This document shows, in pieces, positions 1 to 64,000 of a DNA stretch of 64,000 bases. The DNA is taken from the NCBI GenBank assembly GCA_023334545.1, contig JAADVB010000091.1, forward strand, positions 1-64,000, written 5' to 3'. Each line of letters begins with the position of its first letter. The stretch's first letter is position 1. The notes under the pieces are model-generated. The model saw nothing but the letters and a program-made list of their open reading frames with translations. It had not been told where the DNA came from and ran no database searches. The translations under genes were made by a program, and so were the position numbers. Source of the DNA: Salisapilia sapeloensis CBS 127946 (Eukaryota > Protista > Oomycota).

Positions 1-58
1 ATGGTAGAGCGTTCGCTTAGCATGCGAAAGGTACTGGGATCGATACCCAGCTTCTCCA
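1..58 (+). tRNA. tRNA-Ala(AGC), 5' end truncated by the window edge
   Basis: Anticodon arm TTCGC-TTAGCAT-GCGAA (12-28, anticodon AGC). T arm CTGGG-ATCGATA-CCCAG (34-50, eukaryotic Ala-type A54 loop). Acceptor 3' strand CTTCTCC (51-57) and discriminator A58. No encoded CCA. Confidence 0.93.
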
Positions 59-59
59 G

Positions 60-131
60 GCGTGTGTAGTATAGTGGTTAGTACCCTTCGTTGTGGTCGA
101 AGTATCCTCGGTTCGAATCCGGGCACGCGCA
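60..131 (+). tRNA. tRNA-His(GUG); genomic G at position 59 corresponds to G-1
   Basis: Full cloverleaf: acceptor GCGTGTG(60-66)/CACGCGC(124-130), D stem GTAT/GTAC, anticodon arm CTTCG-TTGTGGT-CGAAG (GTG at 93-95), T arm CTCGG-TTCGAAT-CCGGG, discriminator A131. Confidence 0.96.
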
Positions 132-135
132 TTCC

Positions 136-141
136 TTTTTT
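136..141 (+). terminator. RNA polymerase III terminator (T6) after tRNA-His
   Basis: TTTTTT starts 5 nt after the discriminator. There is no T-run between the two tRNAs. Confidence 0.8.
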
Positions 142-423
142 CCTGGGTTTTGTCGTGGCTTACCTTCATTTTGGGAAAGCACATCCATTTTTACTCTATC
201 ATAATGCGCACAGGGAAATACTAGCGAACATTATATCGAGTATATCCACTCAGACGACCTTCGGACAACCTCATATGTCCTCGGTGGACCTTTGGCAATT
301 ATCTACCACAGTAGCGACGACGCCGTGCACGTTTAGTGGCTTCCCCTCCGTCATCTCCTAGTTTCGCACGCTCTACGGACACTTGCTACCCTTTATTCCG
401 TTCTTTTCGTTTAATAAACTGGT

Positions 424-3400
424 ATGGATGCTGGTACTGCTGACGATGGAGCTGTTCGAGTCGCTGTGCGTGTCCGGCCGCTCATCGGGCGGGAGAAAGT
501 GGACCGATGCGACGAATGCGTGTCTGTCGTTGACCAGGACACGCAAGTCGTGATTGGTAAGAACCGATCCTTTACGTATGACTACGTGTTCGGTCAGTAC
601 GCCCAACAGCGGGACGTCTGGAGCTGCGTCGAGCCACTTGTGGACGCTGCGTTCGAAGGCTACAACGCCACTATCTTTGCGTACGGCCAAACTGGATCCG
701 GCAAGACGTTTACCATGGGCAGTGGATCGACTGTCCACCTTCCACCGGAAGACCATGGCATCATCCCACGTGTCATCTCGTACATGTTCGATCAAATCCA
801 GTCGAAAGTGTCGTCTACACCAGAATACTCGGCCGAGCTTCGAGTCCGCTTCCTAGAAATCTATGGCGAGGACATTCGAGACTTGCTCGTGCATCTCGAG
901 TCTACAGGAGAAGGAAAAGTGGGGCTTCGGGAAGGAGAGGGAGGGGAGATCCAAGTCTCAGGCGCGGCTGAAGAGGTCGTCACGGACGCCGACGACTGTC
1001 TAAAGCTTTTAGAACGCGGCACTTTATCTAGAACGACTGGAAGTACACTCATGAACGCGCATTCGAGTCGATCTCACGCCATTTTCACCATCACCATGAC
1101 CCAGCAGACGCCTCTCGTCGGTGGCGAAGAGCAATCGTCGGGGGAAGTCGAGTTCGAGACACGTACGTCTTGCTTCAATTTTGTCGATCTAGCTGGATCC
1201 GAACGTCAGAAGCGTACGCAGGCAGAAGGCAAGCGCTTGAAGGAAGGAATTGAGATCAACAAGGGTTTACTCGCCCTCGGGAACGTCATCAGTGCATTAG
1301 GGGATGAAAAGAAACGAGGCAAAGTGCACGTTCCGTATCGAGACTCCAAGCTCACTCGTATGCTGCAGGATTCCTTAGGTGGCAATAGTCGAACGTTGAT
1401 GCTCACGTGCGTCAGTCCAGCTGACGTCAACTTTGAAGAGAGCTTGAACGCTCTCAAGTACGCCAACCGAGCTCGGAACATCAAGAACAAGGCGGTTGTC
1501 AATCGAGATGAAGCGTCTGCTGCGAACGCGGCGTTAAGACGACAGGTACAGGCTCTGCAGGAAGAGGTCATGCGTCTCCGGCATCCTGGCATGTCAGACG
1601 CTGAGCTGCATGCGTTAGCACCTAGTACCTCGAACGTCGGGTCCGGCGCAGATGTAGATTCCTTTGCTAGTCTCCGGAATCGAGCAGAGAACGCCGAGAG
1701 CGAAGTGACGCGCTTAACATCCGAGATGAAGCGCATCAAGACGCAGATGGACCAAGTGCGTGAAGAGTCGATTGCAGCACAGGCGGAGCGAGACTACTTG
1801 CGCTCCGTCGTCGCGCCAGAGCAACGTGGTGGCGAGGAAGAAGAGGCGGGAAAGAGTCTCGTGAGTGAACACTTGAAGACGATCTATGACTTACAAGAAA
1901 AGCTCCGAGTGGCTGAGTCAGAGAACGAACGAGTGCAGATGGACTTTAGCTCGATGGACGTGCCGTCGTATCTCGATACGAGTGGTAAGGACACGGACGA
2001 ATTGATCGCTCGTGCAGAGCAAGAGATCGCCGACGAGAGTGCCGAGTTGGAAGGACAGGACGCAGATGAGTCGTTTGTGCAGGAAGAGGAGGATCATGAA
2101 CGAGTCTTTTTGAAGCGTCAGGAGCATTTAGGCGAGTCCGTTCGGGACTTAAGTCAAGACATCTCTGTCAAAGAACAGCTCGTGCAGAACCTTCGCGCTC
2201 AGCAAGAGAGTTACGACAAGCTCCGGACGTTCTACGAGAATAAGATGGCGCAGATGGTCGAACAGGTCAAGTCAGCGCAGCAAGATCGAGAGAAACTGCT
2301 GCAGGAGATGCAGATGCTGGAAGGCAAGAGCAAGAAGGACGTTGAGAGCTCTTCTCGCCTGACGAAACTCACGAAAGAGCTCAAGACCAAGGACGAGCAG
2401 CTAAGTACGCTTCGTCGAAAGCAAAGTGAGATGCAAAAGTTCATGGCACAGAAGAAGAAGAGTGAGACGCAGCTACGTGCTTTGGAAGCAGAAGTCACGT
2501 CGATGAAGAGACAAAAGGTTGAGCTCATGCGCAAGATGTCAGCGGAACGAAAGAAGTACGAGGACGAAGCGAAGCGCCGACAGCGGGAGATTGCAGCACT
2601 CAAGCGAGCGCAGCGAAAGGACCAGCAGCAGATCCAACGACTTGGGAATGAAAAGTCCGCGCAGGAACGCGTGCTCAGGCGGAAGATGGAGGAGGCAAAT
2701 GCTGCCAAGCAGCGTCTCAAGCAGCAGCAGCACCTCCAGGCACAAGCTAAGCGGATGAACGCCAAGGTCGGGCGTACGATCCAATCTCAAAGGAAGGAGG
2801 TCGATATGAAGTGGGTGGAGGAAGAGGTGGAGACGAGAGCGAGGGAGCAGCAGAAGCTAGAGCAGCTGCGGACGGAGCGAGAGGAGCTCGGTCGAGAGCT
2901 GGAAGAGCTGTATCTGTTGCATGAAGACGATCCGTCTGCCGATGTAGATGAACGCATTGAGGCGTGTCAGGCGCAGCTAGAGTACAAGGAGGAGCAGATC
3001 TCGAGCACGGAGGACTCTGGCATCCCAGACGCTCGTATCGACCGGACCAAGTCGCTCGAGGACGCTAAGGCGGTCATGCACCGTCTCTTTTCCTCTGCTG
3101 TGAACGCTCGGAAGCAGGCGCAGAGTCAGGAGCAGCACGCAGGCAAGATGGTGTTGGAGCTTAAGGAAGCGCAGGAACAGCTTGAGGTCGAACGCAGTCG
3201 AGCGACGCAGCTGAAGCAAGAGTACGAGCAGTCTCTCCATCGCTTCGTCCAGACTGGATTGGAAAGCGATGCGTCTGGGAACGGAGAGGATCGATCGCAG
3301 CATCTACTAAGCGTGTCGGAAGAACGGAATGATGTGCTCAAGAAGAAGTTTGAAGAGCAGGTGGAAAGAGCCAAGGAAGCGGAGCGTGTGCGAGAAGCCT

Positions 3401-4233
3401 TGTACGATCAGATGATGCTCGAGCAGAGGCAGCTGCGTGCTTGTCAGGATGAAGTGCAGCACCTCAAGGACCAAGTGAAGCGTCTGTCGAGTAAGAGCAA
3501 TCAGCGACAGGAACGCAGTCGTCCAGTGTCATGGGCGAATGAGCTAGAGGAGGACGAGTCGGATGATGCCGACGGACGTAGTGATGAAGGCAGCGTCGCG
3601 ATGGATGACAAGGGCGAGTCGCCGACGCATCATAGTGACGACGGATCGACACAAAAGAGCATCTTCTCTCGTCTTGCGAACCCGAGTAACTTTACTGGCA
3701 TTCATAAGAACAGAGCCAAGGACAGTGTCTCAAAGCGAGAGGTGCTCCAGTCTCGAGCAGACAAGAACCGACAGCGACGGATGAAAGATCGAGGAGGTCG
3801 CGGGCCTGGGACGAGTCGACTTGCAGAGCGACCAGCATCCACCTCGAAAGCGTCAGTGAAGAAACCGACGCAGATGATGGAGGTGCTGGAGAATATGCGA
3901 CGGGAGAATGAAGGAGAGGCGCATGTGTCGGACACTGTGGCGCAGAGGCTGGCGCAAGGGTACGTGACGACGACGAGGCCGGACGACATGGAGATGCCTC
4001 CTCCTGCGCCGTCATCGACGCCAGGACGTTCTCGACTGGCAGGCACGCAGTTCCATAGACGACCGGCGCCACAGCCGAAATCTTCTTCGGCTGGAGAGGA
4101 AGAAGCGTACATGTTTGACGAAGGAGAGGACCCGTTAGTCCATGGACCTCGTCTCGTGGATCAAGTGCGAGACGATTATCGACAGCGTCTGGCGGAAACA
4201 CGATCGACACGAAACGCTCGATCGAGGGGATAA
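424..4233 (+). CDS. Kinesin-4 family (KIF4/KIF21-like) motor protein, intronless, 1269 aa
   Basis: N-terminal motor domain with VRVAVRVRP, P-loop GQTGSGKT, SSRSH, DLAGSER and HVPYRDSKLTRMLQDSLGGNSRT. A long coiled-coil stalk of kinesin-4 type follows. Confidence 0.93.
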   Translation: MDAGTADDGAVRVAVRVRPLIGREKVDRCDECVSVVDQDTQVVIGKNRSFTYDYVFGQYAQQRDVWSCVEPLVDAAFEGYNATIFAYGQTGSGKTFTMGSGSTVHLPPEDHGIIPRVISYMFDQIQSKVSSTPEYSAELRVRFLEIYGEDIRDLLVHLESTGEGKVGLREGEGGEIQVSGAAEEVVTDADDCLKLLERGTLSRTTGSTLMNAHSSRSHAIFTITMTQQTPLVGGEEQSSGEVEFETRTSCFNFVDLAGSERQKRTQAEGKRLKEGIEINKGLLALGNVISALGDEKKRGKVHVPYRDSKLTRMLQDSLGGNSRTLMLTCVSPADVNFEESLNALKYANRARNIKNKAVVNRDEASAANAALRRQVQALQEEVMRLRHPGMSDAELHALAPSTSNVGSGADVDSFASLRNRAENAESEVTRLTSEMKRIKTQMDQVREESIAAQAERDYLRSVVAPEQRGGEEEEAGKSLVSEHLKTIYDLQEKLRVAESENERVQMDFSSMDVPSYLDTSGKDTDELIARAEQEIADESAELEGQDADESFVQEEEDHERVFLKRQEHLGESVRDLSQDISVKEQLVQNLRAQQESYDKLRTFYENKMAQMVEQVKSAQQDREKLLQEMQMLEGKSKKDVESSSRLTKLTKELKTKDEQLSTLRRKQSEMQKFMAQKKKSETQLRALEAEVTSMKRQKVELMRKMSAERKKYEDEAKRRQREIAALKRAQRKDQQQIQRLGNEKSAQERVLRRKMEEANAAKQRLKQQQHLQAQAKRMNAKVGRTIQSQRKEVDMKWVEEEVETRAREQQKLEQLRTEREELGRELEELYLLHEDDPSADVDERIEACQAQLEYKEEQISSTEDSGIPDARIDRTKSLEDAKAVMHRLFSSAVNARKQAQSQEQHAGKMVLELKEAQEQLEVERSRATQLKQEYEQSLHRFVQTGLESDASGNGEDRSQHLLSVSEERNDVLKKKFEEQVERAKEAERVREALYDQMMLEQRQLRACQDEVQHLKDQVKRLSSKSNQRQERSRPVSWANELEEDESDDADGRSDEGSVAMDDKGESPTHHSDDGSTQKSIFSRLANPSNFTGIHKNRAKDSVSKREVLQSRADKNRQRRMKDRGGRGPGTSRLAERPASTSKASVKKPTQMMEVLENMRRENEGEAHVSDTVAQRLAQGYVTTTRPDDMEMPPPAPSSTPGRSRLAGTQFHRRPAPQPKSSSAGEEEAYMFDEGEDPLVHGPRLVDQVRDDYRQRLAETRSTRNARSRG

Positions 4234-4267
4234 TTAAATGACAGGATACAAAAAGGATTTGGTTGCA

Positions 4268-4989
4268 CTACGCTTCTTGCGTTTGTTTAATCTCCATGTA
4301 CTCAGCATAAGAAAGGTGCTTCTTGGAGCTCTGGTACCTCGTGACTCGGATGTTGGCAAGGAGATCCGAGTCTACAGGTCGCTTGTATCCAGCCTTACGG
4401 ACGAGAGATGTGATGGCTTCGAGATGGCCCCACCCTTGCTCTCGAGCGACATCCGGCAGGTACGTTGCGTGGTAGTTCCTGCCGTCGACGTCGAACTCGA
4501 TGATAATCCCATGGACGCCGATCTATTGCTCTTATATGGATGTGGTTTTTGTATGCGTTTGGGATATAAAGTACCTCCCAGTCGTCGTAGCTATTGGCAT
4601 CTTCATAGTCGACGAGGAGAGAGACGTCGCAGTGGAGTTTCGGGAGCTCCTCCGGTCCGATCGGTTCGAAGCGATGGTCCTGGAGAGCGCTTTTGAAGGT
4701 AAAGTTACGCAATTTGCGTAATTGAGTGGGTGCGAGGGTGCCAATGCAACCGCGCAGTTCTGTTGCTTTTGACGTGCCACTACGCTGGCTACGGCGCTCG
4801 ATCTCCCACGTGACGAAGAGTGGGCTGTGGATATGGATAGAAAGAGATTACTAGAGGAACATGGATTTAGCATAGGATAAATGCATACAAGGTCTGATCG
4901 CCGTCGAATTGAGGCGTAGGAGCTGGTGTCTGATTAAAGTGGGAGACAAGCGTGTCGAAGCAAAACACGACCATCTCGGTCGTCGCCAT
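4268..4989 (-). CDS. AMMECR1: AMMECR1-domain protein (multi-exon)
   Basis: Reconstructed exons read MATTEMVVFCFDTLVSHF; LFVTW..LRGCIGT; KSALQDHRFEPIGPEELPKLHCDVSLLVDYE..DWE; IGVHGIIIEF..ATYLPDVAREQGW..SLVRKAGY..RYQSSK. ATG at 4989, TAG at 4270-4268. Confidence 0.92.
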
Positions 4990-5212
4990 GACTACGACGT
5001 TCTTCCAAGTTTCTTCTTGCACTACCCAGTGACAAAGTGCACTCTTACGAGGGAAAATAAACTTTTTTACCTATGTATTTGATTCAATTGTCAGTATGAA
5101 GAGGTATTTCGATCCTCAACAGGCTTTGGATAACTGTACCACAACGGTACCATGCATGAACAAGTTGGATCGACACTTTTGACAAACTCGATCCTGCGTC
5201 CTCTGCCCCGTC

Positions 5213-6966
5213 ATGTCCAGCACACTAGGACACCTTTTCGGCACTTCTCAGAGCTCAGAAGACCACATCAGTGCAGGAGAAGATGTGACGGAGCCTCTTT
5301 TGTCTACAAATGATGAACGAGAGCAATCCGGCGCCGAAGCAGATAGTGAGCGAGATGCTTACACACACGAAGAGATTCTTCACTCCATTGGGTCTTTCTC
5401 AGCCGTCGTCTGGCCTGTCACGGTCACAATGCTTTTATCTAGGTACAAAGGATCAGTTATAGTGTATCAAGCAGCAGTATACGAACTAACGTCGATGTAA
5501 TCAGCCTTATCTCGGTCAACTTGGAAGATCCTGCTACAGCTGAAGCACTCGCCAAGTAAGCTCACTCTCCCACCGTATATCTCATAGACAGACATAATTA
5601 AATTTATGGATGGTAGCCAGTATCTTGTCTATCGACCGGACAGCGAATCGGAGGCATCCTCTGGTACAAAGTTTGCGGATGCAATGATCAATGCACTCGT
5701 CATCGTCTGCTTCTTCCTCGTCGCGACCTTTGTTATAGCCTTTTGCTACAAACTCAACTTCCACAGAGTACTACTCGTATGTCTTATTGTCAAGTTTCAG
5801 CTAACGTTCATTTAGTTCCTTATCGGCTACATGATGTTTTCCTCCGCCATGCTACTCGGTCTTCTCGGTGGAAACCTCATGCGGATCATCCTAGTGCGTC
5901 TTGAGTGGCCAATGGATATCTTCACAGCCATCTTCACCATGTACAATTTTGCTGTCGTTGGTGTCGTCTCCATCTTTTATCAAAAAGGAACGCCGATGTG
6001 GTTATCACAAGCATATCTAGTTGCCACATCTGTCGTCATGGCGTGGCAACTAGGTCAGTTTCCAGAATGGAGTACGTGGGCACTTGTCGTCGTTCTCGCC
6101 TTTTACGACCTCTGCGCCGTCCTCACCCCATGTGGCCCCCTCAAGCTCCTTGTCAACCTCGTCGAGCAGGAAGGACGACCACTACCAGGTCCATCTAGAT
6201 GCCACATATGCTATTCTGTCGCTCTTAGTAATTGTACTCTTGTAGGTTTATTGTATGAAGCAGAGGTTCATGGACAGTCTCGGAGTACGAGTCGAACGAC
6301 CGACTATAGTGGATATTATCAGCTAGACGACAGCGCTTCATTCCAACCTCCTACACCTCCTACACGTTCCCCAACGGAAGAAGCTCCATTGAATACGAAT
6401 GCAACGGAGACCACGTCTGATTCCCCCCGGACTGCTCGCATCAGACAACGACTTTTACATTTCTATTCTCAATATAATCCAGAAGCAATCGACCGCATCG
6501 ACCTCATTATAGAGAGGTACCGCGAAGATGAAGCTCAGCTCTGGCAAGACTTGCTCAACAAATACGCTCCGGAAGAACCAGGTATGCTACCTCATGAAAT
6601 ATACTAGTGTTGATGGGTGAATAACCATGCCTGCAGGAGATAATACGATCAAGTTGGGACTTGGTGACTTTGTCTTTTATAGCGTATTGGTGTCAAGAGC
6701 TGCCATGTTCGATTTCGCAGCCATGGTCAGCTGCCTCATCTCTGTTCTTACGGTAGTAGCTACAACCACTTGATATCTACCTCCTCCTGACTCGTTCGTA
6801 TTGGTTGTAGGGACTATGTGGAACCTTGATCCTGCTAGGTATCTACAAGTCTGCCCTCCCTGCTCTCCCGATCTCCATTCTACTAGCAGTAAGTGTCTAT
6901 TTCTGGCTCCGACTCGTCTTTATGGACTTTGCCGACTCTGCCTTGCGTATGGGCATATTGTTCTAG
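5213..6966 (+). CDS. PSEN: Presenilin (gamma-secretase catalytic aspartyl protease), multi-exon
   Basis: Multiple TM segments. Catalytic motifs AFYDLCAVLTPCGPLK (about 6100), KLGLGDFVFYSVLV (about 6650-6690) and ALPALPISI (about 6855-6880). Stop TAG at 6964-6966. Confidence 0.95.
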
Positions 6967-7018
6967 CTTGAACGGAATATAAAAGTCTTGCTAGATTGCT
7001 TTGTTATGACGAAAGGAG

Positions 7019-8909
7019 CTAGAGAAAGTTGTTCGTGGTGATGCATTCATGGAGGTAGGCGGAGAGGAAGGAAAAGCCCAAGAAATGGAGTGCTTCTAAC
7101 TCTACTTTTGCCTCCAACTCTCCATTGACCCAGTGCCGAATTTCTCTTTCATACATTGGATGTGTCTATCATTATACCATTCATGTACATGCCGGTGATG
7201 TCTTTGAGAAGATGGATACCTGGATGTATGGAGATGCTAGTAGTGCGTTCGCAGTGGACAAGTCTTTTGGACTTAGAGGTTTGAAAGCATTAGACAGTAG
7301 CTCGAGCGCAGGGATTTGGCTTGGACGGAGACCAACCCACTTGATGTCCGTCACTGGTACACAGAGTCATACCGGATATGATACGTTGAATATGTAGTTG
7401 AAAGCATACCATAGTAGGGAGAGTCAATCGGCATTCGCGCTGATCCGAGCTTATAAGTCAGCTATTGAAGGCGTGTTAGACCTTTGTTTCTGCTTTTGCC
7501 TAATGGAGCGTACGATGATGGAGACGCCAAAGGGGTTGCAGTCACAGAGACCAAAGACCGGAACCTGAATCATCCGTGCGAGATGACTGACGAATGCTCT
7601 GTACAATACATGATGCATTATAAATCTGTAGCCACGAATATAAAAGGTTTGCTCTGGAACCTTGTCATGAGATCTGGAAACCCACGGCCAGTGATGAGTA
7701 TGCTCGGCAAGGTATTGGCAAACCCGTCTTCCCTGCAAATTTGACAACGGATGATGAGGTTGTTCAGCTATGACTTGTAATCTAGCACTTGCCTCAGACG
7801 GTTAAAAATACCTAAGTAGACGAAAAAAGTGGAAATGAGTGATTCATCTAAAGTATAAGAAAGTGGTAGAGCACAATACCATCCTTTTCGATGACGACTA
7901 TGCATTTTGCATCGCTCCTTCTACACTCACATGATTCCATTTAAACTTAATCGCACTTGTACGAGACAAAGACATACATGGCATCCGGCTGGTGATGAAA
8001 TAGATCCTGCGTTATTGGGTGCTCTTCCCCATTACTGTATGATCTCCATTCGCCATTGACCTTGGACATGCACCAAAGCAAATATAAATTTCCTGTTGTC
8101 TGATGATTCAACATGGAGATTACCAAAAGGCTAAAGTGCCCTGTAAAGGAGCCTTTGGAGGCACCTTGGATGTTCAGACTAGATCTCGGCACACATAAGA
8201 GTCCTCCGGCATCTTCGTGTAGCAGGATGCAAACATTAAAGAAGAGATAGCAACGCTGCGTCGATGATCAGTACCGAGAATGGCTTCATCTGCTTCTTGC
8301 TGGCATTGGAAGAAAGGATGGAGATAGTAGATCTCTCGCTTTACCTGCTAGTTAGTACTGTAGAGAATATAACGAGGTAGATTGCAAACCTGTGTCGCTG
8401 TCTTCTCATCCTTTAGAAGCGTGTATACCGTCTGCAGCACCAACCATACTGCCGTATACTTTCTCGCTCCTCGTCGATTCTGCATGGTGTACAGGTAAGC
8501 ACTATGCTAGCGTCGTCATATTTTGCTGCCTACAAGTTTAATCGTTCGGATCGCATCATTATGCGTTAGTTGTTCGAGCTCTTCGTCGTAGGTTAATGCC
8601 GACGCATTTCGCTTTAGCTAGATCCAATTCAATAGTCTTATAATCTACTGTCTTCATTCTCAAGCTCATGCAGGCTGAACGTACGACGCCAAGATCCATG
8701 AATCGACCCTCCTACAACCCCGGATCAATACTAGAGCGATGACAATCACATCGAAAGTCAACTCACCGCCAAGTTCTCGAGAAACTGCGCCACCAATGTT
8801 TCAATGCGTTCTATCACCTACATACTACTTCTTCAAGACGCTGTACCCTCTTTTTTGCTTATCGTCTTTAATCTACCTCTTCCCTTGAAAACGGGTTTCC
8901 GTTCTCCAT
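7019..8909 (-). CDS. SPO11: Meiotic recombination protein SPO11 (SPO11-2-like), intron-rich, not captured by the ORF track
   Basis: Minus-strand exons in the correct order: ERIETLVAQFL; RKYTAVWLVLQTVYTLL..TATQ; REIYY (catalytic Tyr, about 8330); DAGGLLCVPRSSLNIQGASKG; LITGRGFPDLMTR; VPVFGLCDCNPFG..LTYKLGS; KWVGLRP; KVELEAL..FL-stop (7021-7019). The start codon is inferred. Confidence 0.9.
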
Positions 8910-9020
8910 ACTCGACTATTCCAAACGGCAACTGAAGAAAATAACCAGATCACAAGACGATAGCGATGAACAAAACTGATCAAGAAGCAATGTAGCCTAG
9001 CCAAAGTATATTTATACGAC

Positions 9021-9542
9021 TTAAGACGTCAGTTTGGTAGCACTGAAGGCCTCGCCATCCGAACGAGGCTCCGTGCTCTGCCCTCGAAGGTAGCATGTGT
9101 GACCCTTCCAGAACGTGTAAGACTGACACAGTTCGTTTTCACAGCACAGTTGCTCACATTCGTCCACTGTGCGTACTTCTCGATGAGTTAAATCGTACTC
9201 GTCGCCACCATTGTCCATCCAGTTGCGAGGGTAGTGTCGGAAGAAGCAGCGATCGTGCATTGGATCGGCATTCTTTTTCCCCCTGTGACGAAACCCTTTC
9301 GATCGAGCAAGATCAGAGCTACTGGATGGGATGACATCGTTCGGCAGGATCGGCGTCATGTGCCGAGCGTAGGACGCGTTGTTACCGAAGGCGAGGCAAA
9401 ATGGTCCTGTGAGCGAATTACAAACATTGGCAATATCGACAGGAGTGTCTTTATCATTGTATGTATCTGCACGAATCGACTGGAAGCCTAGCAAGACGCT
9501 TGATAGCACACACACAGCTAGCGCATGGAGTACCGTGGTCAT
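9021..9542 (-). CDS. Secreted PAN/Apple-domain protein, 173 aa
   Basis: Hydrophobic N-terminal signal peptide (LHALAVCVLSSVLLG). C-terminal CEQLCCENELCQSYTFWKGHTCYL matches the PAN/apple Cys pattern. Confidence 0.75.
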   Translation of the reverse strand: MTTVLHALAVCVLSSVLLGFQSIRADTYNDKDTPVDIANVCNSLTGPFCLAFGNNASYARHMTPILPNDVIPSSSSDLARSKGFRHRGKKNADPMHDRCFFRHYPRNWMDNGGDEYDLTHREVRTVDECEQLCCENELCQSYTFWKGHTCYLRGQSTEPRSDGEAFSATKLTS

Positions 9543-9614
9543 CGTGCTCGTGTAACTCTACCTAGAGAATCAAATGTATTTGAACGAATCAGAAATCTTT
9601 ATTTTACATTTTAA

Positions 9615-9619
9615 CCAAT
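9615..9619 (+). promoter_or_regulatory. CCAAT box in the short divergent promoter between the PAN-domain gene and VAMP7
   Basis: AACCAATCAC lies 46 nt upstream of the VAMP7 ATG. Similar CCAAT boxes lie upstream of PSMA4 (11710), beta-tubulin (29332, 29417), RPS12 (39864-39868, minus) and HAT1 (50503). Confidence 0.35.
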
Positions 9620-9664
9620 CACATAAAAGATATGATCTTCAGGAGTCGCACTACGGAAGCCGAG

Positions 9665-10537
9665 ATGTCGATCGTGTATGCGCTTGTGGCGAGAGACCAA
9701 AGCGTGCTGTGCGAGTACACGGACACTAGTGGCAACTTCCCCACCGTCACTCGTGCAGTGATGAAGCACATATCAGAAGACCGACCATCTGCATCCGGCG
9801 GTTCCTACAGGAACGTCGTGCCGTACAATGACTTCAACTTCTTCTTCCTCCATGACGATGGCATCACGTACGTGTGCATGGCGGAGGCCCACGTCCACAC
9901 CACAGTCGCATTCCAGATGCTATCGGAAGTAAGACAGCGATTTCGACAGAATTACGGCGACAAAGCCAAGTCTGCCATTGCCTACGGCATGGCGCCTTTT
10001 GCATCGCATTTAGAAAACCTCATGAAAAAGTTTGATAATCTCCAGTCCGACACACCACTTTCCCAAGTATCTATCCGTCTTCTAAGCTTCCTCCACTCCT
10101 ATAACGTTTGCTAAAGTTAGGATGACACGATAGGTTCGACAGAAGATGGAACGAGTGAAGATGATCATGATCGACAATGTTAACCACGTACTTCCTGTTC
10201 ACTATTCTTATCTATAGCATGCTTATGGTTGTCTTAGTTGATGGAACGAGGAGAAAAGATCGACTTGCTAGTCATGCGGACGGAGAAGCTGCATCAGGAA
10301 GCGATCAAGTACGAACGAGCAGCAAAAAAGGTGCGGAACGTCTACTGGTGGCAGAACATTCGATACTGGTGCTACATCGTCCTCCTGCTCTTCCTCCTCG
10401 CAATTGTCGCGTCCTTCTTTATCTGTGGTCTCGACTACTCCACCTGTCTCCATCGGATCGAGTCGAAAGCCACCAAAGGCGTCCAGCACCAAGTAGACAA
10501 CGTCTCGCACGAAATACATAGCCACCATGGCGTGTAA
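9665..10537 (+). CDS. VAMP7: VAMP7-type longin R-SNARE (multi-exon)
   Basis: Longin domain MSIVYALVARDQSVLCEY..GNFPTV..YVCMA. SNARE motif MERGEKIDLLV.RTEKL..A..Y...A.KVR..WW.N. C-terminal TM segment. Confidence 0.93.
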
Positions 10538-10580
10538 CAAATATCTCTTTTCATGCCATCCTGTATTCTTTCCTTTGGAT

Positions 10581-11577
10581 CTACATGTCGCCAGAGTCTG
10601 CCGTCTCCCCGCCCGCACTCGCCAGCAGCGTCTCCGTCTCCTCCGCCGTCAGCATGTGACGGACAATTCGGCCCGTTGCTTCATCCCGCTGCAATGTCGT
10701 GAACTCGAGCTTGTCGGCACTCGGCGTCGTCGTATCCATCGTCTTACCCATGACCTTGACGGCGAGCTTCAGCAGCTCGTCCACCGTCATTGTCTCCTCG
10801 TACTCGGACTTGAGCAGACTCTTGGCGGCGCGGTTGTTCGCGCCAATGGCCGTGGCCTTCCATCCACCATAGTTGCCACTCGGGTCACTGTGGTAGAGCT
10901 GGAAACCGTGGTGGTGGTCCCACCCGGCGTAGAGGAAGGACGCACCGAACGGACGCTGGCCACCGAACTGCGTGTAGGCTTGCTTGTAGTTGCAAATGGC
11001 CTGCACGAGCTGCTCACACGGCTGCTTCTCCTGGTACGACAGCTCATACTTTTGTGCGGCGTTGCGTGCATAGTTGATCAAAATGTTCGCGTCGGCCGTG
11101 AGACCTGGATAGAAAAGTGAGTACGAGGTAGATCAAGTGGATCTAGGTGGAATGAAATACCTGCGACGGCACAGACAAGATGATCATCCAGTTTGATAGT
11201 CTTTTCACTAGATTTACTTGGCTCCAGCATCTTGGAAGTGGCTTTCTTCTCGCCTGTAATGTACAAATGTAGTCAGAGATGCACATGGTACTTGTAGATA
11301 TAGCTAAAAGTACCTGCGATGACGATGCCGTTCTTGGCGATCATACCTACGGCCGAGCCGGCGTTGTTAATGGCCTCCATGGCATACTCGACTTGGTACA
11401 GTCGGCCTAGATCAAAGGTTTACGCGCATTAGATCTCGATTGGCACAAAAGAAGCGCAGATAAGAAGCCATATCTTCCAAGCGTACTCAAGACGCTGGAG
11501 ACAGTAGCAACATACAGACATAGAGCCGTACCTTCTGGTGAGAATGTAGTCGTGCGTCCATCGTAGCGGCGAGACAT
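10581..11577 (-). CDS. PSMA4: 20S proteasome subunit alpha-3 (PSMA4/Pre9), multi-exon
   Basis: [16 protein letters not shown] | [12 protein letters not shown] | ..[59 protein letters not shown]. Confidence 0.97.
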
Positions 11578-11788
11578 GGTCGAAAGCAATCTTTCTCCCT
11601 ACTTTTTTCTTTTGCTTTGAGTACTTGGCCACTTACAAAGATCTATATTCCCTATTAAGTACGAATCCTACGTTATGTGTGCCATATATGTACCATCCAA
11701 CGTTATATACCAATCACCAGCATCCATTCGTTCCGTTTCATCCAATGAGAAAACGCATCATCGTTAGCTGGACTTAGGCGCTGTCAAA

Positions 11789-13249
11789 CTACTCCGTGTC
11801 ACTCCCGCTCGAGGCATTCAACGCCATGAAAGAGTTCTTGGTCTTGGTCGATGCTGGAGCTGTCGTCACCTGTTTCATAAATAAAGTCAGCGAATTGCTT
11901 CAACCGTACTTCAACATCCAACACCCTACCGTCGGCGCACTCTTCTTCTCGCGCGGCTTGCGTACGGGTTCCTTCTTCTCCTCTTTTTTCTCGTCCTTCT
12001 TCTCTTCCTTTTTCCCGTCCTTCTTCTCTTCCTTTTTCTCACCTCGTCCACGTCCTCGACCGCGCCCTCGTCCGCGTCCACGACCACCTCTCTCCTCCTT
12101 GTCGTCCTTTGGACGCTGCAGAATCTTCATCGGCTTCTTTTTCTCTTCCTCCTCAGCTTTCTTCTCTGCTTTACGAGCAGCCTCCTCCGCCTTTCGGCGC
12201 TCTAGCTCTGCCTTCCGACGCTCTTCGTACGCCTTCTCGTCACGAGGCTTTGCATCGCCAAAGATACTTGGCTTATTCGTCTTCTCCGTCTCCGACTTGC
12301 CACTCGCCGTACGAGGGAGGAGGTTCAGCTTCGGACGCTCCGCCGGCGCATCCCGCTGAGGTCGACGGTTGTCCGAAGTACGCCGAGGTCCTTTCTCCGT
12401 ATAGAACGAATTGTCCTGGCGACGAGTAGGTCGACGTTCGTTCGCTACATCCATACGTAGCGTTCGGCCGCCTACCACCTACTTGGAATTCAGCACGATG
12501 ATAGACGAAGTACAAGATGCAGGTCTTACACTTCCATCTAGCTCGAGCGCTCGAGCGAGAAAGTCTCGCTCTTCAAACTCGACGTAGGCAGTGCCTCGAG
12601 GACGGTTGAGCTCACGGTCGAATGGCAGATGGATGTGCTTGATGCCATCGGCGCCAATGACGTCGGCAACGTCATCCTCGGTCATATTAAACGGAAGGTT
12701 CGCGATAAACAACTAGTGGAAACGTACGCGTATAAATACAGAATCGACATGCATCTACTAAATAAAAGAGACTTTGAAAGGAGGGTGGTCCGGCAGCGGG
12801 TTCTTTGCACGTGGCTCACGAGAGTTGGACGAGTGACGAGAGGAACGGGAAGAGCGGCGTCCTTCCGGATGAACCTCTGGCTCCGAATGATGCGGATCTT
12901 GCTCTACGCGAAGTTAGAAATGGCAAGCTGCACGAGGTACACGTCAAATGTACCAGGGGCGGCCGAGGGCGAGTCTGGCGTGTCCTTCACAGTGTCTTCC
13001 TGGACGCTGTTAAGACACAGAGTTAAGTATCGAAATGCAGACTTGACACGTGTCCTAGTGCCGAGGAAGTAGATATGCTTGTGCGGTCCAAGCATGACAA
13101 ACTCTTTGGCAAGGTACATGGAAACTAGACAGGACGTACTTGCTGAGGGTAGCTGCAATCGGGATGGGCTGGGTGTCGAGGTCATCCTCATCAGCCCAGG
13201 AGCTTCCGCCGCCGGTAGTAGGTTGCACAAACAAAGAGTTATTCGCCAT
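11789..13249 (-). CDS. EIF4B: Translation initiation factor eIF4B/eIF4H-like RRM protein, multi-exon
   Basis: N-terminal SWADEDD motif. RRM FIANLPF..RGTAYVEF..ALELDG..GRTLRMDVA. ERPKLNLLPRT and SIFGDAKPRDE motifs. RG-repeat and KKEE low-complexity tail. Confidence 0.8.
11945..12095 (-). repeat. Coding low-complexity repeats in eIF4B: (GR)n and (KKEE/KKDE)n
   Basis: Imperfect (CGTCCA/CGTCCT/CGTCCG)n and (TTCTTCTCY)n units on + encode RGRGRGRG and KKEEKKDGKKEEKKDE. Confidence 0.8.
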
Positions 13250-13494
13250 CGCTTCGATAGTACTGATGCTCGTTGGTCTTTTGTTGTCTTCAGACGCGAC
13301 CAACAACTTGTCCATACTTTACTTCATACGCTAGTCGCACATCTATAGCAGATATATCATTTCCGACCTTTATAAATAACAACCTACCACTATTCTGCAC
13401 ATCGTGTGTCTGCAGCATATAATTTCTTATAAAAGACATATAAACGATAGGATAAGCAGGCGCTGGTCAGCGCCAGTCGCAATAACTTCACATC

Positions 13495-14577
13495 ATGGTA
13501 GGCGGAGGCAAGGTCGTCAAGCAGTCTGCTTCGCAGCAAGCACGCCGTGCGCACGGCAAAGTCACTAAGCAAGCAAACAAGCAAGCTCGCAAGGTTCCTA
13601 GTACGATCAAGCCGAAACGTACCAAGGCTCGCATCCAACGACTGCTCAAGAGCAAGGAGCCAAAGCTGGTGGAGGACACTAAGAACCTGTTGGTGCTTCG
13701 AGGGTACAAGACAAATGAAAGCATCAGCCAATTGCTCCGAGACATTCGCATGCTCAAGTCTCCGAACGTCAAGATGCTTGGTAAGAAGAACGACATCCAC
13801 GTCTTTGACGACGAGCAGCCGATCGAGTTTTTGACACACAAGAACGACGCGAGTCTCTTTGCCATCGGTTCCAACACCAAAAAGCGTCCGAACAACCTCT
13901 CTATCGTACGTACATTTTCACATGACTGCTTAAATAGTATATTTACACACATATAGGGACGGACGTTTGATGGACATCTACTGGACGTCATGGAGTTCGA
14001 AGTGCTCAACTTTAAGTCGATCGAAGCGTTTGACTGTAAAAGCAAGAAGGCACCGGGCTCCAAGCCCTGCTTCATCTTCACTGGTGACGAATGGGAGAGT
14101 CAAGAACCCTTCCAAAAGCTACAAAACCTACTCTTGGACATCTTCCGAGGCACCGTCGTGCCGAGCGTCAACGTTAAGGGTCTCGATCACGTGATCGTTG
14201 TCACTGCTTCGAAAGGCAGAGCGCTCTTCCGTTCCTACTCGATCGACTTCAAGAAAGCAGACAGCACGGACGGCACTGTCCACCCTCGTGTGGAGCTAGA
14301 GGAGATGGGTCCTCGCTTCGACATGTCTTTCCGCCGCCACAAGTTCGCTTCGCCGGAGCTCATGAAGGCAGCGACCAAGAAACCTAAGGCCGTGACTGCC
14401 AAGAAGGTGAAGAACATTGAGCGGGAGGAAGGCACTGGCCACAAGATGGGTCGCCTGCATCTCGACCGCCAAGACGTGTACTCGATGAACAGTCGTCGCG
14501 TCAAGGCTTTGCGCAAGACTCCATCTCAACTCCAGTCGGACCCGACGGACGCGGAGCTCGAGGTAGAGGAAGTGTAG
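13495..14577 (+). CDS. RPF2: Ribosome production factor 2 (Brix domain), one intron at about 13906-13956
   Basis: KPKRTKAR..EPKLVEDTK..KNDIHVFDD..KNDASLFAIGSNTKKRPNNLSI | GRTFDGHLLDVMEF..RVELEEMGPRFDM..K.MGRLHL..Q. Confidence 0.95.
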
Positions 14578-14749
14578 ATCTGCTAGTGTAATAGATTTTC
14601 ATGAACGAACAAGAGTGGTTTTCTCGAAGGAGAGGGGAAAAAGGGGTGGAGACGCCAGCACTCACAATTCGCGAGGCATCAATCCATAACCCTTTCAAAA
14701 TATTTTGAGTTTCTCCTATCGTACACGATAAGATGTATGAAAATCTAAC

Positions 14750-15576
14750 TTAAGTGGACGTGTTCTTGAGCGTCGACGTCAGCTGGGAAAAGTCCTGGAC
14801 ATACCAGTCGGCTTGATCCCGCACGACGTCCCGCTGAACCACGCCGCCGTAGCCAACCACAAGGCTAGCTGGAGGACGCGCTTCCACGTCCGTGACGCCA
14901 TCTCCGACCATTGCCACATTCTTGTGGCCGTGGATCTTCTTGATGACCTTGATGGCCGCAGCCTTGCCGCCAGCACGACTGGTGAGTTCCATGTCGTCAA
15001 AGCCGGCGTACTCACCATTGTCACCGAAGAAGATGGTGTTGGCGTAGATATTCCGGAGCGGAACGTTGAGTTGTTCTGCAACCGGGACAATCATGAGGCG
15101 GAAACCGCCGGATACGAGGAAGACTTCGATGCTCTTCGAGTGGAGTTCAGCTACAAGCTCCTTGATGCCGTTGCTGAGCTTGGGCGGGTTATTCTGGAGA
15201 CACATCTCGACATCACCCTTGGATGGCTTGATGATGTCCAGTCGAGCCTTGAGCGCATCTTCGAACTTGACGCTTCCGTTCATAGCTCTGCAGACAAGAG
15301 GTTAATACTCGTTCCTTGTTACCATATAAAAGATCAGTCGTACCGATTCGTCCAGTCTCGGACAGCATCGCCTTTGCCACAGTGCTCGGCTAAGACGTCA
15401 ATGCCTTCCTCCATGCAGACCGTGCTGTCGACATCAAAGCAGACAGCATCCACGGAGCGCCATAAGTCTTGTGCCGGAGGAGTTGATACGGCTTCCGGAC
15501 CGCCGCGCATGAGTGTGGAAACGCGTTGCTTGGCCATACTAGTGGCGCCTTGCATAAACTTGGTAGCACGCAACAT
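14750..15576 (-). CDS. PSPH: Phosphoserine phosphatase (HAD family) with a putative mitochondrial presequence, one intron
   Basis: HAD motif I CFDVDST, then EGIDVLA, LVSGGF, GGK and motif IV MVGDGVTD. N-terminus MLRATKF.. is Arg/Lys-rich and lacks acidic residues. Confidence 0.95.
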
Positions 15577-18444
15577 GGTTACTTGTGTGGATTGGGTCGA
15601 AGATGGATTGGGTGGGTTGACTCCGGGCGAGCAGATTGGAAAATGACCTCGTGGTTGGCATATAGGGACAGCTTCCACTTCTCGTCGTTGGCCTGGGAGT
15701 GGGACAAATATGCGTCAAAGTCCTTCCACAATCTGACCATGGGTAGGGCTGTGAAAAATTTAAACACGCAAACGGCCGCCTGGTCAGCTTATACCACAGC
15801 CTTTTTTGGATTTGAAAAGTAGGGAGAGCAGATAGAGCGTAAAAGATGACCCGAAATGCATATCCACATGCGTGCAAGTGGAGTGCTAGAGCGGTCTAGG
15901 GCGATAAAAGTTAATTGAAGCTTTTCCAACTTTCACTTCCCATGTGCCCCGTCGGCCGTTTTGTTGACTCTTTGAAGCTGATGCCCCGTCTCTACTCGCA
16001 GTTTCTATTCGTGCAGCCTTGATTTGTGGATACGTCGCAGGGCAATAGACCAATGGAAGCACGACCTCTTTTTTAAAATACGGCGATCGTTTCATAAAAG
16101 TAGATCGGAGGCTCCTTGCGTTTCTAAGCGCGTGCTATAGAAGCGTTTTGGTAGGTAAACCTCGTGGCCTTATCCGCGGCATCTTAGAATCGTATTTGTT
16201 GTTGGATGCACGCGGTCACTTCTCAGCAGCGAATTAGATCGCATGCATGCTTTCTGCCTCGTGCCTCGTACGTGGAAAACAGATTGACACAATGGCACAA
16301 CTTTAATGGGATCGCTTCCAAGGCAGTAGAGAAACACCATTGGTTTAAGCTTCATTCGATACAAACTCACAATGACTCTGAGAAGCAGGATGATCTAAAG
16401 ATGCGAAAATTTGAATCACGACAGCGACCAGGAGTAAAATCCGCTCATGCGTGATGGCAGACAAGGCAGTCACAGAGCGCTCATTTTCATCATGCTAGAC
16501 GCGTTCATGTCTGTTACATTACCTAAACTAACTCACTCTGGGTATCCGTTGAGACGGGTTTGGAAAACATGCACACTATAATAAGCACGGTGGGTACCGT
16601 TGGCATTATCCCATAGAGTTCCCACCTCGGCATAATCTTCGTTCATTTCGTCTACGCTCGGGCAGTCGGATGATGAGAAGACCCAAGCAAAAGGTGACAT
16701 CAAACACGCTGTCTTGCACGAATTTCTTGCTTTCTCTATGCCAAAGCTTCAATGGCGAATGTGACTGGCAAATCATCCCGACTCAGATCGAGAAAACTTC
16801 AACGAAGGTGCATCCGTCTTTTCGGTTCATGTATCCTGCCTGCCTGCCTCTTGCCTTCTTAGAAGTTGCTTTTTAATAACGGATATTTAAAGAGTGGAGC
16901 TATTAATGTGTAGATGGCAAAGTAGTCTTTCGTGTGCTTCCTGAATTGATCCAAGCAAAGTAGTCGGTTTCTGATAAGTAGACAGCAATCATTGAACTCT
17001 ACTTGATCCGTTTGACGTCCATACCAAGATTGTACACATTGCCTATCACAAGATCGCGGTCTACATTCGTTCTTTCAATCGCACGTACGCAGCGAAGAGC
17101 GGTTCATCTACGCTTCCGTCCTCTTTCTTATCTTCCTCACATCTTCTCACAGACGCCTTCTACGCTCGTACGATGAAATGCGTGGTAGCTCCCGATGCTT
17201 TAATCTCTACTTCTTATCCCCGTCTGACCGTCTCTGTTCCCACCCGCTCTCCAAGATTTCAACCGCATGAGCATCAATTCTTATCAGCATCTGGACGTAC
17301 GAAGTGGGTGCCGTACATTCTGGTGCTTTGAGCGTTCAAACCTTCCATGCTTCTATACTTCCTTTCTCACACCCTCAACTCAATAAAGCACCCTACACGG
17401 GTAATCCAAGAGCAAGAAATTGGGGCTAAAGAAGCAGCATCCAAGTCCAAGTCTCCTCCTAGTCGACATTTGTACCCAATTTCTAGACATGGTCCAACTC
17501 GACCAGCATGTCATTTCCTACGAATGACCCGTTCCATGTAGCAATTAAAACGTAACGATAGAAAGAATGAGGTTGTCGTTGGACTAGCAGCAACGGACAA
17601 GAGCAGGAAAAGCTGATGATACATCTGAGTTGCGACCAGAACAATCCTCGTAGGTCGTCATGTTAAAGCATTCAAGGGTGAAACGGGGGTCTGCTGGACA
17701 AATGCGTCTCGGGCTGATCTGATCTCAAGTACCGCACCAAGAAGCCTTTGCTCCTCAATGTCCCTCAAAATGCCTTCTAATGAACGCATGCTACATGTAA
17801 ATGACCAATGCTAACTCTCAACAAGCAAAACTTCCACTTGTAATGTCATGCCCGTGAACATATAAATTGATCATGCCAAAGCTAGCTTGAGAGGCCCAAT
17901 CTAGCTCCGGTTTCAAACTAAAAGGCAGTCTCGCTTCCACGTTTCCATGTAAACTTGCACTATCCAATTAAGAGTTTCATCCATCACCATGTCTTTACGT
18001 GAACTGAAGGAGATGTCAGAACACATCTGAGCACTATCCGAGTTCGTCGACAAGCTTGTCTCGTTCCAACGTCTGCCTAGACTAGTAGCTACATTCACCA
18101 AAGTTCATGATTACCCGTACTCGTAATCAGCTTCACTTCCGACGTCTGGCATATCGCTCGTAAGAGCTGAAGCTACGTGACGAACAGAGGCAAACACATA
18201 TGTATAGTATCAAAAGAATCGCCTTGTCGACGATACATTGTATTGGTTCTTCGTGACTCGGTCGTCTAGCTATTGTACATACACTGGCATTGTCGCCAAT
18301 ACCTTTACAAGTCACGATTGGACCAACCATAACCTCCAAAGCGGAGGGTACTCGTTCCTAGCAGATAAACTATTGTTGCATCGTCCCGCTGCTGAATCGG
18401 GAGCACTTCCCTTCATCAGGCAGACGAGCTCTTACGCAAGGAAT

Positions 18445-20199
18445 TTAGCTGAACCGGCGTTGGCTCTGCCAGTTACCCGCGTTCGTCTGAATTCCGTCCA
18501 CGAGTGCTTCCAAGTCAAGCCACGGGATCGAATGGAGCGTCGAGAGCGCCGGGAGCGCACGCGACTTGAGAAAGTCGACCTGTCCCGACAGAAACTCTTC
18601 ATTCGAAGACCGATCTCGGTCAAAGCAGCACGGAGAAATGTTGTGGCCGTTCAGCTTGTCCAGATCGCCCTGCTGGAAGTTTTCTTCCGTCAGGCGGTGA
18701 ACCCACTTTTGGTGCAGAGCGAACGGCTTCGTCGTCTGACCGATATCGCTTGCGTGCACAGCGCAGCGAAGGACGCGCACCTGCAGCTCCTGAGGCAAAA
18801 CACCTCCTTCGTTCTGACTCCACTCGTTGTGGGAGATCTGTGTAATGTCCGCAAGAAGCTCCTTCTGGTAGCAGAGGGCGGTGGCAAGGATCGTTTCACG
18901 AACGACTGTCAACACGTCCTGCTGCTGTCTCGCGTTCATACCGCGAAGCATGTTAAACTTCGTGTCAAGAAGTGCTCGAATGGCCAAGTCTGCGTGCATC
19001 GACTCCATCGGAGTGCGTCCTGGGTATCGCTGGGCAATGTCATGGCGTGTGCGCACGAGGAAGTCGTTCGACAGACCAACGTGCTCAATGTCGTGCATCA
19101 AAGCAGCGAAGAGAGCACCGATCTGGTTGTGAAGAGCGATCTTGTCGCCTAAAGAAGAGTGCCAAAGCATCGCAAAGAGACTGTGAAGCACGTCCGCAGC
19201 GTGGCATGCATTGTGGAAAGGCATGTCGCGGCAGTAGCGTCCCTGGACGTGAAGTAGGAATGCCGGTAGCTCCACCATGTCAATGAAAGACGAGACGGAC
19301 TCGTCCAGAGTCTTAAATACAAGCATACCGATGAGGACGAGCACATTATCCTTCATCAATTCCTCCAACACAAGCACGTCTAATTGTCTAGTACCAAAGG
19401 ACGAGGTGATGAGAAGCATAACGTCGCTTAAGGACGCAGAGGGCACGTCGCAAAGCTCGCAGATCTGTTTCAGTTCCCCTTCTTTCAAGTTGTCCAGAGG
19501 CCGATGGGATCTTCTCGACACGGGGAGTGCCTGCATAGATCCGGGGGAGAGACTAGGCAACGTGCGGCCATTGCGTCTCCTGAGCGGTTCCTCATCAAAC
19601 AAATCGTTCCAGACTGTCACATCCCTCTGACTGCGAGTGCTCGTAAGGGTTTTTAAATTCAGACGAGGGTGACTTGGGACGCCTTGCGGTGTCGCGGGTG
19701 CGGATCGTCTGGTCGTGTACTGCTGCGCGCGTCCCATGCTAACACTAAGGAATATATGCGGCGTGGACGTCTCGCCGACGCTAAAGCTGTTGGACTCGAT
19801 GAGGCTTTCGGGGTCGCTATCTCGCTGCGTGCTGCTAGACCTGTGTTTCGGGCGAGATGGCATCTTTTTGCGCATGTACGCAGCAAGTGCGCGCAGTCGG
19901 GACTCGACTCGAATACGCTTCGAGTTGGCGCTGTTGGAGGCATTTGTGTTGAGCGATGTGTGTGCACCGGCGGAAGACACGCGTACGGAGGCCGCGCGTG
20001 CCGTGGCGACGGCGGCATCGCGCGCCTTGCGAGCGTACTTGCGCGCATCGTCGACATTCATATCTGCCGGTATTTGTGTGTGGGGTGACGAGACGGGGGA
20101 CTCCGAGTCGGATTCGGCAGTCGTGGCGAGGCTATTAGCTGAGCTAGCGAGTGCCTTGCGAGCGTTTTGGAGCCGTAGTTCGGCTCCTTCGTCGATCAT
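18445..20199 (-). CDS. Class I 3',5'-cyclic nucleotide phosphodiesterase, 584 aa
   Basis: PDEase motifs PFHNACHAADV, AALMHDIEHVGLSNDF, ESMHA, HASDI..KW..EE..QGD and the invariant Gln in GQVDF. The N-terminal half is low-complexity. Confidence 0.92.
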   Translation of the reverse strand: MIDEGAELRLQNARKALASSANSLATTAESDSESPVSSPHTQIPADMNVDDARKYARKARDAAVATARAASVRVSSAGAHTSLNTNASNSANSKRIRVESRLRALAAYMRKKMPSRPKHRSSSTQRDSDPESLIESNSFSVGETSTPHIFLSVSMGRAQQYTTRRSAPATPQGVPSHPRLNLKTLTSTRSQRDVTVWNDLFDEEPLRRRNGRTLPSLSPGSMQALPVSRRSHRPLDNLKEGELKQICELCDVPSASLSDVMLLITSSFGTRQLDVLVLEELMKDNVLVLIGMLVFKTLDESVSSFIDMVELPAFLLHVQGRYCRDMPFHNACHAADVLHSLFAMLWHSSLGDKIALHNQIGALFAALMHDIEHVGLSNDFLVRTRHDIAQRYPGRTPMESMHADLAIRALLDTKFNMLRGMNARQQQDVLTVVRETILATALCYQKELLADITQISHNEWSQNEGGVLPQELQVRVLRCAVHASDIGQTTKPFALHQKWVHRLTEENFQQGDLDKLNGHNISPCCFDRDRSSNEEFLSGQVDFLKSRALPALSTLHSIPWLDLEALVDGIQTNAGNWQSQRRFS

Positions 20200-21032
20200 G
20201 GGGTCGTCCAGTTCTTCCGTGCGGGTGTCGCAGAGCTCAGAAAAAAGGAAATTGCCGCTTGAGTGTGCGAGGAGCAGGCTGGGCGCGTAGAAAAGAAAGT
20301 GGGCAAGTGATCAAGTAGCCGCGAGGAGGAAATGTCACAAAACCAGGACACGTCGAACCAGACGCTCTCGGCATCTGCCTCTTCTGATCCCCTAGCACGT
20401 CGCAGGGAAAAAAGACAAGGAGCGAGGGGAGGAGGAAAAAAGAAAGTGAATGTGCCTTTGGGACATCTTGGCAGGAGGAAACTTGCAGTTGAACGCGAGT
20501 GCAATCGAAGGATGAGGCGAAAATTGGACGAGAGAGGTGTACTTTGCTCAAGATCGGTCGGAACGACCGAGCCGTTTTTTGTCCGAGTGGCGTGAGTGAG
20601 TCGCGGTCAAGGTGAAGCAGAGGCACAGCGTGTTCCATTACGTGAGGTTCGGTGCGAGCTGGAGGAATGCGTGGCGCCAAGGGCTTGACAGTTAACGCTC
20701 TAGCTTCTATCATTCGGCGGAGCAGTAGAAGCTTGCGTGCGCTCCAACCCTGCTTTTCTTCCAGCTGCATGACCAGCGGATCGATATTGAAATCGTAGAG
20801 TTACATAGATCGGTTAGCATGCGAGGACATAGACGTTTATGACACTCATCTTCTCGTTCCTACTTGCACTATGCTACACATCGGTCTCGACGATACCCAT
20901 GGAGCCTACAAGCTACGATAACTGAAAATAGACTTGTACTGACACGATGCATCCGGTCCAAATTTCCACTTGACCAAGATACCACTGTGAAGAGACGCTT
21001 TTTTCACTTGACCCTTTCTCACGCGTCGATCC

Positions 21033-22325
21033 ATGGATATTGACATCTCTTCGCCGGATTTTAATCCCGATCAGTTCCTCGCCTCGCTCCACGCGGTACG
21101 TACATTTGCATGCACCCGCTATTGCGTAGGTATCGCTGTCGTCTATCTGACTCCTACTGACGTCCTGCATGCATACACCAGCGGACGACCACGACGGACT
21201 TGCGGCTGGAGCTTGAAACGTTGCGCCGAGCCACGTCTGATAAGACGCTGCAGCTCAAATCCCTCGTTCATGAACATTTTGATCATTACCTTACTTGCCA
21301 TGACGCCGTGCGGCAGGTCGGCAGCGAAATCAGGCGCCATCACAAACAGAACGACACGCTTCAAGCGCATGCGGCTCATCTGCGCCGCGTAGCTGATCAA
21401 CGTCTGTCGGATGTGCTCAAGCTAGACCACGAATGTCGAGTGACCGGTCGTGCCATCGACATGCTAAGCGCTGTTGAACCTGCTCTCCTGGCACTGGAAA
21501 GGATGAAAAAGAGTATGAGAAAACAAAATTGGCAAGCATTACTGAAGGACTATGCACAACTGCAGTCCATGACAGCAACGAGTGGAGAGGAGCTCATATT
21601 GATAAACATAAAAGCGAGCGCCGACCACGTGGCGACGGAAGCAAAGGAGCTGCTATTGGACTGCGATATATCAGAGTCGGAGGTAGGAATCCCTACGATC
21701 TTCTTGCACTTCATAAATGATAAGGCGCTCATTACGCATAGCGAATGCTCGAACAGCAACTGGACAACTTGGTACCACAGACGCGGCCATCTACTCATCG
21801 TAGTGCCAATAGAGATTTAAGTCAGTGACCAAACGGCCGTATCGTGGAACTTGAATACACGCACGCTTCATTTTCATTGCATTCACAGTGACTATATGGA
21901 AACTCTTGTACTCGAATCGACACTTGGTTCGATACGTACTTGCACCTAGAAACCAACATTCCGTACACTTCGAGAGGAAGGCTGCGCTGAACCACGTCGA
22001 TTCCCTGGGTGGTAGAAGGCGTAACCGTCAGGATAGATCAGAAAACCGCATCTACAATGCTGGATTCGCCCGACGAATCCGCAATAGCTTTGCACCCTTT
22101 AAACACAAAATCCCGTTTTGTGTCTCTTCCAGAACGAGGAAACCGAAAATTGGTATCCGTCCTGGTATCTTTCATCACTCGCCACATCTTGTACATCTCT
22201 GCCTTTTGCATTTTCAGACCTTCCACACCGGACGCATGCCCTCCAGGTTTCCAGATAGCCCAGTTGAAGTTGCACTCGTAACGGTTATGAAAGTTGCAGC
22301 TAGCATATCCATGTTACGAACCTGA
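21033..22325 (+). CDS. Sec5/EXOC2-like (Vps51-superfamily N-terminal region) protein, apparently short; 3' exons uncertain
   Basis: Spliced N-terminus MDIDISSPDFNPDQFLASLHA | RTTTTDLRLELETLRR..LKSLVHEHFDHYLTCHDAV resembles the Sec5 motif (DP.S..FDP..FL..VH..L..L..LKSLVKENFDRFV.CK). The 3' end is bounded by the VSR start at 22411. Confidence 0.6.
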
Positions 22326-22410
22326 GGTGTTCCTTTCCGTACCACTATACAAACTTTCATACAAAGCAAAAGATCCCGTCACTTTTCTCAGGAAGAACAG
22401 GAGGAAGAAG

Positions 22411-24181
22411 ATGAAGAGTTGGACGGCGTGTAGCGTGGCTATGTTGGCCGCTGCGGCCGTGGCGGTTCAGGCAACGCCCATGGACGTGAATGAATGGCCG
22501 TCGGTCGAGGTAAGCACTTTTATAACTGACGAGAAAGTCGATTCCGCACTCATTTTCTCAAACTTACCGTGAACATGGTGGATGAGTAGAAAGATCACAC
22601 CAAGCTGCAGGTGGTGCTTCCAGAGCACTTGATGAAGCAAGACGGATACCCCCATAAAGATGCGCTCTTTGGGTACCCCAAGTACGCTGACGGCAGTCTG
22701 CAGGCGCAGCTTATCTACACGAATGCATCCGGCTGCGAGCCGCTTGAAGCCGGCGACTGGGAGCCCCCGTTCACCATGATGCTGGATCGGGGCGAGTGCC
22801 ACTTTGCTGACAAGGTGCGCAACGCCCAGAATGCCGGCGCGCAAGCCGTGCTTATCGCTGATAACAAGTGCCTATGCTCGGACGCAGAGTGTCTCCGACA
22901 AACGGGAGACAGCGTTTGTGAGACCGTGCTTCCCTATATGGTAAACCTTCTATTGCGATCTACCTATATATGTTTGACTCATTCAATTCCGTTATCTAGT
23001 CGGACGATGACTCGGCGGATGACATCACGGTCCCATCCATGCTCATCCGGAAGAGCGACGCCGATGCTATCAAGCAAGAGATTGCGCACGCCAAGGGTGT
23101 GAGCAATGTGCTCGTCAAGTTCGACTGGGGCGTTCCGTCTCCCGACGGTCGTGTTGAATGGACCCTCTGGCACAGCGCGTGGGATGACAGCTCGTCGCAG
23201 ACGCTGAACGAGCTGAAGAAGGTGGTCAAGGAGTTGGGCGACCGAGCCTACTTCACTCCTCGTTTCGTCTCGTACAATGGCACCAAGGTCGGCTGCCGCA
23301 GCGAAGACAAGCCGTGTGGCAATATGTGCCTGAACAATGGACGATACTGCCTTTTGGACCCGTCTCCCTTCCACGACCGAGCTACTGGCGCGTCGGGAGC
23401 GGACGTTGTCGTGGAAAATCTGCGTCGCAAGTGCATTTGGAAGCACGTGACGGAGAAGGATACGGCTGGGGTTGGCCTCGCGTGGTGGAACTACGTTGCC
23501 GACTCGAATGAAGAATGCGGCAAGGACGAGCAGCTATTCCGTGAACGCCGTTGCGCGGATCAGATCATGCGCCGTCACAAGATCGACGTCAAGGCTGTCA
23601 ACCAGTGCATGCAGCCCTACGGCCTCGATACGGACGAGGAGAATCCGTTGCTGGAGGAGGAATTGCAGGAGCAGACTGCTCTTCAGCTGCTTCGATTGCC
23701 TGCTTTGTACGTGGATGGCGTCCACATGCGTGGCCGAGTGGACACGAGCAACATTCTGGGCATGATCTGTGCAGGCTACGGTGACCACGACCCGCCAGCA
23801 GTGTGCTCTTGCGCCGGCCAGGCCATGGTCGGTATCAATGACTGTGTGAAGGCAGGTAACTTGGCAGCCGCGGCGTCGTTCGGAGGCTCCGGCTTCTCGT
23901 TCATGTCGCTCGTGGTCGTGTTTGTTGGCGTCGCCGGATGTGTCGCGTCGGCTGGATATGTATACTACCGTCGTACGCAGCGTCAGATGCGTGAGCAGGT
24001 TCGTTCGATCCTGTCCGAGTACATGCCGATGGAAGACCAAGGGCTGTTGGATGAAGACGATCTGGACGCTCCCGGTAGTCCGCGTGTGCACCCTGCCCAG
24101 AAGGCTGCGGCGAAGAGCCCGAGAGGCTACATGCCGACGCGTGGCTTCTTTGACGGAAGTGACGATGAAAATGGCGTGTAA
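22411..24181 (+). CDS. Vacuolar sorting receptor (VSR/BP-80-like), two introns
   Basis: Signal peptide. PA domain (LFGYPKY..MMLDRGEC.FADKVRNAQNAGAQAVLIADN). TRX-like domain (PDGRVEWTLW..FTPRFV..CLNNGRYC..GADVVVENLRRKC..WWNYV). TM segment and cytosolic RSILSEYMPME (plant VSR YMPL-type motif). Confidence 0.92.
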
Positions 24182-24209
24182 AGCGACGGGTAATGAATGC
24201 AAGAAGCTA

Positions 24210-25787
24210 TTAAAGCATGAAATCTTTGTAGACTGGGTTATCTGTTTCATCGAATCTCTTGTATGCGAGCTGGTCTAGGAACGCAACGAAGCGATTTTGG
24301 TCGTCTGCCGGGACTTGGAAGCCCACGAGCACTCGGCCGACGTCCGCTCCGTGATTGCGATAGTGGAATAGACTGATGTTCCAGTCATTCTGGAGCTTCT
24401 GGAGGAACGTCTGGAGCGCTCCCGGTCGATCTGGGAACTCGAAGCGGTAGAGCAGCTCAGACTCGGAGCTACGTCCTTTGCCGCCCGCCAAGTATCTCGT
24501 ATGCACCTTTGCCAATTCATTGTCCGTTAGATCCATGGCCTTGATCCCTGCTGCTTCTAGTCGGTCTAGCACATGTCTCGCTCCGTCCTCCTTCTCCGTC
24601 CGGAAGGATAGATGGACGAGCGCTTTCGTCGGGTCTGAGTATCGGTAGCTGAACTCGGTCACGTGTGCTCCTGCTTTCGACAGTTCATCGTGGAAGTGTC
24701 GGAAGGCACCTGGCGTTTCCTTAATCTGAGCAGACACCAGACGTTCCTTGGAGTCCGCTCGCTCTGCTACGAAGCGCAGTCGAGCAAAGTCCATGTTGGC
24801 GCCAGATGTGACGGCCACGAGCGTCTGGTTCGTGAGGTTCCGCGCTCGAGCGTACTGCTTTAGACCAGCTAGAGCCAAGACACCGGCAGGCTCCATGACT
24901 GCTCTCGTGTCGTTGAATCCGTCTTTGATAGCAGCACAGATCTCGTCCGTCGAGACACTGATCATCTCATCTACATACTGCTCACACACGCGATACGTCT
25001 CACTCCCAATAACCTTCACGGCAGCTCCATCTGCGAACAGACCGACGTGTTCCAACGACGACACTTGTCCGGCTTGGAGAGAGGCAGTCATGCCTGCTGC
25101 ATCCGATGCCTCTACTCCGATCACTTTGACGGACGGACGGATCTGCTTCACCCAGGCAGAGATACCAGCGAGCATACCGCCACCTCCACACGTGACAAAG
25201 ATAGCGTCTAGGTTCTGTCCACTTGTTTGCTGCAAGATTTCCATACCAACAGTGCCTTGTCCAGCGATAACGTACTGGTCGTCGAATGGGAGGAGCATCG
25301 TCTTGCCTTCTTCATTCATCAACCTCTTTGCCTCCGCTGCTGCTTCATCAAACGATTTGCCGTGTAAAACGATATCGACACTGTCGCCTCCGTGCATGCG
25401 TACTGCTCGGACTTTGAGCTCCGGAGCGACGGTCGGCATCACGATCGTCGCGTGGACACCGAGCTTACGTGCTGACAGCGCGACGCCTTGGGCGTGATTG
25501 CCTGCCGAGCAACATACGACGCCGTTCTGACGCTGCTCTTCGGTCAGACTCGCCAACTTGTTGTACGCACCACGGATCTTGAACGAAAAGACCGGCTGCT
25601 GATCCTCCCGTTTGAGCAGCACCGTGTTGCGAAGTTGCTTCGATAGCATCGGAGCAGGTTGCAACGCTGTTTCCTCAGCGACATCGTAGACGCGAGACTC
25701 TAGGATCATCTTGCGGTAGTCTGGTAGCGTCGATAGACGCGCATGGCGCCTGGAGAGTGCTGCCAACGGCCGCTTCGCTGCCCACAT
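24210..25787 (-). CDS. ilvA: Biosynthetic threonine dehydratase (IlvA/Ilv1) with a presequence, intronless
   Basis: VYDVAEET.L, LKREDQQPVFSFKIRGAYN (PLP Lys), SAGNHAQGV, CGGGGMLAG, and C-terminal ACT-like domains (FEFPDRPGAL..WNISLFHYRNHGADVGRVLVG). Likely start is MWAAKRP at 25787, although the ORF extends to 25886. Confidence 0.97.
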   Translation of the reverse strand: MWAAKRPLAALSRRHARLSTLPDYRKMILESRVYDVAEETALQPAPMLSKQLRNTVLLKREDQQPVFSFKIRGAYNKLASLTEEQRQNGVVCCSAGNHAQGVALSARKLGVHATIVMPTVAPELKVRAVRMHGGDSVDIVLHGKSFDEAAAEAKRLMNEEGKTMLLPFDDQYVIAGQGTVGMEILQQTSGQNLDAIFVTCGGGGMLAGISAWVKQIRPSVKVIGVEASDAAGMTASLQAGQVSSLEHVGLFADGAAVKVIGSETYRVCEQYVDEMISVSTDEICAAIKDGFNDTRAVMEPAGVLALAGLKQYARARNLTNQTLVAVTSGANMDFARLRFVAERADSKERLVSAQIKETPGAFRHFHDELSKAGAHVTEFSYRYSDPTKALVHLSFRTEKEDGARHVLDRLEAAGIKAMDLTDNELAKVHTRYLAGGKGRSSESELLYRFEFPDRPGALQTFLQKLQNDWNISLFHYRNHGADVGRVLVGFQVPADDQNRFVAFLDQLAYKRFDETDNPVYKDFML

Positions 25788-26122
25788 CGTTTGTGTGGTT
25801 TGATGTCGTCTCAAGTGATTGAGCAATCGATCTTGGAGAGACATAGCACGCAGAGAGAAGTTTCTACTGGCACAGGTACTCCACAATAGTTGATCATTCG
25901 TCCATTCTATTATAGTTATCTACCTGATACTGTGCTTTCACGCTATTGGAATGGATGTCGGAGGAAGGATGCAACAATATAAAACTGAAGTAGATAGAAA
26001 CTAAGTCGTACTCGTACACAAAAGTCTCGAGCTCATCGTGTAGCTTACCGTTGCATCCAATACTAGTAAACGTACAAGCACACTCTCGTTTGCACTCAAA
26101 GATCGACTACGTTTGTATTGAT

Positions 26123-27630
26123 TTAGAATCGATCTCGGAAGGTGTCGAAAATAGAGCTAAAGAATCCTCCAGAGTCGCTGTCCGCGTCTCCCCAATCGTC
26201 ACCCCCACCATCACCCCATTTGTCCGTTTCTCCACTGTCATCTGCAGTTTCACCCCCAGCATAAAGCTCTTCCTCACTCCCACCATAGAGCCCCTCCTCA
26301 CTTCCGTCTGCCTCTTGGGCTCCCATTTCATCCCCCATGCCACGGTTGCCCTCTCCACCTTCACCCCCACTACCTCCTGAACCACCAACAAAGATCGGCA
26401 TACCCATGCCACCACCGCCAGGAACTCTGGACGCAATCTCTCCTACCATTCGATCGAACGGTAGACTCTGCAGATAGACTTTTCCTGGTCCAGTCAACGT
26501 CGTCAGAAACATGCCTTCTCCTCCAAACGCCATGTTCTTCACGCCCTGAAGCATCTGCACATCGTACGCGACGCTCGGTTCGAACCCAACGAGACAGCCA
26601 CTTGATATCCGAAGCACTTCTCCAGGCTCTAAATCACGCTCGACGAGTACACCTCCAGCGCGAATGAGAACATCTCCTTCACCAGTTAAACGCTGGAGGA
26701 TAAATCCTTCGCCACCAAAGAACCCAGTGCCAAACTTTTTCGCAAATTCCTATGACACACTCGTTAGGCTTCGATCGAGGCTCTTGTACGCATGTTTAGT
26801 ACCATCTCGATCTTGACAGTGTCTGAGCCGCAGAGGAATGCACCCTTTTGACAAATAATCGAGTTTTCGATAAAGTCAGTTAGAGACAAGTGAACGATCT
26901 TGCTTGGGAAACGTGTGCCTAAGGCGACATGTCCGCTTCCGGTACCTCGGTAGATAAATCGAGATACGAAGAAGTTTTCTCCAGTCATGACTCTATCGAG
27001 CCATAGCGTTATGATGGTGTTTACTACATATAGATGGAAGTAGAGCATACCGTTTAAAGCCTTGCTGGAAACCTCCGGCTGTGGTTGTTTCCATCTCTAC
27101 ACCGTCCGTCATGTAAATCATGGAACCGGTCTCAGCTCTTAAGCATTGATTCGGTTTCAATTCCATCTAGACAAGTGTTATAAAGTTTCGTGTGATGTGT
27201 GAAAGAGATAGTAGATGTACATGAACAAGCTGGTTCTCCTGTCCTTCAATCTTCATGGACTTGGTAAAGTCAATCGGTACGAACACTTCGTCGTTCGGGT
27301 CTTCTCGATGTGGCACCACTGGCTTCTCATTCTCACGTTGCTCCTCAATTACCGGTTCTACGGCCGCTGGTTCTTTTGGCTGATTCGATTCCATACCTGG
27401 CATTTCACGAACGGTCTTACGTTCGGTGGCATTGTAATACACGACTTCACCTGTGTCATGAACGCATCAGACGCTAGTACGAGATCGAAACTACGATGCA
27501 GTCGTAGCTATGTACCATTTCGGCGCGTGATTTGCTCCCATCCTGCAGGCAGGTTCTTTGCAGAAGAAAAGTGAGCTTTGGAAGCCGAAAGCAATGCTCT
27601 AGCACGTAGCAATCGAGTTGCTCGGTACAT
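26123..27630 (-). CDS. AIM24: AIM24 (DUF124) family protein with a mitochondrial presequence and a WW-like domain, multi-exon
   Basis: MYRATRLLRARALLS..; LPAGWEQITRRNG | EVVYYNATERKT; L.PNQCLRAETGSMIYMTDGVEM; TGENFFVS; CQKGAFLC; FFGGEGFILQRLTGEG; SSGCLVGFE; FGGEGMFLTTLTGPGKVYLQSLP. Confidence 0.88.
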
Positions 27631-29784
27631 TTTTTGAAAAATGAACAAGTTCGTTCGAAAAGTACGATCTTTAAGAGATGTAGAGAGCACTGCTGCCAGT
27701 CGATCGAATAAGCTCCCTCTTCAATTCATTGCTATGGGCGTTCAATACTGCAATATCAGTCATCAATTCGAATATTGATGCTTTATGGCATGAAGCTAGC
27801 TATGTGTGTAGCAGTCGACAATAACGAGATCGTGGATTTAACCGGTGTTTTCATTGTCGAAAGATAAGATGCAAGTTTCGCCGAGTCAATGCTTTCTCAA
27901 CATAATCTACCTAGCAAATGATACGAACGTCATTTATCTGTCAACAGCAAGGTGTTATTACCGAATTGCTTGAACCTCATTCTCGAGTAATACATTGTGC
28001 ATACTCTCGAAGTACCTTTGCTACACCAAAGCACGCTTCCAGAGTATTATGCACATCCTTATATCAAAAAGTGAATTTCGTAACTTTAGCTTTCCTCTAC
28101 ACAATGAGACACGTTCTAGTTCTTGCTCAAGACTCTGCAAATCAGTGGTTCCAATCTCTAATTACTTTCTGGTCCACTAACGAGATGGCTATTTCGATTG
28201 AAGACACAAGATCTGGAAACTTGGAGTATCTAATAACCTTTGTGGTCATCTCTATGAGACCAATGAAAGAACAAAGTGACTATCAGACAACGTGCTTATC
28301 GTTGCTGTTGGCATGCAAAAGCCGTTCCCTTAATGAATGGTGCATCCGCAAGTAGAGCAAAACGAGAACTAATAGTTCACTCCTGTTAAACCAGTATCAA
28401 CGCCTGAAAATCTGCATTCTTTATCACAAGATACACAGCAAAGAACAAGTCTACGAGTGCACTATGGTACCGAAGAGGTATGAAATGAAGAGCACAAAAC
28501 GATACCATCTTATCCAACTAAAGAGCTACTGCTACCTAGTGTGCGTATTTCGTGTTTAAAGTGTACGCTCTGAAAATTTGGTGTGTACGTAGACGCTGCT
28601 AATGTGTGAAAACGCCACCCGCTTAATGCCGATTAACTCGTGCGATTTGAAATGACAAGGCAAATACTTTCGACGTGTTTATCGATCTAGCAGAATAGGG
28701 TGTGCAAATATCTTCGTGAAACCTTAGCGTGATCAGGGGAAGAGGAAACAGCAGAGATGCAGGTATCTTTGTATTTTGCCGATCCAAGTCACGCTTGGCC
28801 GACTTGGACTGGCTTGACTAGACATCCCTCATACCACTGAATGTGCTTTAGGCATGGCCTGGAATAGTCGGATTGGATGATCTTTACAAGCACTCATTGG
28901 CATCGCCTGTCAAAGCCTTTGAACCGATGCAGCAGATACTAGCAAAGGGGATAAGCTGTGCAAGCAAACACAGCCGCGCAGGTGGAGTAAAGGCCTAATT
29001 TGCCATCGGATGTGCCAAAAACGGAGTCGTACGTAAGTCCTCGAGGCGGTTTCACGCTCAAATTAGCATTATCCCAGACGAATCACTTTTCCGAAAGGAG
29101 TTTCAAGCCAAAACAGACTATTCTAGCCTCCCTCATTGCGCCCTGAGGAGGCGGAAACCAACCTTTGGGACGCGACTCCTGCCGTTCAAAAATAGCGGGC
29201 TTTTGACACCGTACTTTACCGACTCTAAAAATAAATTTATGTTTCTGACTGTAAATTACGTCTTTCGCGCGTCTTTGATTTGAAATTGAAGAGAGCGCAG
29301 CCTACTTTATCTCAGTCAAACCGGATCTGCACCAATGAAATCCCTCCAAATCACAAAGTAAACTACGCCAGATACTTTCGTGATCCAAGTAACTTACTGT
29401 CCGTTTTGAAACCACGCCAATGGTGAGGAGAAAAGCGCGCTCCCAGGCGTGAAAGTTTCATTCGTCAAAAGTCGAGACTGAGAGCAAAGCAAAGCGCCCG
29501 CCAGCCACGAGCAGCGCCGCTTCAGCAACCCCCTCCATTCGCTTACGTCCACAGGCCTATTTGCCCACATCCCTCTCACGGTACGCCTCCTTCCTATCTT
29601 TCCCGCACGCCCGTCGGCAACTTTTGCGCGCTCGTGCCTTTTCCTGTCAATTCCGCAAAGTTGACCCTCAACTTGCCGATCTGGCGGGGGAGCTCCTCCA
29701 TATCTTGTTCGACAGCCTACTCACTCGTATTCTTCATCTATCTGTAGACTCTGTCGACAGTTCCCCATCAATCTTAAGGACTAA

Positions 29785-31131
<1,347 letters not shown>

Positions 31132-31695
31132 GCGCGAGTCGTGAGCATCCGAATGGCTCTTTGCTTCTCGGCTTCGTATATATACTACTCCTCTCTTACA
31201 ATACACAGGCGCATAGTGGACTTCTTTCTCGTTTTGGCAGGTACATCTCCAGCACATCTTTCTTTTCTTTTCGCACTCGGATTTGCTATCCTTTCGAACG
31301 AAATAGCTTACGATCGTTTCAAATTGGAGAAAGTGGTTTTTGGCGTTTCGTGTTTCTTGTTCTTAGCAATAGAATATGTGGTAGCGAGTCTCAACTTCTC
31401 ATACGACCATGCGATCGAGTGGATAGTCTCTCTGGTAGATGCGACCTAGTTTCTAGTTACGTCATGAATCTATCGGGTGGTGGAAGATACCGCTTGGATG
31501 CAGCTTCAAGTTCACTCGCCACTGTCCGTGGCATGGTTGTAGATGCTAGGCAAGTAGCACCAAGGCTTCTACTACTTTCCATGACTGCATTGCTACTTTG
31601 AGACCACCAGGCATCAAGAACTACATGCTTGACTATAAATAGACAGTATCATTTCGCAGTCGATGATATAAGCCTTCTTATCTTGGCATTCGAGG

Positions 31696-32712
31696 ATGAA
31701 GCCTTTGTCTCCACTACCAATAGAAATATGCCCATGTCCACAACTTCCAACTGGATCAATAACACCGAAAGCGTGCCCACGACATCGATCCGAGCAACCA
31801 GATATCGAGTATCCGTCCTTCCGTGAATCGTTCTTCTTTAACGAGACCTTCAACCATCGCATACGGCATGAAGGATCCGAGCTTGATCCCATGTCGAGCG
31901 TGAAGGAGTCGAAGCGACTTTGGACTGCGAATGGGCCCTGGATCTCGAACCGAGTCGCTAAAACAGCTACTTCACAAGGATCTGCTTTCCGTAATGCAGC
32001 TTTTAGTCCAGACCGACTTTATAGTACAAATCGAAGGTCACTCGGCTATGAAGTCCATCGTAAGTTCTTATCTGCGTATGAAAATGACTGTAATGTATCT
32101 CAGTGAGGTGATATTGTCGCTTGAATCGTACGTAGGATCTCTTCGAGGTACAAGTTTATGCAGTACGGTCAAGCGATTTCCACAGGTATCGTCATTCGAG
32201 TAGCAACGATGGAAATGATAGCGACTTATGCTTTCTTTAAAGAGCCGCGAAAATGGTCCCGGTCCTGGTGCGTACTCCTCTCCTTCCGTCGACGACATAG
32301 CACGAGCCAAGATCCGATCAGCACCCAAACCAGTTCGGACGGGCTATCAGCAAAATGAGGTTTCTATACTACTTTAATTCTATCTTGCTAGGCAATCCAC
32401 TAATGCGTGGTGACGCAGAGACTTCAGCAATGGCAAAAGAAGCCTGACTATCGAGCTCTGGATAGCGGAGATGTATGGAAGAAAATGTCCGACGTACCAT
32501 CCGCAACCAACTACTCCTTTCAGCGTTCGAAGCAGCCGACGTGGATTGAAAAAATCGAGCACCATCAGCAACAGACCTTTCCTGTAGCTACGAAGCCATC
32601 CCTTACAGATCGAAAGAAGAAACTTCGCAGACACCAGGAAGACCAAATGCCAGACTTTATTCAAGGTCAAAGCACAAACTTCATCACTAGTTCGAAAAAG
32701 CTAGAAGGGTAA
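31696..32712 (+). CDS. Hypothetical multi-exon protein with a PGPGAY (sperm-tail PG-rich/ODF3-type) motif; 5' end uncertain
   Basis: GTAAGT donor at 32060. Exon RLMLSLKSRENGPGPGAYSS..QQNE (PGPGAY at 32258-32275) splices in phase 0 (intron 32359-32418, branch CACTAAT) to ORF 32419-32712. Confidence 0.4.
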
Positions 32713-32754
32713 ATAAAAAGAAAAGAATGTCGTTTGATACTTGTATTATACGCG

Positions 32755-33253
32755 TCACGCTTTGGTTTTTGACGGTCGCTTGGCCGCTGTCCGATTTGCA
32801 ATCTATGGCCAATGCAGCAATCAGCTTAACTATTGTACTTTGGATAAAATAGGTAGTACGTACATAGCTTTGAGGATTATTCGGGTCTTTTGTCCATGTC
32901 AGTCCAGTGAGATGAGGTGCGTCCTTAAATAGCATTAAAAAGTCACCAGTCCGTTCAACTCGACCTCCTGAAAGGTAGAGGTGATTGCCACGCATGGTGA
33001 CTTGGCATTGTGCAATTTGCAGAATGTCTCCAGGTCGAATGTGGGCAGCAACAGGCTTGCCTAGAAGGAGAGATATGCTAGCGGTCTCGTCAGCTACGAG
33101 AATCGTCACAGGGCTGCTACCACCGTTCGTCGGTTCATCGCTCTTATTCCATCCTTCAAGTACGATCACTTTTATACTAACTTCTTTATCAGCCAAGGCT
33201 GGTGTCAAGTCTTTTAAGCGAGACCATGTTGTCTTCTTGCGCTCGGTACTCAT
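32755..33253 (-). CDS. SOSS-B / NABP (SSB1)-like OB-fold single-stranded DNA-binding protein
   Basis: RLKDLTPAL..IKVIVLE..ILVADETASISL..HIRPGDILQI..HLYLSGG..RTGDFLMLF aligns motif by motif with SOSS-B (IKP..FIVLE..VADKTGSI..IQPGDII..IGEFCMVY). A short last exon ends at TGA 32757-32755. Confidence 0.8.
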
Positions 33254-33719
33254 CCCTCCTGTGTACTTGGATATGTTGTCACGTACGTTGTCCTGAAAGC
33301 GCAACCTTCCGAAAACCTCCAGACAACAAATGGCTATTGCGCCCAACCAGGAAGCATGATGGAAATACGACCTCGGAAATCTACGTTTTTGGTTGCTGTA
33401 TTATGAGTGAGATCTCATTAAAAGTAGTTATCGCGTCTGCACCACAGCATGTGCGTTACTATAGTAGAAGTAAATATTTGTCCATCGACTACTCTTTGAA
33501 TTGCAATCCGGATCCGTGCTCTTAGTGTAACTACTTCATCTATTTTAGTTGCTAGCAAGGGAGCTGCTTTATTTACACGCGGATGAGTACAATGCTCTTT
33601 ACAAAGATGCATATCACGTAGTATTTACCACATAAACTCGTTCTTGAAGTTCTTAGTGAAACTTCATTTTGGCACCTCCACGGCGTAGACGAAAATAGAC
33701 ATCGCTTCCATCGCCTAAA

Positions 33720-35254
33720 ATGGAGTGGAATGATCTTTTCGTACACTCATTCGCCTCTCCGATAGATAAAAATGAACCAAACATGCCAAAGCATGGCACA
33801 AACAATAATAATGAAGGAAAGATAGCGAATGATGACACTGACAACAACATACAAGACTCCAAGAATATACAAGCAAATTTACTGCATGTGTATCAATCGC
33901 CTCTAGAGTTCCTTGTCAGTAAGCATCCTACCATAGCTGAAGACAAGACGGTATATTCTGGCGATATGGCGATAAGGATGTGGAGGAACGAAAGACAGGA
34001 TACGTATTACTCCACTGCGTTTGATATTGGAAAGATCCCGGCATATTCGTCACTCACTTCAGCATTCAGCTTGGGTTGCGCGGCAGCACTAAAGTTGAGA
34101 GTCTACACTTTTCTTTGGAACGTCATGGATAAAAGAGACTGGGGTATTTGGCAACTCCATCGCTACTTTACCAATTATACAGAGGAATCCATGCCTGTTG
34201 CTATCAAAGATTGCTCTAGGAAGTATAGCAAACGGCACTTACTACAAGAGCAAACGCAACTATATGTGCATTTGCCCAAGTTTTTACAAGGTATGAAGCG
34301 ACTCGGATTTCCGGTGGACAAAGTTTTAAAGCAGCAATGGTATCACTTCTACGCTGAGATCCGAGCTCTCAATGTTCCAACTACGATCAAGCACTGGCAT
34401 ATTGCAGCTTTCAAGACATTTCTGATCGACCCAATGCATTCGGTAAGTATTTTGTGCTTATTGTAGACATTGCAGCGGGTACCGAACAAAACAGTGACTT
34501 GTTAAATTATGCAGACCTTCTGGAATAATCTGGCTCACGAGATTGTTGATGGTGTCGCTGAAGATTCGAATGAAGCCTTATCAAGCTTAGTTCATATTTA
34601 CTTTCCGATCGAAAAGTTGGAAGAGAGCGATCATAAAGTTCCATATGAGCTATTCAAGGAGCAATTAGGAACTTTTCTTTCGAAGTTCGCATCGACCAGC
34701 AATCAGGTGTCTCCATCGCACACAATTTGCCGTCTCCTCCATCGGTTTGATACGAGCTCAAAAGGTGGAACTATTGGTCTTGAGGAATTTCAAATAGAGC
34801 TTGTAGCTGGATTGAGAATGGCAAGGGATCAAAAGAAACTTGTCAATAAGTCGTTCGTTCAGTGCCCAAAGTCAAAACTTGCCATAACTCCTTTAGTCAG
34901 ACCTAATGTTGAGGCGTTCACCACATCGGGAGCAATGAAGAAGCTGTACAGTTCTCGAGCTAAGAATAAGTATCAAGTGAAAGAGGAAATTACGGATACT
35001 GCTGACACTGAACAAAAATCGTTAATGAAGAACAATCCGTTACAACTGAAGAGACTAGGCAACTGTAAACTTGCTCGCATGCGAAGATTACCCGTATCTC
35101 GATTACTTCGGTAGGATAAGTTGAAACTTTTGATCGAGAAATTAAGGAGAACTAATGTCTATGATGTAGGGAAGGAGTGTCCTTTCGACCGCAGCATTCA
35201 GAGCAAGAGATGGATGACTTAAATGCAATATCTGCTCGAGAAGAATCGTTTTAA
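33720..35254 (+). CDS. Hypothetical protein (about 470 aa, 3 exons) with one EF-hand-like loop
   Basis: ORFs 33720-34442 and 34515-35110 join in frame through intron 34443-34514 (GTAAGT..CAG). Intron 35111-35169 adds a final 28-codon exon. Motif LHRFDTSSKGGTIGLEEF. Confidence 0.55.
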
Positions 35255-37701
35255 AGTAGCGAAATGGATGCATGCATTTGTAAAAGCATGATTGATCATC
35301 CAGAATTCAACATTTTGGTTTCTGACAGCACACCTTAATTGAGACTTCTTGCACTATTCGGTGGAACTACTACCTTTACCCCGATAGATTCTCAGAGTAT
35401 GCTTAAGCCTTGACTCGAAGAACGATTTAATCTGGATACATTTCATCCCTTCGACTTTTACCTAAAGTTAATCGAAGAAGGATACGAGTTAATCAGTATT
35501 CACGAGATTAAATGAAGCAATTTGTTTTGACTTTATGTGCTGGTTTCTAAGTTACCACCCACACCATTCTTGCCGAAAGAAAAGATAATCCATGTACTAG
35601 TTGATCATTTGGAAGCATTCAATCATTGCAACTGCGGTTGTAATGGAGGATTAAAAGATATCAATTTAATGGTTAATATAAGTTGATACGTCATGAAGCA
35701 TTTCTGACCAGCGTAATTTCGGCGAAACGTGGAAGAACAAAACCACTACATGTTGCGGGAGTTGAGAAGAAAAGGAGAGCTGCTTCTATCAAGTAATTAT
35801 GTATAAATTCTAGTGCATAATTCGAAAACAGACACGTGAGTTTACTCTAGATTCAGTGAACTTCGCCTTTGCCTGCTTTCATCAAGATACGCATAAAGTT
35901 GTAACTAATTGTTAACTAACATGGTAATGGCCATTTATAATCGCTTAAGATTGGGGGATGCGGTAATGATGGATGCTCATAGGGGTGTATGTACGAGATG
36001 GCGGTGGGAAGATACCTGATGGTTCTACTCAAACTTTCCTATGGCAGTTCATTGAATCTCTAGACTTGAATTGCCAGACCTCTATCATGTATATTTTAGG
36101 CTGCCAAAAATGAATTACCGAGAAATAGAATACAAAGAGGACTTCGCGGAGCAGTACTCAGAACGATAGCAGTAAGGTAATCTTATTAGTTTCTCGGTAT
36201 ATTTTCAAGGATAACGGATGGAAAAGGAGCATGACTGCCGTCTAAAGGCTTTTCGTGTTGGACAGTGTATTTCTCAGTTATTTGTTATCTTCTCTTCTTT
36301 ATCTGCACATATCCATCGTAATCCTCTCGGACCTTTCGGCTATCTTTCTAGCTTAATGTTACATCCGCTCTTACTTTCAAGCCTTGAACAAAACTGCCCA
36401 TTCTCCGATCTCCCACAGCGCGCGCAACCGACAACCAGCAACCCGCGCTCAACGTGCAAGACCTCCGGGGAGGTCGGGTCTTCCTGGAGGTCACTTCTTC
36501 GCCAAAGTGTGCCGGTCAACCGGACGGAGCTCGAAGTATGACTGATATGTCTTGCATTTAACAAAACTAGCAAGGCAATTTGAAGGAGTCGACATACAAA
36601 GGCAGCTGACAATTGACGTTTCGACGACCGAAATGAACTGAAGAAGATGCACGGAGCGAAGATATGCGAGCCCTAAGGTGGGACGGTTGGAGATATACAT
36701 ATGAAAAAGGAGACGTCGGCGGTATTTTGAGGGATTCATGTGGGCGAAAAGCTATGCGTAGCCGTCTACACCCATATGTTGTTGAGCACATACGGGAGAC
36801 CAGTATGGATGCCAATGCTCTTTTTTCGCTTAGATTAGCTGGTAGTCGATGAATTTAAACGGAAATGACAATACCTGATATGACTTCCACTTGGCCGATC
36901 GTTGCATGTCAATGTTCGCGATCTTGAAAAGTGATCGTATTTGCAACTACCTAAAGGAAACTCTGGTCACCGTTAAAGTCTCCAAGTTAACCCATATCCT
37001 GTACACGCTCCTGGAATTGAGCTGAGGGAAGCAAGTAGCACGCAGAGCGGAGCATAGGAGCAAGGATTATACTGCCCGCACACCAGCTGGAAACAGTGTT
37101 CGGTGAGATAAAGAAGTGCATGTGACAATAGTATAAAGCCTAGATTGCTATCGCGCAAAGAGAAACGGAAAGCGTGTACGCAACTCCCGACTTCACACCG
37201 TCAGTAAACCATTCATATTTTAGTCCAAAATCGCTTTGCATTCTCAATTTCTTTTGGTGTTTCAAAGTTGAAACCCCTCCACCTCTTCCTTGAAGCTCCT
37301 ATAATCCGACCCGTCACCTTGCTTAACGTGGCATAAAACTCCTATGCATTCTAGTAGACTGCTCTCGACGAAAAGATCGCAATCCCAGTCTGCATCCTGC
37401 CACTCACTTGTCATTTGTATGCATTCTTCGACGCCAGTTTTACCCCACGAAAAACCTCACTGTCGGTCGTGAGGTTATTTGGAAGTCTCCAAAGGTCAAA
37501 AAGCGAAAGAAAAAGAGAGCTCCGGGCAGGCGCTTGCTCTACTTGCCTTCGAGTCCTAGCAGTGCCACTACCTCTGCCCTCTTTCTACGCTCGCACAACC
37601 GCAGTCGAGTCCACCTTTATAAAAACACTGGTGGCACTACCTCGCTCTCGCTCGAGCGTCGACGACTGTTCATCGTACCATTTTCAAAAACCCACGAAAA
37701 A

Positions 37702-39218
37702 ATGGCGCGAGAAGTGCAACCGGTCCGGAAAGCGGACTCGGTCGAAGAGCCTGCCGACAGCGCGCTAGCAGCCTTTACAAGAGGCTTTACGAACACTCTC
37801 ACCTATATCAACAAGGTACATTTTGTCTCTTATCTCTCTAGTCAGCAACCGCGCCGACGCGGTTTTCGCGCGCGAAGCGTGAAAACATGTTGTGCTCGCT
37901 ATGATCGGGACGGTCGCTTACACACTGTATGATATAGACACATCGTAGTCGCCACGCCGCACAGGTCAAGCCAGCAGCTAAAAAGTCGAGAAAGATTCGA
38001 TTTCCGATCGCTGGGGCAGAGAAACTGCTTCTTCAGGAACGATACCAAGTGTGTGGAGACGATGTCATCGGACAGGTACATTGCAAGTATTCTTATGGTG
38101 TATTCATTCATCTTACAGCATGCTAGGGTACCTTTGGCAAGGTGTTGAAAGGCTTTGACACGAAGAGACGCAAGGACGTGGCCATCAAGATGGTGGACAA
38201 TGCCCAGTTCAGTGACAACGTCCGGATCGAGTCGGAGCTCATTCCGATGCTGCACCAACAACCTCATCGAGGGCGGAATTACATTGGTGAGATGTGGGAC
38301 GTCTTCACGTACAAGGGCTTCTCGTGTCTCGTCTTTGAGATGCTAGGGGACAATTTATACTCGATTCTCAAGAAAAACAAGTTCCGAGGTCTCAACCTAA
38401 AGGAAGTATGTACCATCGCCAAGCACATTCTCCAGGCGCTCGAACTACTGGCTCTACCAAGTGTCAACGTTGTTCACTGCGACTTGAAACCGGAGAACAT
38501 CCTCGTGCGAGTACCGAATCAAGACCGGATGAAGCTCATTGACTTTGGAAGCAGTCGAATAAACGACGGTCAGTGCCAATCGTACGTCCAAAGTCGATAC
38601 TATCGAGCGCCAGAAGTGTTACTAGGACTAAAATTCTCCAAAGCGATTGACATTTGGAGCCTTGGGTGCACACTCGTGGAGCTGCACACTGGCCACCCGC
38701 TCTTTGGTGGTGACGACCGTTTCGACCAGATGCGCTTGATTGAACAATTGCTCGGTCATTTCCCTCGAGATATGGTCGAACAGGCGAGTAAAGAGCCTCG
38801 ACATTGTTTCCACCAGGCAGTCAACGCCGAAGGGTCGGGAGAAGTTATGTATGAAGTACGCGCACCGAAGAAAGCGTACAACACAATCGTCGGTGGCAAA
38901 GTGAGTGACGACAGATTAAGTCTCTGGAGCGTATTGGCAACGCACAAGTGCGTTCCTGGTGGCATCCACGCGCGAGGTCCGCAGGACACGTACCATACGG
39001 CATCGAATTACGAACTGTTTGTGGACTTGTTATCGAAAATGATTCGGTACCATCCGGAAGACCGAATCACACCTACAGAAGCATTGAACCACGCCTTCTT
39101 CAACATGCTACGAAGGCGGCGTGGCGTAGCGATCGCTAGTCGACACATGCGTCTACGTTCCGACGACGCGTATGAACGCCCGAGCAAGGCGCGTCGGGTG
39201 GTGGAAAGGAGTCGATGA
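37702..39218 (+). CDS. DYRK-family (CMGC) protein kinase, multi-exon
   Basis: ERYQV..VIGQ | GTFGKVLKGFD..VAIK, HCDLKPENIL, DFGSS, YVQSRYYRAPEVLLG, IDIWSLGC..ELHTGHPLF. The N-terminal FTNTLTYINK resembles the DYRK NAPA-like segment. Confidence 0.9.
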
Positions 39219-39379
39219 GAAACTTGCGTGTCCAATGAACCTAAGTTATCAAAAATGTCCGATCGAGTGGTAGGACCATGTACCTCGTACGGAAGGAGTA
39301 GGAGGGAGCAAGTGAAAAAAAAATTGTTTCGAGAGCTGACTTTTATTTGGATGTCCACCAGCAATCCGGGTCGGACGAC

Positions 39380-39781
39380 TTAGTTGTCACCCTGACGCTT
39401 GAGGTAGTCGAGCAGCACGTTAAGCGCGTGGCTCTCCTCACCAAAGTCCGTGATGACGGCGCACGAAGCCGACACGACCTTGCGGGCCTCACCTTCAGCG
39501 TCGATCTTGCACAGACCGCACCACTCGCCAAGCTGCTTGGCCGTCGGGACGAGGATGAGGTTGACGCCGTGCTCTTCGCAAAGGGCGCGAACGAGCTTAG
39601 AGTAGCTAGGCTCGTCGCAGTCCTGCGCGAGGCAGCAGAGACGGGCGCGACGCGAGTCGAGCGCCTTGGCGGCCTCGTGCAGTCCACGCTTGAGTCCGTC
39701 GTGGATGAGCGCCTTCTTCAAGACCTCCTTCAACGCGTCCATTTCGCCAAGCTCCTTCGGGGTCTCCGCTTCCTCTGCCAT
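39380..39781 (-). CDS. RPS12: 40S ribosomal protein S12 (eS12)
   Basis: [68 protein letters not shown]. Confidence 0.98.
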
Positions 39782-39944
39782 TGTTATGATCTAAAAAGGT
39801 TCTTGTAGGTGTCCTCAGAAGATAGAGAAATGGCATGCACTCAACTTGATCGGCAGCAGATCGATTGGTCAGCAAAGCGTTTCCTATTTCATACCTAAAA
39901 CGAGCAAATTAAATATTTTTTACATGACACACACCACTTTAAAC

Positions 39945-41827
39945 ATGCATGCGATACGGAAGGTATTCCAGGCAGCGTCGAGGTCGAATACGACTTGTCG
40001 TCTCGCGAGAGGCTTTCAAGTCTATGTCGGACAGCAGACGCAGAGTTTGCGAGAGATGCAAGGGAACTTTGTTTGGGAACCGGACGTCGAGTTACTGGAT
40101 GAGCATATTAGTCGCAACTGGACGCAGAATGAGCCGAGTTTAAATGAACTCATTCGAGAAGATCTGCCGGAAGCACGAGAACTCTTCCGCAATGTCCTGC
40201 AGCAATATTATCGTAACGATATGGGCATGTGGAATAAATGGGCAGTCATGGTACGTTTACATCCTTTATCTTTATCGTCATCCTGCTTATGCGTCATATA
40301 TAGGAATGGAAAGCAGGAAACTTTGATCTAGCTCGAATGATCTTCAAACGAGGCGCTAAGATCAGCTTCAGTCCAGAGTTGTGGCAGTCCTGGGCATCCA
40401 TGGAAGTCCAAGTGGGGAATCATGCCGAGGCCAGACGACTCTACAAGACGATCTTGGCCACTAATCCAGACGATCCGATGGCTGGACTCGGTATGGCGCT
40501 CTTAGAGAGTGAGTCTGGGCAACAGGAAAAAGCGAGAGAGATGCTGGAAGAACTGTACGAGCAACATCCAGAGGACGTGAACATTTTACAGGTCTTTGGT
40601 GTCTTCGAAGCCAGACGTCAGGACTTGCCTCGAGCTAGAGAGCTCTTCCTCGAAGCTACGCGTCTACCGGATGCCACACCAAAAGTCTGGCATGCATGGG
40701 CCAAGGCAGAGTACGACCACGGGAACTATGAAGATGCGATTGAGGTCGTCGAACTAGCATCCACACCATTTCCTATGAATAAATGGATCGCTCTCATCGG
40801 AGCCATGGCCCACTTTAAGCTCGGTAACGTCTACGCTGCTCGACGAGGCTTCCGTCGACTGACAGACGGAGCCAACTACGTCGAACCAGCAGCGTACAAC
40901 GCCTTTGCACAGATGGAGCTGGAGATGGGCAACGAAGACACGGCACTAAGTCTATACGCCGAGCTCTTGGATCGCGTCCCAGACCACCTTCCGACCATCA
41001 TGTCGCTCGCGATTCTCTACCAGAAAAAAGGTCGATTGCAGCCAGCTCGACGACTCTTTGAAACCGCTCAGCGGCAACTAGCGAAAGCGAACGCACATGC
41101 TGCCATGGCAGAACTGCTCGTGGCGTGGGGAGACTTTGAAGAGCAGTTTGGCGCACTTGAAAACGCACGAGAGCTCCTGGAAGAAGCTTCCAAGCAGCAA
41201 CCGACGAACACGAGTGCATGGAGAGCTCTTGCACGTGTAGAAAGCAAATTAGGAAATGTCCAAGGTGCCAGATCAGCGCTTACTCGTGCGAGTCAGCAAC
41301 TGCCGAGTGAGGCGCCGTTGCTGGTGGAACTAGCCAAGATTGAACAAAAGCACAAGAACTATAAGCAAGCACGGATCGCGCTGCAAAAGGCACTCAAGCT
41401 AGATCCGTCGCAAGCAAGTGTATGGAACATGCGGGCACTGATAGAGCTCCCGTGGCACCCAGACCGCGCCCGAAATATCGTCGAGACGGCTCTCGGAGTG
41501 ATTCCGTCGCACGAACACAAGAGCTGGAGTATCCTCATGTGCACGTACGGCCGCGCGTTTGCTCAGCTGGGTGACTTGAAGCAAGCAGTAGCGGCATTCC
41601 AACGATCATTTAAGCTTCAGCCGAAGAACTGGGAGACACACGTGATCTACTCGGACACGGTGCTCGCGCCGAATGACGAGTGGGGGGAAGCACGCAAGCA
41701 TCTCGAGGCTGCACGTCGTTTGCTCCCTCGAACGGATAAACGTCGGGAGCGTGTGGAGAAAAAGCTTCGGGAGGCAGAGGCAAAGGATGAGGCACTCGTC
41801 TCGAGTGCCAATATCCAGGACGAGTAG
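39945..41827 (+). CDS. HAT/TPR-repeat protein (HCF107/Mbb1-like) with a putative mitochondrial presequence, one intron
   Basis: Repeated W..WA.ME...GN...AR.L(F/Y) units (e.g. LWQSWASMEVQVGNHAEARRLY, VWHAWAKAEYDHGNYEDA, AWGDFEEQFGALENARELL). N-terminus MHAIRKVFQAASRSNTTCRLARGF. Intron at about 40252-40303. Confidence 0.8.
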
Positions 41828-42019
41828 AGGATCGCAAGGGAGAGAGTAAATGACTAGTGTCCATGTACTTTTGTACGATTCGTGTGTCTTGCGTGTTTCC
41901 ATGTGGATCTATTTTGAATTGTCATTGATCTATGGACAGGTCATAGTCTGTATCAGTCAGAGTAGATCACTACTAGAAGGACCTAGGAGCAGGTAGATCT
42001 TTACGTAGAGGGAGCAAGC

Positions 42020-44113
42020 ATGGACGGGCTCATTCCGATCATCAACAAGCTACAGGATGTGTTCAGTGCCATCGGACAGTCACCGATCAACCTGCCACAA
42101 ATCGTGGTGATCGGCAGCCAAAGCAGTGGCAAATCGAGCGTCTTGGAGAACGTCGTCGGGCGCGACTTTCTACCGCGCGGCACGGGCATTGTCACCCGCC
42201 GACCGCTCGTGCTCCAGCTGTACACTTTAGACAGTAACAATGAGAGTTTAGAAGGGGCCAAGGACGACCCGAACGCTGAGGAGTGGGGTGAATTCCTCCA
42301 CTTGCCAGGGCAAAAGTTCACGGATTTTGAGGCGATTCGGCAGGAGATTGAAAAGGAGACGGAGCGTGCGGTCGGGAAGAACAAGGGGATCTCGAACAAG
42401 AGTATTAATCTAAAAGTCTTCTCTCCTCACGTGCTCAACTTGACGCTGGTGGATCTACCTGGCATCACTAAAGTCCCGGTGGGGGATCAACCCATGGACA
42501 TTGAAGACCAGATCCGAGATATGTGCTTCGAGTTTATCTCCAACCCGAATAGTATCATCCTTGGCGTTACGTCTGCGAATACAGATCTAGCGAACTCGGA
42601 CGCACTCAAGATGGCGAGGGAAGTCGATCCAGAGGGAGAGAGGACAGTCGGCGTCTTGACGAAGCTTGACCTCATGGACGACGGAACGGACGCTCTGGAG
42701 ATGCTCCAAGGACGTGTCATTCCACTTAAAAGAGGCTTCGTCGGTGTTGTGAACCGCAGTCAAGCCGACATTAAATCCGGTCTGAGCATTCGGGCGAGTC
42801 TGGAGAAGGAGGAAAAGTTCTTCCAGAGCCACCCAGCCTACCGTGGCATGGCCACACGCATGGGCACCAATTTCCTCAGTCGTCAGTTGAACACGATCCT
42901 CATGCACCACATCCGAGACACTTTGCCGGAGATTAAATCCAAGATCAGTACCATGCTAAGCGACTTAGAGAACGAGATGGGCGAGATGGGCGGACCTACG
43001 ACGGACATGAGCTCTGCTGACTTGGGCGGGACGCTACTGACGCTTTTGAGCCACTTTAGTGCCAACTTCACCGACAGTCTCGACGGCCGTCACCACTCGC
43101 TGAACGGCGTTGAGATGAACGAGCTCTACGGAGGTGCTCGCATCAGCTACATTTTCAACGAAGTCTTTGCGAAAGCGTTGTTGGAAGTCGATCCGTTCGA
43201 TACACTAAGCGACGAAGACATCCGTACGACGATTCGGAACGCAAATGGACCGAGGCAGTCGCTTTTCGTGCCAGAAGTGAGCTTTGAGATCCTCGCGAGA
43301 CGCCAGATTGAGCGTCTGGAGCAGCCTGGACTGCAATGTGCCGACCTGGTCTTTGATGAGCTCCAGCGCGTGACGTCGCAGTGTGAGACGATGGAGCTCT
43401 CTCGCTTCCCGTCGCTCCGAGATCGAGTGATTGAAGTGGTGAACGGCATGCTACGTACGGCTCTAGCGCCGACGCAAGCGATGATCCAGAACCTCGTCAA
43501 GGTGGAGCTGGCGTACATTAACACCAACCACCCGGACTTTATCGGCGGCAGTCGAGCCGTCGCGCAGCTCATGGAGCGACTTCAGCGGGAGAACATGAAT
43601 AGTGCTAGTGGTGGAGGACAGCCGAATCCAACGGAAGTAGCGAACACGCGTCGACCGGCGGACAATGGTCAGAAAGAGGAAAACCAGGGCTTTATGTCCT
43701 ACCTGTTCAATTCGAACTCTGGCAATGGCAAACGCAAGCATGAGAACAAGAGCGGTGTGGTCAAATTGCCACAAGTGCCAGTGAGCATGCGTCAGTCGGA
43801 AGAACCGACGGATCGGGAGCGTATTGAGACGGAGATTATCAAGAGTTTGCTAGCGAGTTACTTTGATATCGTCCGGAAGAACTTTTTGGATCTCGTCCCG
43901 AAAGCCATTATGAGCTTCATGGTCCAATTCGCCAAGGATAATGTCCAGAATGAACTCGTCGGGGCGCTGTATAAAGGAGAGAAATTGCCGGAGCTGATGC
44001 AAGAAGCGTCGGACGTCGCCACGCGCCGAGCGAACTGCAAGGAGATGCAGGCACTGCTCAAACGCGCGCTTGAGATCGTGAATGAAGTCCGTGACTTTAA
44101 CACGTTCAAATAA
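42020..44113 (+). CDS. DNM1L: Dynamin-related GTPase (Drp1/Dnm1/Vps1 type), intronless, 697 aa
   Basis: LPQIVVIGSQSSGKSS, TRRPL, DLPG, TKLD, middle domain and GED (LLASYFDIVRKNFLDLVPKAIM). No PH or PRD domain. The exact subfamily is not resolved. Confidence 0.9.
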   Translation: MDGLIPIINKLQDVFSAIGQSPINLPQIVVIGSQSSGKSSVLENVVGRDFLPRGTGIVTRRPLVLQLYTLDSNNESLEGAKDDPNAEEWGEFLHLPGQKFTDFEAIRQEIEKETERAVGKNKGISNKSINLKVFSPHVLNLTLVDLPGITKVPVGDQPMDIEDQIRDMCFEFISNPNSIILGVTSANTDLANSDALKMAREVDPEGERTVGVLTKLDLMDDGTDALEMLQGRVIPLKRGFVGVVNRSQADIKSGLSIRASLEKEEKFFQSHPAYRGMATRMGTNFLSRQLNTILMHHIRDTLPEIKSKISTMLSDLENEMGEMGGPTTDMSSADLGGTLLTLLSHFSANFTDSLDGRHHSLNGVEMNELYGGARISYIFNEVFAKALLEVDPFDTLSDEDIRTTIRNANGPRQSLFVPEVSFEILARRQIERLEQPGLQCADLVFDELQRVTSQCETMELSRFPSLRDRVIEVVNGMLRTALAPTQAMIQNLVKVELAYINTNHPDFIGGSRAVAQLMERLQRENMNSASGGGQPNPTEVANTRRPADNGQKEENQGFMSYLFNSNSGNGKRKHENKSGVVKLPQVPVSMRQSEEPTDRERIETEIIKSLLASYFDIVRKNFLDLVPKAIMSFMVQFAKDNVQNELVGALYKGEKLPELMQEASDVATRRANCKEMQALLKRALEIVNEVRDFNTFK

Positions 44114-44135
44114 AAGCAAATTCGTTTCGTTTTTC

Positions 44136-44498
44136 TTAAAGGTCTCGCACTTTGATGTCTAACCGCTCTTCGTACGACTGATTCTTCTTCTCTTGCTTTT
44201 GCTTCGACGCGAGGTACCCGCCACCGGCTAAAGCGACGATCGTGCCGGCTTGAGCGACTACACGCAGCTGCATAAAGATGTTGCTCAGCTTGGACCGGCC
44301 TTGGCCAAACGCAGCAAGGCCGCCGACCAGCACGCCGGTCGTTGCCATGCAGCCGAGAGGAACCAACGGATCTTCTTTAACGCGATCCCAGAAGGACTTC
44401 TTGCCATTTTTCATCCAGCTGAAGTCACCGGGAGCTGGTAGATCATCGCGCTTCTTCTTTTCGGGAGCTGGTAGGTCCTCTCGCTTCGCTTCGCTCAT
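44136..44498 (-). CDS. HIG1-domain mitochondrial protein (Rcf1/HIGD2A-like)
   Basis: KEDPLVPLGCMATTGVLVGGLAAF..GRSKLSNIFMQLRVVAQAGTIVAL. Likely start is MSEAK at 44498. Confidence 0.92.
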   Translation of the reverse strand: MSEAKREDLPAPEKKKRDDLPAPGDFSWMKNGKKSFWDRVKEDPLVPLGCMATTGVLVGGLAAFGQGRSKLSNIFMQLRVVAQAGTIVALAGGGYLASKQKQEKKNQSYEERLDIKVRDL

Positions 44499-44882
44499 GC
44501 TATTTAGCAGCGATGTCAATTTGATTGTCAAGCACCAGGCATTAAAATAAAGTATGCTTCGGCTACTATCAACAATGGCCTTTTCGTGCCAATTTAGTAC
44601 GTTTCTGGCCAAAGTGAATGTCGGTGCGGAAAGGAATGATTGCTGTTGAGGTGGTTGAATGACCGAGAAACGGAAACTTGGGCTGGACTGCGTTGTACGA
44701 ACAATCAGCAAGCAAAGGCATTGAGCTTATATACATGATAATTGACAATGCACCATTAAAGTTGGCGAAGACTAGTTAATATAGGAAAGATACAGGATAC
44801 AGTACAGAGAGGTGAACTAAGTGGAGGATAAGTTGAATCTGATCTCGCCGGACGATATTCTAGGTATGGCCATGAATCAATA

Positions 44883-45569
44883 ATGGAAAAGGCCACGATC
44901 CTTTTCGCAGCGGCAGGTTTGTTTCGCAACGGACGATCCTCACAATGTGCCAGATACCGGCCAATTCGTAGAGCTACCGTCTATAGCTGGCGATCATACG
45001 CTGCCTATAGTCATTTGCACGGTATCAAGCCATCGATTCTTATATTTCGCTAATCATTGCTATATCTCAAATATCTATAAACGCGATCATGATACTTGTC
45101 ACAAGCCTTATAGCATTTGAAACGTCCGAGTGTCTTTTTACTGGAACTTCTTACGGATCATACATCCCATCGCTGCCAATATCTATGTTCACAATCAAGT
45201 ATGTGTATTTGAATCTGCTTGATTTGCTGTGATAATCCAATCGTCCCGCTAAGAGAACACTACTGTTGTGAGTCAGTCCAATTACAAGCTATGGATAGAT
45301 GCATCCACATTTCCAGAAGGGTACAAGCATAGGAAATGAGTACTGCAAAGGTAAATTTAAAACGTCAGTAGTCTGTGCTGCATTTGATTCCATCTCTAGT
45401 CACTACTAAACTATATTTATTTTCGGATTGCCCAATAGAGACCACTGTATTCACACTGCTAAACTACATGATGAAGATTATCTCGGCTGGTATGCTTGAG
45501 ACAGCTACGTAAACTAAACCATCCGCAGTCTTAAATGAACTGCTAGCTGCAGCGGGCAATTGCTTGTGA
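44883..45569 (+). CDS. Hypothetical small 7-exon protein (about 107 aa), manual splice model
   Basis: Exons 44883-44916, 44954-45021, 45114-45198, 45254-45267, 45317-45350, 45439-45489 and 45529-45569 are joined by GT-AG introns of 37-92 nt and stay in frame. No homology recognised. Confidence 0.4.
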
Positions 45570-45877
45570 TTCGAACCGCAAGAGCAGATTCGATCGTGAT
45601 ACTTTTCCCAGCAGAGATCCCGAAGTTACCTTTGGACCGACAGCAATCTCGTGGCAACATATCACAAGAATTAAGCGGTTTGGTCGCTTCATTCCATAAA
45701 CTATCCCATCAAAAGGATACTACCAAGAAACAACGATGAAGTGAGCTATCACAAGCAAGCTGTCTTCGCTCTTTGTTTGACTCGCACCCGATGGCATGTA
45801 CAGAGACCAGGTTCTCTTATACGAGGGTGGGTATCACAACGTCACCAACGAATCGCCACGAAATACTTCAGCAAGGG

Positions 45878-47564
45878 ATGAAGGCCTTTCGTTCGGTGGC
45901 CCAGCGAGTTGGCATGCATAAATGTAGTTTCATTAAGCCCCACGCTGCTGCATGTGGTCATGCAATATCAGGTAAAATGATGGACCATGGAAAGCGCATG
46001 TTTGGGTCGGATGGCATGGACGCCTTCCTCGAATTTGAGCGTGAGATGGCATTAAAACGCAAGAAAAAGGTATGTTGCCGTCTGTATATAATTGTCTACT
46101 ATATCTAACGGTGTGCCGAAGTAGGAAGGGTATACACCGAGTGGTCCAGTCCAAAAGCCTGAGAAGCCAAAGGACGAAGAATGCTGTGGCATGGACTGCC
46201 CCAACTGCGTGCTCCTAATCTATCAGGAAAAACTGTTGGAGTACGAGCTTAGTCAGATGGAAGGAGGTGGAGATGAGTCCGAGCAGGTGACATTACCTCC
46301 TCCAAAGTACAACGTCTCGCTCCTAGAACCGGATGAGTCGTTAACGAGAGAAGACCAAGTACAGATGCGTCTAAATGACCAAAGCTGCTTTGACGTCGTC
46401 GAGAACAAAGTCCTGAGCCGGGAACATGCAACTCGAACAGGCGAGGCAAGGTCAGTGCATCATCTAGAGCTAGCAATACGACCGGACCAGCAGGAATTTG
46501 TGACAGAAGACGCTGCCAACGCTGCTGTGTACGTGCCAAACGAGAAAGATCTCGTGGATCGAGTGCTCTCTCGTCTTCAAGTCGACGGTAGCAGGTACTA
46601 CAAAGCGTCTGTGATGGAGCATGAAGATGATCCTGTACGTAAAAGCAAGCAATGCGCCCCGACGCACCCATTTCTCGAAATAGGAAGCGTGCGAGACGCG
46701 CTTACATGGACGTTTGATTTATTCTCGACACCTCGATCGAGTTTCTTACGCCACTTGTCAGCGTACGCTACAGATCGTGATGAAGAGGCTGCGTTGAAAC
46801 AACCTCAAGCGAGTGAACGACTGCTGGAGGACATCGGACAAGAGTTCATGACCGTGGCGGATGTGTTCGACCAGTTCCCTTCCATCCACATAGACTTTCG
46901 CTCGTTCTTTCAATTGGCGCCATTGAACCCACCGAGGTACTACACTGTGTCTTCGTCTCGAAGGTTCAACCGAGATAGCGTCGCCATCACGTTCGGTCTA
47001 CGAGACGTTTTGCCAGTGCCGCGATGCTCCCACTACATGTCTAAGATGACACCTGGCGCCAGCAGTTTACGCGCGCAATTGTGCGAATCATCGTTTGTCT
47101 TTCCACGACAGGATCATCGGCCATTGATGATGGTCAGTGCTGGTACTGGCATTGCCCCCTTTCGTGCGTTTGTCCAAGACCTTCGATTTGAAGAATCAAG
47201 TCGCAAAGCTTACCTGTTTTATGGGTGCCGCGATCCGTCCGTAGATTTTCTGTACAGACGTGAGATGGAGCAAGCACGAGCGGACGGGATCCTCGACCGC
47301 CTGCAAGTAGAGTTTTCGGCCAATAGCCAGCGATACGTCCAGCACGGACTCGCAGAGAATTTGGCATTGGTCGCTAGACACATCCTAGAAGAGGAAGGCT
47401 ATGTGTATGTATGCGGGAGTCGGGTAATGGGGAAAGCGGTTAAGGACACGCTAGCCGATGCACTGCAAACGCAGTACCCATCTCGCTTTCCAACGCGGTC
47501 GACGGCCGATGCGACGCTCTCTGAACGTATCGCCAGCCACCAAATAGTCACAGAATTATGGTAA
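45878..47564 (+). CDS. Oxidoreductase-like (CCxxxCxxC) domain fused to a cytochrome P450 reductase-type FAD/NAD(P)H module, putative mitochondrial, one intron
   Basis: Exon 45878-46069, intron 46070-46124, exon 46125-47564. Motifs KPEKPKDEECCGMDCPNCVLLIY, PRYYTVSSS, MMVSAGTGIAPFRAF, LFYGCR, RYVQ, VYVCGS and C-terminal ELW. Confidence 0.85.
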
Positions 47565-47698
47565 TAAAAGCACAACTTTCCGACGTATTTTATGCGTCTC
47601 GTCCCAGAAAACGTAAACCTAACCCATCCGGAAGGCACCCCGACTCAGGGATGCCAGTTCGTACCGTCTCATACGTCCGCCTCATACTTGCCTTGACT

Positions 47699-48421
47699 AT
47701 GCTACCACGTTACAGACCGGCAGTCGACGTCATTTGCTTATTCGCGCTCATGAGCACAATCCAGCGCCACAGCAGCTCCTTCGGGCAAAATGGAGGATGC
47801 GAAAGTAGTATCTCTTCCAAATGTTCCTCCCCGCTCGCAACCACCTACCCGACGCAGCCCACGTACCGCCGGACGTTCCGACCCTTGAAGAAGGGCGTGA
47901 CGTACGACCGCCATGGAGACGTCCTGAATTGTCGCTTCTGCGCCATCCTAAGCGCCCGCGCAGAAGACTTTTTATACGAAGACAAGGAAATCGCAGTCTT
48001 CCGACCACTCGCACCCGTCGCACCGTCTCATATCCTCGTCGTGCCCCGCTGTCACGTCCGGAACGTCAATCACTTGCAGCGAACGGACTTGGCACTCTTG
48101 TATCGCATGAAGACCGTCGCAGAGCGTGTGCTTGGCGAACAATTCGCTTCCTTAACGACATTAGAAGCATCCTCTTCCAGCACAGGTCCAGACACGACCG
48201 CCGCGACATGCAAATTCGCTTTCCACACACCTCCATTCAACAGCATCGATCACGTCCACATGCATGCTTTTCGAGTCGACGAGCAACCGTCAGTCGGGAC
48301 AATCGGAGCCATCAAGTTCCGAACGGCAACATGGTGGTGTCGGTCCTATGAAGAGATATTGCGTCGACTACAAGGCATGCATGACGCGACGACGCCGCAC
48401 TCGGACGATTCGAACCTCTAG
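47699..48421 (+). CDS. HINT3: Histidine triad protein (HINT3-like); start codon uncertain
   Basis: CRFC..LYEDKEIAVFRPLAPVAPSHILVVPRCHV..FHTPPFNSIDHVHMHAF (HxHxH at 48251-48265)..KF....WW. Confidence 0.85.
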   Translation: MLPRYRPAVDVICLFALMSTIQRHSSSFGQNGGCESSISSKCSSPLATTYPTQPTYRRTFRPLKKGVTYDRHGDVLNCRFCAILSARAEDFLYEDKEIAVFRPLAPVAPSHILVVPRCHVRNVNHLQRTDLALLYRMKTVAERVLGEQFASLTTLEASSSSTGPDTTAATCKFAFHTPPFNSIDHVHMHAFRVDEQPSVGTIGAIKFRTATWWCRSYEEILRRLQGMHDATTPHSDDSNL

Positions 48422-48492
48422 ACTGATATTTCTTATGCAGCCACTATATTTAAAATCAACCGCATGTACACAACCACTTGCTTTCGTCTTAT

Positions 48493-49867
48493 CTACGGGC
48501 TTTGCGTCGTCTCCACCAGTTTGTTCACAACTTTCGGCAGTAGCCCTCGGTGTTTCGACAGCACCTCCATCTGGAAGAGACAGTCGAGTAAAGCGCTTTC
48601 AATCTCTTCCTGTTCCTCCTCTTCTCTCGACGTCTCGAGCGCCTCCATCAACACCGTCATGACCGCAGGCTTCACCACGTCCTCAAACACGGCCGAGTCG
48701 TCTGCTTCATTCGACAGATTCGAGATAGACGCTTGGTTCGTATGGCTCACCTCCTGCACCGTCTCTTTTGGCTTGGTCGAGTTCAGTCGGATGGTGTCAA
48801 AGTCCCACTCGCTGTACGCTTGTGCATGCTTCGGCTGGACATTGCCTCGACCCATGGGCAGCGTATCGTCAGAGTTGTCGTTGGTCTTTTCTCCGCGAGA
48901 GGTCTCGCTTTCCAACGGCACTTGTGTATGCTCCAGCAACTCTCGCAAGACAGAAATGTCCTGCGCTGTCTGGATAAACGGATGCTCGAGCAACTCGACG
49001 GCAGAAGGTCGTTGCTGAGGGGCTTTCACGAGACACGTCGCGACAAAGTCTTTGAATTCACGCGAAAACTCACCGTCCAACGTCGGCGGATCGTTCGCAG
49101 GGATCATAAACAGCACTTTCATCGGGTGCGTATCCGAGTACGGCGGCTGGCCTTTGGCCATTTCGATTGCTGTGATGCCGAGAGACCAAATGTCTGCTTT
49201 GCTGTCGTAGTGCGCCTGCTTGATGACTTCTGGCGCCATCCAGAAGGGTGTGCCGACGACAGAGTTGCGCTTGGTCATCGTCTCCGTGAGCTGTCCCGTC
49301 ACGCCAAAGTCAGCGAGCTTGACGTGTCCGTCGCCACTGAGCAAGACGTTGGCTGCTTTGATGTCTCGATGGATCTTACGTTCCGAGTGGAGGTAGGCGA
49401 TACCTTCCAATAGTTCTTTAAGTATAATGGCAATATATCGTTCTTCCAACGGCCCGGACTTGATAGTGTCGAGGATCGATCCGCCAGCGAGAAACTCCAT
49501 GATGATCCTACATGCGGGCATTAGCCGTGGATAAAGTTGCGTAGGTGAGAGGCGTACCATAGTTTCGAGCCGACGATGAAGGAGCCCATGTATTTGGTCA
49601 GTTGATTGCAAGAGCATTGGGACAGCACGTTGATTTCCTGCGTGGACAAGTGCTTGTTAAGACGAGTAGGTACGAGATAGTTGCGTCGTGTCAACGCACC
49701 TGTTGGACGTCATCGATCTCATCTCCGGCGCTCTCCAAGTCGACAATTTTCACGGCACACACTTCGTCCGTCCTCGTGTCAATCGCACGAAAGACGTCTC
49801 CGAAGGCGCCGCCACCAATCTGTTCTTGCAGCTCATAGTGCGACTTGAAATCTGCACCTCCACTCAT
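48493..49867 (-). CDS. STE20/GCK-III family kinase (STK24/25/26-like), two introns
   Basis: [30 protein letters not shown] | [53 protein letters not shown]. Helical C-terminal domain of GCK-III type. Confidence 0.93.
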
Positions 49868-50511
49868 TCTTGTGTACGTTGGAAGCGCGTGGTATCTACT
49901 ATCGCAAGTAACTCGAGTCGCAAAGGAAGGCAGTTGCTATCTCTTTCGTTGCTCTGTGCGCCTAGAACTGCGCTGCTGTGCTTGTGACGCTTCTAATCGG
50001 CGAACTTTCCACTTTGATGGTTTGGTGCGTGAAAATTTCAGACTTGTCAAAAATGGAGGACGTTTGCCAATATGTGGCTGCGGGCGGGAGGAGGCACAAA
50101 AGTCTGCTGTCCCGTCCACGTGGTGGCAACCGACAGGATCCTAATACATACTAGAGATCCGATACAAGACCTACACGTCTCGACGTAAACGTTGGGACAT
50201 GCCGCCAAGAGAGCGACGGATAGACCCCCTGTTTTGGCATTCCAGAAAACCTACCGGACGGCTGGATCGCACTTGTTTACATCCTGCCCGCACGGACTCT
50301 CGAGATAGAAGATAGTTCAATGCAACTAGGTTGCTTCGTCCCTTCTTCCGATCCTAGATCCGCACTGTGGAGACGAATTACGACCTTATAGAGATCAGAC
50401 CTATCGGAGAGATCATTTCAGCGCACGACGCCGCAAGATACCGTGCGGCCTAATTTACAATTGCGGGACTGGTAGATTTAGTGAACCCATCATTTTGACA
50501 CGCCAATCGAC

Positions 50512-52030
50512 ATGACGTCCATCGCACATGACAAACCGGCGCCAAGTGGCGAGCCACCAGCAAAACGCGTTCGATTCGCAGCGGTGCAGTCTTCCAATGA
50601 TGCCGTGCATCTTGCATTCGGTATAAACTCGCCTTTATATTTTAAAGATCGCTGCACAGGGCTAAAACTCTCTTCCAATGGATGCAGCTGGTGACGCAGC
50701 CCAGGTTACTGGCAACGACAAGCCAATTTACTTTTCTCCAAAATTTACGTACCATGCCTTCGGAACGGACGAACAGGTGGAAGGCTATGAAGGTCTCTCT
50801 ATCTCCATCATCTTTAGCAATTATGATTTTAAAGCTTTCGTCGCCATCGAATACGACGACAAGGAACCAACGTATCTGTGTTTTCGATTACTACACATAT
50901 ATCCAGTCTAATCGATACTGCCATAGCGCCATGGATTTGATAGACAAGTTAAAACTTTCGTTACCACCTCGATTCACCGCTGACAAGGATGAATTTCAAG
51001 CCTGGGTCTCCGAATCCAAAGCCTCCTTCGCCGTCCCTGGATCCCTCCTCACTTCGTACGATAGAGAAGTAAGTGACGAGCAACGCCACTTTGAAATCTA
51101 CGAATGCCACGTTGAAGATAACGAGCAAGCTCAAGCTTTGCTTGAAAACGCCCAAACGACTGCGCTATGGTTCATTGAAGGTAGGTAGAAATTATCAGCA
51201 TTTCATTACGTTCTGCAACTAAATATATCGCTGTAGGAGCGGATGCTGTGGATGTACAAGATCGTCGATGGGTCCTGTACATTATTTACGAGCGGCCGTC
51301 GAATGATCCAGAGACGTACATCCCAGTGGGCTATGTGACGCTCTTCAAGTTTGCCAAGCCATCGTCTCAGTCGCCTTTTGGTCAAGTAGAAATCCATCGG
51401 ATCTGCCAAGTACTCATCTACCCACCATATCAGCGCCAAGGTCACTGTGAAACCCTAGTGAACTTCTTGTGTGAGAAAGCTTGTGCGAACGAACGTGTTA
51501 GTGAAGTGACAGTGGAAGATCCTGTGCCAGGTTTCTCTGCCGTATGACTCTATTATTTGATTCCTCGATCTCATCTAACTAAATTGCACACTAGGTTCGA
51601 GACCTAGTGGATGCAAAGCGTTGTATCGAGCATAAATTTTTTTCCGTTGCTCCAAAAGACACCACGGCGGACACAAAAACTGGATTCGGAACCAATGCAC
51701 TATCGAATGCCGACATCCAAGCCGTCCAACAGGTATATACAAAAGATATTAACTCATTGATGATTCCGCTGAGTACATTGCTAGACTTTGAAGATAACAA
51801 GAGGACAAGTTCGACGATGCTACGAACTCTTCAAGCTCCGACTAATTGATAGGACCGACCAGGACGTGATGAAAAAGTTTCGGTTGGAAGTAAAGAAGCG
51901 GTTATTTAAGGAGAATCAAGAAGAACTGGACGGTATGGGCAGTGCCGACCGTCGGAAAGCGTTTTTAGAAGCCGAGTACCAGCAGCTCGAGCAACAGTAC
52001 GACGCGCTGCTCCTGAAGATTGCCCTTTGA
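50512..52030 (+). CDS. HAT1: Histone acetyltransferase type B catalytic subunit, multi-exon
   Basis: YFSPKFTYHAFGTDEQVEGYEGL; LENAQTTALWFIEG | ADAVD..W.LY.IYE; RICQVLIYPPYQRQGH; EVTVEDP..F; QVRRCYE..RLEVKKRL. Confidence 0.92.
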
Positions 52031-52499
52031 ATTGTATCCAATGACAGCACCTGATGTTGAATATCTACCAATCACGTTTGCCTATTTGACAGCCACTCGA
52101 TCCTCGTCTCCATTTCTGATGCTCATAATTCAATCGGAAGCTCAGCGAGGAAGTCGTCGTAAACTAGTGTTTTGTGTGTATGTCTCCGTAGGAACAAAAG
52201 TGCTGCTGGCCAACCTAGCCTTGGGCCTGACGCAGTCGGACTACGGAATAGCGATATGGGCTTCATCACCCGGCGTACTAATTCCAAGTGTGATCTTTCT
52301 TCATAGTCACTTCTTGACCTGTCTAAACGCTACATCTTGTAAAGATAAACAAATACAGTACAGTACCACAGTTGGATTGAAATTTGATGGCTTTTTCGAC
52401 TCTATAAAAAATTTCGTTCCTCTTGATCTATGTATGGGTGACTAGCCGCACTTGACAGACGTGCTCTGATCGTCATTTGGTAAATCACCTCCGGCCTGC

Positions 52500-55400
52500 A
52501 TGAGCAAGATCTGCGTCAGTCCGTACGAGGCACAAGTGGGAGTCGGTCATGAGGACACGCCTCTCTGCATAGCAAGTTGGGCCCACACAGAGGACCAAGT
52601 GCTGTATGCTGTCTACGGCTTTGCCGGCCTCCTCTTCCTTTCTATCGTCTGGACACTCCTCTCCCGACTCCAGAAAAAGTCGCTGCGTCGAGATGAGATC
52701 GGATTCTCGCTAACATACCGCCGATGGGCACAGACATCTCGTGCCGCTGCTATCATTGTACTTTTATTTCGTTCAAACACTTTGTATCATAAGTTCACGT
52801 CGTGAGCATGTAGAGTCGTCCGCTGCAGCTGGCCGTATCATGCTGTATCTTTGGCATCACAGCAGCCCGATGCTCGACGTACACAGTCGACACCATTCGA
52901 TATCACTTTGTCACGTTCTTTTACGCCCTCTCTCTCCTCGACGATGGCGTCCGATTCCTTGGCTCTCGTTACAAAATCCTCTACTGCTTCGACCCGTTGA
53001 CCTTGGTGGAGATCCTAAGCATTGCGTCTCACCTTGAAGTAGCCTACGGTCCCACTCACGTCGTGAATGGTGTTGAGAGTCGTACGTGGCTAGACTTTTC
53101 CGTCATGCGTCCAATCTTCATCTTTCGAGCGTTTGTCGAAATGGAGAGTCGAGTAGCTCGATCCTCTAAAGGCTGGATGATGGCACGTCTAGCCATGCGT
53201 ATTATCCTACTTATCATGGCTGGTGCGACAATTATCTTTTTTGTCGAAACGCTGGGGGAGATGCCGTACTTTGAAGACAATGGCTTTGCCCATCTGTACG
53301 CTTGTGACAATGGGACTGTGACCAAGCAGAGTGGAAATGATTGTAGCGACGAGACGTGGTCCGTCAGCTTTGCCTTTTACTTTATTATCGTGACACTCAG
53401 CACCGTCGGATACGGAGACAACTCTCCTTCGACCGTCATCAGTCGTCTGCTCATCATCGTCTTCATCGTCATGGGCATCATTCTCTTTTCCATGGAAGTC
53501 GAGACGCTCGTGGGACTGTACAACCTTCGGCAGGTGGGCAACCCGCCGTACAAGGTCAAGCCTGAACGCAGTCACGTCGTTCTCATGGGCAATCCATCGT
53601 TCTCTCAGCTCCTGTCCATCTTACGAGAACTCTTTCATGAAGATCATGTGCATGATGCAGGTGGAGCAGATCGTTTCCATGCCGTCGTCCTAGGTGAACG
53701 CAAGTCGAAATTCACAGACGGACTCATCGATCGGATACAGACGGATCCGGTCTTTGCTGCGAGAGTCACGTACGTCGCTGGAAGTGCCACGAACTCGGAC
53801 GATCTAGACCGAGCTCATGTGCGAGACGCGGACGCCGTGATGGTGTTCCCTGATAAGCTAGCAGAGGACGCAGAGAGTGAAGACGCACGGAACATTATGC
53901 GTGTGCTAGCGACACGTCGACATTGTGGACCAAAGATGCGTGTACTTGTCATGGTTCTTCGAGCTGAGAACGCTAGGCACATGCTGGCTGGAGGTGTTGA
54001 CCGGGACGATATCATCTGTGACAACGTGATGAAGATGGGTGCCTTGGCCCAAAGCGCCGTTGCACCAGGTACATCCACGATGCTGGCGAATCTAGCATCC
54101 AGTCTCTCAGTCGGTACGAACGACGTGGGGCATGCAAAGAAAGGAAAGCTATTGAGTCTAAAGAGCAAGGAGCATGCGATGAGTATCGAGCGTCCGACTG
54201 TTGCATCCAGCACGGCTTCGAACGCACGAGACTGGAAGAACGAGTACTATGCCGGTGCGAGTAAAGAGATGTACTTGATCCAGCTCTCGAGCAAGTACGC
54301 CGGCGTCACATTCGCACAGGCTTCTGCGCGTATTCTAAAAGACACGAATGGAGGTGTCGTCCTCGTTGCCGTGGAAGTATTGCTACCGGATGGAGAGCCT
54401 CGCGTTCTCTTGAACCCAGGACAAAGTCTCGTTGTGAGCGAGTGGATGCAGTGCTACGTCGTTGCAGATGACATCGAGCACGTCCTACAGCACGGTGTCT
54501 GTGTGAGTGACCATCAACAAGTCTTTTCAGACGATATGGTGCAGCCTAAAGTGGATGCATCGTCTCCTCAGAGCATGCAAGACGAGGACGAACGAGAAGT
54601 GACGACCAAGTATGCTGCTATGACCAGTCCGTCCGTCGGGAACCGCAGTCCGGCACTACGCAGTCAGTCAACGACGCAAGCAAGGGATAGGGCGAAAGGC
54701 AGTGCGATCGCCAATTCGCTTCAGACCATTGCACAGAACTTGGCACCGACGCACGCCGAGATTCCATACGATTCGGTGATGCACAGCATGATGCAAGGTC
54801 GGTCTCGAGGTGTCAGTGTGAACATCCCGTCGTGTCAGAACAGAGAACCGTCGCTCGATCCGCCACCTCTGGAGGTTTTGTTGAATAAAGATCATATTGT
54901 CGTCTGCTCCTTCTTGGGAGATGAAGCACTTTCAAGTCTCCAGTGGCTTCTACTGCCGCTACGAGGTGCCTACGCTGAGAAGCATCCTCCCGTGACGATT
55001 TTAGACGCGACGGAGCCCAGTACAAACCTCATTAATACCTTGGGTGTCTACAAGGACGTCTTCTACGTCAAGGGCAGTCCACTCATCTACAGCGACTTGC
55101 AGCGTGCTGGTGCAAAAGCTGCGAATGCAGTGGTGGTGTTGGGCAGACGTGCGAGTGGACGGAAGAGTGAGGAGATGGGGGAGGCGTGGAGTAAACTCCA
55201 GTCGAGCATCGGTGACTCTGAAGCTGTGTTTGCCACGATGCTCGTGGAGCTCAAGATGGACTTTACACGCATCTTTACCATCACGGAGCTGGCGGACGAG
55301 GCAAACTCGAGGTTCCTAGGTATGAGTTTCCAGCTCAAGAGTCTGCATGTGCAGCAGGTACAGGATAATCTCGGTGGTGTCGACGTCGGGTACGCTGCGA

Positions 55401-55993
55401 TGGAGCTAGACACGCTCCGCCCACGGAGCTTTTGGGACCAAATGCTATCCAACAATCAGTCATCAGAAGGTGCTGATCAGGCCATCTACGGTCTCCCGCT
55501 CTACATGTCCGGGAGGTTGCTGCATCCAGAGTTTTGTGAAAGTCTTTTGATTCAAACGTTCTACAATCCCTCGATCCATAAGATCATGCGACAGCTCGTG
55601 GGTGGACCGAGGTGCACTGGTGTTTTCCACAGCTTCAACGTCCCGACGCATCTCAAGGGCGGATGCACGTACGGCGACGTTTTTGATGCGTTTGCACTGT
55701 CGAGGTACTCTGGTGTGTGCATTGGCGTATATCGGATATCGACGCAAGTGCTCGGTGGAGGCCACGCTGTCAAGCTACCGATCATCATCACGGCGCCGAC
55801 GAGAGACTTTTACATTACGGACGATGATAAACTCTTTGTCCTCATTGGCGTTCATACGATCCAACGTGCTGCGAGGCGCATTCAAGGCATGTATTGGAAG
55901 ATGAAGAAGGGTCGTGGCAAAGCGACAGCAGGTGCGACGTCGTCTGGTCCGAGCAAAGTGAAATCTTTTATAAAGAGCGCGACGCTCATGTAA
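52500..55993 (+). CDS. Slo/BK-family potassium channel with RCK domains, multi-exon at the 5' end
   Basis: TM segments. Pore FYFIIVTLSTVGYGD. RCK1 (HVVLMG..ILRELFH..YVAGS...DL.RA..ADAVMVF) and RCK2 (HIVVC..YVKGSPL..DLQRAG..A.AVVVL..ITELADE..LYMSGR). Confidence 0.93.
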
Positions 55994-56027
55994 ACGATAA
56001 GGCATGTGCCTTAGACTAAACATTTCG

Positions 56028-57080
56028 TTACTTTCTATACGCTTTTGCCCTTTTGTCATTCGCTTGTTGTCGCTTGCGTTTCTTGGATGGCTTCTGCTGT
56101 GGGTGGGAGTGTGGCTGCAGGAGCTCATAGATTTCTTCCAGCATCTCAGCTGTCACTTTTACTAGCTTTGGATGGTCTGTTGTATTCCTTCGTCCTTTTG
56201 GAATGAAGATAAAGGTCTGGGAGTCCCAAATGGGAAACGACTTCTTGTCCAGCACCTTCTTGTTCGAATACCCAGGGTACATGCATCGGTCGAAGACCAC
56301 GCTTTGGTGCAAGTCTAGGCCGCCTTCATCCGCAAGTGACTCAATGCCCCAGTGTTGGAATGGAGGTTTGGTCTTGTGGGTAATATGCAGTTGTCCTTGG
56401 TCCGTCAGAATGTTTTGGAGCGTAGACTTGAATCCGTAATTGCTGAAAAAGTCTCGAAGGAGCTGCTTGTTTGTCTCCATCTCCTGGTTCTGACCGTCTG
56501 CGCCACGAGGCATACGAATGCAGGGGAAGTTCCAAATCACGCGGTCGACAGGACCAAAGGACTTTAAGTGATCAGAATTCGTCGCGTCCGTGTCGTGTGC
56601 GACTCGTACATTTTCCAGTGCACGTAATTCCTCCAATATCTGGCCAGCGTCTGGGTACGTATTCAGCACGGACTCTTGACTTTCATGTGAAGTTGCAATA
56701 ACTTCGACCCCATGCGGAGCTAAAGCACGAGCCAATGCTAGGCTATATGAAAAGTTTCCATCTCCAAGTGTCAGTACTCGCTTAATCCTAGAAGCGTCAT
56801 AGAGACCAATGACACCGTCAGCAGACCCTGATGCAGGTAGCTTACTACCGCTATTCGTTTGTGTATGGGAAATGTGACGAGGACAGCACTCGGGTCGTTG
56901 ATTTGGAAGCAGCCCAGGACGCGAATGCACCACAAGTTTGTAGGCACAAGGTCGGCACTGGTGTTTTATAGCACACTCCAGAGTGGACGGATGTACATAA
57001 AGTTTATCTAGAAACCTAGTTATGATATCTTGGCCTTTTCCATCCTCCTTGGTATCGATTAAGCCTTCCTTATCAGCCAT
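56028..57080 (-). CDS. BMT5: 25S rRNA (uridine-N3)-methyltransferase BMT5-like (DUF2431) protein
   Basis: VLTLGDGNFSYSLALAR, IATSHES, DRVIWNFPC, NKQLLRDFF, LHITHK..PF.HW.I..LA, F...YPGY.NK. Confidence 0.85.
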   Translation of the reverse strand: MADKEGLIDTKEDGKGQDIITRFLDKLYVHPSTLECAIKHQCRPCAYKLVVHSRPGLLPNQRPECCPRHISHTQTNSGSKLPASGSADGVIGLYDASRIKRVLTLGDGNFSYSLALARALAPHGVEVIATSHESQESVLNTYPDAGQILEELRALENVRVAHDTDATNSDHLKSFGPVDRVIWNFPCIRMPRGADGQNQEMETNKQLLRDFFSNYGFKSTLQNILTDQGQLHITHKTKPPFQHWGIESLADEGGLDLHQSVVFDRCMYPGYSNKKVLDKKSFPIWDSQTFIFIPKGRRNTTDHPKLVKVTAEMLEEIYELLQPHSHPQQKPSKKRKRQQANDKRAKAYRK

Positions 57081-57248
57081 GCTACGACTTGACCGTTTTG
57101 TGTCCAATTACGTTGTCAATGCATGTAATAATAAAGAACATAGGCAAGTGTCCGTATTTTTCCAAGAATTTGTCTTTCGTTATCTTTCGCTTTGGCTCGA
57201 GGTTTCTGATACCCCTTCCATGCCAAGTAGATACTTGGATATCCCAAC

Positions 57249-59125
57249 TTACGCACCAAGCAACGTGTTACTCTCCTGTACAGGTTGATCGTTACCGTTG
57301 TAGTTGCGGCGATAGAAATGGACAGCAGCAAAGGCACAAACAGCAATGACAGCAGTCACAGCGGCAGCAGATACATACTGCATCGTAGACTGCATTCCCT
57401 TGTCGTCATTCGACTTTGTACCGGCAGACTCTTGTGGAGGAACGGGCGACGCGCATTCTTCATCCGTACGAGGCTTCTTGGCAAAGTCGAAAGCTCGTAG
57501 GAACGTATCCAATTCACAAAGCGCTGTCAAGAGCAAGAGTCGTCAGACACACAAAGATGAAGAGTACTTAGGACGAAACATACTGTCTTGGCATTCCGGA
57601 ACGAGTAGTGGCTTCCCCAAGAAGATCATTCGGGCAGCGTGCTTGCCATTCATGAGCTTGTACAGCTCAATGTTGAGCACACCAGCGTACGGCGTCCACT
57701 TTCGATCCCAATGATGGCGGAGACTGGCCGCCAAGAACGGCATGATAGTCGAGTCATGGCCTATATACACTTGTTAATCGTACATTCGCTGCGTACTCTA
57801 GAGCTCATCAAGTACCCATGGTAATGGCCAACTTGGGAGCAGCCTCGCCGTTGGCCATGGCCTCCATCCGTCCTCGGATCTCATTCGCTAGTGGCTGCAT
57901 GCCGATATTGGAGAACCACGAGTCGTTATAAAGTAGCTGCATGCTCTCCCTCCACTCCGCTTCTTCGATGAGCGACTGGAAGAGAGAGTCATCGACTTGT
58001 CCAGGCAGCGGCAGACCATTGCAACGCGAGACACTAAGGCATTCGAGCATAGTGCCCCACTCAAAGTTCCCAGCACCCTTTTCAAACTTATTCTGCATGT
58101 CAAGCACTTCTTTCGAGTGAATATGGGCTTGGAAGTCATCGGAGCTTTTCGCTACGCCACCAATGTATGGAAGGATGGGGCAGATATTTCCATTGGCATT
58201 GATATGGTCCGTCGCGTAGTCGGCAACATGCCAAGTGAGTTTGTCGTCGAGACTTCGAGAGAGACTGGAGCCATCGGGAGGAAAGAAGCCGTCCATGAGC
58301 GCATGGCCGGAGCCGACAGTACGCTCCTCGTCATCGCTACAAGCAGACATTGTCAGTGTATGCAGGAGGAACAAGAGACTGAAGAAAGGTACCTGCGCAA
58401 GTAGATGCTGTCGACAGGAGGCTACGAACAATGAACAGTAAGTGCATGCAGCCTACCAGATACGCTAGAGAAGCTACCGATTCATCGGAGAAGAGCTTGA
58501 GAGGTCCTTCGCCGATGTACGCCTTCCTCAGGTGTCTAGTACCAACATTAGCGAAACGGAAGAGACTCGTATCTCTAGAAGAGCGTACTCTCCATTTCGA
58601 AGATGCTGTTGTCGGCCGATGTCGAGTAGTCCACCGACGATACAATCACCGTTCAAGATGTTCTCTCCATCCAGATACGACTTCTTGTACAGCCTTCCAA
58701 ATCCTTTCTCCGAGGTATTCCCGATATCTTGAGACTAGACGAACCCACTTTGTTACTCTACGCATCTTTTCATACTATATCGAGACCTACCGAGACGGAG
58801 CTTGTACTACAGTTCCACGTTGCCAGCATCGGATTCGTATTCGAGTCCCAGCAACGTAGCTTTGTAAACGGAGCTCGAGCCCCGTGCCTAGCAATCAGCT
58901 ACGAAAGTATCGACTTAAGGTATGTACGTATCGACTTCTATCATATCGTCGAACCTGCACTTGCTCGAGGCTCTCGACCCTTTGCTCCTGATCCGGTGTC
59001 AACGGGGTAATCGCTTTATCCGCGATGCCTTCCAAATCATTACAGTAGGCATGCGGCTGCCATCCGTCGTACCTCGAGGCCGTCGCCGTGGCTATGAAGA
59101 CAGTCGAAAGCGCCCAGACTCGCAT
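57249..59125 (-). CDS. Histidine acid phosphatase, secretory pathway, C-terminally membrane anchored, multi-exon
   Basis: Signal peptide MRVWALSTVFIATATA. LIARHGARAP (about 58890-58870) and GHDSTIMPF motifs. C-terminal TM followed by an ESNTLL dileucine-type signal. Confidence 0.9.
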
Positions 59126-59262
59126 CTTTTCAAATGACCTCGAGGGAGATTCGTCCGTCGATCTTGAGACGTCGCAACCGTTTCATCCTCCTACGTCCTC
59201 TTTTTCCATCCAACCTGATAACTCAATGTGTCCACCGTTCACATGTTCCGCTTACTCTATGC

Positions 59263-61809
59263 CTACTCTTCTCCGGCCTGACTCTTCTCCACAAGCTCTC
59301 GTTTCACTCGCTTCTCCTCGTCAAACACATCGACGCCCAACAGATCTTCAATGTGCTGACGCACTTGCAACGCCTTCTTCCAGTCGCCAGTTTCCTCCAC
59401 ACCGATGAGTGCTGCCTTGTACATGGAGATGACACGTACCCACTTCCCAGGGTTCTTTCGTCCAACGTCTTCAATCAACTCGTTCGTCTCTTTATCGACG
59501 TGCATCGCTTCAAAGCGCTCCATCACGTCCATGATCAGCGTGACATCCTTTCGTTGTCTACACAGATGCATCATCCGGTAGGCAATACCGAGTTGTAAGA
59601 ACAAACCATCACGTCTGATGACTCCCATGATCTCCGTGGCAAACGCACTGTCGTGTTGAGTGAGTGCGACTTCAAAGAACTTAAAGATAGCCTTGGGCGT
59701 AAAGGATTGACTCCCATGATCACGATACAATCGCTTGACATCACCGTACGCATTCTCATTCGCATAAGCGAACAAGAGTTCAGTATAGAAATTCGACTCG
59801 CCAAATGTGTGCGACTGCTTGCTTCGCGTGGCGTCTGCATCCGCTTCGATCATCCGAAGACGTTCCATTCGATTTCGAGCACTCGCTGCACAACGCACGA
59901 GCGACGAGTAGCTAGAGTATGGGAGTATATAGGACGTTGAAGTATTTTGTCGAGCCTTCTCGTACATTTCTAGCAGCAGCATCTGGTCATCCTTGCCTCC
60001 CTTCTCCAGCATTGGGTACAAGTTCCCGACCATGCACAACGTCATGTCTAGTCCACTGTCCTGCATGTGACGCATAACCTTGGCGGCATCCCTTGTCCTG
60101 AAGTTCACGCCCTTCTTGTGTGCTTGGCGCATACCCAACGCAATGTGTTCATGCGGCCAATTTCGGAGCTCCCATCCGTATTTTTGCATTTCGTCAATGA
60201 TCTTCAGCGCTTTCTCCAACTCACCGTTCTTCACTTCGGCCTTTAAGAGCTCCGTGACGATATCACGGATCTGCACGACACTAAGTCGATTACGAATCTT
60301 ACTCTTCGACTTTTTGTCCTTGTCCTTGTTCGCGTTCAAGTCCTTGAGCGTTTCAATAGCGTAGTCGTAGAGAGCGTACAAGCCGTCGATGTCGCCGAGC
60401 GTACTGAAGCGGCTGGTGGCGAGGTTGATACGGAAGCTCGTGTCGCCATTAGTCATCATCCCCTTGGTCACTTGAGCGACCATCTCATTGTGCTCGTAGG
60501 ATTCACCGTAGAGACTTTCGACAATAGACAACGCATGTCGATACTGTTCCGCTCCGTCTAAGAACAGCGGCACGAGCTTGGCCACCTGGTCATGTTGGCC
60601 CGTCCGGTACAACGTCCGAACGACATTACGTGACAGACGAGGGTGGACGAAGAGCTCTCCGTCCGTCTGCTTCATGCTGTTAAAGCGCTCTACAAGCTGC
60701 TCGTTGACAATGGCCATGGCGCCATCCAGATCGTCCATGGCTAGTCGTTTATCCAGCTCGCTGTTCGTCATATTTGTCATTCTATTTTGTTGGTCAGTGA
60801 CCGACTCGTCGAAGAGGTAGTCCGGCAGGACGTCCTGGTTCGCATCTATCAAGCGCCGCGTGTTGCGATTAAACGGAACGTTGCGAGCCTTCATGTCAGC
60901 CAACTCCTCTGCGATCCCATCTCTCTGACCTAAGAACTCTAGCGTCTCGATCACAGCATTCGACGCTTTCGTCTCCAGTTGCAATTCGAAGCGCTTACGG
61001 TTTTCTAGGATGGCTGCTGCTTGGTCCTTACAGTCATTGTCTCGACACACACGTAAGAGAGCAATTAGAGTGCCACCAGTGAGACGCATACTGGAGTTTG
61101 TGTAGAAAGCAAACGCACGATCAGGTTCTCCAGCCTTGCCCATGGCAAAGAGGACACGGTCGATGGTTGTTTCATGCCAGTAGCCTACTTGCGGATCGGC
61201 ATCGTCAAACAGCTCTCTCGCAATGTCCAAACGACCTCCTTCGACCATGTAAAGCATCATGTAGGACATGATTTCAGTCGGTCGATCTGAGAGTAGTTCC
61301 AGAGCCTCCTTGTACCTCTCATACGCTTCGTCTAATCGACCTTCCATGAGCAGACCGACGATGTGGAAGCGATGGGTGAGTTCCAAGTCGTCGTTGGCTT
61401 TGTTCTTCTTGAGAAAGTCGTATACTTGGAGCATATCCTTGGGTCTCTTGTGGTTATAAAGCGAGCGAAAGTAGTCGGCGTACATGGTCATCGATATCGG
61501 AGCGTCTCGAGCAGCCATGGCCTTCACAACAGAGACCATACCATCCATCAAGTGCACTTTCTCAGACGCATTGAATAGATCTACTAGTTCATCGGCATCC
61601 GTTCCTGATTGCTCCGTAGTCTCATCGATATACTTTGTCAGCTCTCGACGGACTTGCTTCAGCTTCTTCACGCCAACCTCTTTCTTCATGTTGGACGTTC
61701 GACCTTGCAAGAACCATTCTCGATCTATACCGGCAATGGACTGAAAGTTCCTTGTCTCGACAGACCATTTCGGCAGCCGTCGTGCAGCGAGGCGGCCCAC
61801 TCTCCACAT
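59263..61809 (-). CDS. Pentatricopeptide-repeat (PPR)-like helical repeat protein, putative mitochondrial
   Basis: Presequence MWRVGRLAARRLPKWSVETRNF. Repeated helical units of about 35 aa (e.g. IDRVLFAMGKAGEPDRAFAFY, SNAVIETLEFLGQRD..LADMKARNVPFN, VTELLKAEVKNGELEKALKIIDEMQKYG). The true start is probably 61809, not 62244. Confidence 0.8.
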   Translation of the reverse strand: MWRVGRLAARRLPKWSVETRNFQSIAGIDREWFLQGRTSNMKKEVGVKKLKQVRRELTKYIDETTEQSGTDADELVDLFNASEKVHLMDGMVSVVKAMAARDAPISMTMYADYFRSLYNHKRPKDMLQVYDFLKKNKANDDLELTHRFHIVGLLMEGRLDEAYERYKEALELLSDRPTEIMSYMMLYMVEGGRLDIARELFDDADPQVGYWHETTIDRVLFAMGKAGEPDRAFAFYTNSSMRLTGGTLIALLRVCRDNDCKDQAAAILENRKRFELQLETKASNAVIETLEFLGQRDGIAEELADMKARNVPFNRNTRRLIDANQDVLPDYLFDESVTDQQNRMTNMTNSELDKRLAMDDLDGAMAIVNEQLVERFNSMKQTDGELFVHPRLSRNVVRTLYRTGQHDQVAKLVPLFLDGAEQYRHALSIVESLYGESYEHNEMVAQVTKGMMTNGDTSFRINLATSRFSTLGDIDGLYALYDYAIETLKDLNANKDKDKKSKSKIRNRLSVVQIRDIVTELLKAEVKNGELEKALKIIDEMQKYGWELRNWPHEHIALGMRQAHKKGVNFRTRDAAKVMRHMQDSGLDMTLCMVGNLYPMLEKGGKDDQMLLLEMYEKARQNTSTSYILPYSSYSSLVRCAASARNRMERLRMIEADADATRSKQSHTFGESNFYTELLFAYANENAYGDVKRLYRDHGSQSFTPKAIFKFFEVALTQHDSAFATEIMGVIRRDGLFLQLGIAYRMMHLCRQRKDVTLIMDVMERFEAMHVDKETNELIEDVGRKNPGKWVRVISMYKAALIGVEETGDWKKALQVRQHIEDLLGVDVFDEEKRVKRELVEKSQAGEE

Positions 61810-61939
61810 GTCCACGAGCTTTGCGCTTTGGTTGTCAGCGGTCCAATTGTCTCTTTTAAATAGAATCGTTGATACTTTCAATAGGATACTAATAAATCGG
61901 AGCAGTGGGTTACTTCGATCTTTAAAGGTCGCGTCGAGC

Positions 61940-62241
61940 ATGGAAGAGTACGATGAGGAGAAGCTACATGTGCTTACAGCTGACCAGCTCGCAGCCCTCG
62001 ATGAAGCAAAGGTCTCTTTCCGAGCACAAGTATCCTGTATGTGATAATCATGCGAAAGTAGGTGAACATCCGGATTGACAATGAACAATACTTGCGCGAC
62101 CATCCGGACGTGACCAAAGTCACTCGAGCGCTGCTGCGTGGCATCTTGCGTGACCAGCCTCGAGATCCGACCTTGTATGCCTACCGGTTCTTTGCTCGGT
62201 CGAAAGCAAGCCTTCGTAGCGACCTCGACTCCAAAAGCTAG
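61940..62241 (+). CDS. RIIAD1: RIIa domain-containing protein 1-like, 2 exons, missed by the ORF track
   Basis: Exons 61940-62011 and 62062-62241 (50-nt GT-AG intron) read MEEYDEEKLHVLTADQLAALDEAK | VNIRIDNEQYLRDHPDVTKVTRALLRGILRDQPRDPTLYAYRFF. RIDNE.YLR.HP is the RIIAD1 signature. Confidence 0.85.
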
Positions 62242-62314
62242 CAACTATTTTATCATACAAATGAAAACGTACGAGGCTGTGCCTGAATGCAAAATCATGC
62301 CGAGTCTTGTTGAT

Positions 62315-63502
62315 TTAAGCACTAGAGTCCGAGACACTGGTGATCTCTTCCGCATGATGCGTCTTTTGCTCATGGGCTTCACGCACTGGTTTGAAGTAAG
62401 GGTGCTGCATCGCCTCCTTCGCCGTCAATCGTTCCTGATGGTCGTACCGGAGCAGACCGTCCAAAAAGTCAAGCGCTTCCGTCGATATCAAGTGCTTGTT
62501 CTCTTGCGTAATGAACTTTTCCCACGGCTTCTTCGCGTGGTTGCCCAAGATGCCGTCATACTGTGGATCCAGCTCTAAATCGTACGTCGCCAAGTAGTCA
62601 TACAACTCGTCCGTGCCCTTCACCTTGGCGATCTTGACGAGCTGGTCACAGTTGTCATGGCCGTGGAACATGGGCTCCTTGCGGAAGATCATGGCCGCGA
62701 ACATGCACCCGAGACTCCACATGTCCAACGAGTAGTCGTACTCTTGCATGTCCACGAGGAGCTCGGGACCTTTAAAGTACCGACTCGCGACACGGACGTT
62801 GTACTCGCGACCGGGGTGGTAGAACTCGGCAAGACCCCAGTCGATCAGTCGAAGCTGGCGCTTCTCATGGTCGATCATGATGTTATGGGGCTTGACGTCC
62901 CGGTGCATGATGCCGTTTGCGTGTGAGTAGTCCAAGGCCTTGAGCAGTTCGTAAATGTAGTACCGGATGTCATAGTCCGTGAGCGTCGGATACAAGGTTT
63001 TAAAGTCCGTGTTGTTCACGTGCTCAAAGACGAGGCTGGGCGTCTTGGACTGCGGGTCACGCACAACGTCCAGGAGTTGGACGATGTTGACACCGCCCGA
63101 GAGATTCTGCAAGATCTTGATTTCACTATTGTGCAACACATGAGTACAAGTCGGAAGAAAAGATGGTATCTATCGTACCGTTTGATCTTCTTCTTCTTCA
63201 CTGGCTTGAGGATCTTAATGACGCATTTGCTGTTGTTCATGACGTTGTACCCTTCAAAGACCTCACTGTACTTGCCTCGACCGATCTTCCGAACGACTTC
63301 ATAATTGTCCTGTTCACTACGTTCGTCGAGAGGATCACGTCAGTATTTTTTATCTCTTAAAGCCTATTTTCTTGACTGTATAAGAAATAAAGATATAGGA
63401 GTCGAGTACGCACCCCCACGTGACGGACAGGGTTTCGTAATCCCAGTACTCGCGCGGACGCGTCTCGTTCACGTCGCAGTAGACCCTCGCCCGACTGCTC
63501 AT
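62315..63502 (-). CDS. CSNK2A1: Casein kinase II alpha subunit, two introns
   Basis: [24 protein letters not shown] | [32 protein letters not shown] | [42 protein letters not shown]. Confidence 0.98.
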
Positions 63503-63883
63503 GGCTCTAGATGTAACTCGTGTAGCTCGTGGGAGTATGCTGGACCGACACAGCACTCCTACTCTCAGCGTCTTGTCCGCTGCCTGCTCCTAGTCGCCGT
63601 TTCTGGTTTTCTTTCCCTCCGAGCGCACTCCATCCAAGATTTAGGTCGCGCGAAGGTTTCCTTGAAGCAACCTTCGCGTAACGTAGGATTCCGAGTTGAG
63701 GTACAAGCGGTGCTTGCTGATGGATCCATGATAGACAAGTGCTACACGTGTCGATCACAGAGCTAGGTACGCAAACCGTATTCTTTTCTGGTAAGAAATA
63801 GACGGAAGACATCACCTCGTAGAAATAAGACAAAAATACAGTGTATAAAATCATGCTCATTCAAAGTGAATCTTCAAAAAGGC

Positions 63884-63888
63884 AAAAA
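63884..63888 (-). terminator. Pol III terminator (T5) downstream of tRNA-Ala(CGC)
   Basis: AAAAA on + lies a few nt past the discriminator, with a second A5 at 63876-63880. Confidence 0.7.
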
Positions 63889-63891
63889 GTT

Positions 63892-63964
63892 TGGACACTG
63901 GGGGTATCGATCCCCCTACCTCCCGCATGCGAAGCGGGCGCTCTACCATTTGAGCTAAGCGCCC
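63892..63964 (-). tRNA. tRNA-Ala(CGC)
   Basis: The reverse complement GGGCGCT..AGTGTCC-A has the G3:U70 Ala identity pair. Anticodon arm CCCGC-TTCGCAT-GCGGG, T loop ATCGATA. 73 nt. Confidence 0.95.
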
Positions 63965-64000
63965 AGGATGTTGGCTTAAGAGGAATTAATAATATACAAA

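What the first reader, a model, noticed from the sequence alone, without database searches (positions are those of the whole stretch)
1..141. tRNA-Ala/tRNA-His dicistron whose 1-nt spacer is the tRNA-His G-1: possible tRNase Z-generated, Thg1-independent histidine identity element
Seen: tRNA-Ala(AGC) ends at discriminator A58, tRNA-His G+1 is position 60, and the only base between them is G59. The only T-run terminator (136-141) follows tRNA-His, so both tRNAs should lie on one Pol III transcript. Established: G-1 is the major HisRS identity element. Eukaryotes normally add it post-transcriptionally with Thg1 opposite A73, and A73 is present here. tRNase Z cuts directly 3' of the discriminator and leaves a 5'-phosphate on the downstream piece. 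The known yeast dimeric pre-tRNAs (Arg-Asp, Ser-Met) have multi-nucleotide spacers. Inference: a single tRNase Z cut would both finish tRNA-Ala and release tRNA-His already starting with pG-1, bypassing RNase P and Thg1. This would be an organelle-like tRNA punctuation mechanism in a nuclear genome.
Basis: partly seen in the sequence, partly recalled or inferred. Interest (0 to 1): 0.82.

Follow-up and report, generated by a model that had tools for sequence, protein, structure and literature searches.

The report
tRNA-Ala and tRNA-His joined by G
A nuclear alanine-tRNA gene runs straight into a histidine-tRNA gene with one G between them, and that G never changes in 77 diverged copies from public data, so it is probably the extra 5' G that marks histidine tRNA, supplied by the gene rather than added by an enzyme.

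Summary
tRNA-Ala(AGC), cut by the window start, ends at A58. G59 is the only spacer. tRNA-His(GUG) spans 60-131 with A73, and the first T-run is at 136-141. The host is an oomycete, judged from its kinesin.

The antisense frame through the pair is open, and its junction codon reads proline only if both His -1 and +1 are G and the spacer is 1 nt. Searches with that frame found 77 distinct spurious ORFs in public assemblies, all with proline. The neighbouring acceptor-stem and anticodon-stem residues vary, with compensatory changes. Three further loci confirm Ala-G-His at DNA level, one from a 27% GC genome. Stand-alone tRNA-Ala genes mostly have A or T after the discriminator, and Ala-His pairs with longer spacers have A or T at -1. 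So the G is selected as part of tRNA-His.

Whether tRNase Z makes the cut, and whether Thg1 is absent, could not be tested. One related stand-alone tRNA-His has T at -1. No RNA 5'-end data exist.

Encoded G-1 with A73 is already known in C. elegans, with an unknown retention mechanism.

The scan had already flagged this pair on at least four other pieces of this genome.

Verdict: real, conserved, apparently undescribed; mechanism plausible but unproven.

The parts
1..58 (+). 3' 58 nt of tRNA-Ala(AGC), tRNA positions about 15-73; anticodon 19-21, B box 37-47, acceptor 3' strand 51-57, discriminator A58
   Evidence: Rfam tRNA 34.2 bits, truncated at the 5' end by the window start. Full-length homologues are in L008 and L016.
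59..59 (+). Single spacer G, at position -1 of tRNA-His; proposed genome-encoded G-1
   Evidence: Sequence. The junction codon is proline in 77 of 77 antisense ORFs. G is also seen at DNA level in L008, L016 and L017.
60..131 (+). tRNA-His(GUG): G+1 at 60, A box 67-77, anticodon 93-95, B box 110-120, discriminator A73 at 131
   Evidence: ARAGORN, Rfam 58.1 bits, cloverleaf fold. Across 5 lineages, 105 of 105 cells pair and 8 of 21 pairs show compensatory change.
136..141 (+). T6 run, the first Pol III terminator-like signal after the start of tRNA-Ala
   Evidence: Sequence. T4 to T7 runs lie within 1-4 nt of His A73 in L008, L016 and L017 as well.
182..4233 (+). Neighbouring kinesin (KIF21/KIN-4-like) gene; ORF 424-4233, with mRNA contigs reaching back to about 182. 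Context only, and used to place the organism.
   Evidence: ORF list, RNA-run contigs, and 55% identity to Phytophthora and Globisporangium kinesins.

Best explanation
This is a conserved nuclear two-tRNA gene, tRNA-Ala(AGC)-G-tRNA-His(GUG). There is no terminator between the two halves, so Pol III starting at the Ala promoter must read through to the T-run after His and make a dimeric precursor (inferred). The single spacer G is the genome-encoded G-1 identity nucleotide of tRNA-His. With G-1 counted, the two mature sequences abut exactly. One endonucleolytic cut between Ala A73 and the G then finishes the Ala 3' end with a 3'-OH ready for CCA addition, and releases tRNA-His starting with pG-1. 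The likeliest enzyme is tRNase Z working on the Ala 3' end, as in the human mitochondrial tRNA-His/tRNA-Ser(AGY) junction. RNase P cutting one position upstream would give the same products. On this route tRNA-His needs neither canonical RNase P 5' trimming nor Thg1. Shown here: the gene anatomy and strong purifying selection on the 1-nt G spacer. Inferred: co-transcription, retention of G59 in mature tRNA-His, and the enzyme.
For: Anatomy is. The same junction occurs in another organism's run, with 1 mismatch over 128 nt. It also occurs in L008, where His differs at about 13 of 72 positions, mostly by compensating changes, and the trailers cannot be aligned. It occurs in L016, a 27% GC genome with His acceptor GCCATCG, and in L017. 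The antisense-ORF census found 77 distinct ORFs that read His, junction and Ala in one frame. The junction codon is proline in all 77, which means G at -1, G at +1 and a 1-nt spacer. The two adjacent acceptor codons take at least 11 forms and the anticodon stem at least 5. Spacer A, C or T would read Leu, Arg, His or Gln and would still have been retrieved. In the length-limited search there were 30 pair ORFs against 1 stand-alone His ORF. The first trailer base of about 92 stand-alone tRNA-Ala ORFs is A or T in 63 and G in at most 22, so the G is not a tRNA-Ala 3'-processing requirement. Pairs with longer spacers have non-G at -1: 5-6 nt with T in marine arrays, and 13-19 nt with inferred A or T. 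All five tRNA-His sequences read at DNA level look functional. Precedents are C. elegans and B. natans, which have encoded G-1 with A73 and no Thg1, by an unknown retention mechanism. Diatoms lack any Thg1 or TLP. RNase Z makes the 5' end of the abutting human mitochondrial tRNA-Ser(AGY). Scan notes report the same pair on at least 4 other pieces of this genome and no other tight tRNA pair (not checked by me).
Against: There is no direct RNA evidence. RNA contigs of this organism do not cover tRNA-His. The 151-nt contig from organism B runs on through T5 and T4 runs, so it looks like DNA or read-through rather than a Pol III primary transcript. A templated G-1 cannot be told from a Thg1-added G in reads. 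Thg1 presence or absence was not tested. L015 is a stand-alone tRNA-His of nearly the same sequence type as L008, with T at -1 and A73. If it is functional, it needs Thg1 or a HisRS that tolerates a missing G-1. L017 keeps G-His behind a tRNA-Ala that lacks its 5' half and could not be a tRNase Z substrate. In yeast, dimeric precursors are split by RNase P and the upstream trailer is trimmed by Rex1. Yeast nuclear machinery also releases the downstream tRNA intact from an overlapping bicistron. G-1 cannot pair with A73, so canonical RNase P would be expected to cut at +1. The taxa behind the 77 ORFs are unknown, only 4 junctions were read as DNA, and many ORFs may be paralogues.
Confidence: 0.55

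Rival explanations
1. Conventional pathway. The dimer is cut by RNase P at the canonical site between G59 and G60. The G left on tRNA-Ala is removed as a 1-nt trailer by tRNase Z or a Rex1-like exonuclease. Thg1 then adds G-1 to tRNA-His. On this reading the spacer G is kept for another reason, such as cleavage efficiency at a very tight junction.
For: This is the documented route for yeast dimeric precursors and for an overlapping bicistron expressed in yeast. A73 cannot pair with G-1, so nothing known shifts RNase P. The stand-alone tRNA-His with T at -1 in a related lineage suggests a G-adding activity may exist there. Thg1 is widespread in eukaryotes.
Against: It does not explain why the spacer is G in 77 of 77 copies and always exactly 1 nt, while the neighbouring stem bases changed many times. 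It does not explain why pairs with longer spacers carry A or T at -1. It does not explain why stand-alone tRNA-Ala trailers do not prefer G.
Confidence: 0.28
2. Leaderless start. TFIIIC bound to the tRNA-His A and B boxes directs Pol III to initiate at G59. tRNA-His is then made with pppG-1 and no 5' processing, and the upstream tRNA-Ala is only a neighbour.
For: tRNA-His has near-consensus A and B boxes at 67-77 and 110-120. An RNase P-free archaeon uses G-1 from the gene without 5' processing (abstract of PMC10100707). L017 keeps G-His behind a truncated tRNA-Ala.
Against: It gives no reason for the strict abutment to an intact tRNA-Ala in nearly all copies. tRNA-Ala has no terminator of its own, so its transcripts must run into His. 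Canonical HisRS depends on a 5'-monophosphate.
Confidence: 0.05
3. Chance or decaying juxtaposition with no functional meaning, spread only by duplication within genomes.
For: tRNA genes in oomycetes amplify as tandem units. Copies within one genome are not independent.
Against: The junction is kept across lineages whose tRNA-His differs by many compensated substitutions and whose flanks range from 27% GC to GC-rich.
Confidence: 0.02

Closest known systems
Genome-encoded G-1 on nuclear tRNA-His in Caenorhabditis elegans (also noted for Bigelowiella natans); Rao and Jackman 2015, PMC4338351
   Same: It is a nuclear tRNA-His gene with G at -1 opposite the eukaryotic A73. G-1 is obtained without Thg1, and the authors state that the retention mechanism is unknown.
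   Different: The paper describes no upstream tRNA for the C. elegans genes, and absence of Thg1 is established there. Here the G is the sole spacer to an upstream tRNA-Ala, which suggests a concrete way to retain it. Thg1 status here is unknown.
Human mitochondrial tRNA-His/tRNA-Ser(AGY) junction (Rossmanith 1997; PMC12630138)
   Same: Two tRNAs abut exactly, and RNase Z cutting at the 3' end of the upstream tRNA creates the mature 5' end of the downstream one.
   Different: That case is an organellar polycistron whose downstream tRNA is a poor RNase P substrate because it lacks a D arm. Here the genes are nuclear Pol III genes, the downstream tRNA is canonical, and the point of the arrangement would be to keep an extra 5' nucleotide.
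Dimeric nuclear tRNA genes of yeasts (S. cerevisiae Arg-Asp, S. pombe Ser-Met)
   Same: Two tRNA genes lie head to tail, with one terminator after the second and a dimeric Pol III precursor.
   Different: From my own knowledge, the yeast spacers are several nucleotides long (about 10 and 7). The junction is resolved by RNase P plus Rex1 trimming (PMC3866640). No spacer base ends up in a mature tRNA.
Bacterial and organellar tRNA-His with encoded G-1:C73
   Same: G-1 is templated and kept during 5' maturation.
   Different: Retention there depends on the G-1:C73 pair shifting RNase P. Here position 73 is A in every copy read, so that mechanism cannot apply.

Membership tests
Eukaryotic dimeric (dicistronic) Pol III tRNA gene | Two complete tRNA genes on the same strand, head to tail | tested here: met
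   tRNA-Ala at 1-58 (truncated only by the window edge) and tRNA-His at 60-131. Full-length pairs are in L008 and L016.
Eukaryotic dimeric (dicistronic) Pol III tRNA gene | No terminator between the genes, and a T-run after the second | tested here: met
   There is no T4 run in 1-135, and T6 lies at 136-141. The same layout holds in L008, L016 and L017.
Eukaryotic dimeric (dicistronic) Pol III tRNA gene | A dimeric precursor RNA is actually made | tested here: inconclusive
   RNA-run contigs of this organism do not cover tRNA-His. The one spanning contig, from organism B, runs past the T-runs and may be DNA.
Genome-encoded G-1 tRNA-His, bacterial type | G at -1 paired with C73, which shifts RNase P | tested here: not met
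   G is at -1, but position 73 is A in the window and in L008, L016, L017 and L015.
Genome-encoded G-1 tRNA-His, C. elegans type | G at -1 with A73 in most or all nuclear tRNA-His genes | tested here: met
   G59 and A131 are present here. 77 of 77 pair ORFs imply G at -1. The genome-wide tally for this organism rests on unchecked scan notes.
Genome-encoded G-1 tRNA-His, C. elegans type | No Thg1 gene in the genome | not tested
The literature search found nothing on Thg1 in oomycetes.
Genome-encoded G-1 tRNA-His, C. elegans type | Mature tRNA-His carries G-1 derived from the template | not testable with these tools
   Reads cannot tell a templated G from an added G. This needs spacer mutants or precursor mapping.
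Mitochondrial-type tRNA punctuation (5' end made by RNase Z) | Mature sequences abut with no discarded nucleotide | tested here: met
   If G59 counts as His G-1, Ala A73 and His G-1 are adjacent. The 1-nt spacing is invariant.
Mitochondrial-type tRNA punctuation (5' end made by RNase Z) | Cleavage at the junction is done by RNase Z and not RNase P | not testable with these tools
   This requires in vitro processing or enzyme depletion.

The most novel reading that the evidence does not exclude
In oomycetes and in several other unidentified eukaryotic lineages, one of them with a 27% GC genome, tRNA-His gets its G-1 identity nucleotide by being hooked 1 nt behind tRNA-Ala. A single tRNase Z cut at the Ala 3' end would then replace both RNase P and Thg1 for tRNA-His. 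These lineages would have lost or sidelined Thg1. That would answer the open question of how nuclear encoded G-1 opposite A73 can be retained.
Probability: 0.3. Interest if true: 0.9.

Novelty: new variant of a known kind. Interest (0 to 1): 0.78.

Why it matters
G-1 is the main identity mark of histidine tRNA. The textbook rule is that bacteria encode it and eukaryotes add it with Thg1. Rao and Jackman (2015) showed that some eukaryotes break this rule, but they left open how an encoded G-1 can survive 5' processing when it cannot pair with A73. An Ala-G-His gene whose single spacer base is invariant across many diverged copies offers a concrete mechanism that can be tested directly. Fusing the tRNA to an upstream tRNA lets one 3'-end cut define the unusual 5' end. 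If confirmed, it would be the first nuclear case of organelle-style tRNA punctuation with a function in tRNA identity. It would also explain why this one tRNA pair stays tightly linked. A practical point: tRNA annotation pipelines disagree about which gene the junction G belongs to. ARAGORN put it in neither gene in the window and L016, and in tRNA-Ala in L008.

Tried and rejected
- **Synteny.** I fetched kinesin orthologue loci from Phytophthora nicotianae, Pythium oligandrum, Saprolegnia parasitica, [Pythium] brassicae and three run or metagenome assemblies. None has tRNA-His. P. oligandrum has six tRNA-Ala(CGC) copies upstream instead.
- **Exact His pattern.** A 32-nt His pattern found nothing in JGI metagenome contigs.
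- **Generic junction pattern.** It found nothing in prokaryote genome contigs or viral contigs. In metagenome contigs it gave one true relative (L008) and six dense marine tRNA arrays.
- **Read laying.** Contigs of this organism's RNA runs stop at Ala A58, and they belong to another, stand-alone tRNA-Ala(AGC) copy. Run X12 gave only very deep, mismatched tRNA-like fragments and told nothing.
- **Dimer fold.** The minimum-energy fold of the dimer was no better than shuffles (z = -0.6), so I did not use it.
- **Taxon assignment of metagenomic pairs.** Cluster look-up gave no names. L016 has no ORFs. The L015 neighbour is an F-box-like orphan. The L017 ORF gave nothing.
- **Literature.** I found no paper linking Thg1 to oomycetes, no description of an Ala-His dimer, and no hit for the junction sequence. 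The Jackman 2012 review is not held.

Full report
**1. Observation**

The window opens inside a tRNA. Rfam's tRNA model matches 1-58 as model positions 15-71, truncated at the 5' end by the window edge (34 bits). It matches 60-131 as a complete tRNA (58 bits). ARAGORN tRNA-His(GUG).

Read directly, the first tRNA has these features:
- anticodon AGC at 19-21;
- T loop ATCGATA;
- acceptor 3' strand CTTCTCC at 51-57, with T at position 70 for the G3:U70 alanine pair;
- discriminator A58.

G59 is the only base before His G+1 (G60). His ends with discriminator A131. There is no run of four T in 1-135, and T6 lies at 136-141. tRNA-His folds as a cloverleaf with G59 and A131 unpaired.

**2. Organism and setting**

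The adjacent ORF (424-4233) is a KIF21/KIN-4-type kinesin. It is about 55% identical to Phytophthora and Globisporangium proteins, 45% to Albugo and about 40% to Saprolegnia and Aphanomyces. No copy of it is in the protein collection. The host is therefore an oomycete that is not itself in the database.

RNA-run contigs of the same organism put the kinesin mRNA 5' end at or before about 182.

Scan notes on other pieces of the same genome report the same Ala-G-His pair at least four more times. They report tRNA-His copies at contig ends and no other tight tRNA pair. I could not read those pieces, so these notes remain leads.

**3. Conservation, read as DNA**

- **Organism B.** A 151-nt contig from an RNA run of a second organism covers window 11-138 with one mismatch.
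- **L008.** A degenerate junction pattern pulled this metagenome contig. It has a full tRNA-Ala(AGC), one G, and then tRNA-His. tRNA-Ala differs from the window at two compensating positions. tRNA-His differs at about 13 of 72 positions, mostly compensating. The trailers do not align, yet the junction CTCCA-G-GCG is identical.
- **L016.** This is a 27% GC contig with no ORFs. It has the same layout with a quite different tRNA-His (acceptor GCCATCG) and a T7 terminator.
- **L017.** It has G-His behind a tRNA-Ala that has lost its 5' half, next to retroelement ORFs.

Across five tRNA-His sequences read as DNA, all 105 stem cells pair. Eight of 21 pairs carry changes on both sides, against a mean of 3.2 in shuffles, and none of 500 shuffles reached the observed value. 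These are diverged, functional-looking genes.

**4. Conservation, census through spurious ORFs**

The antisense frame through the pair is open. In it, the codon CCT (proline) is the reverse complement of Ala A73, G-1 and His G+1.
- Proline means both -1 and +1 are G.
- A spacer of A, C or T would read Leu, Arg, or His/Gln.
- Any spacer length other than 1 (or 1 plus a multiple of 3) would break the frame.

A word-indexed search with this frame returned 30 ORFs spanning His, junction and Ala. A profile search over 1.84 billion representatives, with no length filter, raised the count. In all, 77 distinct ORFs carry the in-frame pair, and all 77 have proline at the junction.

The two codons next to it, which cover His acceptor positions 2-7, take at least 11 forms. 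The anticodon-stem codons take at least five forms. None of the 77 matches the window's own type, so these are other lineages.

The retrieval would not have missed other spacer bases, because one residue barely changes the score.

In the length-limited search, where every candidate was listed, there was one His-only ORF against 30 pair ORFs. Stand-alone His ORFs are perhaps three times harder to catch, so pairs still dominate.

**5. Controls**

- About 92 ORFs cover a tRNA-Ala with no tRNA-His next to it. Their implied first trailer base is A (40), T (23), G (12), G or C (10) and C (7). The G is therefore not something tRNA-Ala 3' processing requires.
- An unrelated set of very dense marine tRNA arrays has Ala(CGC)-His spacers of 5-6 nt. 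Their sequence varies, with T at -1 and A73.
- Four ORFs from another lineage imply Ala-His spacers of 13-19 nt with A or T at -1.

So G at -1 goes with the 1-nt spacing and with tRNA-His.

**6. What argues against the interpretation**

- L015 is a stand-alone tRNA-His whose body is almost the same as the L008 type. It has T at -1 and A73. If it is expressed and used, it needs Thg1 or a tolerant HisRS. It could instead be an idle copy, like the one C. elegans gene without G-1.
- The truncated tRNA-Ala in L017 could not guide tRNase Z.
- There is no RNA evidence for the dimer. The organism B contig continues through T5 and T4 runs, which a Pol III transcript should not do.
- Yeast resolves its dimers with RNase P and Rex1. 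Yeast nuclear enzymes also favour the downstream tRNA's 5' end.
- Thg1 status is unknown. The literature has nothing on Thg1 in oomycetes, though it says diatoms and several algae lack any Thg1 or TLP.

**7. Mechanism**

The invariance of both the base and the spacing is hard to explain unless G59 ends up in a product. The only product that uses a G there is tRNA-His.

With G-1 included, the two mature sequences abut. One cut that leaves a 3'-OH and a 5'-phosphate then matures both ends, and both tRNase Z and RNase P have that chemistry.

I favour tRNase Z for two reasons. Nothing known would shift RNase P when -1 faces A73. And exactly this indirect 5' maturation is established for the human mitochondrial tRNA-His/tRNA-Ser(AGY) junction.

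I put about 0.55 on retention of the encoded G by a single junction cut. Of that, I put roughly two thirds on tRNase Z. I put about 0.28 on the conventional route of RNase P plus Thg1.

**8. Comparison and novelty**

- It works like the C. elegans type of encoded G-1, combined with mitochondrial-style punctuation, inside a yeast-style dimeric Pol III gene.
- It fails the bacterial definition, which needs C73.
- It meets the anatomical features of the other three. The defining biochemical features (dimer RNA, enzyme, no Thg1) are untested.
- I found no description of an Ala-G-His unit.

I class it as a new variant of known kinds. It is of high interest because it makes an openly stated question directly testable.

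Noticed in passing
L004, L005, L006, L007, L009, L010 (JGI marine metagenome contigs, e.g. Ga0315318_10001793): These are extremely dense tRNA arrays, with up to 60 tRNA genes in 9.5 kb. Nearly all genes are co-oriented, spacers are 2-80 nt, the anticodon set is near-complete and the gene order is conserved between contigs. Ala(CGC)-His there has a 5-6 nt spacer with T at -1. The source organism or virus is unknown.
   Followed up: partly
L002:1516-9636 (Pythium oligandrum, upstream of the kinesin orthologue): Six tandem tRNA-Ala(CGC) genes with a period of about 1.6 kb lie directly upstream of the same kinesin gene that lies downstream of the Ala-His pair in the window. A tRNA-Ala gene next to this kinesin may be an old neighbourhood.
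   Followed up: no
L015:3-75 (JGI 3300060893 contig end): A stand-alone tRNA-His with T at -1 and A73. Its anticodon arm, variable loop and T loop are identical to the L008 paired type. It is the only exception found to the paired arrangement in that sequence family.
   Followed up: partly
L017:9264-10145: The tRNA-Ala in front of G-His lacks everything 5' of about position 28. An 85-nt tRNA-Ala(AGC) call lies about 670 nt downstream, and two long retroelement ORFs (RVT_1) fill the rest of the contig. This may be a retroelement-disrupted pair.
   Followed up: no
P0260, P0264, P0280, P0306 (database ORFs; DNA not fetched): The antisense ORFs imply tRNA-Ala followed by tRNA-His after 13-19 nt, with A or T at -1, in a lineage whose tRNA-His resembles one of the 1-nt-spacer groups. 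Ala-His linkage may be older than the 1-nt form.
   Followed up: no
P0256 (database ORF; DNA not fetched): Two tandem stand-alone tRNA-His genes with a metazoan-like acceptor stem. G at -1 is implied in at least one copy, so this may be another case of encoded G-1 without an upstream tRNA.
   Followed up: no
window 63892-63964 (minus strand): A tRNA-Ala(CGC) gene lies at the far end of the window. A scan note places a co-oriented tRNA-His about 625 nt beyond the window edge, apparently at the contig end. The contig seems to begin and end in Ala/His tRNA genes, so assemblies of this genome break at these repeats.
   Followed up: no
window 1-58 compared with RNA-run contigs X2 and X5: Another tRNA-Ala(AGC) copy in this genome is identical over 1-58 but is followed by ATCGAATCTTTTAC instead of G-His. 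It sits inside 1-2 kb contigs of RNA libraries, so not every tRNA-Ala(AGC) gene is fused to tRNA-His.
   Followed up: partly
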